From Pelomyxa schiedti (lineage: Eukaryota; Protista; Evosea): DNA of 64,000 nt. The stretch is taken from NCBI GenBank assembly GCA_020536535.1, contig JAHLWZ010000427.1, positions 20,922-84,921 on the forward strand, in the 5' to 3' direction. This document shows, piece after piece, positions 1 to 64,000 of this stretch (the first letter of the stretch is position 1; every line of letters starts with the position of its first letter). The translations under genes were made by a program, and so were the position numbers. The notes beneath the pieces were generated by a model. That model searched no databases. It worked only from the letters and a program-made list of their open reading frames with translations, and was not told where the DNA came from.

Positions 1-56
1 TCGTCTCTTTTCATTTTTCTTTTTTTTTTTCTCCTGGCGGCCGCACGCGTGGTGCC

Positions 57-3000
57 ATGTCGCAGCCGTCGGCCTTGTCCGCTCACAAGAAGAACACCAA
101 GTTTCCGTTCCGCGTGTACCGCCAGGGCCTGACCCTGTCGCTCGACTTTGCGTCGCGCACCATCACGGGCGTCGCGGACCTGACCATCGTCGTGCGCAGC
201 GAGCCGGAGCTGAGGCGCGACGGCGTCGTGCTGCACTGTAGGCCCGGCTGCGCGGTCCTCGCCGCCGAGGTCAACGGCGTCGCGGCCAAGGTCGAGCGCC
301 GCGCCCCGGCCAACCCCGCGCCGCCGCCCCTGGCCCGCGACTACGCCACCTTCGTGGCGCACTACCGCGCGACGCAGGAGGCCAGCGCGAGCTCCGGCGA
401 CCTCGTGGTTCTGTGGCCCCCAAACTCGCAGCCCTACAAGCCGCATGGCGGCAGCAGCAGCAGCGGCAACGGCGCCAGCGCGAGCTCGAGCTCGGCAGCG
501 ACCAACGGCGGCGCTGGGGGAATATCTGGAAGCAGGGCACAGTCTCCTGGTTTGTGCAACGGCACGGGCGTGCCTCCCATAATCCGGCCGCCGTCGGCCT
601 TCTCGCCGGCGCTAGAGGCGCAGATGGCCTCCCCTTCGCCTTCGTTCTCGCCGTTCTCGCCTTCGTCTTGCGGCTCTCCACCCCCAACCACCAACTCCAC
701 GACAACTTCATCATCATCATCAACAACATCAACAAACACTTCTTCATCATCGTCATCAGTGGGTCTATCTAACATCAAACTGACCTACCGAGTTAATTTA
801 TCGGGGAACAGTGTGGTCAGATGGGTTGGGCACTCACCCAGCCACAGCACGCACACATCCACTTCATCCCAAGCTACGGCTGCCAGAACGCAATCAGAAA
901 GCAGCGATAGTGCACAGTACATGTACATATGTGCAGGATTGGGCAATTCCCCTTGTTGGATGCCATGTATAGATAACAGTAACGACAGACCGATTTGGGT
1001 TTTTGCCGTTACAGTACCTGAAGACATGTTAGTGGTGGCCCCAGGAAAGTTGACAAAGATTAGTTCCCCTGGTCCAAAGTAAGTGTTCTATGTTGTAACT
1101 TGTTACTAATATTTCTATTCAAGACTTCGCACTTTCCACTATTCTCTTGATATTCAAACTCTTCCACGTCACATAGGCTTAGCTGCTGGTTACTTTGAAG
1201 GTATGCAGGACCCAAATGTTCCGTCTTGTGCGCATCTTGTTCCTGCTGGCATGCTCCATTGTATAGAGCCTACGACATCATTCATTGGCAAAGCATTCAA
1301 GTTCTATTTGTTGTAATTTACAATTTCTGATGCAATACAAAGGTTCTACGAACAATTCTTGGATTGGTCTTTCCCCTACCCATTTTATACGGAAGTTTTT
1401 GTCCGCGATGCCCCTGATTTGATGTCAATATTTGCGGGTCTTTCCATTTTCGACTCTAGTTTACTGCTATCACCTGATTACTTGCATGAGGTGTGCAATA
1501 CCTCAGAAACATTTTTGGTGAAGAAGCAATATAGGGTACATCCAGCAGAGAGGCCCTCAGTTTAGCTTTAGCACAGCAGTGGTTTGGGTCCTTCATAAGT
1601 TTTAAGCAAACCCGTGATTTGTGGCTCCTTCTTGGCATTTCGGAATTTCTTGCAAGCCACTTCCTGACTTCCCTGTTGGGGCTTGTTTATGGACGGTACA
1701 TCACAATGAAGGTTATATCATGACCTTAACCTTCTTGCATTTGTGACCAATTTACTAGAGAAATGATTATGTTGTGGAAAAAGAATGGTGCACACCCCTT
1801 TCCGTTACTATCCACGATTACGTCCATCCCTGTGAATTACAGGCATCCAAGCGCTTTACTTTTAAATCTGCCCTCGTTATTGACGTTCTCGACAAAAAGT
1901 GCGGGACAGGAGGCGCCTCAATGCAAAAATTTCTGCGGTCTATCCTTAAACCTCGACCAGCTAAGTCCAAATCGTCACACAAACAACCGCCAAGTGTATC
2001 CCCTCAACAGCCACCCACGCAACAAACTAATGTTGTTATGGCTCCTCCAAAGAAAGTACTCTCTCATCGATGGTTTCTGAACACACTTTCATCTCATACT
2101 GGACAAGATTTAAAAGCACCAGTGGAGCGCTGGTTATATGGTCGCGGCTACCCTCCATTTTTGTGTGGATTCCAATATGACAAAAAGAAGAAGCATACGA
2201 AATTCGTTCTGAAACTTGACATGAAGGGTCGACATCCAGATGAAAAAATCTCTGGGAACATTGTTGTGTGCATGCATGAGGCAGATGGTGGGACATACAA
2301 CCACACTGTCGGCTTTGATGGAGAAATCAACATGACCGACTTGGAATGTCATGCTCGATTCCGAAAAGCCCGAGCACCCCAACAACCACCTCTTAAAGAA
2401 AGTCCTCTCCTTTGGGTCAGAATTGACCCCGAGTACGACATGATCAGAAAGATACTGTTCAAACAAAGTGAAGTGATGTGGATAGCACAGCTAGAGACAG
2501 ACAAAGATGTGCGTGCTCAATCAGAGGCAGCCAAAGCCCTTGCAGAGATGCCTACACGCACTGCTATTAGTGCTCTGGCCAATTTACTTTCAGATGATAA
2601 AGCTTTTTGGGCTGTAAGAGCGGAAGCTGCTTGGGCAATTTCCAAAACTACCACTGCTACCTCTGCAGTACCGTCAGCCGCAGCACCACATGACCTAACC
2701 CAACACGCTTTCGAGGTCCTCACTTCGTTCTATTGTAGCAGGTTTTTTCACCATCACAGCCCGCACAGTGCAAACCAAAATTCTACAAGTGCAAGCGCGG
2801 ATCCAAGCCCACAACAGACTGCCCTTAAAAATGAAGGCTGGCCTGCCCCTCACGACTTCCGCAATTTTTCTTTGTACCTGGTAAAGAAGTCTATACCGCC
2901 CGCACTGGGATTGCTATGTAATCCCGATGGGACTGTTTACAATCCAGCCTTCAAGTTCTTGCTGCTACTTCTGAAAGCAAATGACAATTCTCACAATGAG

Positions 3001-3963
3001 TACTCCGATTCGGAATTTATTGCCAGTGTACTCAACTCTCTAGCATCACTGAAAATACATGGTAGAGGAGAGACTCGGAGCATTGAAAAACAAGCAAGGA
3101 GGTTTCTGGAGATTGATAGAATATTGCCATCAAAGGAAAATGTAGTTACATGTGCATGCTTGGGTGCTTTGTCGTCTCTTCAGGCAGAGGGGCAGAGCCC
3201 CCCGGACTTGAATTTCTTCTGGGACTATGCAAGATATCAGTAAGATTCGCCAAGGAATCCTAAATTTAAATAAATTGAAATCAGTCTCAAGTCATTTACT
3301 AAGTGGTCTATTCACAGATCCCCCAGTATTCGGGCCAAAGCTCTCCAGTGCATTGCACAACTCGCTTTGCAAGATCAATTTGGGAAACTTCTCTTAGCCA
3401 TTCAAAGTGACACATCTGCAAAGGTGCAACTATTACTGGTGGAGTACCTCATAAGCATCCCCCGGGACCAGTTTAAACCCTTCGCAACGAAGAGTATAGC
3501 CAACCAGACACTGGTAAACACTATGTGGGAAATGATGTGCAATTGCCCCGATTACCTGCTGCGGTCATATCTACTTAAACTTTACAAACATGTATGCACT
3601 TCTCATTTTCCGCATTTGGATTTGTTCTCACGACAGGAAAACAAAACAAAACAAAACAAAAAAAAACAAAAAAAAAAGATATGGGGAGTTGGGACACCAC
3701 AGCCAGTTTTCAAGCAAGACGTCCCAGCACTGTCACAAGTGAAACAATTTCTTCAATTTGGGAGAAAAAACACCGAGTACGGGTTCGTTGTTAAACCAGC
3801 ATCAATGATTCCAGACACACTAGACTCCACACTACCCCCACCACCTCTCATCCCACTCCAGCAGTCACTCTCTACATCCTCAACCAAGATACACATCCGC
3901 ACAACTGGGACCACACCCACCATAATGGAAGATCAGAGCGTTGATGAAGTTGCGAGGTTCTGA
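57..3963 (+). CDS. TAF2: TFIID subunit 2 (M1-aminopeptidase-like fold), multi-exon
   Basis: Spliced ORFs give TAF2 motifs: CWMPCIDNSNDRPIW, TFHYSLDIQTLPRHIGLAAGYFE, FEFYEQFLDWSFPY-like segment, ERWLYGRGYP, LLWVRIDPEYDMIRKI, MWIAQLETDKDVRAQSEAAKAL, FWAVRAEAA, NDNSHNEYSDSEFIA. A Ser/Gly/Pro-rich insertion lies in exon 1. Confidence 0.9.
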
Positions 3964-4146
3964 ACTCCTTATGGGAATATCCACTCTCTCCCAGTTGAAC
4001 ACACTAAGGTAAAACACAACTCTCATGCCACTGCCAAACAAAAAAAAAAAAGAAAAGGAAAAGCACGTAATAAATCCTATTTGCAGTGTCTTTTATGACA
4101 CTATTTGGTTGGCATACACTTTGAGTTTCTTTGCGTTTTGTGTTTC

Positions 4147-7129
4147 TTACTGGAAGATGAAGTGAAGGTTTGATGGTGCCAAGGAATGAAGATTGAGAGT
4201 GACGGTCATATTCCATGTACCCGGTTCAGCAACTGCGGGTGCTTCGCACTGGACTTCCGTTTCTGAAATAAAGTAGCCAAATCCGGCTAGTTTGCCCTCT
4301 GTCTCGGAGTTCCACCAGACACCTTATTTTCGTGAATACAGGATAGGATTAAAGGGTTGAAATCATACAAGCAAGGCAATCATAGTCAAAACCACTGATT
4401 GGGCTGCATGGTCCCTTGAAGGCCTGGAAACCCTCACCCTTGACTGAAACCATGTAACCACCAGTTATGGACCCATAGCCGGGCTGAAGGTAGTCCAACT
4501 TGGGTTGGTCTGAAGAGTTTGGGGTTAAAGGAGTAAAATGCTGTTATGTCTCACCATAGAAGAGGATGTTCATTGGAAGAGACCAGTCAGCGTCCTGAAC
4601 TGGGGTAGTAACGAAATTCGGGTCGCTTGCAATGGCATAATTAACGGTTCTTTCGGTGCCTTGGAAGGCTGGAAGTTCGATCCCGGCATATTGGTTCCAA
4701 CCAGATGTTGTTCCGTAATAGGTAAAGGGGTGAGTTGTTTGGGAGTAAACAGCACCATCGATCTGAAAGAAGTTGTCCAGTAAGGAAGAGAAAATACTCC
4801 TGGCAATACAACCTTCATATAAGTCGTGCAACCTTCACATCCTGAGGTGTAAATTGCAGTCGTGCCTCCACTCGTTGGAATGTAGGAAGGATAGGCACCC
4901 CACAAAGTATATTGGGAACCTACGAGGAAATTAACAAAACTAAAGCTCGGTAGGGTATTTACAAGGCTCATCAGTCATGCCAATTGCACCCAGCAAGCTT
5001 TCTTGGTAGAGTTAGAGTACAGAGATGACACCAAGTCGTAAATACCGAGAACAACGCAGTCATCCTGCTCAACATGTTGGGTAGTATTTTGACCAAATTG
5101 GTCAACAAGATAGGCATCATCGAACAGTAAGTCTTGGCAAGCCATTTTAAGATGTGTTGCGTATTCAGAGAAAGTTTCAGAGGATGTCTGATACTCGTAT
5201 TTTGCTTGGAAGAAAATATGCCATGCCTAGTGAACCGTCACAACAATATAGCCCGTTGAAAAACTACTTTTAGAAGTCCAATTCCGTTGAACAGAGGACC
5301 ATGGAAATATCCACCATCGGCCAGTATAGAAAACAAAGCACTAGGAGGACCTCAAAACGACATGAGCACTCGGGATCACAACTCAAAACTTACCACAGTT
5401 ATCGTGAACACCATTCATGTCGTAGGGATAGCATATCAATTCAGAAATAAGCTCAGGGTTGTCGTAGCAAGTGGGATTGTACAGATCACGCAACCCTGTA
5501 CTTGGCTTAGTGAAACGGCGCTGGGTACGCTACTACCATCATCAAACATTTCGCAATCATCGCCGCAGATCCATCTCTTTTCTGTGGCTGTAGTGGTATC
5601 CAAGCACTTTCGATCAAGGCTGCGTGGCTCGTAGTATCCTGTGGAAAACAAGTTAGGGAATAGGGAAAAGAACTGTACACTTACCACTCCCGTTCCAGAA
5701 TTGAGAAAAGGTTTCTGCAATAGTATCAGAGAAAGCTTCTTGCAGAGCACCAGACATATATTCATAAACGCCGTTGTCGAGGCACGATGTAAGAGCGTGT
5801 CCGAGTTCGTGAGTAGCAACTAAAAATGTAAGGGGAGTCTTGTTGGTTGGAAGGCGAGTTACTATCAAAGCGAGACAATCCAGTGCAAAACCAGGTCATA
5901 TTATCTTCTGGTGAAAAGTATGCATTGGGGCAAATGAAGTCAACCATGTAGACGTTGCCAATAAGCGCGGAATCTTTGCGGAAATCAGAGAAAAGAGGAG
6001 AAAAAAATAACATGCCTTGGTTGTCAAAGCTAGCCCAGTGGTACATGTTCCACAGAGTTGTGTAGTAAGACCCAGCAGCATTCAGGAAGGAAGTTGCTTC
6101 GAAATCGTCAACTGGCATAGAGTCACCCTCGACCCAGTATGGGGTGGTAGAAGGGTAGTAACGCACTTCCCTGTTAAAATATAAGGAATAGGTAATAAAA
6201 GTTACAGATAGTAGGTTACCTGTACATTGAGCCTCGCATAACATCTCTCACACCTAGAACATTTCCTGTATGTGCATCCACTAAGAAATTGCTAGGGGGT
6301 GAAAAGTCAGAAAGAGTATGATTTGTAAGGACTTGTACTATTTAAAGAACTTGGAGGCTTCTGAGCGAAGCTGGACTTTGTAGATCAAGTGGTTTTCGCC
6401 AATGTAATCTGATGTCATTCCAGTTCGATAAACCGCCAAGGAGATCTTTTCCATTTTCATGTCTAAAAAAAAAAATTAACTAAAGGAGAGAAGTCTCCAA
6501 AATACCTGTTGGGAAGGTAATTTGTCGGAGGGGTGTAGATTTGGTCATAAGAGAAGCATCGTACAGTGCTCTGCTTATGGCACTTTCCTCACTCAGTGTT
6601 GGGATGTGCTTCAAAGTAATTCTAGAGTTTACATCAATTTCTCTTCTTCTTGAGTAAGGATACAAACCCGTCGACCATCTTGCACGAAACTTGAACAATT
6701 TTGTTGTCCGAGTCGAAAACAGCTTTCATTCCGGCCCCTGTCAATGGTTAACAGAGACATAGAAAAAAATTAATGTAGTTAATGCCTTCCACAGGAATGC
6801 CATGGAATGTCTGTCTGAAAATGACTATTTCTTGGGACCTGTCACCATATATTTTTGGCATCCTGCTAACCACTTCCAAGTCTCTAACAGTAATATCAGT
6901 GAAGTGACCCTGAAGGAACCTAAGGAACAGAAAGTGAGGAACGCAAGCACAAACCTCAAAGGAAAAAATACCATGCCAAGTTCTGGTCCCTTGTCATAAA
7001 TGGACACTCGTGTGGTTCCATTCTCACAACCAGAGGTCCATTTGTAGATCTGCTGCGACCAAAGAGTTGTCGTGATTCCGCACACAACCAAAGGCAAGCC
7101 ACAACGAAGATGAACCCCAACACCTTCAT
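4147..7129 (-). CDS. Secreted thermolysin-family (M4) metallopeptidase preproprotein with C-terminal IPT/Ig-like extension, multi-exon
   Basis: Signal peptide MKVLGFIFVVACLWLCAES starts at 7129. Pro-region is FTP/PepSY-like. Catalytic motifs: NAYF, THELGHALT (HExxH), GALQEAFSD (third zinc ligand), DMNGVHDNCG (thermolysin DNGGVHxNSG), ILADGGYFHG..GIGLLK, AWHIFFQAKYEYQTSSETFSEY. The 3' end may instead extend to ~4004. Confidence 0.85.
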
Positions 7130-7333
7130 CTTTGTTTAACCACTGCGATCTGCTCTTTCTTCTACTGGGTTAAATTAAATTTCTTGAAAAAATCTTCTTG
7201 CGAAAGAGCGCCGGGTTTTTAAATAGGCCGAAAAAACAAAAAGTTCGTTCGAATTTTTCTTTTGGGGTGATGGTTTTGGGGTGTATTATTTAAAGTGTTA
7301 CACAGGGGTTTGATAGGGAAGAATGGTGCCTCG

Positions 7334-9609
7334 TCAATGGACACCTGTCAATTTGGCCTTCTCTTGCTCTATCTTTTCACGCAACTGTGATTCTCGTTCC
7401 TTCGAATATCCACATAGAGTGACGAGGTTTTTAGAGTTGGCCCGGAGTTGTTGTAGGGCCTGTTGATTGTGTTGGGCAAGGAGGGACAGTTTATCTGTGG
7501 AACAGTCATTAGACAAATCAAATGCGTCATTTTGAGGTTGGAACCTTGAAGTGTTTGCAAGCGAGATAAAGTTGGATTTTCTGTCAAGAGACTTGATACC
7601 TCTTTTGCTTTAGTGGCACACTGTTCAAGTATTTCTTTCTCCTACTATGTGGTTGGCTTGGTTTTCTTGGTGAGTAATACCTTGACCGGTATATCGGATT
7701 TTCGAGTAGAATTTAGGCGTTCCTGTTCGTGAGTGCGTTCCAATTGCATAATTTTTTCATATTGCTGCTGAAGGTCCAAATTGGCTAGAGTAATTAGAGG
7801 AGAAAAATGAGTTGAAAGAGAAACCCTTTTGAAGACTTGCATTGAGGGTGTCAATACGATTCTTTTGGGCTGTGTCGCGTTCTCGGAAAGTCCTGAGAGT
7901 GCTTAGTGGGGAAAATCGTACAAAACAAAATACTTCTCAACTTCCTGAAAATGCACATGCCAGTCAATAGATTTCTCTTTCCCCTTTTTGGGTTTCTTTG
8001 GCAGATTTGCTGATTTGGTTGTTTCAAGAACTGAATTATATTTTGTGCGCCAGCTAATCTCTGCAGTCCTCGCCGCTTTTGCCTATTTACAGTGTCACCT
8101 TTGTGTTAACTAAGTAAACGCAACCTCCGTATCAATATCTTGAATTTGGGTGGTGGTTGCTTTGATAAATTGCGTCATCAGTGCTTTCCAAGCCGGATCA
8201 GATGACTGTGTGTCAAGGGGTGTAGTGGCAGTGGCTAGTATTGCGGCTGCAACAGTGGACATTATAATAGAAGGGGATACCCCTGCAGAAGGTGTACCTT
8301 GGGTAGTTGGAGGCAGCAAATTACCTGCACTTGGTCTTTGCGTGGATGCTGCAATGCGTTGTGGTTGCTCTGCAGTAGGCATAGGTGTTGTAAGAAGGGA
8401 TTGTGCACTGGTCCTCTGTGTTGTTGCGCCAATTCGCTGTGGCTCGCTCGGTGGCATCAGTGGAGATTGGGGAGGGGGAATAGACGGGGCAGCAATGTCA
8501 TCGACTGGGGGAGGTGGATCAATTGAAGTAGGAGCGGGCGGTTGAATCGGTGTTGCACAGTGCTCAGGTTCCATAAGTGTGGAAGGTGTTGCATTTGTGC
8601 TGGATGGAGGCGGTGCTAAGCTTGTCACTGGTGGGGTTGGTGCAACTTTTACTGGTATTTCAGCAGCTGGTGGGGGGATGAGATCAAGTGGAAGTTGGTC
8701 TGGTGGTGGCAAAGGAGGGAGAGTTTCATCCTTGGTTCCTGGGAGCGGTGGAGGTGGAGTGGCTGAATCAACGGCATTGTCAGGATAATTTGAGGAGTCA
8801 GCTGGTGGTGTGCCTTTACATCATGAGATTATTTCACATAAAAACTATGAAAGGAAAAAAGCAATAACAACAAAAAAAGAGAGAAGAAATATTCAGGTAG
8901 TAACTAACCTGGGACTCCCTCTGAACCTGAAATTGGGATTTAAAAAAAAAATCACTTCAGAGCCAACAAACCATCAATAAATTGTAAATAGTTCTTAGGG
9001 AAGAAGCCAACAGACTTTTTGTGGCTAACCAACCACCAGTCAGGAGATGACCAGTCCAGTACGTTGACTACGGTTCCTTCTTCAAGAAGAAGTCTTCCAT
9101 CACCTTTTGGGTTTTTCACCATTGAGGGTGAAAACAGAGAGTATACCAGGTTCTGTAAAAGAAAAAAGAACATTGGCTGGTCTTGCTTCCAGTGCCTCCA
9201 CAAAGGCCGCAGGGAAAAATCCTACCTGTTACGTTTCTTCAAGGTTACAAAAAGAAAACCAGAAGAATTGCACCTTTCCATTGAGGTCTCCTTGCCACCA
9301 CTCATCATCAACTTGTTTTTATTGAATCACAGAGGGAAAAAAAGGTAAAAGCTAAAAAAAAAGCACCTTTGCAGTGGAGAATAATGAGGTCGTCCGGCTT
9401 TATATGAAGCACGTTCGGGCCTTGAAAAAGATAGTTACATAGAGTCCCTTAAATGAAAATGGTTTGCAAACCATCTGATGCGTACTCAAAGAGAACTCGA
9501 TACAATTGTGCTGTTTGACACATTGTCAGCAAATACGGAGTATTGAGACTAAACTAAAAAAAAAAAACTCACGAGTGAAGTCTTCACCAAGCTGGACAAC
9601 CCCAGCCAT
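7334..9609 (-). CDS. Tandem-SH3 adaptor with Pro-rich middle and C-terminal coiled coil (CD2AP/CIN85-like architecture)
   Basis: SH3-1: LYRVLFE..VLHIKPDDLIILHCK/DDEWWQGDLNGK/VGFFPAAFV. SH3-2: LLEEGTVVNVLDWSSPDWWLVSHKKSVGFFPKNYLQ. PxxP-rich ORF at 8110-8712. Heptad-like C-terminus ending EKIEQEKAKLTGVH*. Confidence 0.75.
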
Positions 9610-9871
9610 TTTTTTTTGTTCCTTTCTTTCTGTTTCTGGTAACAACTTTCGATACGAAAAAAGCCTGGCCAAGAACGAAAAGACAGCCTGAGGGGTCTCA
9701 GGATGCCAGAGAAAAAGCACCAATTACACAGTGTGGCATCGTTGGGAAGGCAATCTCGAAGACTGCACTCTGGTAGCCCTGGACTCTGAGACGAAACGGC
9801 TTCTCGGAATTGACATCCACTTCTTTCTTTGTTTTCAACTGTTTCAGTTTTGTCTAGAGTCACAACCAACC

Positions 9872-12800
9872 ATGAGCAAGACCAAGGACAAGGACAAGGA
9901 CAAAAGTACGACACACACGTCGCCCTCCCATAATCCTAGTTTTCCCGTGCGTTGTTGCTCGTTGTGTCGCCTAACCCCCGTGTTGTTCCAAAACCCAGAA
10001 GCGAGCCAGGTCCCAGAGTCACCCGTCGTCGCTTCGCCCACGGAGAAACCCGACAAATCAGAGAAGAGATTCCTCCGAACAACGAAACGAGCCTCTACCA
10101 GCGTTCTTACCAGATCCGCCCAGTCCCAACCAGATTCCCAGCCCGCCGTCTCTTCGCCGACAACGACCACCACAACTTCCACTTCTACGCCGCCAACTTC
10201 AACCACAAGTAGCACCCCGAGCACTCCCGGAAATTCCAGCGAAAGTTCCCCTTCCGGCTCCGACCATTCCAGAACAAGCAGCTCGAATTCCGGCGGGGAC
10301 CACGGCGACCCAGCCTCAGTAGATATAACACTGACTAAACAGCCCGTTCCTTCTACTTCGCCGACACTCGTGGAACCAACCAAGTCAGGATCTGCCACTA
10401 GTTCTACAACAGCAACAACAACAACCGTGCCCTGCACGCCCGACACAAAAAACGCCGTGAAGAAGAAGCACTGGTGGTCCCGAGGAGGCTCCTCGAATGA
10501 TCCTGGGACTCCGGGGCCTGAATCTACTACAACAATGGCACCTTCCACTCCCGCGCCTGGAACTCCGGGCCCCGACGCGACTTCGATGGGCCGGCGGCCG
10601 TCTATTCCGCCGCCGATTTCGGTCTCGGCGTCGAGCTCTGGCAGGGAATTGATGCCTTCAAAGGAGGAAGTTGAGAGTCTCTTTGACAAGTACGTTGTGC
10701 AGCTTGGCCTCCTTCCAAAGACAATGGACGTAAATATTTTGCCACTACAGATGAAATGGCAAATGGCAAGTCAAGCTCTAGGAAAAGCAGAGTACCTCAA
10801 AGTGATATCCTTCCTCATTTGTGGTTTGTTTCACTCTAAGAGAAAAAAAAAAAAAACCATCAGAACACTGGAGACTCTGTTTCTAGTTTTACTATAAAAC
10901 TTGCTTCTGAGCCATCCCCTGATGTATTGCAACACTTGGCAATCCAGCTCAAAGGCAAACCTTTGGAATGGATTGCAGAGTATGCCAAAACAATTTCTTT
11001 TTTTCTATTAGTGATTGTGAGGACAGATTCATTGAAAAGAAAGGATTACCACTACTTGTTAACAGGCTTATAGCGTCACTCTCCTCAATGAAACCGTATT
11101 CATCCCTTTTCTCAGTAGCTCTAGTTACTAAAACTCTCCTTTCTGATAGAGTCTCTCCTGAACAAGCAGAATGTGATAAGTGGACAGTTTTATCATTGCG
11201 TGCTTTGATGAACAACAAGCATGGAATGAACGCCTTACTCAATAGCCAAGAAGCTGTGACAGCAATTACTTTCTGTTTGGCTGCGCCACATCTTCAGCCA
11301 CAGGTGGAGGAGGTCCTAAAGATACTTATCAGCATTTGTGCAGTTGAAGATGGCAATGGATTGAAGTCCGCAACCAATACTATTATTGCTTTTTATTTTT
11401 GACTTGGAAAAATAGGTTTGTGTTGATGGCTATGACTGCTTTAAGAGACTTCTTGCATGAAAAGCTTCGCTTCCAGCATCTAGTGAACTCCATGGCCCGA
11501 GCAGATGATTTCGAAATGAAAGCGAAATACCTAGCTTTTATTAATGAGATTATAATGGAAACGCATGATGTTGACAATCGCGTGTCTCTTAGACGTGAAT
11601 TCATTTCTGTAGGATTGCAGGCAGCAATTTCTGTACGGCGATACTTGACTACAAAAGAATTTTGACTTTTCTAGGCTTCCAGCCAGAAGGCCAAGGTCAC
11701 TCCATTTCGAGAAGATTGTTCCAAATTCCTTACGCAAGTGGATGCTTTTAATGAGTGTAATGAGCTTGATGACCAAATTCTTCATCAGAGATTGTCAGCT
11801 CTATTTTGGGGTGTGGACCCAAGTGTGGACTTAACGTACTTCCAGCTTTTTTTCTTTGTTTTTTTTTTTTAAATTCGTCCTAGTGATAAGCAGGCGGTTT
11901 TCGAGGCACTATCCAAAAATATGCATGGGTTCAGAATGGATAAATCATTACTCGAAATTCTTGTAAACATGTACCTTTTGACATTGGCCAAAGATTCCAA
12001 GTATGCAACCTCTTTCGTTATTGTGGTAGTTTCACCTTTTATTGACAGCATTTACAAATTGTTCATGTGTGAACATGCAATAAGGGAAATTACTCAATCA
12101 CAGACTCTTGCAAAAGAAGTTGATTACAGAGCAGGTTTTTTTTTCCTTTTCTATCTTGATTATCTTAATCCCCGAAAAGCCAACATTACAGCTGTTACTC
12201 TTGTTGCCCCACAGAATCGACTACAGGAGTCTCTCGCATTGGCACACGCGTTGCAGGGCCAATTAACAACACTTCAGTCAGCGATATCAGTACCAACTTC
12301 GCCGGTTGCATCCTCCTCACATGTTTCCCATTCAACACAACAGTCAGCCTCCGCTACTTCCAGTAGCCCCAACGCTGAAAGTAGTGATCCTGTCGCTCTA
12401 CTGCATCTACTCTGTTCAACAGTTTCTGCACTTGAAGCTGACCTAACCAAGCAAACTGTTCTTCAAGCTTCTCAATTTGATGTGTTTCTTCAGGAAATGG
12501 TTAAAATGTATCCACCCTCCACTTCTTTACCTCCCATTATACAAAAGGCCACAGTAGGTACAGAGGAACTTTATGTATTTTATCTAACTCTACAAAGGTG
12601 TTCCAGTTTCTGCCGCAGTCTCAACCCCAACTCCTCCAGATTCAACCAGCACGCCCACGAGCGCACCTCCGACCAATGACTCCGACTCCAGTACAACACC
12701 CACTACCTCTGACAGTAGTGCCACTACCTCTGCAGTGCAAGATAGTGAGGCACCTTCAGGTGGGCCTCCTCCACCACCGCCCCCTCCACCGCCCCCCGTG

Positions 12801-15022
12801 CGTCGAGGTGGCATTGTAGTAAAGGCAGGCCCAGAACCAACTCTCCCTCAAGAACCGGTGGAAGCAAGCCCAGCCCCCGAAGGTGGTGGTCCAGGTGGGC
12901 CACCACCGCCGCCACCCCCACCCCCACCTCCACCTGGCCGGCGTGGAGCCAAACTAGCTGCTCCAGAAGAAGGTGGCGATTCCCAGGCTCCTGGGGAGGG
13001 ACCTCCACCTCCCCCACCTCCACCTGGAGGCGGCCCTCCTCCTCCCCCGCCTCCTCCTGGAGCCAGAAGAGGGGCCCCAATGGCACCTGCGGTGCGTACT
13101 TCACTTAATCTAAACTCCCTCCCAAACACTCAAATAAATATGGTGGTGCTATTTCTTATAAAGTTCAGGGGCCACAACTGCCTCCTGCAATCAAAAATCT
13201 ACCAAAGCCTGTCAATCCTTTGAAGGGAATACAGTGGACAAAAGTTCCGCCAAGATCACTTCAAAACACTGTAACATTTGCATTTATGATTTTCTGAAGA
13301 CTTACTGCGTGCAGGTATTTGTTCAACTCAAGGATTTCGACCAAGTCAAACTTTCGTTTACTGATATTGAGCAAGAATTCGGTGCTAAACCGAAATCAGC
13401 AGCGTCGGCCCCAACAGAGGCTTCCACTAAGAAAGCCAATATCGTGGAACCCAAGTTGGCTCAGAATATTGGTTAAACATCTTACTTCTATATTCCATTA
13501 TTTGGTTCACCTTCCTCCTAGCTATATCTCTCAAGGGTTTCAAAACTTGCAATCAAGATCAAATTATTGCTGGAATTAAGAATTTTGATCACACAATTTT
13601 CACAGACCCGACTCATGTTACAAGTCTGTTGAAGTGTTTACCTTCCAAGGATGATGTACTTGCCCATTCAAAAAATTCTGGCCTAATTTTGCTTCAGATT
13701 GAGAATCTGAAGACCCACCTAACAACAGCCAGTCCTGACAGCCTTACCCCAGCCGATAAGTTTTGTGTCGATGTATGAATGGAAGACTACACATCTTAGC
13801 ATACATTAAAGAATTGTAGGTTACCAAGATACCCAAAATTGAAGAACGACTGCGTACTATGGCTTTCAAATTGGATTTCCCCATCAAAGTAGCTGACATT
13901 GAACCTGTATGCTACCAGATATTGACCGAGAAGACTCATCACTCCTTAGGCCCTTCGTTCAGTAGAACTGGCATGTACCCAAGTCCTTGAGAGTGCTAAG
14001 TTTAAGAAACTGCTATGCTTAATTCTTGTCTTGGGTAACTTCCTTAATTCGGGTACCCCTCGTGGTGCATGCCCTGCTTTCAAGCTGAGCACCTTGAATA
14101 AGGTAGACCGATGCAAAAGTAACATTTCCTTACATTCTCAGCTTCAAGACACAAAAAATGCTGATGGAAAAATGACCCTTTTGCATTATATGTGCCAACT
14201 GGTTTCAAACACACCTTCATTAAATGACTTGCAAACTCTCAAGCAAGAGCTTTTCGAAACTATCAATGCGTCTTCAGGTCCATTTATCGATCAAACACCG
14301 AATTTAATTGAACTGTACTGCAGTTTCTGGCCAGACATTTGATGCCGATATTGCCGCTCTTGGAAAAGGCATCCGAGACGTGGAGAGTCTTGTTGCCGGC
14401 CTTGCAACGGAGCCAGCTGAAGAAGGATTTGTTAAAATATTGACGGTATGCTAATGAGGGGCAAATTCTTGTTTTTATCGGCTGACTTGTTTGTTCACTT
14501 TAGGATTTCATGAACTCTGCAAAAGAGACCGTGGAGCGGCTTCGCACTAGCCTCGAAAGGGCAAAGGAGTTGTACAATAAGGTTCTTGTATTCCTGGGAG
14601 AAGACACCGACAAACCAGCTCCTCCAGAGGAATTCTTTTCTCAGTTCAAAACTTTCTTGGCTTCGTATGAGGTATACAGTCTTTCAACACTAACTACCTT
14701 TGTTTTGGTTATTCTTGTAACATCCAAAATTTTGTGCAGCAAGCATTCCTTGAAAACCACCAAGCACAAGAGAAGAAAGAGAAGGAAGAGCGTTTGAAGA
14801 AAGAGAAAGAGAAGCGCCTTGCACAGCGTAGTGCCGCTACCACTTCAAAACAGCCAGAAAATATGGTTGATAATACTGTAAACGATGTATTGTCTGGGGC
14901 CCAAATGACAAAGTTCCGGCAAAGGGCAGGTAATTTCCTTTCCCCATTACATTCTTGTTTGCCACTAACCAAAACAATCAGCACAACAAAGCCCAAGAGG
15001 CCACACCTCTCACAAGGACTGA
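9872..15022 (+). CDS. Diaphanous-related formin (GBD/FH3-FH1-FH2-DAD), multi-exon
   Basis: GBD/FH3 segments (LRALMNNKHGMNALL, YLAFINEII..DNRVSLRREFISVGL). Poly-Pro FH1 at 12760-13060. FH2 motifs (IVEPKLAQNI, KIEERLRTMAFKLDF, KFKKLL..ILVLGNFLNSG..GAC.AFKLSTLNKL.DTK, PEEFFSQFKTFL). DAD-like NMVDNTVNDVLSGAQMTKFRQR. Confidence 0.92.
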
Positions 15023-15122
15023 GTGTATTTTAAATAAACCTTTGACTATGTGTATCTATCCTTTTCATTTTTTGGAAAACAGTAGAGTACAAGAAACGTC
15101 TTTTGTTTTTGTTTGTGTGTTT

Positions 15123-16780
15123 TCAAGAGAATTGCGAGTCGGTGGGGCTGTGTGGAATTTGAAGTACATCAAGGTCCTCATCCAGCTGACGCCGCACTCT
15201 ATCCGGATCCTATTTTAAAAAACAATTAGAGATGGGTGTTTGGATGTGCAGCACTTTACTTTGGAGAAATAGTCTACAAGTTCATCGTCCAAAGCACGCC
15301 CAGTCATGTGTCTTGGTGCATTGCCAGTTTCTTTGTGGTCATCTCTTGGATTCACCATTCTCCTTTGTGGGGCTTCTGAAGGAAGTGGCAGAAGGCCTCC
15401 TTTCTTACCGCGTTTTTGATTGGATCGCCAGGAAGTAGAGGGTAGTGCTGAGTTGAGGCGTTGGGGTACAAGCTGCACAACAGGTTGTTGCTGGAGTTGT
15501 TGCTGGTTACGGTAAGCAACTACAGCAGGTGTGTGGTTGGATGTCATCATTGGAAGCGCAACTGGAATAGGAACATTGAGTTGCACAGGAACGGTAACTG
15601 GTACTGTCTGCATGATGACTTGTGAAGCACCAGTTGAGGTGGTATATGAAGACGATTGGAACGGCATGGGCAGGAGTGGGGAGTCAATAAGGATTTTGTT
15701 CTGTTATTGTGGCAGGTTGATTGTTGGTAGGAGGTTGGTTAGATATTTATTAGGTATTGGAAAGGAGAAGGTGCAATCCATGATGAGGGTATTGCAATGT
15801 CAATGCAGTGGATGCAATGAATTGGAAAGTGTAGTTGTGCAGCATGAGAGACAAAGGTCAAGTCCATGAATGTCCCACTCAGGTGAGTGTTAGTGGAGTG
15901 ATGCGAAATGTTCTGCATATTATAACTTCAACGGGATGCTTTGCGGAACGCCACTTATCTGTGGCTAGAGAACGTGCAAACAGAAAAGGAAAGGCGAAAC
16001 ATTGGAGGGGGAAACTAACCGTTGGTGGTTGAATCAATGGAGGAGTGGGCAAGAGTGCTTCTCCTCTATGTGAAGTTTGAGTACTGCGCCTAGAACGCAC
16101 ATTGGCGGGGGATGACAATGGACGATCAAGGGCCAAGGTTGGGTTATAACTGCCTGATGAATGCGCACTGGTTCCACTCCTGCGGGAAGAACCTCTAACA
16201 TGTGGTGGAGGAAGTGGCAATGTAGGTTGATGCTGAAACGTCCTTGAGTGCTGGGGTAAAGCGGCATATGTCCTCTCAGGCGTCGGTACTTCGAGTAAAT
16301 ACGATGACGTAGGTGAGTCTCCGGGACTGTCTGTTGACTGGCGTCTGGCAGAGAAAATTGCAGCCTCTCTCCTAGAGCGGCTGTCACGCTGGAAGGTCTG
16401 TCTCGAGCTGCGATGCAGACTTTCGAACCTTTCACTCAAGGTGGGTTGCTCAACTTCGTAGTCCTGCCTGGGGCGATGCTGTACAACTTCTGTCTGCCTG
16501 GTGTCTTGTTGTCTGTAAGACCAAGAGGGGGGGTTGTAACGCGCTGAACTGGAAGGGTAATTTCTTCTGGCAGAGGAGCTGGGTGCAGTTTGACGCGGAT
16601 GAGGCTTTTCTGTCTCCACAAAACAAAGCAATTCCTCCCCGTCTTCGAAAATGTCCTCCTCTTTCTTGCCTTTACTCCACCAAAGAGAGGAGAAAAAAAG
16701 AGTCTGCGCAGCATACCTCCGATTTCACGACCGATAATAAAGCAAGGCTGTTTGGTTCGACGTGCGTCGCGGGACGACAT
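15123..16780 (-). CDS. Low-complexity protein with CHTOP/FYTTD1(UIF)-like motifs; probable UAP56-binding mRNA-export adaptor
   Basis: PTLSERFESL resembles the SLxERF motif. C-terminal duplicated motif ALDDELVDYFSK / RQLDEDLD resembles the FoP-duplication/UBM motif. The rest is R/S/P/Q-rich. The 3' end is uncertain. Confidence 0.55.
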
Positions 16781-17090
16781 CGCGCTATTCGCTTTGTTAT
16801 TTTATTGTTTTTTTTTATCTTGGTTTTTTCCTTTCCGTTGCTCAGCAGGGGAATGAGATTGGGTTTGATTGGCAGGTGGTATTTATAGCGCCCAAGCAGA
16901 TCTTGCTATCGCAATTGAATGATGCAAAACCTGACGTTTAATAATAGAAATGAAGAGCTTGGTATTTTTTTTTTGTTGGTTTTTTCGCCGGCGTAGTAAA
17001 CAACCTAAATAATAATTTAATCACGCGATCGGTGGTGTACTCGTGTGCAGAAGGGGAAAGAAAAAAACCTAAGTCAACCACAACATCGCC

Positions 17091-19841
17091 ATGGCAGATC
17101 TTACATCGGTATTACTAGCGGCGCAGTCGGAGAACCAAGCGGTGAGAGTTGCCGCCGAACAGCAACTCAAACAGGCAGAACAACAAAACCTTCCTCAGTA
17201 CTTGGTGGCTTTGGCACAGGAGTTGGGCTCCGATCACCCCGTGTTGTCCAGGAGACTCGCTGGCCTAAACATCAAGAACTTGTTTACCGGTAAAGACGAA
17301 GGTGTTGTCGCTGAACAGCAAGCACGCTGGGTGGCATTGGATGTAGCAATAAAGGGGCAGGTTTGTAATTCATTTATCTTCACCTTTTTTCCCCTCCCTT
17401 CCTTAATTGTTTTAAAGTCTTGCAGTTGATCTCTTTGCTGATGCCTCTTACAGGTTAAGACTATTATCATGCAAGTTCTGAGCAGCCCTGTTGCTGATGC
17501 CCGGCACAGCGCAGCACAAATCATAAACTGCATAGCTCAAATCGAACTCCCACGCAAGGAATGGCCCGAGTTAATGCCAACTCTATGTCAAAATGCAACA
17601 ACAACAAACGAATTTCTCCGTCAAGTATGTACTGCCATCGTTTGTGGTAAATTATGCTTACATTGCTAGTCTTCGTTGGAAGCAATTGGCTATATCTGCG
17701 AAGAAATCGACGACGAACTTCTTGCTGCAAGTTCAAACCAAATTCTCACGGCTGTTGTTTCTGCGGCTACTCCGGACCAAGCAAATATGGACATCAAGAG
17801 GATTGCTGTACAAGCACTTTTGAATTCTTTGAGTTTTGCCAAAGGTGCTTTTGAGAGGGAAGTTGAACGGACGTATTTGATGAGGGTGTTGCTTGAGGCT
17901 ACTCGGGCACCAGACAACAAAGTGAAAGAATATGCCTTTCAGTGTTTGGTGAAGGTGGCCAGTTTGTACTACAGCAAGCTGGATGCTTACATACAGGGAA
18001 TTTTCAATATGACTATCCTTGCTATTAAGAATGAGACTGAACAAGCCGTTGTGCTTCAAGCAATTGAGTTCTGGTCTACCTTAGCTGAAGTAGAGACCCA
18101 ACTGGCAGCTCAAGCTGAGGAGGAAGGCAAAACTGGAGCGAATTCCCCGTGTAAAAATTATGTTCTCGGTGCTCTCCAGTATCTTATTGAAGCTCTCTGG
18201 ACGACTTTGCTGAAACAGGAAGAAGACGAAGATGAAGACACGTGGAACATCAGCTGTGGCGGCGGCACATGCCTGGCTCTGATTTCCCTTTGCGTTCGCG
18301 ATGCGATTGTACCAATAATTATGCCAGTAATCAGCCAAAACATCCAAAATTCGGAATGGAGGGCTCGCGAAGCCGCTACACTTGCTTTTGGTTCAGTACT
18401 CGAGGGACCTGCAAGAGCATCACTTCACACCTTTATTGTAGCTGCTTTACCTATCCTTATGAAACACATGGCAGATCCAAATGACATGGTAAAGGACACA
18501 ACGGCTTGGGCCCTAGGCAGAATATTTCAGCATCATAAAGAAGAAGTAGGAGAGAACTTGCATAATGTTATCGCCACTCTGTTCACGGCCCTCGATACCA
18601 GTTCTTCTCTGGTTTCTGCTAATATTTGTTGGGCCGTACACATTATTGCTGAATCCTACGACAGCGGAGATAGTGCAACATCTCCCATGTCTCCCGTATT
18701 CCAGTATTGTGTACAAGGACTCATCAAAGCAAGCCAAAGAAAGGACGCGGATGATGACAAATTGCGTTGCTCTGCCTACGCAGCCATTAATACACTTGTA
18801 CACTGCTGTGCCAAAGATTGCATCACCTACGTATCGGCATTGGTTCCTGTTTGCGTGCAGAAAATTCAGACCACCCTCGCTGCCCCTCCAAAGGACTCCG
18901 ATGAGAAGAGGGAGTTTGCAGAAACCCAAGCCCTTCTCACAGGTGTTCTCCAGGAGTGCACTACGAAATTAGGTAAAGGTTTGACGCCTCAAGTGGCTGA
19001 TGCTTTGATGTTCCTCTATTTGCAAATCCTGGGATCAACTAACTCCTCCGTCAACGAGGAAGCTCTGATGGCAGTTGGCTCTTTATGCAACGCTGTGGAA
19101 GGAGACTTTGTCAAGTATCTGGGACACTTCATGCCTCGTTTGTTAGTTGGGTTGCGCAACTCCGCAGAATATGAAGCGTGCTGTGTGGCCATAGGCGTGG
19201 TTGGGGACCTTTGCCGGGCACTTGCTAACCACATGACTCCTTATGCCGCTGAAATTGTTAAGATTCTTCTCGATCATCTTCTCAACCCCGAGGTAGACAG
19301 GTCAATTAAACCCCCAATTTTCTCTACCTTCGGCGATTTGGCAATGTCTATTGCCGGGGACTTCTTGCCTTTCCTTCCAAGTGTCATACAGATGCTGCAA
19401 CAAGCTAGTGTGGCGAAATTGGAGGATTCTGAAGACGATGATCAGATTGACTATCTTAACCAACTTCGCGAGTCAATTTGTGAGGGCTACACTGGAATTC
19501 TTCAAGGTCTTAGGGCGTGTAACAGAGCCAATGATGTGATCTCCGCTGTTGAGCCTATGCTAAGCCTTGTTTCAGTAGTACTTGATGATCCAAACAAGAC
19601 AGAGTCTCTTACTCGATGTGTGGTAGGACTTCTTGGGGACTTAGCCCATTCGGTATGCTGACTTTTCTTTGCCTTTTGTGCCTGAATACTAACTCTACCG
19701 TAGCTGGGACCCAACGTCAAGAGGTGGTTGGCAACCGCAGCCGTCATCAAGGTACTTGACGACGTTCGAGCCGCCGATTATTCCGAGACAACACAGAACA
19801 TTGCCACATGGGCCAAAGAGTTGATCACACAGTTGATGTAG
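17091..19841 (+). CDS. KPNB1: Importin subunit beta-1
   Basis: IBN_N start MADLTSVLLAAQS..RVAAEQQLKQAEQQN, ELPRKEWPELM, QAIEFWSTLAEVE, acidic loop EEDEDEDTWN, WRAREAATLAFGSVLEGP, VKDTTAWALGRI; HEAT repeats to WAKELITQLM*. Confidence 0.95.
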
Positions 19842-20105
19842 ACACATCACACCCACTGCTCCCTCCGCTTCAACCGCCGCTTCCATTTCTAATCTGTCTC
19901 ATCCCTCCGCAGCAACAGTCTCCTTCCTCTTTTCTTCCTTTTCTACCTCTATTACCTTCTCTCTTATTCTCTTCTCTTTTCTTTTCTCTTTCTACACCTT
20001 TTTTGAAAAAATTTGCCTTGGAAGCATTTCTTCACTGGGTTTTTCTTTATTCCATTTGTAGTGTTTTTTTGTATTGTACAGTAGACACACCAAATGTTTT
20101 TTGGG

Positions 20106-22308
20106 TTAGGAAGCCTTCCCTCTGTACCAACAGTATGCAAGTGTAACTGCTGTGGAGAGACAAGCAACCCCGAGTGAAACTGTTGCCCAGTTGGGGGCAG
20201 GCCACCATTGCGAGTGTGGGGGCTCATCCGGCCAATCACGGTGGTATGGGCACGTAGGTGAGGTAGCCGATGGTGTTCTGGGGTGTGTGCAGTAATGCCG
20301 AGAGTGAAGACATATGGGGCATACTAGGCCACTGGGAATGCTCCCTTCGGTGGTGTTTCTGGTGCAGGTTTTGGTGTGTGCAGTGTAGCTTGCTGTGTAG
20401 GAACAGTGGATGTTTGGTAACCCGTTTGTAGAGTTGGTAGGAAAGATGCCGTTGCAGTGTGTGCAGTGGACAGGGCGCCCTGCACAGACAATATCGTGAT
20501 CCTCTTTACAGCAAACTCTCACTGGGAGTCTACAAGAGGGACAGTCATACTTGTCACATCTGCAATTTTCAGGGGGGAACTTGTCCAAAAGAAAATCAGT
20601 ATCTAGGCTCGGTTAATCCCACGGGTGTTACAAAAAGGGCCATACAATGAAAAGTGCACCTAGTCTCTCCTTCACACCAGTTATATATTTGCTCTGCAAC
20701 TCTTTTACTGCAGATTGGATTGTATGAAATCTCTTGATGGTTATTTGCACTTTCGAACAATTCCCGCAATAAAATGACAGGATCTCTGTTAGTGCTACGT
20801 GATATATATAAGAGTTACAGGAAAGAGAAAAATATTCGTACCAGCGAAGGATATGAGGAACGTAAAATCGCAAAACAGAGGCACAGAAAGACATCAAGTC
20901 TCGCTTTGCCTCGGGAGTCTGAGCAGAAAACCCAGGCCACCACTTTTCTTCATGTGTATCATCCTCTACGAATGCACGTAAATCACCAGTCTTGAGGGCA
21001 CAATAGGTGAAGAAAAGATACTCTACTCCTGGTTGTGGGTCACTTCTCAACGTGGAGTGTGCATGAATCTTAATATGAATAAACGATGATGCAATTTTCA
21101 GCTTTTAACCTTCAAGTCTTCTTGCATTGACGCAAGGTCAAACATTTCTGCCATTTGCCAAGACTCGAGCAAAGTGCTCCAATTCGTAATAGTATACAGA
21201 CTCTTACTGGAGGGTGTATGAGAACATTGAAACCACTTGAAAAGGCTGTACTTCTGGGACCATTCCAGAAATCCAACAAATCCACCCAGGGGTACTTCCA
21301 ACTGGATTGTCTCCATAGACTTTGTTCCTTCTTGGGAGTCTCTCCCTTGTAGGGATCTGAAGTGAAACATTCCCTCGAAGAAAGGACAGCTATGAAAAGA
21401 TCAGACAATCAAACAAAATGTATGTGCAGAACTGTTTAATCAGGTGAGACTTTTTTCCATATATATTTTTGTCATCAATGGAGAAAATAACGTCGGAGTC
21501 AGCAGTCTTTACTAAAGGGTCGAACACACTTTCTGGAGGATTAACACAATACTTCTCAGTATTAACTTTTCCCCCAAGGGCATGCAAGAATAAGGTTGCC
21601 ACGGGGTCATATGTTTCCTCTTGGTAGGCTGAATAAAACCAGTCGAGGAGGAGAAAAAAATTACCTAACCCTGCTTGCAGAGGTGTGCGGGAATCCGCAT
21701 CTAGAGTGTTCAGGGAGTGGCCAAGATCATTGACAAGAAGGTCGATGCATGCAACTCTTCCCTGCAGCATTTACTGTTTCAGAGAGGAAAGATAGGAGGA
21801 TGAAGAAACTTGCATGAACAGCAGCCGCGTGTAAAGGGGTCATTCCACTAAGCGGCTCAAACGAGAGCTGGACTTTCAAAGCGGCTGCCCTTTCACACAA
21901 GAGTTTGACACACTCCATGCTGCCATTTTCCACTTGAAGAATGTAGTTTAGAACGTTTTCAAATGATCCACCAAACAATTACCTGCAACAAACAAAGGAG
22001 TCTTTCCATCCCTGTCAGGAGAATCAATCTCATTCGTATACTCCAGCATCGCCCGCAAGCACAAGAAAGCGTTCTTGTATCGAAATAGAAAGCAACCAGT
22101 AAGCTTTTAACGAAAGATACTACTTCGTACATAGCAAAACATAACACACCGAGGAGCAGGCGTGATGCAAGAGCGTTTGACCGCACATGTCGACAGTCAA
22201 AGGTGTCACATAACCATTGCCCTCCAGCACTTCCAGGATCTCTGAGAGGCGATCCTGCCTCACGTACGAAAACACGTTCCCACATCCCGTCGACGGTGCA
22301 AACGACAT
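20106..22308 (-). CDS. Ankyrin-repeat / BTB / Cys-His zinc-finger protein with C-terminal transmembrane tail
   Basis: Ankyrin repeats GQTLLHHACS, GMTPLHAAA, SRTPLQ. BTB-like SDVIFSIDDKNIY..., FVGFLEW, WQMAEMFDL. TRAF-like CPSC..HDIVCAGRPVHCTHC. Ends in hydrophobic WATVSLGVACLSTAVTLAYCWYRGKAS*. Start is tentative. Confidence 0.7.
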
Positions 22309-22555
22309 TCCTTCTCTTTGTTTTTTTTTTAAATGAGTTAGTTCGGCACACCAAACTGTCAAAGCACAAAGTTGTTTGGCAGTAGTTCCCTACAGAACCT
22401 AACGAATTTGAAGCGGAAGATGTTCCACTCAGTGGATAAAGATTGACCTTTCTGGGAAGGAAGCCCAAGACCAATTTACTTGAGCAGTGAACTGGAAGAA
22501 CATCAAATAAAAAAAAAATAACTCGAGCAGTTGTAGAGTGGGGGTGTTTGCGGAG

Positions 22556-23598
22556 ATGGGTGGATCTAACAACAAAATGATGCAGGAAGAGGCTGCTCGT
22601 GTGCGAAGAGAATACTGCTGTGGGTGTTTTTTGTCCACGCCATTTTTTCCCCTCCACAGGCCTTACCCTTTCCAATCTAACCAATAACACACGAAAGTGC
22701 CCCAGGATAAACTTGATCAGGTACTTCCGTTAGTTTATTTTTATTCCCGTTGGGTTTTTGTCTAAGGTGCTAACGACTGTAGGTTTGTGAGGGATTTAGG
22801 AAGTACAGTGGCAAAGATGGAAGAATTTCTCGAGAGAACTTCAGAAAAATCGTTGATGGCGTAATGCATCAAGAACTTGCTGACAAGGTTTTCTTCGAGC
22901 CGTTTCAGTTTTTTAACCCATTACTCCAGGTGTTCGACTCCTTCGACCGTGACCATTCCAAGTTTGTAATATTGCACACTTCTGTGCACTCATTGTAGCA
23001 GTACCATGGATATCCACGAATACTTGTCGATGATGGGGGTCACTCATGGCGGAACCCTTGGTATATATGCCCTCAACTCCATCAAATTAAACCTGTGATA
23101 GAACAAAAACTTAATGGTACCATGTCTCTATCTGATAAAGGACAGTTGCTTATATATGACAGCTTCTTTTGATTTATTTGATAAAAATGGAGATGGAGTA
23201 CTCTCCAAAGAAGAAATTAAGTAATTTGCTGTACTTCATTCTTTCATCTAACTTCCTTAAACAACAGAGAAATGTTTGTTATGATTGTTAAGCAGGTATA
23301 CTCAACTTGGTATCCGAGTTTTAGTGTCCAACTCACATTTCCAGAAAAAAAGAGCTCTGACACTTGCCCGAACGGGCTCCGGCGCACTTACATCTGAACC
23401 ACTGGATGCGGCCTCATTAGCTGCTATAGACGGCGTTGTTGAGACCATATTCGAGCAAGCTGACGCTGATCACGTTGCAACCTCTTTCAAATCACTTTCA
23501 TCCAACACAAACTACAGAATGGCACATTGGATAGAGGTGAATTCATTGCTGGGTTCAGTGCACACCCAGAAGTTTGTGGATTTTTCAAGCAGTTTTAA
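22556..23598 (+). CDS. Neuronal-calcium-sensor/calcineurin-B-like EF-hand protein, N-myristoylation motif
   Basis: Spliced product MGGSNNKMMQEE..., VFDSFDRDHS.TMDIHEY, FDLFDKNGDGVLSKEEIKEMF, IFEQADADHNGTLDRGEFIAGFSAHPEVCGFFKQF*. Confidence 0.85.
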
Positions 23599-23735
23599 GT
23601 TATTTCCAAGTAGCCGGCCTATTTGTGACACAAGTCCATTTTTGAAAGGCCAAGTGACGGTGTGTCATTTAGGGAAAAAAAAATCGTTTTGTAAAACAAT
23701 CGTTTATTTATTTAACTGGCACAAACACCACACTA

Positions 23736-25983
<2,248 letters not shown>

Positions 25984-26040
25984 TTGGTGCGTAGCTTTTT
26001 GTTTTGGAACGAAATTAAGACAAATTGATTTTGTCTCTGA

Positions 26041-26080
26041 GCCAATTGGCAATACAATTGGTTGCACCAATTACCCAATT
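26041..26080. promoter_or_regulatory. Cluster of CCAAT/ATTGG boxes upstream of the vWA-E2 gene
   Basis: gccaattggcaatacaattggttgcaccaattacccaatt carries five CCAAT/ATTGG pentamers in ~40 bp, 60-100 bp upstream of the ATG at 25983. Function is inferred only. Confidence 0.25.
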
Positions 26081-26706
26081 GCTTGCACAGAGACCATCAC
26101 CTCTGTGGGTTCGTACCTCTAAGGGTGTTGAACAACACGTCTTGTCTTCAACACAAAGAAAAAATTTGAAGTTACAAAAACAAAAAAGTTTTTTGGGAGG
26201 CTTTCCTTGGCTTTGAGTTTCGTGACTTGGCTTTGGGTGCTTCTGCTGCAGCATGTGGTGGAGGGTGGCTCCCTGTATGCTTGCCAACGACAGAGTGGGC
26301 AGGAAGAGAAAGAAGCCAAACAGCACCCCAAGGCCCAAATGCCCACACCAACGAGTCGGCAACCGGGGAGCACCAGGGAGCAGGCAGCGGAACCGATTGG
26401 GCCTTCGGTTCCGAGCCCGCAACCCCGGGTCCCCACTGGCCGACCCGCCCTGTGTGGGCTTGGGGTGCTGAGTGACGATGGGAGCAGCACACATGAGATG
26501 AAACAACAACAACAACAGCAGCAGATGCAGCAGCAGGTAAGAGGAACTCATTCAGTCACACAGCGGGCGGGAGTGTGCTCCAAGCATATTCCCCGGGGGT
26601 ATAACCGTTTTTTTTTTTGCATGCGATAGATATATACAGCCACTGCATGCATATCTCTAAGTGTACATCTCAAAGCCATAGAATAAGCCTGCCAGTCCCC
26701 CCATGA

Positions 26707-29276
26707 TCAGTTGGAATCCAACACACCACAACCTCCGCAGGTAGGAGGAGGAGTGGGAACTTTGTTGATCGGGATCGGGATCAGATTCGAGTTCAGTTTG
26801 TCGTCACCATTCTGATGTCAGGATATATATGTTAGTGAGACTCATCACAAATATGGATGGATATAATATTCATACCGGGTAAATGGATGAAGCTCGAAAA
26901 GGAGGCAATACAAACTGCCGAGATGACGCACCACCACCACGTGGAGCAGGAGTGGTAGTGGTAGGAAGCAAGGTAGGGTGGTCCTGAGGGGTTCTTGCCT
27001 TGGGAGGGGATCTGCGGATGAACGGTACTTTCTCGTTGTTGTTGTCGGAGGCAGGAGTACGAGGAGGAGCAGGAACTTTGTTGATCGGGATCGGGTTCGG
27101 TTTGTCACCATTCTGATGAAAGGAAATATGTTAGTTCGAAATGAAATGGATGATATATATTGATACCGGGTAAATGGAAGAAGCTCGAACTGGAACTGGT
27201 GGCGGAGTCCATACAAACTGCCGAGATGACGCACCATCACCACGTGGAGGCAATCCACCATCACCAATCGGTGTGGCTGTAGGGTGGTCCTGAGGGGTTC
27301 TTGCCTTTGGAGGAGATCTGCGGATGAACGGGACTTGGTTACTGTTGTTGGAGGCAATGACCACTGTTGCTGGGGCGGTTCGACTTGGTGAAATTGAAGG
27401 TGTTGTTGCCGCCTTTGGTGTTAGTGCTGGAGTTGAAATTGAAGTTGTTGATGAAGGCAACACCAATGGGTTGGTGGTTGTGGTTGTGATTGCTGGCACA
27501 GGTGACAGCGACGGCGTTGTGCTGTAACCTCGAACAATCATAACACGCGATGGGCCCACAGAAGCTGGTGGTGACCGTGGTTGTGGTGATGGGTTTGAGG
27601 ACACCACCGCCTGCTGCCACCACCGCTGCCAATCCCCCAACAGAGGGCTTCTGGACTGTTGTGCATGAGCAACAGCAGCAACAGCAGCAGCGGGAGTGGT
27701 ACTCTTAAGATTCCTCTTGGTCTGGAAGGTGCTGGCCACCTGGGAGATCTCCTCACTGAAGAACAACAAGGGAATTTGACAACGCTGTGGTTGTCTCCGC
27801 GGTGCTGCTGGTGCTGGTGCTGGTGCTGCTGACCGTGACCGTGGAGGTGACCCACCATGAACTGCTGGAACTGGAACCGGGGGTGGAGAAGGCGGCATCG
27901 TCGTCGTGATCATGCGTCGTCGGACTTGGTGCGGAGCAGAAGAAACGGCAGGTGTTGTATTGACCGTGGCACAACCATAATGTCTATTGAGCTCTGACCT
28001 AGTAGCACCAGTAAAAGTAACAGTACCAGTACTAGCAGTGGTCGCAATCGCAGCAGTAGTGGCATCAGTTTCAGTATCAGCAGAACTGAACAAGAAATGA
28101 TGCTGCGAGAAGAAAGAGCGCACGACAAACAAGTGTACACGGACGGTCAATAGCAATATTACGCCGCAAATCCAACCGGGGATCAAGACGAACAGGCTGT
28201 GGAAGACAAATAAGGCATGGCGAGCCGCAGTTGCCGCATAGTGCGTGGATTGGCGGGCAATCAGGCGGAGAAGAAGACAAAGGCTCCTTCTCGTCGAAGT
28301 GCACACCCGCGTAGCACACCAGACAACATGAGCAGCCGCGCACGAAGAGGTCCTCCACGTCAGCAAGGCAGCGCGCAGAGCGAAACCCGGCGAACGACGT
28401 ATCAGGAACAGGATCGTCAGCAGAGCACCCAGCACCGGAGAGTTGATGACGACGGAGACGCAGTGGGCCAGGGACACCATCACCACGAAAGCTTCCCTGA
28501 GCCTGCGCATTGGATCGTGGACCCAGCTCAGAGGCCACATGAACGTGACGATGGCCGCTGGGAGCTCGACCCACCTTCTTCTTGCCAGCAGCACCGCTTC
28601 TCCGAGTGAAAGCTTCCACCGGTCCTTCATCGGCGTGTTGCTCGGCGGGAGTGTGCTTTCGGCATAGTCCAGCATCCACTGATCGTGGCGAATGTGCCAA
28701 ATCAGTCGGTAAGTCGTCCCAGCTGCAAAGTTGAATGTGGCCATCAGGACTCGACACCAATCCTGTGGTTGTTGTGAAATGTGAGCTTCATTGTCAAAGT
28801 ATTACTATTATCCTCATCAAAAACGAGTACATCAAATTAGCATTAATTCAATAAATTGTGTGGTGGGTGATGTGTTACAAACCTCCAAGACGGACTCGTC
28901 TTCCTCTTCGTGATTGTTGTTGTTGGTCCTCTGTTTCTCATTGTGGCCGTGGTAATGGTTCTCGACTACCGCTGCCGCTGCGTTGTACTCCTCAGAAGCA
29001 TCATAATCGACATCACCCTCCCGAACAACAACCGTGGGGAATCTGCGTGTGTGAGGAGAAGAAAGCGGGTCAGTTCGCGTGACAACCACCACGAAGAAAA
29101 AAAACACGCGACAAGGAGAAGAAGAAAAAACGACGAACACACAACAAACAACACAACACAACGTACATCGTGTCGCCGATGATTGCGACCAAGAAATGTG
29201 CGACGGCAGTCAGGAGCCACAGCGCCAAGCACGCTCGCAAAAACGTACACGCGATCAAAACGATGAACGAAAGCAT
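26707..29276 (-). CDS. Uncharacterised membrane protein with Pro/Thr-rich tail and tandemly duplicated 3' exon (copy 1)
   Basis: Hydrophobic N-terminal exon (MLSFIVLIACTFLRACLALW...). 1.6-kb exon with several hydrophobic segments then a P/T/S-rich region. Phase-0 introns join two copies of VPFIRRSPPKARTPQDHP...ASSRQFV...RASSIYP and a terminal exon NGDDKL...LDSN*. Confidence 0.6.
26749..28979. repeat. Direct segmental duplication, copy 1 (partner 61720-64000)
   Basis: Near-identical sequence in the same orientation from aggagtgggaactttgttgatcggg to ctcgactaccgctgccgct, with scattered substitutions and in-frame indels. Confidence 0.95.
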
Positions 29277-30449
29277 GTTGCTCTCTCTGTGTTGTCACTG
29301 ATATATACGCGATGGATATATTGCGATAACTCTCTCTGTGTATACGATCGGCTCGAGCGAATGCAAAAAGGTAATTAAAGAGAAAAAATGGTTTTCCCTT
29401 TCAACGGCCCTTATAAACTGCGCAGGGGAATCGAAATTTTCTTTATTTGCAACTGATCCCCTTTGACATCAGTGCCCTGCTCAGTTGTAAAAAAAGAAAC
29501 CATCAGAGAGGGTTCCCTTTTTTTTGTCCTTATTATATCTCTAACTTTCTAAAAAACAAACGCAAACATCCAATCTTGTCTCAAAGACTGAGATTACACA
29601 ACAACAAACAAACGTTGCCAAGACCGTGAGTTCCCTTTTTGCCCTCCCTCTCAGTGTAACTTTGTGATCATCATCATTTTTTTTACGTTTTTTTTTTTCA
29701 TTTCGAGGTGCTACTCGCGGGATTGTTGCCTGTTAAATTGCTCCACAACTCTTGGATTCACGCTCCTTGACTTTTCACCAGTTCACCCCCGAAAACAGTG
29801 CGATCAGGTAACATGGTCTTTTTTTTTTCTTTATTCAACAACACAACAATGCATATATCCTCCCTTCCCTTGCGAATCACTTTTCCCACATCATCCCACC
29901 AACGGCAACAACAACAACAAACATAAAGGCGAGTAACTCACCTTCAAAGACACAGATATACATTGTTTTATCTCCGCTGCAACCGGCGCTTGCTTGGCCT
30001 GATGCCAGACGTCGTGCCTTGATCCACGGTACATTCTCCCATAATCCGCCACCCACTCACGTGCAGTCGCTACCTACACCTCGTGGGTGCTGTGACCTCA
30101 TCGCCTTCGTATCTTTCATCCCAATAACTCAAACACAGAGACTGGTGCGTGATTGGAAAAGAAGACTGAATGTGGGATGCTTGAAAGTTGTTGCGAGTGC
30201 AAGCGCAAAGTCGTCGGCACACTTCTTGTATTTGTATTAATTTATTTTAAAAAAATGAGAACAGGGTTGAGGTTTTTAAGTCCCTGGCATTGGTCTCGGG
30301 CACATCACGGTACCCCAAAAAAACACCTTCCATCTTGGCTTCATGAGATCTGTGCGCTTTTTCCCGATCTCTTGTTGCAAGTTTTGTAAATTTCCGAAAC
30401 AAGCAATGCTATTGCCCGTAGAGGGGCACTATCAAATAATACTTTAGTT

Positions 30450-33046
30450 TTAACATACAAAGTCGTAAATTGCGTAAGTGAGGAAGGTGTCTGGTTCTGG
30501 GCTGCTGAGCATAACAGAAGTCCGGCCAACGACTACCACCTTGGCGGTGTGCCACCACACACCGTCCGCACCAGGCTTGGCTGGAAGCACATAGCTGTGA
30601 GGGTTGTTATTTAGGATCACGGGATTGACGGGAGTAAACCTTTGCCCTCCGGTGCGTATCATCACTTTCTTGCCTTTCTGGCATTTGACAGCAAAGATAT
30701 AAGGTCGGTTTGCTTGCAGAGGATTACATAGTGGAGACACAACTACAAATGGCATATCCACACTGTTTGATCAAGTGAGAATTGAGGTGGTACTTGTATG
30801 GAGATTAGCATACGAATAAAGCCTTGGCAATTTCATATCCGCGGCTGCATCGAAAGAGCAATCAATGGAATAATTGTGGACACACACTAGGTGTTGCTTT
30901 CCAACCAATAAGGAAAGTACATATGAACCCCGAGCAGGACAATAAGTTAAAATTTCAAAATGCTGCCCACTGCATTCACTTGTACAACAGCAAAGTTGTG
31001 CTATGGCACATGGGTGATCAGGATCCCCTATCATGACATTTAGTTGGGTACCGGTTGTAATCTATTTTTATGAGTTTAAGGTTAATACCGGCTTCAACTT
31101 CACGTGTACCAACAAGCGCATAGAGCTTGGCAATAATACCAAAGCCATCCTTCGCCCTTGCCGTAATTTTTAAGGGTGTGTATGGTTTGTTTGCTACAGG
31201 GCTGTATGTAATGGATGTAACTGTGGGATGGGAGAGGAGTGTGAGAGTGAGCTTTCCTTCTTTCACACGTCTTTCAACAGTATGAGGGGAAGGTCTCTTT
31301 ACTCTTTCTTGTTTATGTCCTGTAGTTTTGTTGGAAATAAATTTTCATCACTTTCAATGAATACTGACCTACAACTTCCAAGAATTCCGTAGGGGAAAGG
31401 GGTTCCCATCCTTTAGAAGTTTCAATCACAGGATCTGCCCACTTTGCAAGAAGTGTAGGAGATGGCAAATTGCTAGCCACCTGATGGAACATGAATAGGT
31501 AAGTAGATTATGAGTTTGCGCACGTCTTCGGAGGTCATACTTCCAGCAAAGTCCATGACAGTCAGAATTGAATGTTTGGTGTGAGTGCCAACTCCAATTC
31601 CGACTCTTGTATAGACTGGGTTTAAAAGTGTGTGTCTATGGCCTCTTCCTGGAACATCATCATCCACCAATAGATGAAGTAAAATAGACTGAGCTTTGAG
31701 ATGTAAGTTTTAGTAAAGTACAGATAAAACCGACCAGTGAAGAACCCATATTCAATGCACTCTCCAACGAGAAGTCCCCATTTACCATGTCGAGAGATTC
31801 GCATTTCTATGGTGCTGCCATCAGTGCCTATGTGCCCGTTTAACCCATGCAGGCCTAAATCTAGTTAGGAGAGTAGATTTGACATGGTAAACAACCTATA
31901 TCATTTACGTGGTCCCGGCAGGCAAGTGAAAGAGCAGTCGAGTACGACAAAGGAGGTAAACGTGATCCAGCTGCTTCGAGATCAGAAATACATTCACGTA
32001 ACACCTTTTTGCCTTCGGTGTAAAACATTGGAGGGTGCCCAGGCATATAGGCAGTCTGAGTGTATTACCGTGTATTGATTAGAATACTATCAGAGAAGTC
32101 GTGTACCAACATTATTGCACATGCTTTCAATCAGAATCTTAATAAGACCTGCATACTTGGCAGGGTGGTTGCGCATAATATTGGTTTCATGAAACAGAGC
32201 AGATTCCAGGGAACATGGATCCGACAGAGCAGCTCTCTTCGCTTCATCTGAAAGTTTTTAGGTTAAAATAGCACAAGGGGGAAAATGCCTTGTGGAGAAA
32301 TTGGTTGGTGGCCACGTGGGACACTCGAGGCCGAACTGAGAACATAGTTAGAGCAATAACACTGAGTTGAGCTTTACGCTAAGGGAGAGGGATTCTGTCT
32401 TTGCCCAGGGACTGACTTGGTTGGAGTAGATTCCCCACAGCTGGAGGAGATGCCTGGGGACCTCTTTGGATAAGAGGAAGAAGTTGTTGTGGTTGTGGTG
32501 GTTGGAGGTCCCCTCAAACTCGATGGGGGGAGGGGAGCCGGACGGGTGGGGCGAGGTGGCAATGGAAGAGGTTTGAAGAAACGTGGTGCGGCAACCGTTG
32601 CTGGGTGAGAGCGTGGGTGTTGAATAGGTGGGTGTGGGAGAGACGATGATGGTTGTGTTACAATTTCACCGGTTCTTATTTCTTCTACATCCTGGTTTTT
32701 TATTATATAAGAGCAACATTCAATAAGTGAGAGAGCTAAAAATCGATAGAGTTAAAAAGAACAAGTACCGCACCGAAAGAAGTGCCGTGAGTGTTTCCAA
32801 AGCGCGCCGCAGCGATGATGAAGGAGACTTCGAGCCAAGAGCCTCCCTTAACGCCACCAGCGTAGCCGAAGCAGCTGCTTCGATCGACGTCAACTTGTAC
32901 ATAGGAACTATGTAGCCCGCGATGCCGCCACCTCCTCCCAGCGTAACTTCTTCTTCCGAGTCCTCGCTGAGATCGTCATCTTCGGTAATAATCGGCGCGC
33001 TGGAACTCAAAGACGTACAGCTGCTGGTCAGTGCCGCCTTCGACAT
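30450..33046 (-). CDS. Intracellular CAP/SCP-domain protein with C-terminal KY/hillarin-like Ig repeats
   Basis: CAP motifs: ESALFHETNIMRNHPAKYA, TEGKKVLRECI, LSLACRDHVNDIG, GHIGTDGS..RISRHGKW..VGECIEYG, VDDDVPGRGHRHTLLNPVYTRVGIG. C-terminal CPARGSYVLSLLVG and VVSPLCNPLQANRPYIFAV. No signal peptide. Confidence 0.72.
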
Positions 33047-33290
33047 TATGCCTTGTTACGTAAAAACCGCTGCTACGTCGCGACACGCCGAGATCTCAAA
33101 CGCCAAACCCTTTTTTTTTTTGTTTTTTTCTGTGGTTCGCCGCTGAAAGTTCACATTTTTTCGATAAAGCAGGGGAAATAATTTACATTCGGCTACGATG
33201 ATGCCGGGATCTCAGATCCTCTTGAGAGCTGGTGTGGTGGTGAGACGCAAAAGCGACGGTGGTTTTGGTTTTTGCTTTGGGTTTTTTTTT

Positions 33291-36210
33291 TTACAAATCT
33301 TCCATTGCTTTGGTAATCATGTTTTGTACCACAGTTGCCAACCACACAAGTTTGGTATTGGTGGTAGATTTGTGCTTCTGGAGTTTGGACAAAATGTCAA
33401 ATGACATAGCTGCTCGGAGCTGTGCACAGTTGTTGTGGAGCTATTTTGTTGTTTGTTGTTTGTTGGGGATATGAGTTAAGGAGGAGTGATTGGACTGGAT
33501 GGAAAAAAGAAAAAAAACCAAGGTTCCAGTTGCAATGACTAGTGTCAAAGTAATTTTCTCGTTGGACTCAATGTTTAACATCTTGAGAAGGGACTGTAAG
33601 TTACACAGTTCTGTTTGTAGTGGGTTTTGCAAGACCTTATTAAGCAAATGGAGAACAGACAAGGCTGCAGGAATGGATGATGACGCTAAACTGAACACGT
33701 TTGGAGTGTGCTTGCAGAGTAAAAAGTGGCCGGAACATACTTGAGGAGGATGCAAGAAACAGCTGCTCGTATAGACATTTCTTCAGCAAACTGCTCTGCC
33801 ACCCATTGGACCATTTCCAAAATTTCCATATTTTCATAGATACATCTAATAAAGAAGCTGTATCTGTACCGCCAGTGTGAGAAAGAAGGATGGTTTTTGG
33901 AGTGAGATAATACCGGGCAGCATTACAAATTATTCTCAGGAATACAAGGTGGTTTTGTAACGGGCCTTCCTTGGGAACCAAGGCAAGGCATCCTTATAAT
34001 ACTGAGTAAAATTGTTCAAATTTGAATAACTTACTTGGAAGTAGTGACTTTCCTAATGTGTACTGAAGGAAATTGGTTGTGTCTGGCAATGATAGAAGTA
34101 TTCTGAAGATATCCAAAACTATTATTTATCAGAGAAGAAAGATACACAATGAATAGAACCTGGGAATGCAATCTGCCAAGGGAAATCCAGCATTTTCTCC
34201 ATAGGTAGGCGAGACAAGATTGGAGAAACACGACTGTCACCGACTTCACAGTGCGGCATTAATGCCACAAGCTCGGCAATTGCACTTTCCTCGGCAAAGG
34301 AGAAGCGGTGTTTCTGGCTAGTGATAAATAACAAGCAAAGGTTTGGGTCGGGATACCATACTACAATTTGCGTTGTATTCGTGCAAAACGTTAATAAAAT
34401 TGGATGGCAAAGGTTTTCCCATATTAGCGAGCTGTGTCTAAAATATCTACGTTAATATAATATCACAATTCAATTAGACAACATTTGGTATCCATGTATT
34501 TTCTTGGGTTCTTATTCCTGTAGCTGCCCTTTCTACAGCTTTGGCAATGGCTGCAGGACTGGTAAGAATTGAAATTACTTGTCAGTTGTAAAATATACCA
34601 TTTCTCATGTGTATTTCAAGTTTGGTAGCAAATTGAGGCATTGAAGCAGTGGTGAGTTTGTGCTTTGTGAGAAACTGCACAACAATAGTACCAATGTCAT
34701 CTGAGAATGTGTTGATACATGCCTTTCAACCACTTAGGTACAACAACGCCCATTTATCAAACCTGTGAAGTTGTAGGGCAAAAACAAAATACGATCAGCC
34801 ACAACAAGAGGCACTACTAAATCATAGTATTCATTATCATCTGGATTCCGTTCTTTTTCCCATGCTAAAATCACAGGATTAACCAAGTGGAATTATCCTG
34901 TTAGTAATACATGCAACAATTTCTTCATGGGACAGAGGGGCGGAAAACTATAAAGAGATTAAAAAGAACCCTGGTTATAACTTCTATAATATTTGTGTTT
35001 AATTTTGAGTTTCTTGCAAGTTTATAGGTTGAGAGCAGATAACGGCACACCATAGATCTCAGTTGAAAGGTGGTCATTTGAGCTATCAAGGATTGTATTT
35101 TTGGAGGTTTTATTGGATCTCTTAAGCGCACATAGGCTTGTAGAAGCTCTCCGACATTTACGTCTGGTTGTTGCTGTTCCACATTATCGGATAGAAATAA
35201 AGCTGGTAATTCAGTGAAAGAATAATCCGTGCCAAGGTATGTAAGTAATGGTACAAAGTGAATCTAAGAGTCAATCAGATTTATCAGACTCACACCGGGT
35301 TCAATTACATGTTGCTTATGGTTCCATGCCAGAGGGATTGGTCTTCCAAAGCACTCTGAAGCGTTTCTACGTAGAGGTAGAAAGGTTGCTGTCACACCTC
35401 CCCCTCCTTCCCCAAAAATAACCTTTTGGGTTTAGTAAAAAACCACATGAATTACTGACGAGCTTACATCCTCTTCGCCTCGGAATATAATTATTGGGCG
35501 CTGAATTGCGTTTGCCAGAGCCTGCACATGAATAAATTCAAGGGGTTCATTGGTCTTACTTGCACGTTGCAAGTGCTGCAGTATTTTTTTTTTTTTTTTT
35601 TTTTTGGTTAACACTAACAAAAATTGAAACATGTGCTACCATCTCCCATTCAGAGGCCAGGACTTTGGGGAGATACCACTCCTTGTATGAGGTCATCTCA
35701 TCAGCCATTAAAGTTCTTAGGTTGTTATAATACATTTCAGTTCCCCACATTGCCATGGAAACAGCATGGAGCAGGCAATTACCATCCCCAGTGGTATGAA
35801 AGGGTACAAGCACTTGTGGGATGGCATCTTGGTCTCCCTGCCGAAATCGCCCAGAAAGATATTGCTAACAGATTGTGTGAGGGGAAAGCCTCAAAGATGA
35901 TGCCATTAAAACACATACAAGGGCATCCGAATCAAGCAACTGGTTTGTGAATCCTCTGCACTGTTCTGGTAACTAAGGTGCCAAGTAAGTGAGAATGGAA
36001 AAGCACAATAACAAACAAAAAAAAAAAAGAGAAAAAAAATGGAACCTGAAAAGTGGTGTCGGTCTTATCCGGATCACGCCCCAGAAGTTTGAACAGTTGA
36101 CAAAAAATACACATCTTCTGTCACCAATTCCGCCACCTGCTGTCTAATGACCTTTCACAGATCTGGCTTTTTGGGTTTTTTTTCGAACCACTTCGGCCAT
36201 CAAACGACAT
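33291..36210 (-). CDS. VCPIP1-type OTU deubiquitinase fused to PFU-like and PUL-like domains
   Basis: OTU: LVPFHTTGDGNCLLHAVS, FIHVQALANAIQRPII, ATFLP..PIPLAWN..HFVPLL. PFU-like: ILFLPYNFT..DIGTIVVQFLTKHKL. ARM/PUL-like C-terminus: RLPMEKMLDFPW, LRIICNAAR, LVIATGTL. Start codon unresolved (~36110-36210). Confidence 0.78.
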
Positions 36211-36255
36211 CATCAAGAAGAGAGTTCCTTGTTTTTATTTATTTTTTTTGGTGCT

Positions 36256-37926
36256 CTAGTTGGTTTTCTTCTGCTGCTGTTTTTGTTGGTCCAGATTGGT
36301 CTCATGTGCAACCTGTGGTTTAGTGGAGAATCCTGAATCCATATATTTGCACAGGACTAGGTCAGTCATGATCCAGGGTGATACAACAAGCACAGTGATA
36401 GCGGCTGGGGCCACAAGGGTAACACCTATGGCAGTGATGGTTTGTGTGCTGGTGGTGGTATACAGGGCAGTGAGCAGAACAAAGGTGACAAACAGGATGA
36501 GAAGCTGGACACAAAACAACACAATCTGGTTATTGCCCAGGATGATATCCACATCCAGTGGTGATTGTGTGGGCTTATGTTGATGCTGTTGTTGTTGAGG
36601 GGTTGTAGGTGCGTTTTTGGTTGTATTATGGGTGGTTGAGGAGGACGGTTGAAGTTGGGTTTCAAAGTAGGCCGCACACGCGTTCTCTTCCAATAAGAGC
36701 AGAATGATAGCGGCGGCAAGGCTCCCCCAGAGGAGTAGTGATGCTGCCTCGGTGATGTGACCGGCTCCAAATATTCCTAGCATGGATTCACCCAAGCGCC
36801 AGATAGCATTGAAATGCATTTCACAGGAGGTTGAGTCTGGGTCCCTTGGTGCGTAACTAAAGGTTGCACTGGCGGATTCAGACATCATTATTGGCACAGA
36901 GGACGCGTTCCTCATACACTGCCAGAGCCATACTAGCACGAGTACTGCTACACACGACAGTGATGGAAACCACAATATGAAATTAAGTTGTGAAATGTAG
37001 CTGTGTTGAAGGATGGACTCATCTGACGGGATTTGAGTGGTAGTGACTCTATTAATTTGGGTAGGAGACCACAATTGAAAGCGTCGTTTGCCTGAAACGG
37101 CGTCAGTACGTGGTTTCAGAAAGTAATGTATATACTTTGTTGCTTTGTTTTGGTCTTCAGAGATTGCGAACTTGACTTCTGTGGTAACTTGGGTAGCACT
37201 TGTGTACTTGGAGAGTCATAGCGCATCAACCCTCTACAGCACAACCACAATACAATACTGCACAATAGTACTGAAACGTAATACACTAATATCAGACTGT
37301 AACAAGATAGCACCGCTCCCTCAACAGCAGATAAATCAATCTCTAGATGAACCGTGTTCCCTTCAGGAGAGAGAGAGAGTTTGAAATAGAAGGAAGAGGG
37401 TTTGTTCTTACTTAACAACAAGAAGAGCGTCAACGTGATACCAACATGAGCTGCATCTAAAAAACCAAGCTTGACAAATTATAATCAATAGGTACACGTG
37501 AGGTTCTACACACGAGTCTTCACATGTGACATGAACAAGGTTATCACATGGCGACCAATATACTGCAAATTTCGCTTCTCCTATTGAAATATTAATACAC
37601 AGGTCTTAGTCACAATCCATTAGATTATATAGAATAGGTTTTGATAGCTAAAGTCCCAAACTAAATTGTACATTGCCATCGACCCATAATGCAGTTGCGG
37701 TGTCATAGCTCGGCCAAACTACATCCAAAACGCACGCGACAATGAAAACAACGCAACAGATGCACGTGACGTCGTCGCGCAACAGCCACCACCAACCGTC
37801 GTCAGCTCCCATAATTTCCCCCCGCGCTGCGACACCATTCGTCACCGCGCCTGCTCCCAATGAGACTGAGGTCAAAAACAACGCAGCCACACACGCCAGG
37901 AGAGCGCGACAGTTCCCCTTCATCAT
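36256..37926 (-). CDS. Uncharacterised multi-pass membrane protein (signal peptide, small ectodomain, ~5-6 TM)
   Basis: Signal-like MMKGNCRALLACVAALFLTSVSLG. TM-like stretches YSLILVYYVSVLLCSIVLWLCC, FILWFPSLSCVAVLVLVWLW, LLLWGSLAAAIILLLL, IVLFCVQLLILFVTFVLLTALY, AIGVTLVAPAAITVLVV. Some exon joins are unresolved. Confidence 0.5.
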
Positions 37927-38106
37927 CGACACCAATCCCCGGTTGTGCCCAACAGGATAGATAGATGGCCTGATTCTCTTTTAGCTTGTTGATGGCTGAA
38001 CAGGGACGACTTACTCTCAGTGACCAGTACTCTGCTGAGTCACAACTGTCCGGCGAACAAATAGAACTGAGTTCTGTTATTAGCATCAACGAGGGATTTG
38101 TTTGTT

Positions 38107-40427
38107 TTAAGAAAGATTGGTTTTCAGAGCCCCCATGAATGTGGTGAAATATTGTAGGTCATCTTCTTGGGACTGCTCGTCAACATGGTTTGGTGCTGGG
38201 GTTGTTGATCCAATGTCAATTGGGTCACGTGAATGCTCATGCATAAATGCACTGAGCAGTTCCAGGTTGCTACGCACATTTGCTGCATTTATCTTTTTTT
38301 TTTTAATTAAGAGGTTTGTTTGGTACAACAAACGGGAGGGATTTAGTTACCAGGGACTGCTGACTTGAAGTCAATAATTCTACAACTTTCCCTATAAACT
38401 GTCCTTGGGTTTCAGGTGAGGTTCCCTTGGTTTGGTTGCAAAAAGATAAATATCAGAAAAGATAGGCGATAGAAGTGGAAAGCACCTTCTGGTCTGACCA
38501 ATGTAATGAACCAATAATCCGAAATAACAGCACACCCACTCTTCGTGGGTTGTTATTACTGCTTGTACTTCCACGCAGGTGGGCTGAAAATTCTGTTGTA
38601 TCAGTTGACATCAGTGCTAACAGCGGTTCTGTTCCTTTCTATTTTTTAGTGGCCAATCACAAAAGCGTTTGACAAAAAGCAAAAGTTACCACATTTTATC
38701 ATCTCTATTTTGAAGTTGCTGTCATCTGATAGCACCTCTATAACTCTGAATACCTCTACAACTATGTCCAACTCCCATAGATTTTCTTTCCTTGTCTCTG
38801 AAGAGGTATGATTAACAATACTTTTGCATGTAAAAGGGATTTACGTGACACAATATCAAAGAGGAACTTTATTATGAGTGCCATCTGTTGCGAAGCTTGG
38901 GGGGATTCCGCTATTAAATCAAGTATACAAGGTGATTGTGCAGAGAATATATTGAGTAAAACCTATTACAAAGGTCAAAATTCCATCGGCAGTAAATTGG
39001 AAAAACAAACTTTAAGGGAATTATGAGGAACTTGACTTGAGGACAGATCAACTGGGGGTGAAGATACACTTTGAGAAGGGCACAATGCTGAGTGGCACAC
39101 AGATAGGAACTCTCCCGATAAGAAGCGAGGGTGTTGTGACAGCGCATCGATGAATTGAGAGCCAAGTGAGAGAAAGGTCAGTGATTCAAAGAGAGCCATT
39201 ATCAACCGGCTCACCTGGGGTGCGTTTGTATGGATGATACAGTATTCCACCTTTTATACCTGGGTGCGATGCTCAGTGTTGCGGTCCACTTGAACGACAC
39301 AATCAATCATTGTTTCAATGAACCAATTTGCCCTCTCTGGCGCCATCAAGGCTGCCAGGAAATGCGTTTTTGCGGATCGCCCATTCTGTTTCTTGATGTG
39401 AATGAATTGACTGGAGTGCAAGCAGAACCTGTGCCATAGGCAGCTCCCACTCAAGGAAAGCTTTGACAATAACAAAGCACAGAGGGATGCAAGCAAAGGA
39501 TGATCGCACCATTGCCCCAGCAACTTGCATGGGCTCTAAACGGGAACGCATAAGCTTGTCGAAAGAAAACTGCCGGCAGGACTACTATCAACTGCACTGG
39601 CAATGGAATGCAGGGAGTTCAAAAGAGTGAGCATAATGAGGTCAGCAACTTGTTGCAGATACTTCTCCTGTGACATGGTTGAAAACAAAAAAGGTTCTTC
39701 ATGAGCCAGAGCACAGAACCAAAACAGAACAGCAAGCCCACGAGCAACATACATAAGCCTGTGAAATAAAATCCAAAATAAAAATATAAGCCCCACATAA
39801 AGATAGATATTTAGAGATACAAACTAACATTTGCTCATAGGGCGGCTGAGGGTGGTTGAGCATGTAAAACATCAAATGAGTTGGCATGTGTGACAACAGA
39901 GGACCCACATTGACGACTGTGTCATACTTACCAGGTAATTGCACTACCAAATTTCCATCTTCCTTTTCCACCACAAGAAAAAAAAAAAAAAAAAAAAAAG
40001 GCAATGTCATCAGCTTCTCGCCCTATCGTAACCTCACAAAAAAAAAAAAAAACATAGACGCACCTCTCACTGACATTGATTGTTTGACAGCATCTTGATT
40101 CAATCTCGACAAAACGAGAAGTACTTCGCTTGCGGTCAACGCACCCCCGCTAGCACTCACATTGGTTGATGTACTGGTTGTACCACTTATGGGACCCGTG
40201 GGGCTGGAGCTGGAGGTGGAGGTGGCTGTTGGGCTCGACATCGGGTGCGCGTTGTGGTACTCACCGACGAATTTGTTCCCATAATTACGATCACAAATAA
40301 GAGCTGTTGGAGATCTGTGTGAGACAACAAGCTGATTCTTAAGGGCTAGCTGCGTGATAACTTGTTCATATTCCTGTTGGTGCCTAACAGCAATGCGAAC
40401 AGGAATGTCCCCAGTCGGCCGAGACAT
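38107..40427 (-). CDS. Helical-repeat protein resembling the N-terminal domain of plant nodulin homeobox (NDX) proteins; no homeodomain seen
   Basis: Spliced segments LMYVARGLAVLFWFCAL..QQVADLIMLTL, ALMAPERANWFIETMIDCV, VIEVLSDDSNFKIEMI and NVRSNLELL..EDDLQYFTTFMGAL resemble, from recall, the ordered NDX motifs RGL..L..LC, LAHPxVDxF, FSDDSNF and NL..LL..EEDVQLL..F. Confidence 0.55.
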
Positions 40428-40452
40428 TTTTTTTGTTCTGAACAGACGAAAA

Positions 40453-41267
40453 ATGAGCACCGACCTGGCGAATGCGGCGCCAATGGCTACAACAACCACG
40501 CAACTTGGACCACCACCTGACCACATGAGGGAAGCTATATTACGAGGCCTGGTGGAATGCCATGGCAGGCAGGCTTTCGGCTGCCGTGTGGTGGTATCGA
40601 GCGCCGCGGCGCTGGCTTCCTGCGCGCTGGTGTGCAGGGAGTGGTACTTCTCGTGCAATGCACTGTGGAGAGAGCTGTTTGATCAGTTGTGTTCAGTTTT
40701 TCTTATGTGGAAAACCACAACCCCCTCGCATTCTCTCTCCCCTTGGACCCTACGCCACTTTCTTTGTTCGTTTCCCTTGAGCTCTTTGTGAAGTTCTCTC
40801 ACCCATGTGTTCCCACCACCTAACTACCCCCTTTTCCTGTGGGGACTGAAATTCTGTGTGGTGTTTGCAGGGACTTTTCTGACTCGCTGTATGAATCATA
40901 TGGGCTCCAGAAAGACAGCGTGGTGGGGAGGTGCCGGCAATCACCCCTGATGGGTGCCACTCGCTGGTACCGGCTACATACCACCATGAGGCGCTTTGTG
41001 ATAAGTGCTGAGGCCCCGCAGTACCACATCACGATGCGCTCACTGACGGGCAGGAAAGATGACGTATTCTTGGATAATACGGCAACTTTGTCCGATGTGT
41101 GGAACTGGAATGAAAACAAGCAAGGGCTGCCACCACGCACCTACAGGCTAATATGGATGCACCCCATTGCCGGGCTTTTCAACTCTGATAAAGTGGAAGA
41201 CTCCACTCCACTACAGAAGTGTTGCCTGATCAACGGCGTGGTTGTACATACTGTACTTTCATTGTAA
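40453..41267 (+). CDS. F-box-like protein with C-terminal ubiquitin-like domain
   Basis: LASCALVCREWYFSCNALWREL is an F-box-like C-half. One intron. ITMRSLTGRKDDVFLDNTATLSDV..KQGLPPRTYRLIW..VEDSTPLQKCCLINGVVVHTVLSL* follows the ubiquitin beta-grasp pattern. Confidence 0.6.
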
Positions 41268-41758
41268 AAAAGAACAGAACCCAAAATTTGAGACCCACAA
41301 AGAGTGGAAACTTTTTATCTTGAGTAATTTTTGAGACAAGGAGGTGGGGGTGTTTATAAAGCCTTCCCACGCCAAATGTCTGCTTGTGTATCCAAAGCAC
41401 ATGTAGAACCCTGGGAATATCTCACTAACCCTCTAAAAAAAGGGATGAGGTTTGGCTCTGTGCCACTGCCCAACAAGTGCTTGGAATTTAAGATTAGCTG
41501 CTGACTGAAAAAGGCAACACTCAACACTAGGCCATGGAAACACTCCATACAGAATCGAAGATGATCAACATCAGACTTGCGCGGAAATAGGGCTCCGAAC
41601 AGCCTAAGGCTAAGAGATCGATCTTCTCTGAAAACATTTTGTTTTGATCGTTCCGTGAGCAAAACACCCGCCCAATGTGGAACTACAGTGGCCTCGTTGG
41701 CCTCTGGCCTTGTGTACCAATTCACACCCGCAATAACCGGACCAACTTGCCAGATGCC

Positions 41759-43009
41759 ATGATCAGGAGTGGGATCCGAGCCAGAGACCAACTTACAGCG
41801 CTGCTTGTCGGTTCGCAGTGCGAAAGGTGCGGCGTGTGCTCGCCGGCGAGGAGGGTGTTTGGGCCGGGACTCGCCAGGCAATTGTGGGACACATGGGTCA
41901 TCGGCACACAGAGGACCATAACCATTGTGGTGGAGCTGTCGCCCAACACGCCGCAACCAGGTGGCTTGCTTCTTGCGTGCCTGGAGCCCTACTGCTGCTC
42001 CCTCAGGATTGGTGTCTCTATGCTGCTGTTCGGGATGACAACCGGGCTGTGTGTCACAAATGGAGATGCCGACTGGGTGGATGAGAACGTCGAGGTGACG
42101 GAATCTGACTTGAGTGACATGATACGGGTGACGAATGTGGCAAGGGGTGAGTCCTGTACTTTTGAGCTGTCAGAGGTGGCGGAGCCATTCTCTCGTGCTC
42201 GCCCCTTGTGCATGAATGGAAAGTGGGGTCTTCGTCTCAGAGTGGCGAGAAATCTTCTTACTATCATCAAATTGAACACCAAAAAAAAACAAGAGCCGGT
42301 GGATGCTCCAATTCCAGATAGATACTGTGTGAAGGGTTCAATGAGCTTCAACAAATTGTGCTCCTCGCAAGCACTGATTGTTATGTCCACCAACAGTGGC
42401 CGCGATGCACATTTGCTTGTGATTGACCTGGATAGCACCTACACCACAAGAACTCTGCAGATTGTGAGCTCGACTCGGTGCCAGTTTCCAGAAGGCCACT
42501 TCTTGTCGCACAGTGTGCGGCAGATATGTTTGATGAAGAACAATGCTGGGAAAAACGTGTTCATTGTTGAGACGTCCATGAGCCGTAACAGGGACCGAAC
42601 TGTTTTTGCCGTTCAATTCGATGGCACAGTCACCAGGCTTTCCTCTCACAGCCAAGCAATCCACTCAATGCTCAGTAGTCAAATTAATGGTTCTCTGTTC
42701 TCACTGTTGATTCCTGGGAACCTGCCGGAAAACAGTAAAGAGAATGATTCAATCCTCTGCTGTGATCCCGATAAACTGGAGATATGGGACTGTAATGATA
42801 CTGCAATTTGGGGAAGCCACCAGCAAAACCCAGTGATGGTATACACTGTACCATCACACAAAGGCCATTTATCAGGAGGTGGTTTGATAGTCCTCATCAC
42901 TGGAGGGAACACTTTGCAGGTGACAGAAGCCGTGACAGGCCACATTGTTGCATCCATTGAATGTATTTATCCTCCAAACACCCAGACGTCTTCCTCCTTC
43001 TTGTGGTAA
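41759..43009 (+). CDS. Lineage-specific expanded-family hypothetical protein, intronless, beta-rich C-terminus
   Basis: Uninterrupted ~416-codon ORF. N-terminal motif ARDQLTALLVGSQCERCGVCSPARRV..LARQLWDTWV resembles, from recall, the large hypothetical family of Pelomyxa. Confidence 0.62.
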   Translation: MIRSGIRARDQLTALLVGSQCERCGVCSPARRVFGPGLARQLWDTWVIGTQRTITIVVELSPNTPQPGGLLLACLEPYCCSLRIGVSMLLFGMTTGLCVTNGDADWVDENVEVTESDLSDMIRVTNVARGESCTFELSEVAEPFSRARPLCMNGKWGLRLRVARNLLTIIKLNTKKKQEPVDAPIPDRYCVKGSMSFNKLCSSQALIVMSTNSGRDAHLLVIDLDSTYTTRTLQIVSSTRCQFPEGHFLSHSVRQICLMKNNAGKNVFIVETSMSRNRDRTVFAVQFDGTVTRLSSHSQAIHSMLSSQINGSLFSLLIPGNLPENSKENDSILCCDPDKLEIWDCNDTAIWGSHQQNPVMVYTVPSHKGHLSGGGLIVLITGGNTLQVTEAVTGHIVASIECIYPPNTQTSSSFLW

Positions 43010-43189
43010 TTTGACAAAATAAATGGCTTTTGGCTTTGGATTTTTTCCTATTTCCACATTAGATGCCTATTCCAGTTTTCCTGTAGCTGTGCTCTATGCG
43101 ATGTGACCACACCCATGCCCCTACTTCAGATACACCTGGGTCACACAGAGTATTTTTTTTCCATCGTGAATTGTTTGGTCTTTGTCGAA

Positions 43190-46100
43190 CTAAATCATGA
43201 GGACAAAAAAAATTCTGGTGAAAATTTTTTCTTTGGATTCAGCTTTCGGCTGGTTATTCAGAAATCGGTGTGTGGATAATACTCCCAGAATCCAGTTCCA
43301 TACCTACAAGTAATTAGAATGAAAAGTTTTCGGTTGCAGTAGCAGGTACTTGCAGTCCATGGTTGGGAACTTAGAGCGAAGTTCCTCTCCACAATCATTG
43401 CCTAGAGTGCAAACAGTGAGCCCATTTATAATGACACTGTGGTCAGATTCCTTTTGCAATAAGATACTGAGAATAGAGTAATAGCACAACATACAGCGGA
43501 TCCTCCATCTAGGACAAAGTCATACATGGTCCCCACAAATAGTGATGTTGGTTTCTCGACATCTATAGGTCGCGTCCACTTCCCGTCAATTAAAACGGGG
43601 TGCCCTGTAGTCAGGCCCACGTTGTTGATGAACACCAAATTGTATTGGGAGTTGACGGCCCGCGTTCGTACTTCAATTACTATGCGTGGTTTCATCTTGA
43701 TCCCTGACATGACATAGTCACCTGGCTGAATATCTTCCACTGCCCTGGGTATCTTGTTAGGCTATGAATTCCAGTTTTATGTCAACTTGGAAGACAAATC
43801 AGATAGAAGTACTTTTCCATCTCCTAAAAAGCAACCCAGTGTTTCTGGTTCCTAAACGAAATCAAACATTGTTGGAGCAGTACAATGTACCTTAAAAAGG
43901 GGGAGCTTATACTTGACAACACCTGGAGTGGAATTTCCCCATGCTATGTGTCTACCAATCGTTTTAATCCCTTCTACTTATGAAAAAAAATAACTACAAG
44001 GACCATGGTTTTACATAGGAGCTTCAATTTCCCACCTCGTTTTTGGAAGTATGACGGAGGACTAGAGTAATTTAGTTGGAGTTAACTTTACCCAGCAAGA
44101 AGTTGTCTCAACCTATCAGTAGGGAAGTGTGGAAGCCAAGCATCATTGAGGCCAGTTATCCTATAGAACTCTCTGGAGACCTTTTGTACGGGTTGATCTA
44201 AGTCACTATTTTTTTTTGGTGGAAACCCTTCCAAGTCTGCACAAATCTTCAGGAAGGAGGTAGGAGAAAACAAAGAGCCAACAAAAATCAGATAACATTG
44301 AACTTGGGCAAGCAGGAAGAAGAGTGATACAAAAGGCATCCCCCAGAACATCACTTTGAAGTCTCCGCCACATTCCAGATGTGACAACTACAGTAATAGA
44401 ACCGTCAAATATTGGTGTAACGGAGTGGAACTGCATGGAGGGAAAAAACAGTTAATAAATATCAAAAGGGACAGTAGCAACTTCTCTGGCAACTGGTGTC
44501 TCTTGGGTTGCCATAATAGTCCAGGAAAGGTTTTTCAAATCCAACCTAAAAGTAGTTTAACAACACCTCACAAGGATGGGAGCATACATAAAAAACTCAC
44601 ACGAGGGATTGCTATTCGTGGAAGATACGAGAACGAATTTCTCATGCTCAGGGAAGAAACACCCTACATTCCCTCTCTGTGGTGTTGGGTGTCTCCCAAC
44701 TGGAGTAATTGCTTCCCATTTTCGTTTGGGTGGAGAAGAATCGAGGTCATAAAGATTCAGTGACCAAACGTCATCAAGTTTGGTATTATCAGCCGCTATC
44801 CCTCCATACACAATCAGTAATCCATTCCTGCACTCGGTTTGTGAACTTCTGGGGAAACAATAAAACCTTGTGACAAATGAATTATGGTGATATCGCGGCG
44901 GGGGTGCCATCTCTGTCAAAATCTCGTGCCATTCTTGGTTTGAGGTGTTGTAGACTAGACACAAGAAACTTTGTTGGTTGTCATTATTTCCGGGAGGAAA
45001 TCACACCATGTAAGGTGTTACAAACACCTAAGGTGAAAGAATTTCCGCCGAACAGGTAAAGATTTCCATGGAAGCTGTGTAAGTGTAAGTTGCCTCTAGG
45101 GTGGCCCAATACATACTATACAAGGGAAGCACCATGCTTTGCTGCAGGTAGACCAGTTGTACAGTTGGCATTCAGGGAGGTCCACAGCAGTGTTGCCATG
45201 TCAAATTGGAAAAAATCATTTGTGTCATCGTTCACAGTGCCACCAAAAAGATAGACTAAACTTCTGTAATTACAAGTTGCTGGGAAACACGAGGGCACCC
45301 ATCGAGACAATTCACTTTTTTGAACAGGAACCGAACTTGTGGGAATCTGCGACGGGGGTAAATCAGGGGGGAGAGCGAGTGCCTCAATAGCAGCGAGAAG
45401 AGGATCATGGACAGTTGGCACTCCTTGCTTCACTATAGCAGAATGGTGTTCAACTTGCCCAGACAACTCAACTTGCGGTATTCCCACATTCTTTTCTCCA
45501 GCAAGTTCCATCAGTTTTCTCTCACGTTCTATTGGCGGAAGCCATTGCTTTAATTTCATATCAAATCGCTGAACACAGTGATTTGCAGTTGAACTCATGC
45601 CACCAAAGAGGAAAAGGGTACCATTAAAGTAATGACACACATGCCCGTAACTGGTAAAATTTAGTGCAATCTGGCAGTAACCATTGCTTACCATGGAAAA
45701 TCTTTATTACTTGAGTTGCCACCAAAAAGAGGAATACAATGCGGAGATTCACACGGTGCAGAAAGGGCAACAGTCGGCGTAGAAGATGGCAATGGAGAAG
45801 GTAGAATGCTACTTAAGAAGCCTGATTTATATTGATACCTAGGAAAAGGTGCAATATGGCACGTACCAAACCACCCAGTAGCCTGAAGAGGCTTTGATTC
45901 TACTCCTTGGGTTAATATTCGAGGATCCACAAGAGATTTTTGTGCTGGTCCCTGAAAGAGGAGCTTTGGAATGGTATGGGGTGCTGCCCTCTTCTGGCGG
46001 ATATTGTACAAGGATTCCTGGATGTGTGCCACAAGAACCTTGATGTTCGTTCCCTTCAAAGCACTAACTTCAACATAACTATCAGCCCCAAAGTCTTCTG

Positions 46101-46827
46101 CATACTATGACATTTCGTTATGCTTTGAACTTCTGTTGTCGAAGATATAACTGTGAGAGTTTTACCTTTCTACAAATAGCTGATGCGATAGATGATTTTG
46201 AACATAAATCTTGCTGCAGCCCTACAAGAATGTAGGCTCTTGGCCTCTTTGAACGTGTTATTTCCTCGTACTTCATTTCAGGGAAGATCTTAGAGACACA
46301 TGAGTGGTGAAACAACTTTCCTGTCTTTGCATACTTCGTTTGCAATTGTCAGTAGGGACTCAGGGTTATTAATATCAAAGCAAAGGAGGCATAGCTCGCA
46401 CAACCGAAGTGAATTCCACTGTTGAATGTCATACGTAAACAGGCAACGGCAACATTCTAACACGGTTAGTAAATGAAACCCAAAAATGGAAAGGAAATTA
46501 CCAAAAAGGTGTGCCTCGTGATCTGCACCATGAGCTGCGTTTTTATGAAAAAAGGAAGAAGAAAAAAAAACAAAAAAAAGCCAAAGAGATTCACCACTAT
46601 AATGGAACGAGGCTGGAGGAGATAGTCTCTTCTTTCCTAGAGCCCAATGACTCATGTTCGGCAGATATCTCTCTAACCTTGTGCATTCAACAACACTACA
46701 AATGGCATCTAGCAACTCGGACTAGAAAATTATCGATTCAGTGTCGTGGTGTTTGGTTTTCATCGCGCACTTTGCCAACTCCACACTGACCACGAATGTA
46801 CACAGTAGGCAAGGTGAGCATAGACAT
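43190..46827 (-). CDS. Divergent Rho-like GTPase - Kelch repeats - F-box - Vint-type Hint domain fusion protein
   Basis: GTPase: VYIRGQCGVGK|SELL (P-loop across a 49-nt intron), LCLLCFDINNPESLL, YILVGLQQDL, YVEVSALKGTNI. Kelch: LFGG/LFLFGG/VYLFGG/YLFGG/IVYGG with PPPRYHH. F-box: LSDFCWLFVFSYLLPEDLCRLGR|VSREFYRITGLNDAW. Hint: TLGCFLGDGK, VEDIQPGDYV, LTTGHPVLIDGKW, MYDFVLD, HSVIINGLTVCTLG. The 3' end is approximate. Confidence 0.8.
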
Positions 46828-46886
46828 GATGATCACAATTATTGGAAAGCCGATCACAACGGTTCGAGGAACGGAGAACTTTTTTC

Positions 46887-49043
46887 TTACTTTGAGGGAT
46901 ACAGGAATGAGGATAGATCAGGGTGTGTGGCTAGTGTCTGGACCGCGAATGCAGTTGCTTTGGAAAGATAGACTAATCCTTCAGTGTTGATGTTGAGAAG
47001 AGAATCGCAGTATCTATGATAACAGGGGTCATAACTGCATGGAAAGGGAGTTTGTTAGAGTGACTAATTCGCATTTAGCTTACGGCGTATCAACTAGTCC
47101 ACCAAACATGCTTCTTTCCTCGAAAGTTTTCTTCACATCTTTGTCCATGGTGTGAGTTGGGATCGAATAATCGAAATGTGATTAACTAGTCCCGGCCTCG
47201 GCTCCATTTGATGGTATACCAACTTCAATGAAAGGACCATAATCTGAGCCTCCAAAATCATGTACAACATATCCACCGGCTGTATTATTCAAGTAGCCAC
47301 CAAGAAGGTGCTGTTCTGTAGTTACAGACCAATTTCCTTTCGAGAAAGTTCACCTCTAGGGTAGTACAGCCCTCTTTTACTCTTTCGTCTCCAATAGCAC
47401 TTGATCCACTGTGTAGTCTATTTGCGTAATTTGGGCTTCCCAACATGTCCAAGTTGATATCTGGAGTGTTAAGAAAAGCGGAGAAACAAGTAACTCTCAA
47501 ATCACGAACGAAAGGATATATGCTGCGACGGTGTATGGGTAACTTTGTCTGTTCTACTTGAGGAGTTAAGAAGTAAGGAGAAGAAATCTTTAGTTTGGCT
47601 AAACCTGGATGTAACTCTTAGAGCCTTGTAATCCATTTTCCTCTGCCCCCCAGAAGGCAAATACCACTTTATTGATAAGTTCACGAAATGTTCTATTCCA
47701 GGGAAGATTACCATATTATGTGAGGTTGTGGCAGGCATACTTCGAAGACTTGAAGTGAATTGCCATTTCCAAAAGAGCACTCGCACCACTTTTTGTAATT
47801 ATTATTGGAATCGTAGGCCCTGACGTACCTTCCATTATCGTTGATTCCCGGTCCTTGAGCTCCACCATCCAGATGAGCTCCTACCACAACAGCACGTGAT
47901 GCGTTTCCCTTAGGATAGATAAGCCAAAATAAGCAGGCGATTTCCTACTGTTGTTGTTTCAGCAAGAATATTGGTGGAGGATCCAATCAAGTATTCCGTG
48001 ATTACCTAGAGCAGTGAAAAAAAACCAAATGACAATAGTTACTAACATTTAAGCTCAATAGTATATCACTCTCTTTGGTTAATTGCACACCCACTGAAAA
48101 GGATAGCCCAAAAACTGGAATTGAACAACCTCCAGTGGAGACGTTATATGGGCCACTCTCTGTATCCGAATTGTAAATCAACACGGCACTTGCGGAATTT
48201 CTGAAATTCAGATTAGATGAAGATAACAACTGGCCTGCTACTGCAGTGCTAGAGTAAGCTTTTCATTGATGGTACAATTCCCTCGGTAAATAAGGGCAAT
48301 ATTTCCTACAGAGAAACCTGAACTCTGTTACTCACGGTTCTATGCAAAGATACACCTACAGACCTGCGTAATCTTGTTGACAGCATCCCAGGTTTTGGAT
48401 TACGCTGAGTGGAGCAGTGAAATTCCCACTCGCACTGAACTTGAGTACAGTAAAGTCATCCACAAACGAGAATGTTATAGGGGTTGGTTGCACTTCACTC
48501 AGTTCTGGTGTGCCAATAACCGTCCAGTACGAGAAGGAGAATGTCTGTGTGCTGATTGCCAATCCAGAATCTTCCAGTTTTTTCATAACGTAGCTCATAG
48601 ATTCATTGAAGCTATTGGAACAGAATCAGGGAAAAAACCCTTGAATACAGCTGTATTCAAACCCTAAAGTGAATGAAGCACGGGTTCCGCCAGTGGAGTC
48701 AGCAATTTCCTGCAGTTTTTCCAAGTGATTCCACAATCCCTCGAGTTCTATTGTATCCACAAGGTCATGTTTGCTGCGGTTTTGTCGAACAAACAGTGCT
48801 GCACCAAAACGTCAATGACGCCTAGTAACTGGGGAGAAAACAAAATAAAATAAACTTCTCACCAGTTGCAGCACAGAGTATAACAATAGTTACCCCAACT
48901 GCTGCAACCACAGTTAGAATCAAACTGTTTCTTAGCATTCGATTGCATTTTGGTTTGCCTGTGCACCCACAATGGCGGTCTGGCTGTACGCTCTGCGAGG
49001 TGCTAGTGCCCACTGACAATTCCTCGTACTTCATTGCAGCCAT
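46887..49043 (-). CDS. M28A-family aminopeptidase with PA domain, N-terminal type II membrane anchor
   Basis: TM LILTVVAAVGVTIVILCAA. LWNHLEKLQEIADSTGGTRA. PA domain NLGC..GNIALIYRGNC..AVLIYN. Metal-ligand motifs GAHLD, GPGINDNGS, FWGAEENG, NLDMLGSPNY, SDYGPF, YDPCYHRYCD. Confidence 0.9.
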
Positions 49044-49391
49044 CTGAGGTTTCTTGAAATTCAAATTGGGTTTGAAAGAACCAACCGATAACTTTTCCCC
49101 AGAGTCTGATGACCTGCCTAATGTGGAGAATGGGAAGCTTCACAAAGGGCCCCAACACCCACAGGACACACTGTGCCAGCCAAACAGATAGTGACTTGCA
49201 CTGAAATCGTCGAGATGTCTGACAGTGGGCAAGGAGGAAAGCCTCAGTTGGTTTCCTATGAAAGCCGCACGACACTTGTAGAGCGCCGCAACACTGAGAG
49301 GTAATTCCTAATTCTCCACGCCAAACGGAACCCGAACCGGCGCATCTCTGCACTCTGAATTACAAGTTTAAAAGATTTCGGAAATTACGAA

Positions 49392-50786
49392 ATGGACCGT
49401 GTTGTAGCGCTCATTGTCGACAACGACATCGGGGAGCTCAGAAGGCACCTGCAGAGGCACCCAAGGGCACTCACCACCCGCACGAGCCGCGACCCCCACG
49501 ACGGCATGCTGGGGCCGCGGCCGCCGTGGTCCCTCGAGATCTACCCCGTGCACACGGCGACCCCCCTGCACATCGCCTGCGCGCTGGGCCGCGAGGCCAT
49601 CGCGGTCCTGCTGGTGGCCGAGTTCGGCGCGGACCCCTGCGCCGAGTCGCACGGCTGCGGGCGCCCCCTGCACGCCGCGTGCCTGGCGGGCTGCGCGGCC
49701 CTGGTGTCCTACCTGCTGTCCTTCGAGTCGTGCCGCGCCCACGTCAACTCGCCGGTGGCGTCCTACTCGTCGACGTTCCCGCTGCAGCTGGCCGCGATCG
49801 CGTGCAGCCGCGACTGCGCCCGCCACCTGATCGCCGCGGGCGCCAACGTCAACGAGGCCATGCTGGCCGGCGGCGGCACGACCCTCGCGGCGCAGGTCCT
49901 GAACCCCGTCATCGAGCTCGCCGCGGGCCCCACGACCGCCGCCAAGCTGGAGATGGTGCAGTACCTGGTGGAGAACGGCAGCAAGGTCACGCGGGAGCTC
50001 GTGAACCTGGTGGGGAGCAAGCTGGGGGCCCAGGGAGGGGGCGGGGGGTCGACGGCGAGCGGGGAGAAGGCGCTGGCGTGGATGCTGGAGAGGCTCGAGG
50101 GGGGCATTGAGAGCATGGACTTTATTGGCGCCGTGAGGTCTGGCAACACGACGCTGGTCAGCTTGTTGCTGGCCGAAGGGTGTGATCCTAACCGTAGGTA
50201 CGTATGTGATTGTGATTGTGATTGTGATTGTGAGGGATAAAAATGGGGGTGTGTGCTTGATTCTATTTCTGACACTGCGGGAAGTGATGGGAACTGGTCT
50301 GCTTTGCACCACGCTTCTCGCTCGCCTGGAGGCACTGCGCAGATGACAGAGCTGCTGCTCAAGGCAGGGGCCGATCCCCACGCCACTACCAGAGCCGGCA
50401 AGACAGCCGCAGAGATGGCCGATCCCCCCCTTCGCAAGCTGATTGAGGATTGGATAGAAAATTCAGAACCACAGGTTCAACCACCCAGCCGCACACAGCC
50501 AAGTCCATTGAGGCGAAGTGGACCCCAAACCACAACCACAACCGGAACTGGAACTGGAGCACTAACAGTCTCAGGAACCGGAACCGGAACAGGAACAGGA
50601 ACAGGAGCGCCAGCAACCAACAAACCACCTGCTGCCCAAGCACATCTCCCGGACCTCTACCCCTCGGGAATGCAGGCCTTAGCAGACATGGGCTTCATTG
50701 ACAAGGCTGCTTGTGCAAATGCTCTCAGGACTACACGTGGAGATGTGGAGGCGGCCTTGGGTCTTCTCCTTCAAATGAGTGATTGA
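49392..50786 (+). CDS. Ankyrin-repeat protein with C-terminal UBA domain
   Basis: ATPLHIAC, GRPLHAAC, FPLQLAA, SALHHAS ankyrin repeats. One intron from 50198. UBA: MQALADMGFIDKAACANALRTTRGDVEAALGLL. Confidence 0.87.
50206..50233. repeat. (GTGATT)n intronic microsatellite
   Basis: About 4.5 hexamer units directly after the donor site of the ankyrin-UBA intron. Confidence 0.85.
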
Positions 50787-50895
50787 ATAGCCAGTATTGT
50801 AAAGGTAGATCGCAAGCCGTAGACTTTTGTTTGAAAAAACACTTGGCACTTGGTTTTTTTTTGAACAGAACTCTTTGTTGTTTACACGTTTCGTT

Positions 50896-52818
50896 TCACG
50901 AACGAGAGTGGTGATGGTCTCCCCTATGATCTCTATGGTGCTTGTTGGCTCTGGAACTGTACTCCTCACGGCTGGGGCGCGACGAGGAAGCGGATGAAGA
51001 TGATGAGGCTGAGGGTGCTGGTGAGGGCTCAATGGTTTCTGGGCGAGGAGCTGGTGGGGGGGCATTGGTGGAATGGTGATGATGGTGGGAGGCTCGAGGC
51101 CGTTTAGGTTCCGGAGGCTCCAGTTCGAGCTGATCAGTTGGCTTTGGATTGCCTCTTTTTCTGGATTCGTCCCTCTCATTAGACTCTGCATGTGAATGAC
51201 AGTCAGCAGGTGCCTTGGAGGATGGGGATGTGGATGTGGATGTCGATGTGGTTGTGGATGTATTTGTTGATGTTGAGGTGGAGGTGGATGCTGTCTGGTC
51301 ATCCGAGGTTCTTGGAAATGATTCTGTATCGGCGTTTGGAGGCAATGTGGGTTGAGGAGTTTCTGGTTGTGTATGTACATGGGTGCGAGATTTGGTATGA
51401 GAAGGCGAATGTGACCGTGACCTTGATCGAGATGAAGAGTCAGAGTCTGAGGACGAGGACGAGGATGAGGATGAGGATGATGACGAAGAACGCCTTCTTT
51501 TATGCTTGTGTTTGTGCTTATGCTTGCTTTTTTCTTTATGGTCATGACCTTTCTCCCTTCTCTTTTCCTCTTCTCTGAATCGTCTGTTTCATTGTTAGAT
51601 GGTGTTTAACTTCTTAAGAACATACTTGAGCAAGAGCTTTTTCTGTTTTTTAGAGAGTGATGCCAAAAATATTTTTTCAGGGTCCTCTTCCTCAGCCTCG
51701 GGATCAGAGCCAACAAGATCGCCTTGTTGAGCCCATTCCCCTACAGAGAGTAAAGAGACAAACTTGAATTACGATGGAATTACCAGTTTTGAGAAGTAAG
51801 TGATGATCTAATTGTACGATAGGTTTAGGGACAGCACTGATGAGCCCTGCTAGGAGACGGGGTTGCACGGGAACCTGAGGAGGTAAAGGAGTGGGCGTTG
51901 GTGCAACGGGTGGGACAGGTTGGCTTTGCTGCTGCATGGTTTGAAGTGTTAATATCTTTCCCACAGACGCCATGGGGTCTTCCAATTTCTGCCTTTGCGC
52001 ATCTATGTGAAATGAGAGGGAAAAACTAAGGGAATTACGGTACCATTTGGGTTGTAGTCTTTAAGAGGACACTCTCGATCTCCACTTTGATGTCCCCATG
52101 TGCCACATCTCACACACTTCACATTTCGCAACTTTTTTCTTTTGGTCATGTCTCAGGCAAAAAGAAAACTCAATACCTCCACTCCGAGTGGCTTGTGGGT
52201 TACTTTGACACTGTCAGTGTATTGACCTGTGGTAGGTGCATTTTTTAGAATTTCGAAATGTTCCTTCTGCTCCTTGATCTTTTCTTCTTCTCTTGTGAGG
52301 ACGCGCTGAGCTAGGTTAAGGTTACAAAACTCCAGACTAGCAGTACAACATACATTTGTCGGTGTTCATTCCAGGAGGGGGCGCATACATGAAAGTAAGT
52401 GCCATGTGCTGCTCTTCTTTTCTTGTTTCTGCAGTAGGGCCACCGCTTTTCCTTTTTACCATTTGCCTAGTTCCAGAGAATCACTAAAGGTTAGTTGATA
52501 TCATGCTTAACAAAAGGGGAAAAAAAGGGCTAAAACAATAACCAAAGGCACCCAAATAAAAATAAAAATAAAAATAAAAAAGGGAGAAAACAGTCGCACA
52601 GGTTTTTGTAGTGCTCTTGTTCCTCAGCGTATTTGCGCTCGTACTCCTGCTGCCTCCTGGCCTGGTCTTTGGCCTTCTCCTGTGCCATGAACAACTTACG
52701 CTGGTTGGCCACTGTTGTCACATGCCAGCTCTGTGTGGGAAACCCACGTAAGACCACACTCTATAGCCACGTGTCTTACCTTTGTATTAAGAAATGACAA
52801 CGGCCCGCTCTTTGTCAT
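50896..52818 (-). CDS. CIR1: CIR1-like (Cir_N) splicing/corepressor protein
   Basis: [13 protein letters not shown]|[19 protein letters not shown] (Cir_N), [44 protein letters not shown] zinc knuckle, K/H/S/R-rich tail. Confidence 0.85.
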
Positions 52819-52995
52819 CTCACCTCACCCTTGGTTTGTTTTTTTTTTTAAGACGATCGAAAGTTCTTACCTGAAGGTCTTGGAGACAACTGGATATCCT
52901 CAGTGAAACGGAGTGCTGGAGGATCCTCATATCTGTGATGGCTTCAGAAGGGTCGTTGTCTTCCAGCAGGAAGGAAGTTAGACTGGGAAACTTTC

Positions 52996-54334
52996 ATGGC
53001 TAGCACAGAGGCGCCCTTCGTAGTGGTGAGGAAGAAGAAAAGGGCCCGCAACAGAAAGAACAAACCCACAACTGCTACTTCCACCTCCTCCAGCACAGTT
53101 ATGGGTTCCGCGGCCGAGTCTCCTCCTCCGGTTTACTGCCTAGATTATCGCACCAAACTTAGCGACCCATCGTGGGACGTCAAGCAACGCTGGATGCTGT
53201 TCGTCTAATTTCTTTTTTTTCCCACCTCCTATCCTTGGGTCTATATACTTTTTACTGTATTTGGAGAAATTGAGAAACCAATGAAACTCATTAACAGGCA
53301 ACAGGTCGAGCTTCGTAATAAGCTTATTCTAACTGATGACCACAACTGGTTCCTGCCTGGAGCTCCACCTCCACAGTTGTCTTCTGGTGTTGCTATGTGC
53401 CCACTTACACTTGTTGCAGTATGGTAAATAATCAAATACTCAATTCTTACATTAACACCAAGGGCATGGATATAAGCTTTTTCCCGGGCAGTGAAGTTGA
53501 TGCCTGTGCTTCCATGGTTGTGCTGAACATGCCATCATTGTCGGTATTTTGGGCAATCGTTGTGTGCACAAACTAAATAAAATGTGCTCAGGTTGTGTTT
53601 GAAACGCACGCTCTGATAAAACTTACAGAACCCTATGTACCTGGCTTTCTCGCCTTCCGGGAAGCCCCAGCTCTTTTGGAAATACTCAAAAATGTTAGAA
53701 ACACATGTCCACAGTTCACACCGCAGGTATGAGTAACTATGCAACTTTATGTAACAACTTTGAAAGGTAATAATGCTGGATGGGAACGGTACTCTGCACC
53801 CAAGGGGTATTTCAGTGTATTCTCAACAAACTCATTTAACTTTCCCAAGGATTTGGATTAGCAAGCCACCTTGGAGTACTGGCTGACATACCAACTCTTG
53901 GTGTTGCCAAGGTACTTCTTGTTCCTACTTACTCCGCCTAAGATTACTTATAACAAATCACAAGACAATGATGTTTGCAGACGGTATAGGAGACACCCAA
54001 GCAAACTTCATTTTCAACCGGTTCTGTAGTTACCCGGGAACCTACGCACCGCTCATAGGGGCCACAAGAGGGTGCATAGGAGCGGTATTTTCTCCTCTTG
54101 CACCCACTATTCCACTTAAGTATCTACACCACTCCTATAATAACACCATGCGCCTAGGTTGTGAGGTCCAACAACGGTAGCAACAAGCCCCTTTATGTAT
54201 CTGTTGGCCACAAGCTCTCCCTTGATACAGCAATAGCACTCACACTGCAGACATGCATACACAGAGTACCCGAGCCCACACGCCAAGCAGACCTCAGGTC
54301 CCGCAACGTTATCGCAGCCGTTCGTCACACTTGA
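52996..54334 (+). CDS. ENDOV: Endonuclease V
   Basis: [34 protein letters not shown]|[50 protein letters not shown]. Confidence 0.93.
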
Positions 54335-54570
54335 AAAATAGCTTGCCAGCATTCAACACGTTTTGAAAACAATTTGTTTGAATGCTGTTCAAGAAAAGTC
54401 TCAGAAGACTACAACTACAACCAGTAGTGAAGGTAGTGGAACGGAGACATCGAGGAGAGAAACCAGAAAGAAGAGCTCCAATCACAGACTGGCAAACTCA
54501 GAAAGTGATTGTTGTAAACAGATCCTCACAAGTCAACATTAAGATAAAATAAAAAAAAACCAAACCGTCA

Positions 54571-55104
54571 ATGCCTAGTGGAAGATCGTTGTGGTTGTTT
54601 GCCGTGGTTGTGGTCGTAGTGTTGAGTGGGATGTTGGTAGTGGCGATACCGGCTCCTCCGATCGTTTATTCTGCCGTCGTTGTAAACGCGAAGACGCAGT
54701 ACTGCGTTCCTGTCACTGCGTACGTCACTTACACTGTGCGCAACAACGTCAAAGTCGTGAGGTCTGGTGATGTGGCATGCGGCTCAAACATGACTTTTGA
54801 AGGGCACACTTACTCTGAAGGTTGTTTGTTTTTTTTTGTTGTTGTGGAGTTGCATTTTCATATTAACTTAGGGACTGCTACGTTTGCTGGCATTGTTACG
54901 AAAATTGAGGCCAAAACTGCTTCGGGAGACTATGTTTCTATGGACGCTCCTTTCGATGTACTTCTTCCTATCGAATGTTTCCATTTACAAATACACAAAC
55001 AGGTTGATTCTCCTAGGAGGAACATCATTTTTGAGGTAAGGGGTTCTGGCGTCACTGGAAACACCCGGGACACTCAGCTCACACTTACACAAATAAGTCG
55101 CTAA
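54571..55104 (+). CDS. Small predicted secreted protein, unknown function
   Basis: Signal-like MPSGRSLWLFAVVVVVVLSGMLVVA, then a beta-strand-rich ~130-aa body with 3 Cys. One in-frame T-rich intron at about 54820-54870. Confidence 0.55.
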   Translation: MPSGRSLWLFAVVVVVVLSGMLVVAIPAPPIVYSAVVVNAKTQYCVPVTAYVTYTVRNNVKVVRSGDVACGSNMTFEGHTYSEGCLFFFVVVELHFHINLGTATFAGIVTKIEAKTASGDYVSMDAPFDVLLPIECFHLQIHKQVDSPRRNIIFEVRGSGVTGNTRDTQLTLTQISR

Positions 55105-55187
55105 GCACCAGCGAAAGATACAAGACTTGTGATGTGAATAGTACCAAAAAAAAAAAATAACTTGTGTCTTTAAAAATGGTTTGTTTC

Positions 55188-57687
55188 TTAGTCTGAAGGA
55201 GGTGTAAGGCCATTCTTAACCGGCTCAAGGCACTCTGCAATCACAGCACTCACTATGGCCTTCAGGTCGGCATCAATTCTTGCCTTCTCTGCATAGGGCC
55301 CACCAAGTTCAATATCTAGGAGGAAGGTATTAGATTACGGAAATTGGAATAATAGCAGGAACACTTACAGTATTTCAGCTTTGGTTCTGTTCCACTGCCC
55401 CTCAGAGTGGCCAAACACCCATTTTCAAAGTAGAAGGTGATCATTTGAGTGCCCCTGCTCACCGGGAGTACTGGGACATTACCTGGCTTGGTAGTATCAT
55501 ATCCGACAGTAAGGTCTCGCACATTCACCACCCTAAAGCCACCTATGGAGGCAGGGAAGGTTGTGGAATTTGGTGTGCCTCCTCGAATTCGGTTGAAAAT
55601 GGTCTCCATCAGTTTGGGATCATAGCAGAAGAAATACCGATTGCAGGAGGAGAAATAGCCATACCTTTATGTTGGAGTAAGGATTCCACAATAAGGAAGT
55701 GGTTTTGGAAAAACCTCTGGTGAAGGAGATCGAGTTGCTGCAAGCACGTCATCCCCTTAGCATGAAGGCAATTTGCCATTTCAGCAAAGGCAGCTGCAGC
55801 ACGCACACCGTCCTTATCAAGAGACATGTCTCCAATCAGAAATCCTACAGACAAATATGAGAAGTCATCTCACACGCGAGGACTGACCTATTGCCTCCTC
55901 ATAAGCAAATAGGAATTTTTTCCCTTTTTGAATCAAGTCGTGAGCGGCAGTTCCCAGCCACTTGAATCCAGTTAAAGTTTCCTTAAGGTAATTTCAGTGT
56001 GACATCGTTTTTGAGGGATAGATACATGGTAGGTAAGCCCTTCAATCTTAGCAATCGTGGGAAGTAATCGAGACGACACGGCTGTGTTGAGTACCAAACA
56101 TTCCTCTGGAGGAACTGTTGGATTTGTTTCATGGAACTTAGTCCACACCCAATGGCCAAGCAAACTGCCAATTTCATTTCCATTGAAGATTTTCCAATTA
56201 CCGCTGGTAAATTCGTTAAGTATGAAACATGAGAGAAAGTAGGTTTACTTGGGCATTTTTTCAGCCACGGCCAGCCGATCAGCATCGGGATCCGTGGCAA
56301 GGATCAGTGGGGAATTCTCAGAATCTGCCTTGTTCATTGACAGCTGAAGAGCACCTTTTCCTTCCTCTGGATTCGGAAACGCCACGGTGGGAAACTCCGG
56401 GTCGGGGTCGATCTAGATAGATAAGACTTTTCTTTCCGATGAAAAAGGGTTTAAACCTGCTCAGTGACTGGAATGTATGGCTTCAAGTTGAAGGATTCAA
56501 AAGCGCGACCCATATAAACCCCTCCCACTCCATGCATTGCTGTGTATGTTATCTTCAAAGTTGAAGTTGCATTCTCTGCCCTGGTGCACATTTTCAGAAC
56601 AACAAAGCACTCCACCCACTCTCATACCTGTGGTAGCACATAGTGCTTCCAATGGTTGTGAAATACTTGCGACTCACCTCTTCAAGAGGGTCAGTAATAA
56701 GCGCTTTATTCACATTCGAGATGTCCCAGGGAACAAGGTTCTCATCAATGAGTTTTGCAATGACACCATCAATTGGGGAAACGATCTGAAACCCAAAACG
56801 AGTTACCAAAAGCCACGAGGGGATTTTTTTACCTGGCAGCCAGTGTTCCAGTACACCTTATAACCATTATCCTGTTTTGGGTTGTGGGAAGCCGTAACCA
56901 TCACTCCTGCAGCAGCTTTCAAGCAGTTAACTCCAAATGGCTAGGAAAAAAGGTCTGATAAGAGACTTCCCACAACAAGTGAAAAACTTGACGCACCACA
57001 AATGGAGTTGGAACAAGATGCGAGAAAAGGTGCACTGGAACCCCCTTTGAAGAGAAAACAGCTGCAGTGATGTCAGCATATGTCTTGGAGTTGTGTCGGC
57101 CGTCATATCTGTTACGCAGTAATTTCCGTTATTTTTGGAACAATACGCTCTATAAATTCTCACCCGACAACAACGCCGTTAGTTCGCGTGAGTTCTGGTA
57201 ATAATTGCAGCAAGGCAAGACATAAGCCCTAAATATTGTTAGCAAACAAAAATCAGTATCTCGATATTCAAACCTGTGACGCCTGTTGCACAGTAAGTTC
57301 ATTCATGCAAGAGAATCCCAAAGTCATTTCCCCACGCAATCCTGCAGAAATGCACGAGTTAAAAAATCATTGAAAATAAAAATGTCATGTATTAACCAGC
57401 AGTTCCAAATGCTATTCTATTCGCCATCCTTTTCTGTAATTCCTTCCAGTTCTCATCTGCCAACAACCTCTCAGCCAAGGCCCTTCATTTTAATCAGCTG
57501 GCGACTTTCATCACCAACGCAGAACAACATCATGAACAAAACACGCCACCGTATAAACTGTCTTTAAAACCATCTATTAAATACCACTCAAAATACTCAA
57601 CCTTGTCTTTGGGTTTGGGTCCCAACTAATCCACTTTCGGGTCAATTCCGTGAGCCGGGCAACGTCGTATGTCACTGTTGCAGCCAT
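55188..57687 (-). CDS. PGM2: Phosphoglucomutase/phosphopentomutase 2
   Basis: [18 protein letters not shown]|[36 protein letters not shown] (phosphoserine loop), [30 protein letters not shown]. Confidence 0.93.
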
Positions 57688-57854
57688 GTTAAATTTTTAT
57701 TTTCTTTTAAAACTTGGTTGGAATTATGAAAAACCGTTTAGAGGGCGTTTCCACGTTTTGAGGAAGAAAGTGAGGGTTTTTTCGCCCCAACCAGAAGGCG
57801 CTTGTTGTAATTAAGGGATTTGGGTGAGTGTGGTTCTCATAGGGATTCAACACA

Positions 57855-59916
57855 TCAACTGTGGAGTGGTTGTGATTGTGGTGGTGGATTGGGGGGTAGT
57901 GTGAGAGATTGGTTGACAGCGTGGAACAGAAGGCGTAGCACAGTTTTGTCAATCTCGGTCACTCGCTCAGAGTCAATTGCGGGGTAACTGTACAGTGGGA
58001 ACACATTGGATTCGTGGAGGTTAAACATCTCGGCTGCGCGGACTTTACTGTCACTCAGTCCGCCGAAGGAAAGGCTGTCACTTGGTACGATATGGGTCAA
58101 TGCAACTACGGTGGGTATACCTTTAATCATGGAAAGAAAGAAGTATTAGTAAGAGACAAATGAGACTGGAGCGGGTAAAGCATACCGCAGTGCTTGGCGA
58201 TTTGAGCGAACATCACTGTTCTGGAGGCAACTAAAGATGGCACTGGAGAGACCTCGGATAACGGCATGAAAAATATGACACAATGCATAGGAGCACAGGT
58301 TGTTGACTGAATTTCTTTTAGTTGATCCATGTTATTGGTTGAGAGGAGCACAAACCTCATTTTGGAACTTTCCTTCAATTATCGCTTTGAATTCGGCCTC
58401 AGAGTAACTTGTATCATGAACGCCCATTGTGTCTGATGTCTTAAGTGACGTTGTGTTGCTTGTAGTTGGAGGATTTTGGTGCATATTTCTTGTTTGATTG
58501 TTTGATTGCTTGCAATTTGGTGTGCATTGTAATGTATTGTATTTATTGTTACAGATGGAAAAAAATCTTACCCCACAAAGTAACGTTAGTTTCTATTGGC
58601 GCAACGCCTTGGGGAGTATTGCGAATAGCTTGAAGTCGGAAACCAAAAACTCGTTCCGTGAAAGGCAGTAAATTCTATTTGTTAAGGTCATGACTGGAGA
58701 AGTAATTACTGCTTGAATCACACCAAGGACTTGTAAACTTCTGAAATTGCAAGAGTACAATTGCTAACAAACGAAGATTTCCCCGAATTGACTGGTCCAA
58801 ACAGTAAAATGTTGAGGGGTTGTTGTCTCTCCAAATTTGTAAAAAACAATGGCTTTGTGAACCAGACTGGACAGAAAGTAATTTAGCAAAGAAAATAGGT
58901 TCAAACAACTTACAAACGTAGAGGGGGTAGGACTTTCGGCAGACAAGTGTATTATCATGATCAAAGACTGTGATTTCATACTGTGATGGAACAGATTCTA
59001 TAGTGGCTGTCTCCTTTGGAACCATAGCAAGGTTAACATTTCCAAATGTGTCCACAGTATCTAAGCAATCATTAGAATTGAATTGCACTGACACTCGTAC
59101 CTCTTGCAGAATTCCACAACCCATAAGCAGAAACTTGAACATCCATGTTGGCAAGTTCCGGGCAGTTGATGGATATTACTACACACTCTTCAACGGAGAA
59201 GTACAGGTCGCTGTCCTGAAGAGTATTTTCGGCCCTCATGATTGGCACAACCCTGCCACAAACATAGTTATACGGGGAACAAACACAATATAATTCCAAA
59301 CAAGAAACAAATTATAAGTAATAAATAAAAAGGATATTTTAAACAAAACAAAACAAGGAAAAAGCAAAAGGAAAACAGAGACACACTGGTCAAGTAAAGG
59401 CTTCCACACACTAGCCCGGTTCCTCGACTCGTGATTCACACACAACAGGCGCGTGGCCTTGTGCGCCTCCCTCTCCGCGGCCAGCTGCGCCGCCGCTATG
59501 GCCAGGTGCTGCTTGGTCCGGTCGTGCGCCTCCCGCTCCCTCCCCAGCGCCGCCGCCGTGGCCTCGCTGGCCTGCCGCCACCTCTCGCTGTCCCGCAGCA
59601 GCCCCTCGGCCCGCTCTCGCTGCCTCGCGAGCTGGTCGCCCAGGTCCTTTATCTTGGCCGCGCGGTCCTCGAGCTTCTCGTCCGCCTGGGCCAGCGACAC
59701 GCGGTCCTCGCGCTGCCTCACGCCCGCCTCGGCCAGGCGCGAGGACAGGTCCGCCACCTCGTCGCGCGACGCCTTGGCCGCCGCGACGGCGTCGTCCCGC
59801 TCCTTCTGTGCTGCCTCGGACTTGCCAACCAGAACCAACACTTGCTTCCTGAGGGCACGGATGAGATTCTGCTGGTCAGTGGCAGTGACAACCGGTGTGG
59901 CTCCTAGGGTGTCCAT
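57855..59916 (-). CDS. Coiled-coil / Ig-like / IFI44-type P-loop protein
   Basis: N-terminal ~170-aa coiled coil and beta-sandwich-like exon, then NILLFGPVNSGKSSFVSN (G1), TLW|DTMG (G3), MHCVIFFMP, GIPTVVALTHI, VFPLYSY..EIDKTVLRLL. The order matches the IFI44/IFI44L C-terminal domain. Confidence 0.75.
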
Positions 59917-60000
59917 TTTATCGAAACGAGTACAGATTGATGAAGAAAACAAAAAAGGCAAACTGAACTGCACAGGACAAAGGAGGTTTTTTTTACAACG

Positions 60001-61470
60001 CTAATGGGTAGCAAGGAGGAGAGCTCCCAGGGCACCCAAATAACCGTCGTGCCGTAGGAATAGTGCCTGTCATTAGTGTGCGCAAATGGGTCATATAGTA
60101 GAGACAGGGAAGGGAATGTTACTGTCATTTCTCCTTGAGACCAGTAGTTAACTGCCCATGTTATGCTTCTCCAAACAGCTGGATTGTCCATGATAAATCC
60201 ACCAACAAACACAACTGTCTTCAACCTGGGTGGGGAGCGCATAAGTGGACAATAGTGGGGAGCCCTATGTTAGTTTACCCGTGAAGTTTGGCATTCAGAA
60301 GGCCTATCTGTGCTATGTTGTCACTGATCATGTACAGTAAACTCTTGAGTATGTCCTCATCACGGTATTCACTCGTGGGATGAGTGGATCGCTGCACTTT
60401 CCCAAGGCTTTTTTGCACTTAGGCTAAGTACATAGTTAGAGTGGAAGGACCTGCTAGCTTTCAGTGTGGGAGATAACCCAAGGCTGCTGGACTTGTCAGT
60501 GGTTCCATAAATGTCACTGACAAGGAGGTCAACGTTACGGTTGTCACCTTGGTTGTCGTAACTAAATGCAATTTGGTTTTGTAAAAGAGAAAGGGGAACC
60601 TGCTCCACGTTGGCAAGTTGCAACAACGTCCGCAAAGGAACTGTAGTGGGTCATTAACTTTGTCAGTCCCCAAAAAGTACCTGAAGCTAAATTACTCCTC
60701 CCCCAGTAGTGAAATGGGGAATACCTCCCCCAAGAGCAGATCCAGATATTCTCTGGAAATTCTCACCATTAATTTCGAGAATACTCACACCAGACCCAAC
60801 ATTAACCAAAATGTAATTAAGTTGTGTGAACTATGGAAGAGTGAGATGTGAAAAGGTAATTCAGGGGGTTGGAGTCACCTTGGTAATGAAACGCTTTTCT
60901 GATGTTGCCCCAAGGTTGACATACTCGAATACTTCATTATCGCTTTGAGCCAATAAAAAGTTCAGCCCTTTTACAAGGCATTTCATTTCATCCTGAGGTA
61001 ATGTAAAAAGGGAATAACTGTTTGAAGGAAAAAACCTGTTGGACAAGTCTAAGATTAACACTATCTTGGACTAGTTGTGCATACTTGTAGGCTCCTCCCC
61101 CTTAATATGTTGGAGAAGAAAACAAAAGGACTCTGACGAACCTGTTGCAAAAACTTCAGTGTAGTTACCATATTGTTGATGCAGTTTAGTAGCTAAAAGA
61201 GCATCAAAAATGAAGAACAGTTGCAATAGGAAATACCAACTAGAAATTGTATAAATTGATCAGCATGTGTTACAGGAAATTTGATGAATTTGAGATTTCC
61301 ACGTGGCTTCACTGAGAGGAAAATCAAAAGGTAGGAAACACGAAGTGTCATGTACTTGAAACACTCAGAGTAGGATCAGGTCTCAAGAAAAAGTTATTTG
61401 CCGAGTCGTATGGTTCTTTGTTGATATAGTCCGGGAGAGTTGGTGGATTTGGTGGCCTCCAGTACACCTA
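60001..61470 (-). CDS. PANK: Eukaryotic (type II/fumble) pantothenate kinase, 5' end unresolved near the gap
   Basis: YILVNVGSGVS, RISGSALGG|GTFWGL, GDNRNVDLLVSDIYG, EDILKSLLYMISDNIAQIG, VVFVGGFI, AVNYWSQGE, ALFLRHDGYLGALGA. Confidence 0.9.
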
Positions 61471-61619
61471 ATTGACAATTGTTACAAACTTCAGGCATGT
61501 TTTTTTTTCTCACACAACCACACTTGATCTAGGGTACCTAATGCACCACAAGGCAGTAAGGCACACAAACAACAACAGTAATGAATCGCACATAAACACA
61601 CGCGCGCGCACGCACAACA

Positions 61620-61719
61620 NNNNNNNNNNNNNNNNNNNNNNNNNNNNNNNNNNNNNNNNNNNNNNNNNNNNNNNNNNNNNNNNNNNNNNNNNNNNNNNNN
61701 NNNNNNNNNNNNNNNNNNN
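61620..61719. other. Assembly gap (100 N)
   Basis: Run of exactly 100 N, typical of a scaffold join of unknown size. Confidence 1.
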
Positions 61720-64000
61720 AGGAGTGGGAACTTTGTTGATCGGGATCGGGATCAGATTCGAGTTCAGTTTGTCGTCACCATTCTGATGTCAGGATATATA
61801 TGTTAGTGAGACTCATCACAAATATGGATGGATATAATATATTCATACCGGGTAAATGGATGAAGCTCGAAAAGGAGTCAATACAAACTGCCGAGATGAC
61901 GCACCACCACCACGTGGAGCAGCAGCAGTAGGAGTGGTAGTGGTAGGAAGCAAGGTAGGGTGGTCCTGAGGGGTTCTTGGCTTGGGAGGGGATCTGCGGA
62001 TGAACGGTACTTTCTCGTTGTTGTTGTCGGAGGCAGGAGCACGAGGAGGAGGAGGAGCGGGAACTTTGTTGATCGGGATCGGGTTCGGTTTGTCACCATT
62101 CTGATGAAAGGATATATATGTTAGTTCGACTCATCTCACGAAATGAAATGGATAATATATATTCATACCGGGTAAATGGATGAAGCTCGAAAAGGAGTCA
62201 ATACAAACTGCCGAGATGACGCACCACCACCACGTGGAGGCAATCCACCATCACCAATCGGTGTGGCTGTAGGGTGGTCCTGAGGGGTTCTTGCCTTTGG
62301 AGGAGATCTGCGGATGAACGGGACTTGGTTGTTGCTGTTGTTGGAGGCAATGACCACTGTTGCTGGGGCGGTCCGACTTGGTGAAATTGAAGGTGTTGTT
62401 GCCGCCTTTGGTGTTAGTACTGGAGTTGAAATTGAAGTTGTTGATGGAGGCAACATCAATGAGTTGGTGGTTGTGGTTGTGATTGCTGGCACAGGTGACA
62501 GCGACGGCGTTGTGCTGGAACCTCGAACAATCATAACACGCGATGGGCCCACAGAAGCTGGTGGTGAACGTGGTTGTGGTGGTGGTGGTGGGTTTGTTGG
62601 GGGATTGGCAGCGGTGGTGGTAGCAGGCGGTGGTGTCCTCAGAGGGCTTCTGGACTGTTGTGCATGAGCAACAGCAGCAGCAGCAGCAGCGGGAGTGGTA
62701 CTCTTAAGATTCCTCTTGGTCTGGAAGGTGCTGGCCACCTGGGAGATCTCCTCACTGAAGAACAACAAGGGAATTTGATAACGCTGTTGTTGTCTCCGCG
62801 GTGCTGCTGGTGCTGGTGCTGGTGCTGGTGCTGCTGACCGTGACCGTGGAGGTGACCCACCATGAACTGCTGGAACTGGAACCGGGGGTGGAGAAGGAGG
62901 CATCGTCGTCGTGATCATGCGTCGTCGGACTTGGTGCGGAACAGAAGAAACGGCAGGTGTTGTATTGACCGTGGTACAACCATAATGTCTATTGAGCTCT
63001 GACCTAGTAGCACCAGTAAAAGTAACAGCAGTACCAGTACTAGCAGTGGTCGCAATCGCAGCAGTAGTGGCAACAGTTTCAGTATCAGCAGAACTGAACA
63101 AGAAATGATGCTGCGAGAAGAAAGAGCGCACGACAAACAAGTGTACACGGACGGTCAATAGCAATATCACGCCGCAAATCCAACCGGGGATCAAGACGAC
63201 GAAGGCGAAGAACAGGCTGTGGAAGACAAAGAAGGCATGGCGAGCCGCAGTTGCCGCATAGTGCGTGGATTGGCGGGCAATCAAGCGGAGAAGAAGACGA
63301 AGGCTCCTTCTCGTCGAAGTGCACACCCGCGTAGCACACCAGACAACATGAGCAGCCGCGCACGAAGAGGTCCTCCACATCAGCAAGGCAGCGCGCAGAG
63401 CGAAACCCGGCGAACGACGTATCAGGAACAGGATCGTCAGCAGAGCACCCAGCACCGGAGAGTTGATGACGAAGGAGACGCAGTGGGCCAGGGACATCAT
63501 CACCACGAAAGCTTCCCTGAGCCTGCGCATTGGATCGTGGACCCAGCTCAGAGGCCACATGAACGTGACGATGGCCGCTGGGAGCTCGACCCACCTTCTT
63601 CTTGCAAGCAGCACCGCTTCTCCGAGTGAAAGCTTCCACCGGTCCTTCATCGGCGTGTTGCTCGGCGGGAGTGTGCTTTCGGCATAGTCCAGCATCCACT
63701 GATCGTGGCGAATGTGCAAAATCAGTCGGTAAGTCGTCCCCGCTGCAAAGTAGAATGTGGCCATCAGGACTCGACACCAATCCTGTGGTTGTTGTGAAAT
63801 GTGAGTCTCATTGTCAAATTATTCTTATTATTATCCTCATCAAAAACGAGTACATCAAATTAGCATTAATTCAATAAATTGTGGTGGGTGATGTGTTACA
63901 AACCTCCAAGACGGACTCGTCTTCCTCTTCGTGATTGTTGTTGTTGGTCCTCTGTTTCTCATTGTGGCCGTGGTAATGGTTCTCGACTACCGCTGCCGCT
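61720..64000. repeat. Direct segmental duplication, copy 2 (partner 26749-28979); both ends truncated by gap and window edge
   Basis: Same sequence and orientation as 26749-28979 with substitutions, in-frame indels and a 45-nt inversion. Confidence 0.95.
61720..64000 (-). CDS. Second copy of the Pro/Thr-rich membrane protein (partial)
   Basis: 533-aa ORF 62163-63764 is nearly identical to 27131-28744, with the same downstream duplicated exons. The 5' exons lie beyond the window and the last exon is cut by the gap. Confidence 0.58.

Follow-up and report, generated by a model that had tools for sequence, protein, structure and literature searches.

The locus described here raises two questions: whether a chain of short exons that appears to join a GTPase-like domain, Kelch repeats, an F-box and a Vint-type Hint domain is one gene, and what a Hint domain would do at the end of such a protein. 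Hint domains release or ligate signalling proteins, as in Hedgehog, and splice proteins, as in inteins; those of the Vint class follow VWA domains. The organism, Pelomyxa schiedti, is an anaerobic amoeba. We analyzed a window of 64,000 nucleotides of its genome assembly (contig JAHLWZ010000427.1, positions 20,922 to 84,921), in which a model given only the letters had proposed the fusion (the sequence-only reading). We found the chain to be a single real gene with an intact open reading frame (ORF). We think it rather probable that this intact gene encodes the precursor of an SCF-type ubiquitin-ligase receptor, matured by one cleavage in cis by the Vint domain, with water or another nucleophile resolving the thioester.

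The gene model (Table 1) has 19 introns, all of them GT..AG and 39-61 nt in size, and its product carries, from the N-terminus, the GTPase-like domain, the Kelch propeller, the F-box, a conserved linker of 49 amino acids and the Vint domain. This bears out the proposal that one chain of GT-AG introns links all the domains, here in an ORF of 894 amino acids, and that the Hint exons have no separate start. The GenBank protein of this locus, KAH3762813.1 (Pelo_5355; P0001 below), was used for the Pfam searches, which matched Kelch, F-box-like and Vint as named from the letters. Its final 726 amino acids are identical to our model, and its annotation already joins the F-box to the Hint domain; its 5' end is misannotated, being merged with an upstream M28 peptidase gene.

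Table 1. Features of the gene, in positions of the window; exons are listed from high to low
Feature	Position	Strand	Basis or remark
Coding region, 20 exons	46827-43258	minus	894 codons plus stop, no internal stop; ATG at 46827
Exons 1-5	46827-46771, 46721-46595, 46534-46502, 46456-46335, 46288-46166	minus	
Exons 6-10	46104-45867, 45821-45692, 45650-45117, 45074-45007, 44954-44867	minus	
Exons 11-15	44827-44588, 44545-44482, 44430-44227, 44180-44113, 44061-44015	minus	
Exons 16-20	43970-43891, 43851-43787, 43744-43495, 43450-43350, 43303-43258	minus	
Degenerate Rho/Rac-derived GTPase-like domain, residues ~8-185, exons 1-6	46012..46806	minus	motifs, family profile, introns
Six-blade Kelch beta-propeller, residues ~261-645	44320..45741	minus	Pfam, AlphaFold2, Foldseek
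F-box, residues ~653-698, split by intron 13 (44226-44181)	44115..44298	minus	Pfam, AlphaFold2
Intron 14, GTTGAG..CTCTAG, 51 nt	44062..44112	minus	donor and acceptor conserved in L001
Linker exons 15 and 16, SPPSYFQKRGGKLKLLW / IKTIGRHIAWGNSTPGVVKYKLPLFK	43891..44061	minus	conserved motifs, dN/dS
Intron 15, between the linker exons	44014-43971	minus	family-wide position, column 782, phase 1
Vint-type Hint domain, residues 748-894, exons 17-20	43261..43833	minus	Pfam, AlphaFold2, Foldseek
Cys1 codon (Cys748, after Gly747)	43831..43833	minus	read directly
Block B, T808-T-G-H811, then Pro	43600..43611	minus	alignment of 40 Vint domains
Stop codon TGA	43260-43258	minus	read in sequence

The faulty 5' end of the GenBank model is one of three points in favor of a different explanation, namely that prediction has fused two neighbouring genes, the first ending at the TAA at 44090-44088 and followed by a separate Hint gene, or that the locus is a decaying pseudogene. 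The other two are that a close paralog, L001, is divided into two genes in GenBank, and that database searches found no transcript-derived proteins from this exact locus. However, the TAA lies inside intron 14 and therefore does not end the protein; the sequence-only reading had named an mRNA ending there as fatal to the fusion. The path from the F-box to the Hint domain uses the donor GTTGAG at 44112 and then a 47-nt exon, which continues to ...GGKLKLLW and bears a family-wide motif. Intron 14 is 45 nt in L001, a difference made up of separate 5-nt and 1-nt gaps, and the GenBank models use the same splice at this locus and at L001. An alternative splice, with donor GG/gtaaag at 44092, a 30-nt intron and the microexon GPPSYFQKR-E, is also in frame and was ruled out by the GenBank models and L001.

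The linker exons are conserved as protein across all paralogs. The motifs [KN]L[KR]xx[FYW] and W-x-N-[PS]-[ST]-P-x-V occur in all full-length paralogs, coding indels relative to L001 total 9 nt, and dN/dS against L001 is 0.37. The join itself is spanned by RNA contigs of three other paralogs (L003, L008 and L009) from SRR23919873 and SRR23919877, which are single-cell transcriptome runs of P. schiedti (PMC10579272). In each contig a single molecule runs from a Kelch blade through the F-box, the linker and Vint to the stop codon, and 4-6 of the introns of the family have been spliced out; L009 also carries a frameshift. The Hint exons, moreover, lack a start codon of their own, a Hint domain requires an N-terminal partner, and the ORF is intact through 20 exons with dN/dS well below 1. 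We consider false fusion or decay to be largely refuted already and highly improbable.

All three RNA contigs retain the linker intron, at the position of intron 15, which is a new observation. Retention would stop translation before the Vint domain in most copies. Truncation in every copy was rejected: the intron of P0004 (48 nt) is open and reads through. The homologous intron of L008, 40 nt long, was identified by eye; a brute-force search on L008 and L009 by single introns and ORF length gave misleading leaders, with the 40-nt intron of L008 among its candidates.

The same layout is found in at least 12 annotated paralogs (P0001, P0068 together with the gene annotated upstream of it, P0003, P0072, P0073, P0004, P0074, P0075, P0007, P0009, P0040 and P0056), and 17 intron positions and phases are common to the window gene and the distant paralogs P0003 and P0004. 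L001 is 69% identical; the exons of the window projected onto it give one uninterrupted spliced ORF, and 16 of the 16 introns compared are GT..AG at matching places. Against L001, every domain and the linker from F-box to Cys1 have dN/dS values of 0.17-0.37, and by this measure the gene is under purifying selection. The sole region above that range is the poorly conserved spacer between the GTPase-like and Kelch domains (0.59), and the most conserved is the Vint domain (83% amino acid identity, dN/dS 0.27). The literature searched holds no description of a GTPase-Kelch-F-box-Vint architecture, which the sequence-only reading had not recognized either.

Homology of the N-terminal domain to Rho/Ras-superfamily G domains follows from a profile of the G domains of seven paralogs, which matches it at 43.6 bits (E 1.4e-9 at Z=1e6), from matches of the paralogs (the domain of P0003 to Pfam Ras at 7.5e-19; that of P0040 to Rac1, then RhoA, as nearest solved structures) and from exon 1 and introns 1-5, whose positions are common to P0003, P0004 and L001. 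A tblastn search of the window with paralog N-termini missed the GTPase exons because the sequences are too divergent; they were located by eye, and the common intron positions and the family profile then served as a check. The P-loop GQCGVGKS is intact (codons 46791-46719, interrupted by intron 1) and G5 is kept as SAL. G3 reads YDIQQ (D-I-Q-Q for DxxG), with the glycine lost, and G4 reads GLQQD (L-Q-Q-D), with the [NT]KxD motif lost, leaving only G1 intact in the nucleotide-binding set of G1, G3 and G4; the motifs of L001 are degenerate likewise. The Rho-like domain of the sequence-only reading therefore stands as a homolog of the Rho/Rac G domain, but a degenerate one that is probably nucleotide-impaired. 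RhoBTB proteins, also present in Amoebozoa, are similar in that a cullin-RING substrate adaptor begins with an atypical Rho-family domain, joined there to a BTB module; they have BTB instead of an F-box and lack Kelch and Hint.

In P0001, Pfam finds Kelch_KLHDC2_KLHL20_DRC7 (6.4e-37) and Kelch_1 (1.1e-21). About five Kelch repeats had been counted by eye, whereas the AlphaFold2 model (pTM 0.74) has six blades of four strands, with a disordered insert of ~65 amino acids separating blades 1 and 2. The Foldseek leaders are complexes of the LZTR1 Kelch domain with RAS (PDB 9mez, 9mf0, 9mey), then ESP, KLHDC3 and KLHDC2, and FBXO42 is also among the matches. A Kelch family profile run against PDB sequences has LZTR1 as its best hit (8.8e-48), and Pfam ranks its KLHDC2/KLHL20/DRC7 profile above its LZTR1 profile. 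By fold and family profile the propeller is nearest, among solved structures, to the Ras-binding Kelch domain of LZTR1, a new observation. LZTR1 is a Kelch-BTB/BACK-BTB/BACK CUL3 adaptor for RAS GTPases (PMC11420953), and in both proteins Kelch comes first and the cullin-adaptor module second. The propeller of LZTR1 binds Ras-family GTPases; here a Ras-superfamily domain is fused ahead of the propeller. The likeness ends with Kelch, in that BTB/BACK is absent by Pfam and an F-box (Cul1 route) takes the place of BTB/BACK (Cul3 route).

The propeller is presumed to be the substrate-binding part, giving the protein the separate substrate-binding domain of an SCF substrate receptor, and the F-box is presumed to be the Skp1-binding part. 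Pfam F-box-like (PF12937) passes narrowly on P0001 (6.9e-6, 26.2 bits against a cut-off of 24.3) and scores 29.7-40.2 bits in the paralogs; AlphaFold2 models a helical bundle (pLDDT 75-88), and the usual Pro of the L-P motif is missing from the F-box in the window. We infer both Skp1 binding and a role for the GTPase-like domain. The order first read from the letters, Kelch and then F-box, is correct. In plant FBK proteins and FBXO42, where an F-box and a Kelch propeller also make up an SCF substrate receptor, the F-box instead precedes the propeller, and GTPase and Hint domains are lacking.

That the C-terminal domain is a Vint-type Hint domain, as originally proposed, is supported by Pfam Vint (PF14623) on P0001 (4.9e-19, 69.2 bits against a cut-off of 27) and on the single exon 43743-43429 (3e-10). 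The AlphaFold2 model (pLDDT ~96) has as its best Foldseek match 8r2c, a Vint domain of Tetrahymena (E 2.2e-9, rmsd 2.0 A over 127 columns), and BIL2, inteins and Hedgehog HhC rank next; the identities of 8r2c and of the BUBL/BIL entries are taken from PDB titles. With phmmer, the domain matches 8r2c at 2.3e-5 and block B aligns with T-P-K-H-P. The Vint model is matched only over positions 1-119 of 166, and in place of the remainder the protein has its own conserved helical tail of ~35 residues, CTLGxDCG...YGTGxW, predicted at pLDDT ~95 to pack on the Hint core. With a partial match and a family-specific tail, the chemistry could therefore differ.

Of the catalytic positions named in the sequence-only reading, two hold up. 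Cys1 was read directly at the codon given and is Cys in 38 of the 38 aligned Vint domains covering that column, and the block-B TxxH (TTGHP) is present, its His and Pro being invariant in 40 aligned domains and its Thr found in at least 90%. The third, the block-F Asp of MYDFV, is Asn in most paralogs and hence not a conserved catalytic residue. No paralog has lost Cys1, TxxH or the DHS His, and distant Vint proteins have them too. This conservation bears on the idea that the domain is a pseudo-enzyme, one that no longer cleaves and is used by the full-length protein as a folded C-terminal module for interaction or regulation. Such a loss would match the clearly degenerated GTPase domain in the same protein and the truncated subtype of the Vint domain. 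However, no other part of the gene is as constrained as the Vint exons, these residues are retained throughout, and a Cys1 without exception is not expected of a dead Hint domain, so we judge this idea unlikely.

Two other Hint classes fit less well. The protein ends ~35 residues past the Hint core with a variable tail, no C-extein and, as had been remarked from the letters, no conserved terminal Asn, unlike an intein. Against the Hedgehog Hog class, Pfam Hint (PF01079) reaches 16.2 bits (cut-off 29.7) and there is no C-terminal region resembling a sterol-recognition region. Hedgehog HhC (PDB 1at0, 6tyy) does share the Hint fold, the Gly/Cys-Phe junction, TxxH and, as predicted here, cleavage at the N-terminal side only, with the upstream protein freed through a thioester; our protein differs in having no signal peptide and in that its upstream part is a cytosolic ligase adaptor. 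The ciliate BUBL/BIL2 domains (PDB 6tmm, 6y75), the second-best structural neighbours, are likewise Hint domains encoded beside ubiquitin-system modules; the Hint domain here has no ubiquitin-like domain before it, and sequence identity is ~13%.

In VWA-Vint proteins, Vint follows VWA, often in the order U-box-VWA-Vwaint-Vint; the processing predicted for them is intracellular, and a U-box is present in several (Burglin 2008, PMC2362128). The sequence-only reading was thus correct that Vint normally follows vWA, but it omitted the U-box of many canonical Vint proteins, so that Vint had already been linked to E3 ligases. Our protein shares with them the PF14623 subtype, the best structural match, Cys1 and TxxH, a C-terminal position without C-extein and an attached ubiquitin-ligase module (U-box there, F-box here). 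VWA and Vwaint, both present in the canonical Vint proteins P0011, P0022, P0046 and others, had no match in P0001 or any Kelch-F-box-Vint paralog; the N-terminal partner is instead the GTPase-Kelch-F-box receptor, and the short helical tail follows after ~119 of the 166 profile positions. Other Vint proteins that we found have WWE/F-box-like and LIM/F-box combinations.

Under the maturation mechanism that we favor, the Vint domain would act once, in cis. Cys748 would attack the carbonyl of Gly747 in an N-to-S acyl shift aided by T808 and H811, and the thioester would then be resolved by water or some other nucleophile, leaving a GTPase-Kelch-F-box receptor of ~747 residues and a Vint fragment of ~147 residues. 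Since the receptor would be released from the Vint fragment, cleavage would serve to mature or regulate the ligase adaptor. The residues predicted to serve the first step, Gly/Cys1 and TxxH, are intact and conserved family-wide, and self-cleavage at Gly747/Cys748 is likely. Several observations count against this mechanism: the residue before Cys1 varies in the family (G, E, A or S), the Vint profile is matched in part, the F-box passes its cut-off narrowly, searches found no transcript of this copy, and the linker intron is unspliced in all three RNA contigs.

A more elaborate outcome, put forward in the sequence-only reading, is transfer of the Vint-made thioester to a specific lipid or protein amine, which would anchor or conjugate the GTPase-Kelch-F-box module without E1 or E2, much as in Hedgehog. 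Hint chemistry permits this, cholesterol modification of Hedgehog by cholesterolysis being established. The second-best structural neighbours are the BIL2 domains from the BUBL locus of Tetrahymena, the helical tail sits where Hedgehog has its sterol-recognition region, and Gly stands before Cys1 both in this copy and in 7 of the 14 aligned Kelch-F-box-Vint sequences. Against it, no acceptor nucleophile is identifiable from the sequence, and other paralogs have Glu, Ala or Ser where this copy has Gly747. The tail, besides being short, resembles neither the sterol-recognition region nor, Vint positions 120-166 being unmatched, the C-terminus of canonical Vint proteins. The proposed block-F Asp, too, is not conserved. 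We regard such transfer as quite unlikely.

We give still less credence to a self-regulating E3 receptor, in which the pseudo-GTPase would be a built-in ligand or pseudosubstrate on the LZTR1-like propeller. Vint cleavage would then either attach the new C-terminal Gly covalently to a lipid or protein, or expose a Gly-ended tail read as a C-degron by KLHDC-type propellers (self-docking or self-destruction), and slow splicing of the linker intron would yield Vint-bearing and Vint-less isoforms.

Here, then, a complete substrate receptor of the cullin-RING type carries a Vint domain, purifying selection acts on the family, which has a dozen or more genes, and a poorly understood class of Hint domains gains a defined, tractable upstream partner. 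Together with the U-box, WWE/F-box-like and LIM/F-box Vint proteins, this family suggests a general connection between Vint chemistry and ubiquitin ligases. The fused GTPase-like domain and LZTR1-like propeller offer a natural model of propellers that read small GTPases. If cleavage or ligation proves true, it would be a new route to mature, anchor or switch off an E3 adaptor, and possibly a tool for protein engineering.

Our exon model of the window gene of the anaerobic amoeba Pelomyxa schiedti, checked against GenBank proteins and one paralogous locus, has 20 exons and encodes 894 aa; its 19 introns, of 39-61 nt each, all have GT-AG ends. They form the single chain from the Rho-like domain to the Hint domain that the sequence-only reading had proposed. 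A whole-database HMMER search matched one Hint exon at 100% to KAH3762813.1 (P0001; 880 aa, 'hypothetical protein Pelo_5355'). The C-terminal 726 residues of the two models are identical and the N-termini differ. The N-terminus of KAH3762813.1 is wrong: it begins inside the upstream M28 peptidase gene, whose stop codon is separated by 59 nt from the ATG of the window gene, and skips the GTPase exons, so that the GTPase domain is hidden in the database protein. The predicted N-terminal exons of our model are supported by three comparisons. Exon 1 (M...G-x-C-x-x-G-K, then a phase-0 intron) is kept in L001, a close paralog locus; introns 1-5 have the same phases as in the distant paralogs P0003 and P0004, with identical columns for three and at most five columns of displacement for two; and the domain scores 43.6 bits against a profile built from seven paralogous GTPase domains. 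A 444-aa uninterrupted ORF without a Pfam match is convergent on the 3' end of the gene.

Coordinates of the window gene and its neighbors
Feature	Window position	Strand	Remark
M28 peptidase gene	region 46887-47500	minus	Peptidase_M28 match; stop TAA 46889-46887
Window gene	46827-43258	minus	ATG 46827; stop TGA 43260-43258
Kelch propeller	45741-44320	minus	six blades
End of F-box exon	44113	minus	donor GTTGAG
End of following intron	44062	minus	acceptor CTCTAG
TAA after the F-box exon	44090-44088	minus	intronic
Linker intron (intron 15)	44014-43971	minus	retained in paralog RNA contigs
Vint exons	43851-43258	minus	compared with L001:7056-7672
Cys748 codon	43833-43831	minus	preceded by Gly747
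Uninterrupted ORF	41675-43009	plus	444 aa

The sequence-only reading had allowed for an mRNA ending at a TAA shortly after the F-box. That codon is intronic, because the F-box exon ends before it and the intron extends past it. L001 (contig JAHLWZ010000590.1), which is 69% identical, keeps both the donor and the acceptor of this intron; the interior has diverged and is 6 nt shorter, as two separate gaps. Between the two loci the length of exon 15 changes by a total of 9 nt, which leaves the reading frame intact. The linker is spread over two exons, which read SPPSYFQKRGGKLKLLW and IKTIGRHIAWGNSTPGVVKYKLPLFK in translation, and the linker motifs [KN]L[KR]xx[FYW] and W-x-N-[PS]-[ST]-P are present in the window and in all full-length paralogs. 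As suspected earlier, the sequence offers the Hint exons no start codon of their own.

Transcripts were available for three further paralogs, encoded by Logan contigs from SRR23919873 and SRR23919877, which are P. schiedti single-cell transcriptome reads (ISME J 2023, PMC10579272). L003 bears the final Kelch blade, F-box, linker, Vint and stop; excising one 44-nt GT-AG intron (319-362) leaves an unbroken ORF of 282 aa, and five more family introns are already gone. L008 is similar: six introns have been spliced out and one linker intron of 40 nt remains (610-649). L009 has undergone less processing and contains a frameshift. Since all three carry both domains, F-box and Vint share one RNA in this family; database searches found no transcript-derived protein of the window copy. 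The intron retained in all three contigs is the family-wide linker intron, and 4-6 of its neighbors have been removed. Read from the sequence, its retention in the window gene would end translation 13 codons later and yield a Vint-less protein. Most copies would likewise be truncated before Vint, but not P0004, whose linker intron is open over its 48 nt. With n=3 contigs, the retained intron may reflect slow splicing or a regulated choice of isoform.

At least 12 annotated proteins of P. schiedti share the GTPase-Kelch-F-box-Vint layout. The annotation splits L001 (L001:4046-7672) into two genes, one for a Ras+Kelch protein of 458 aa and the other Pelo_7451 (399 aa). Projecting the window exons onto it gives one ORF whose sole stop is terminal; all 16 introns compared are GT..AG at the window's positions, and the true start (MSWFPNVHICGECQLGK) lies ~200 nt upstream of the annotated one. 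Exact exon maps on the contigs place 17 intron positions and phases in common among the window, P0003 and P0004, the linker intron included. Against L001, dN/dS is 0.17 for the GTPase, 0.21 for Kelch, 0.22 for the F-box, 0.37 for the linker and 0.27 for Vint, and reaches 0.59 in the poorly conserved GTPase-Kelch spacer; Vint is the best-conserved part, at 83% amino-acid identity. We regard a gene-model artefact or a pseudogene as very unlikely.

Synonymous divergence from L001 is uneven: the Vint exons, with a dS of 0.32, reach roughly half the value of the Kelch exons (0.69) and one third of the value of the GTPase exons (1.0). Simple gene conversion fails to explain the low value because divergence in the flanking introns is as high as elsewhere. 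The model of another paralog, P0072 (1075 aa), has a Fic-domain region (PF02661) ahead of a truncated GTPase-Kelch-F-box-Vint body; it is probably another merged gene model, and the fusion could be real.

Pfam searches with KAH3762813.1 recovered Kelch families (6.4e-37 and others), F-box-like at 26.2 bits against a cut-off of 24.3, and Vint at 69.2 bits against a cut-off of 27, in agreement with the domains first assigned by eye. The propeller has six blades by repeat pattern and AlphaFold2 model (pTM 0.74, six four-stranded sheets, a disordered ~65-residue insert) rather than the 'about five' of that assignment. The GTPase-like domain retains the P-loop (GQCGVGKS) and SAL; YDIQQ replaces DxxG and GLQQD replaces NKxD, so normal GTP binding is doubtful. 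The paralog P0040 keeps ...LCFSL...WFPEVW... and has Rac1, then RhoA, as its best solved relatives, and P0003 matches Pfam Ras at 7.5e-19; a Rho/Rac ancestry of the window domain is plausible.

For the window propeller, Foldseek ranks 1-6 are LZTR1 Kelch domains in complex with MRAS, KRAS or RIT1, and the LZTR1 Kelch domain is also the closest solved relative by family profile (8.8e-48). LZTR1 is a CUL3 adaptor whose N-terminal Kelch domain binds RAS GTPases and is followed by cullin-binding BTB/BACK (PMC11420953). The window family likewise has the propeller first and the cullin-adaptor module second, an order that would explain the 'reversed' position of the F-box. In LZTR1 the propeller binds RAS GTPases, and here a Ras-superfamily domain is fused ahead of it, which suggests by analogy that GTPase and propeller may pair within one molecule. 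The family resembles LZTR1 but is not a member; Pfam ranked a KLHDC2/KLHL20/DRC7 profile above the LZTR1 profile.

Vint was defined in VWA-Vwaint-Vint proteins as their Hint domain; some of these proteins have a U-box, and intracellular processing was predicted (Bürglin 2008, PMC2362128). Of the ten canonical VWA-Vint proteins among the matches we retrieved, six carry a U-box. P. schiedti has a further F-box...Vint protein (P0025, Pelo_15446) and WWE-F-box-like-Vint proteins (P0005), a layout shared by a Mastigella eilhardi Trinity transcript (P0008). An F-box-Vint fusion outside Pelomyxa comes from an AT-rich eukaryote: the environmental contigs L004 and L005 (JGI 3300030738 and 3300030743) code for P0082, a LIM-F-box-Vint protein of 376 aa whose Cys1 is intact. 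From these layouts, Vint is repeatedly joined to ubiquitin-ligase modules. The complete combination was confined to P. schiedti among the retrieved matches, and full-text literature searches turned up no account of an F-box-Hint fusion, consistent with the initial impression that the architecture is undescribed.

For residues 639-894 (P0001:625-880), the AlphaFold2 prediction reaches a pLDDT of about 96 over the Hint part. The top structural match of this model is 8r2c, the Tetrahymena Vint crystal structure (E 2.2e-9, rmsd 2.0 A, 26% identity), also recovered by phmmer, followed by BIL2 domains, inteins and Hedgehog HhC; the expected Hint fold is present in the model. The family covers the Pfam Vint profile only from position 1 to 119 of 166 and ends in its own confidently predicted short helical tail (DCG...YGTGxW). 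Of the catalytic positions proposed from sequence, Gly747-Cys748 and block B (T808-T-G-H811-P) hold; D849-H850-S and C-T-L-G lie further along the domain. The Asp of MYDFV should not be counted as catalytic, because it is Asn in most paralogs. Residues 25-69 of the Hint exon also match 23 separate stretches of P0002 (WP_261888069.1; E 1e-39), a 3495-aa VCBS-domain protein of the bacterium Vibrio rhizosphaerae; the stretches appear to be a repeated unit similar to the block-B region of Hint domains.

The window Hint domain has neither a terminal Asn, as first noted, nor a C-extein, which rules out an intein and makes it of the cleavage type. Across 40 aligned Vint domains three residues never vary (His811, Pro812 and one Trp), and each of the 38 sequences that extend over the Cys1 column has the Cys. 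A Hint domain that does not cleave is hard to reconcile with this universal retention of Cys1 and TxxH, and we consider it unlikely; use of the thioester for ligation or anchoring, the outcome put forward by the sequence-only reading, seems rather improbable. We think it probable that the protein is synthesised as a precursor in which the Vint domain would break the Gly747-Cys748 bond through a thioester, to be resolved by water or by a specific molecule, and that this cleavage would free a predicted SCF-type receptor.
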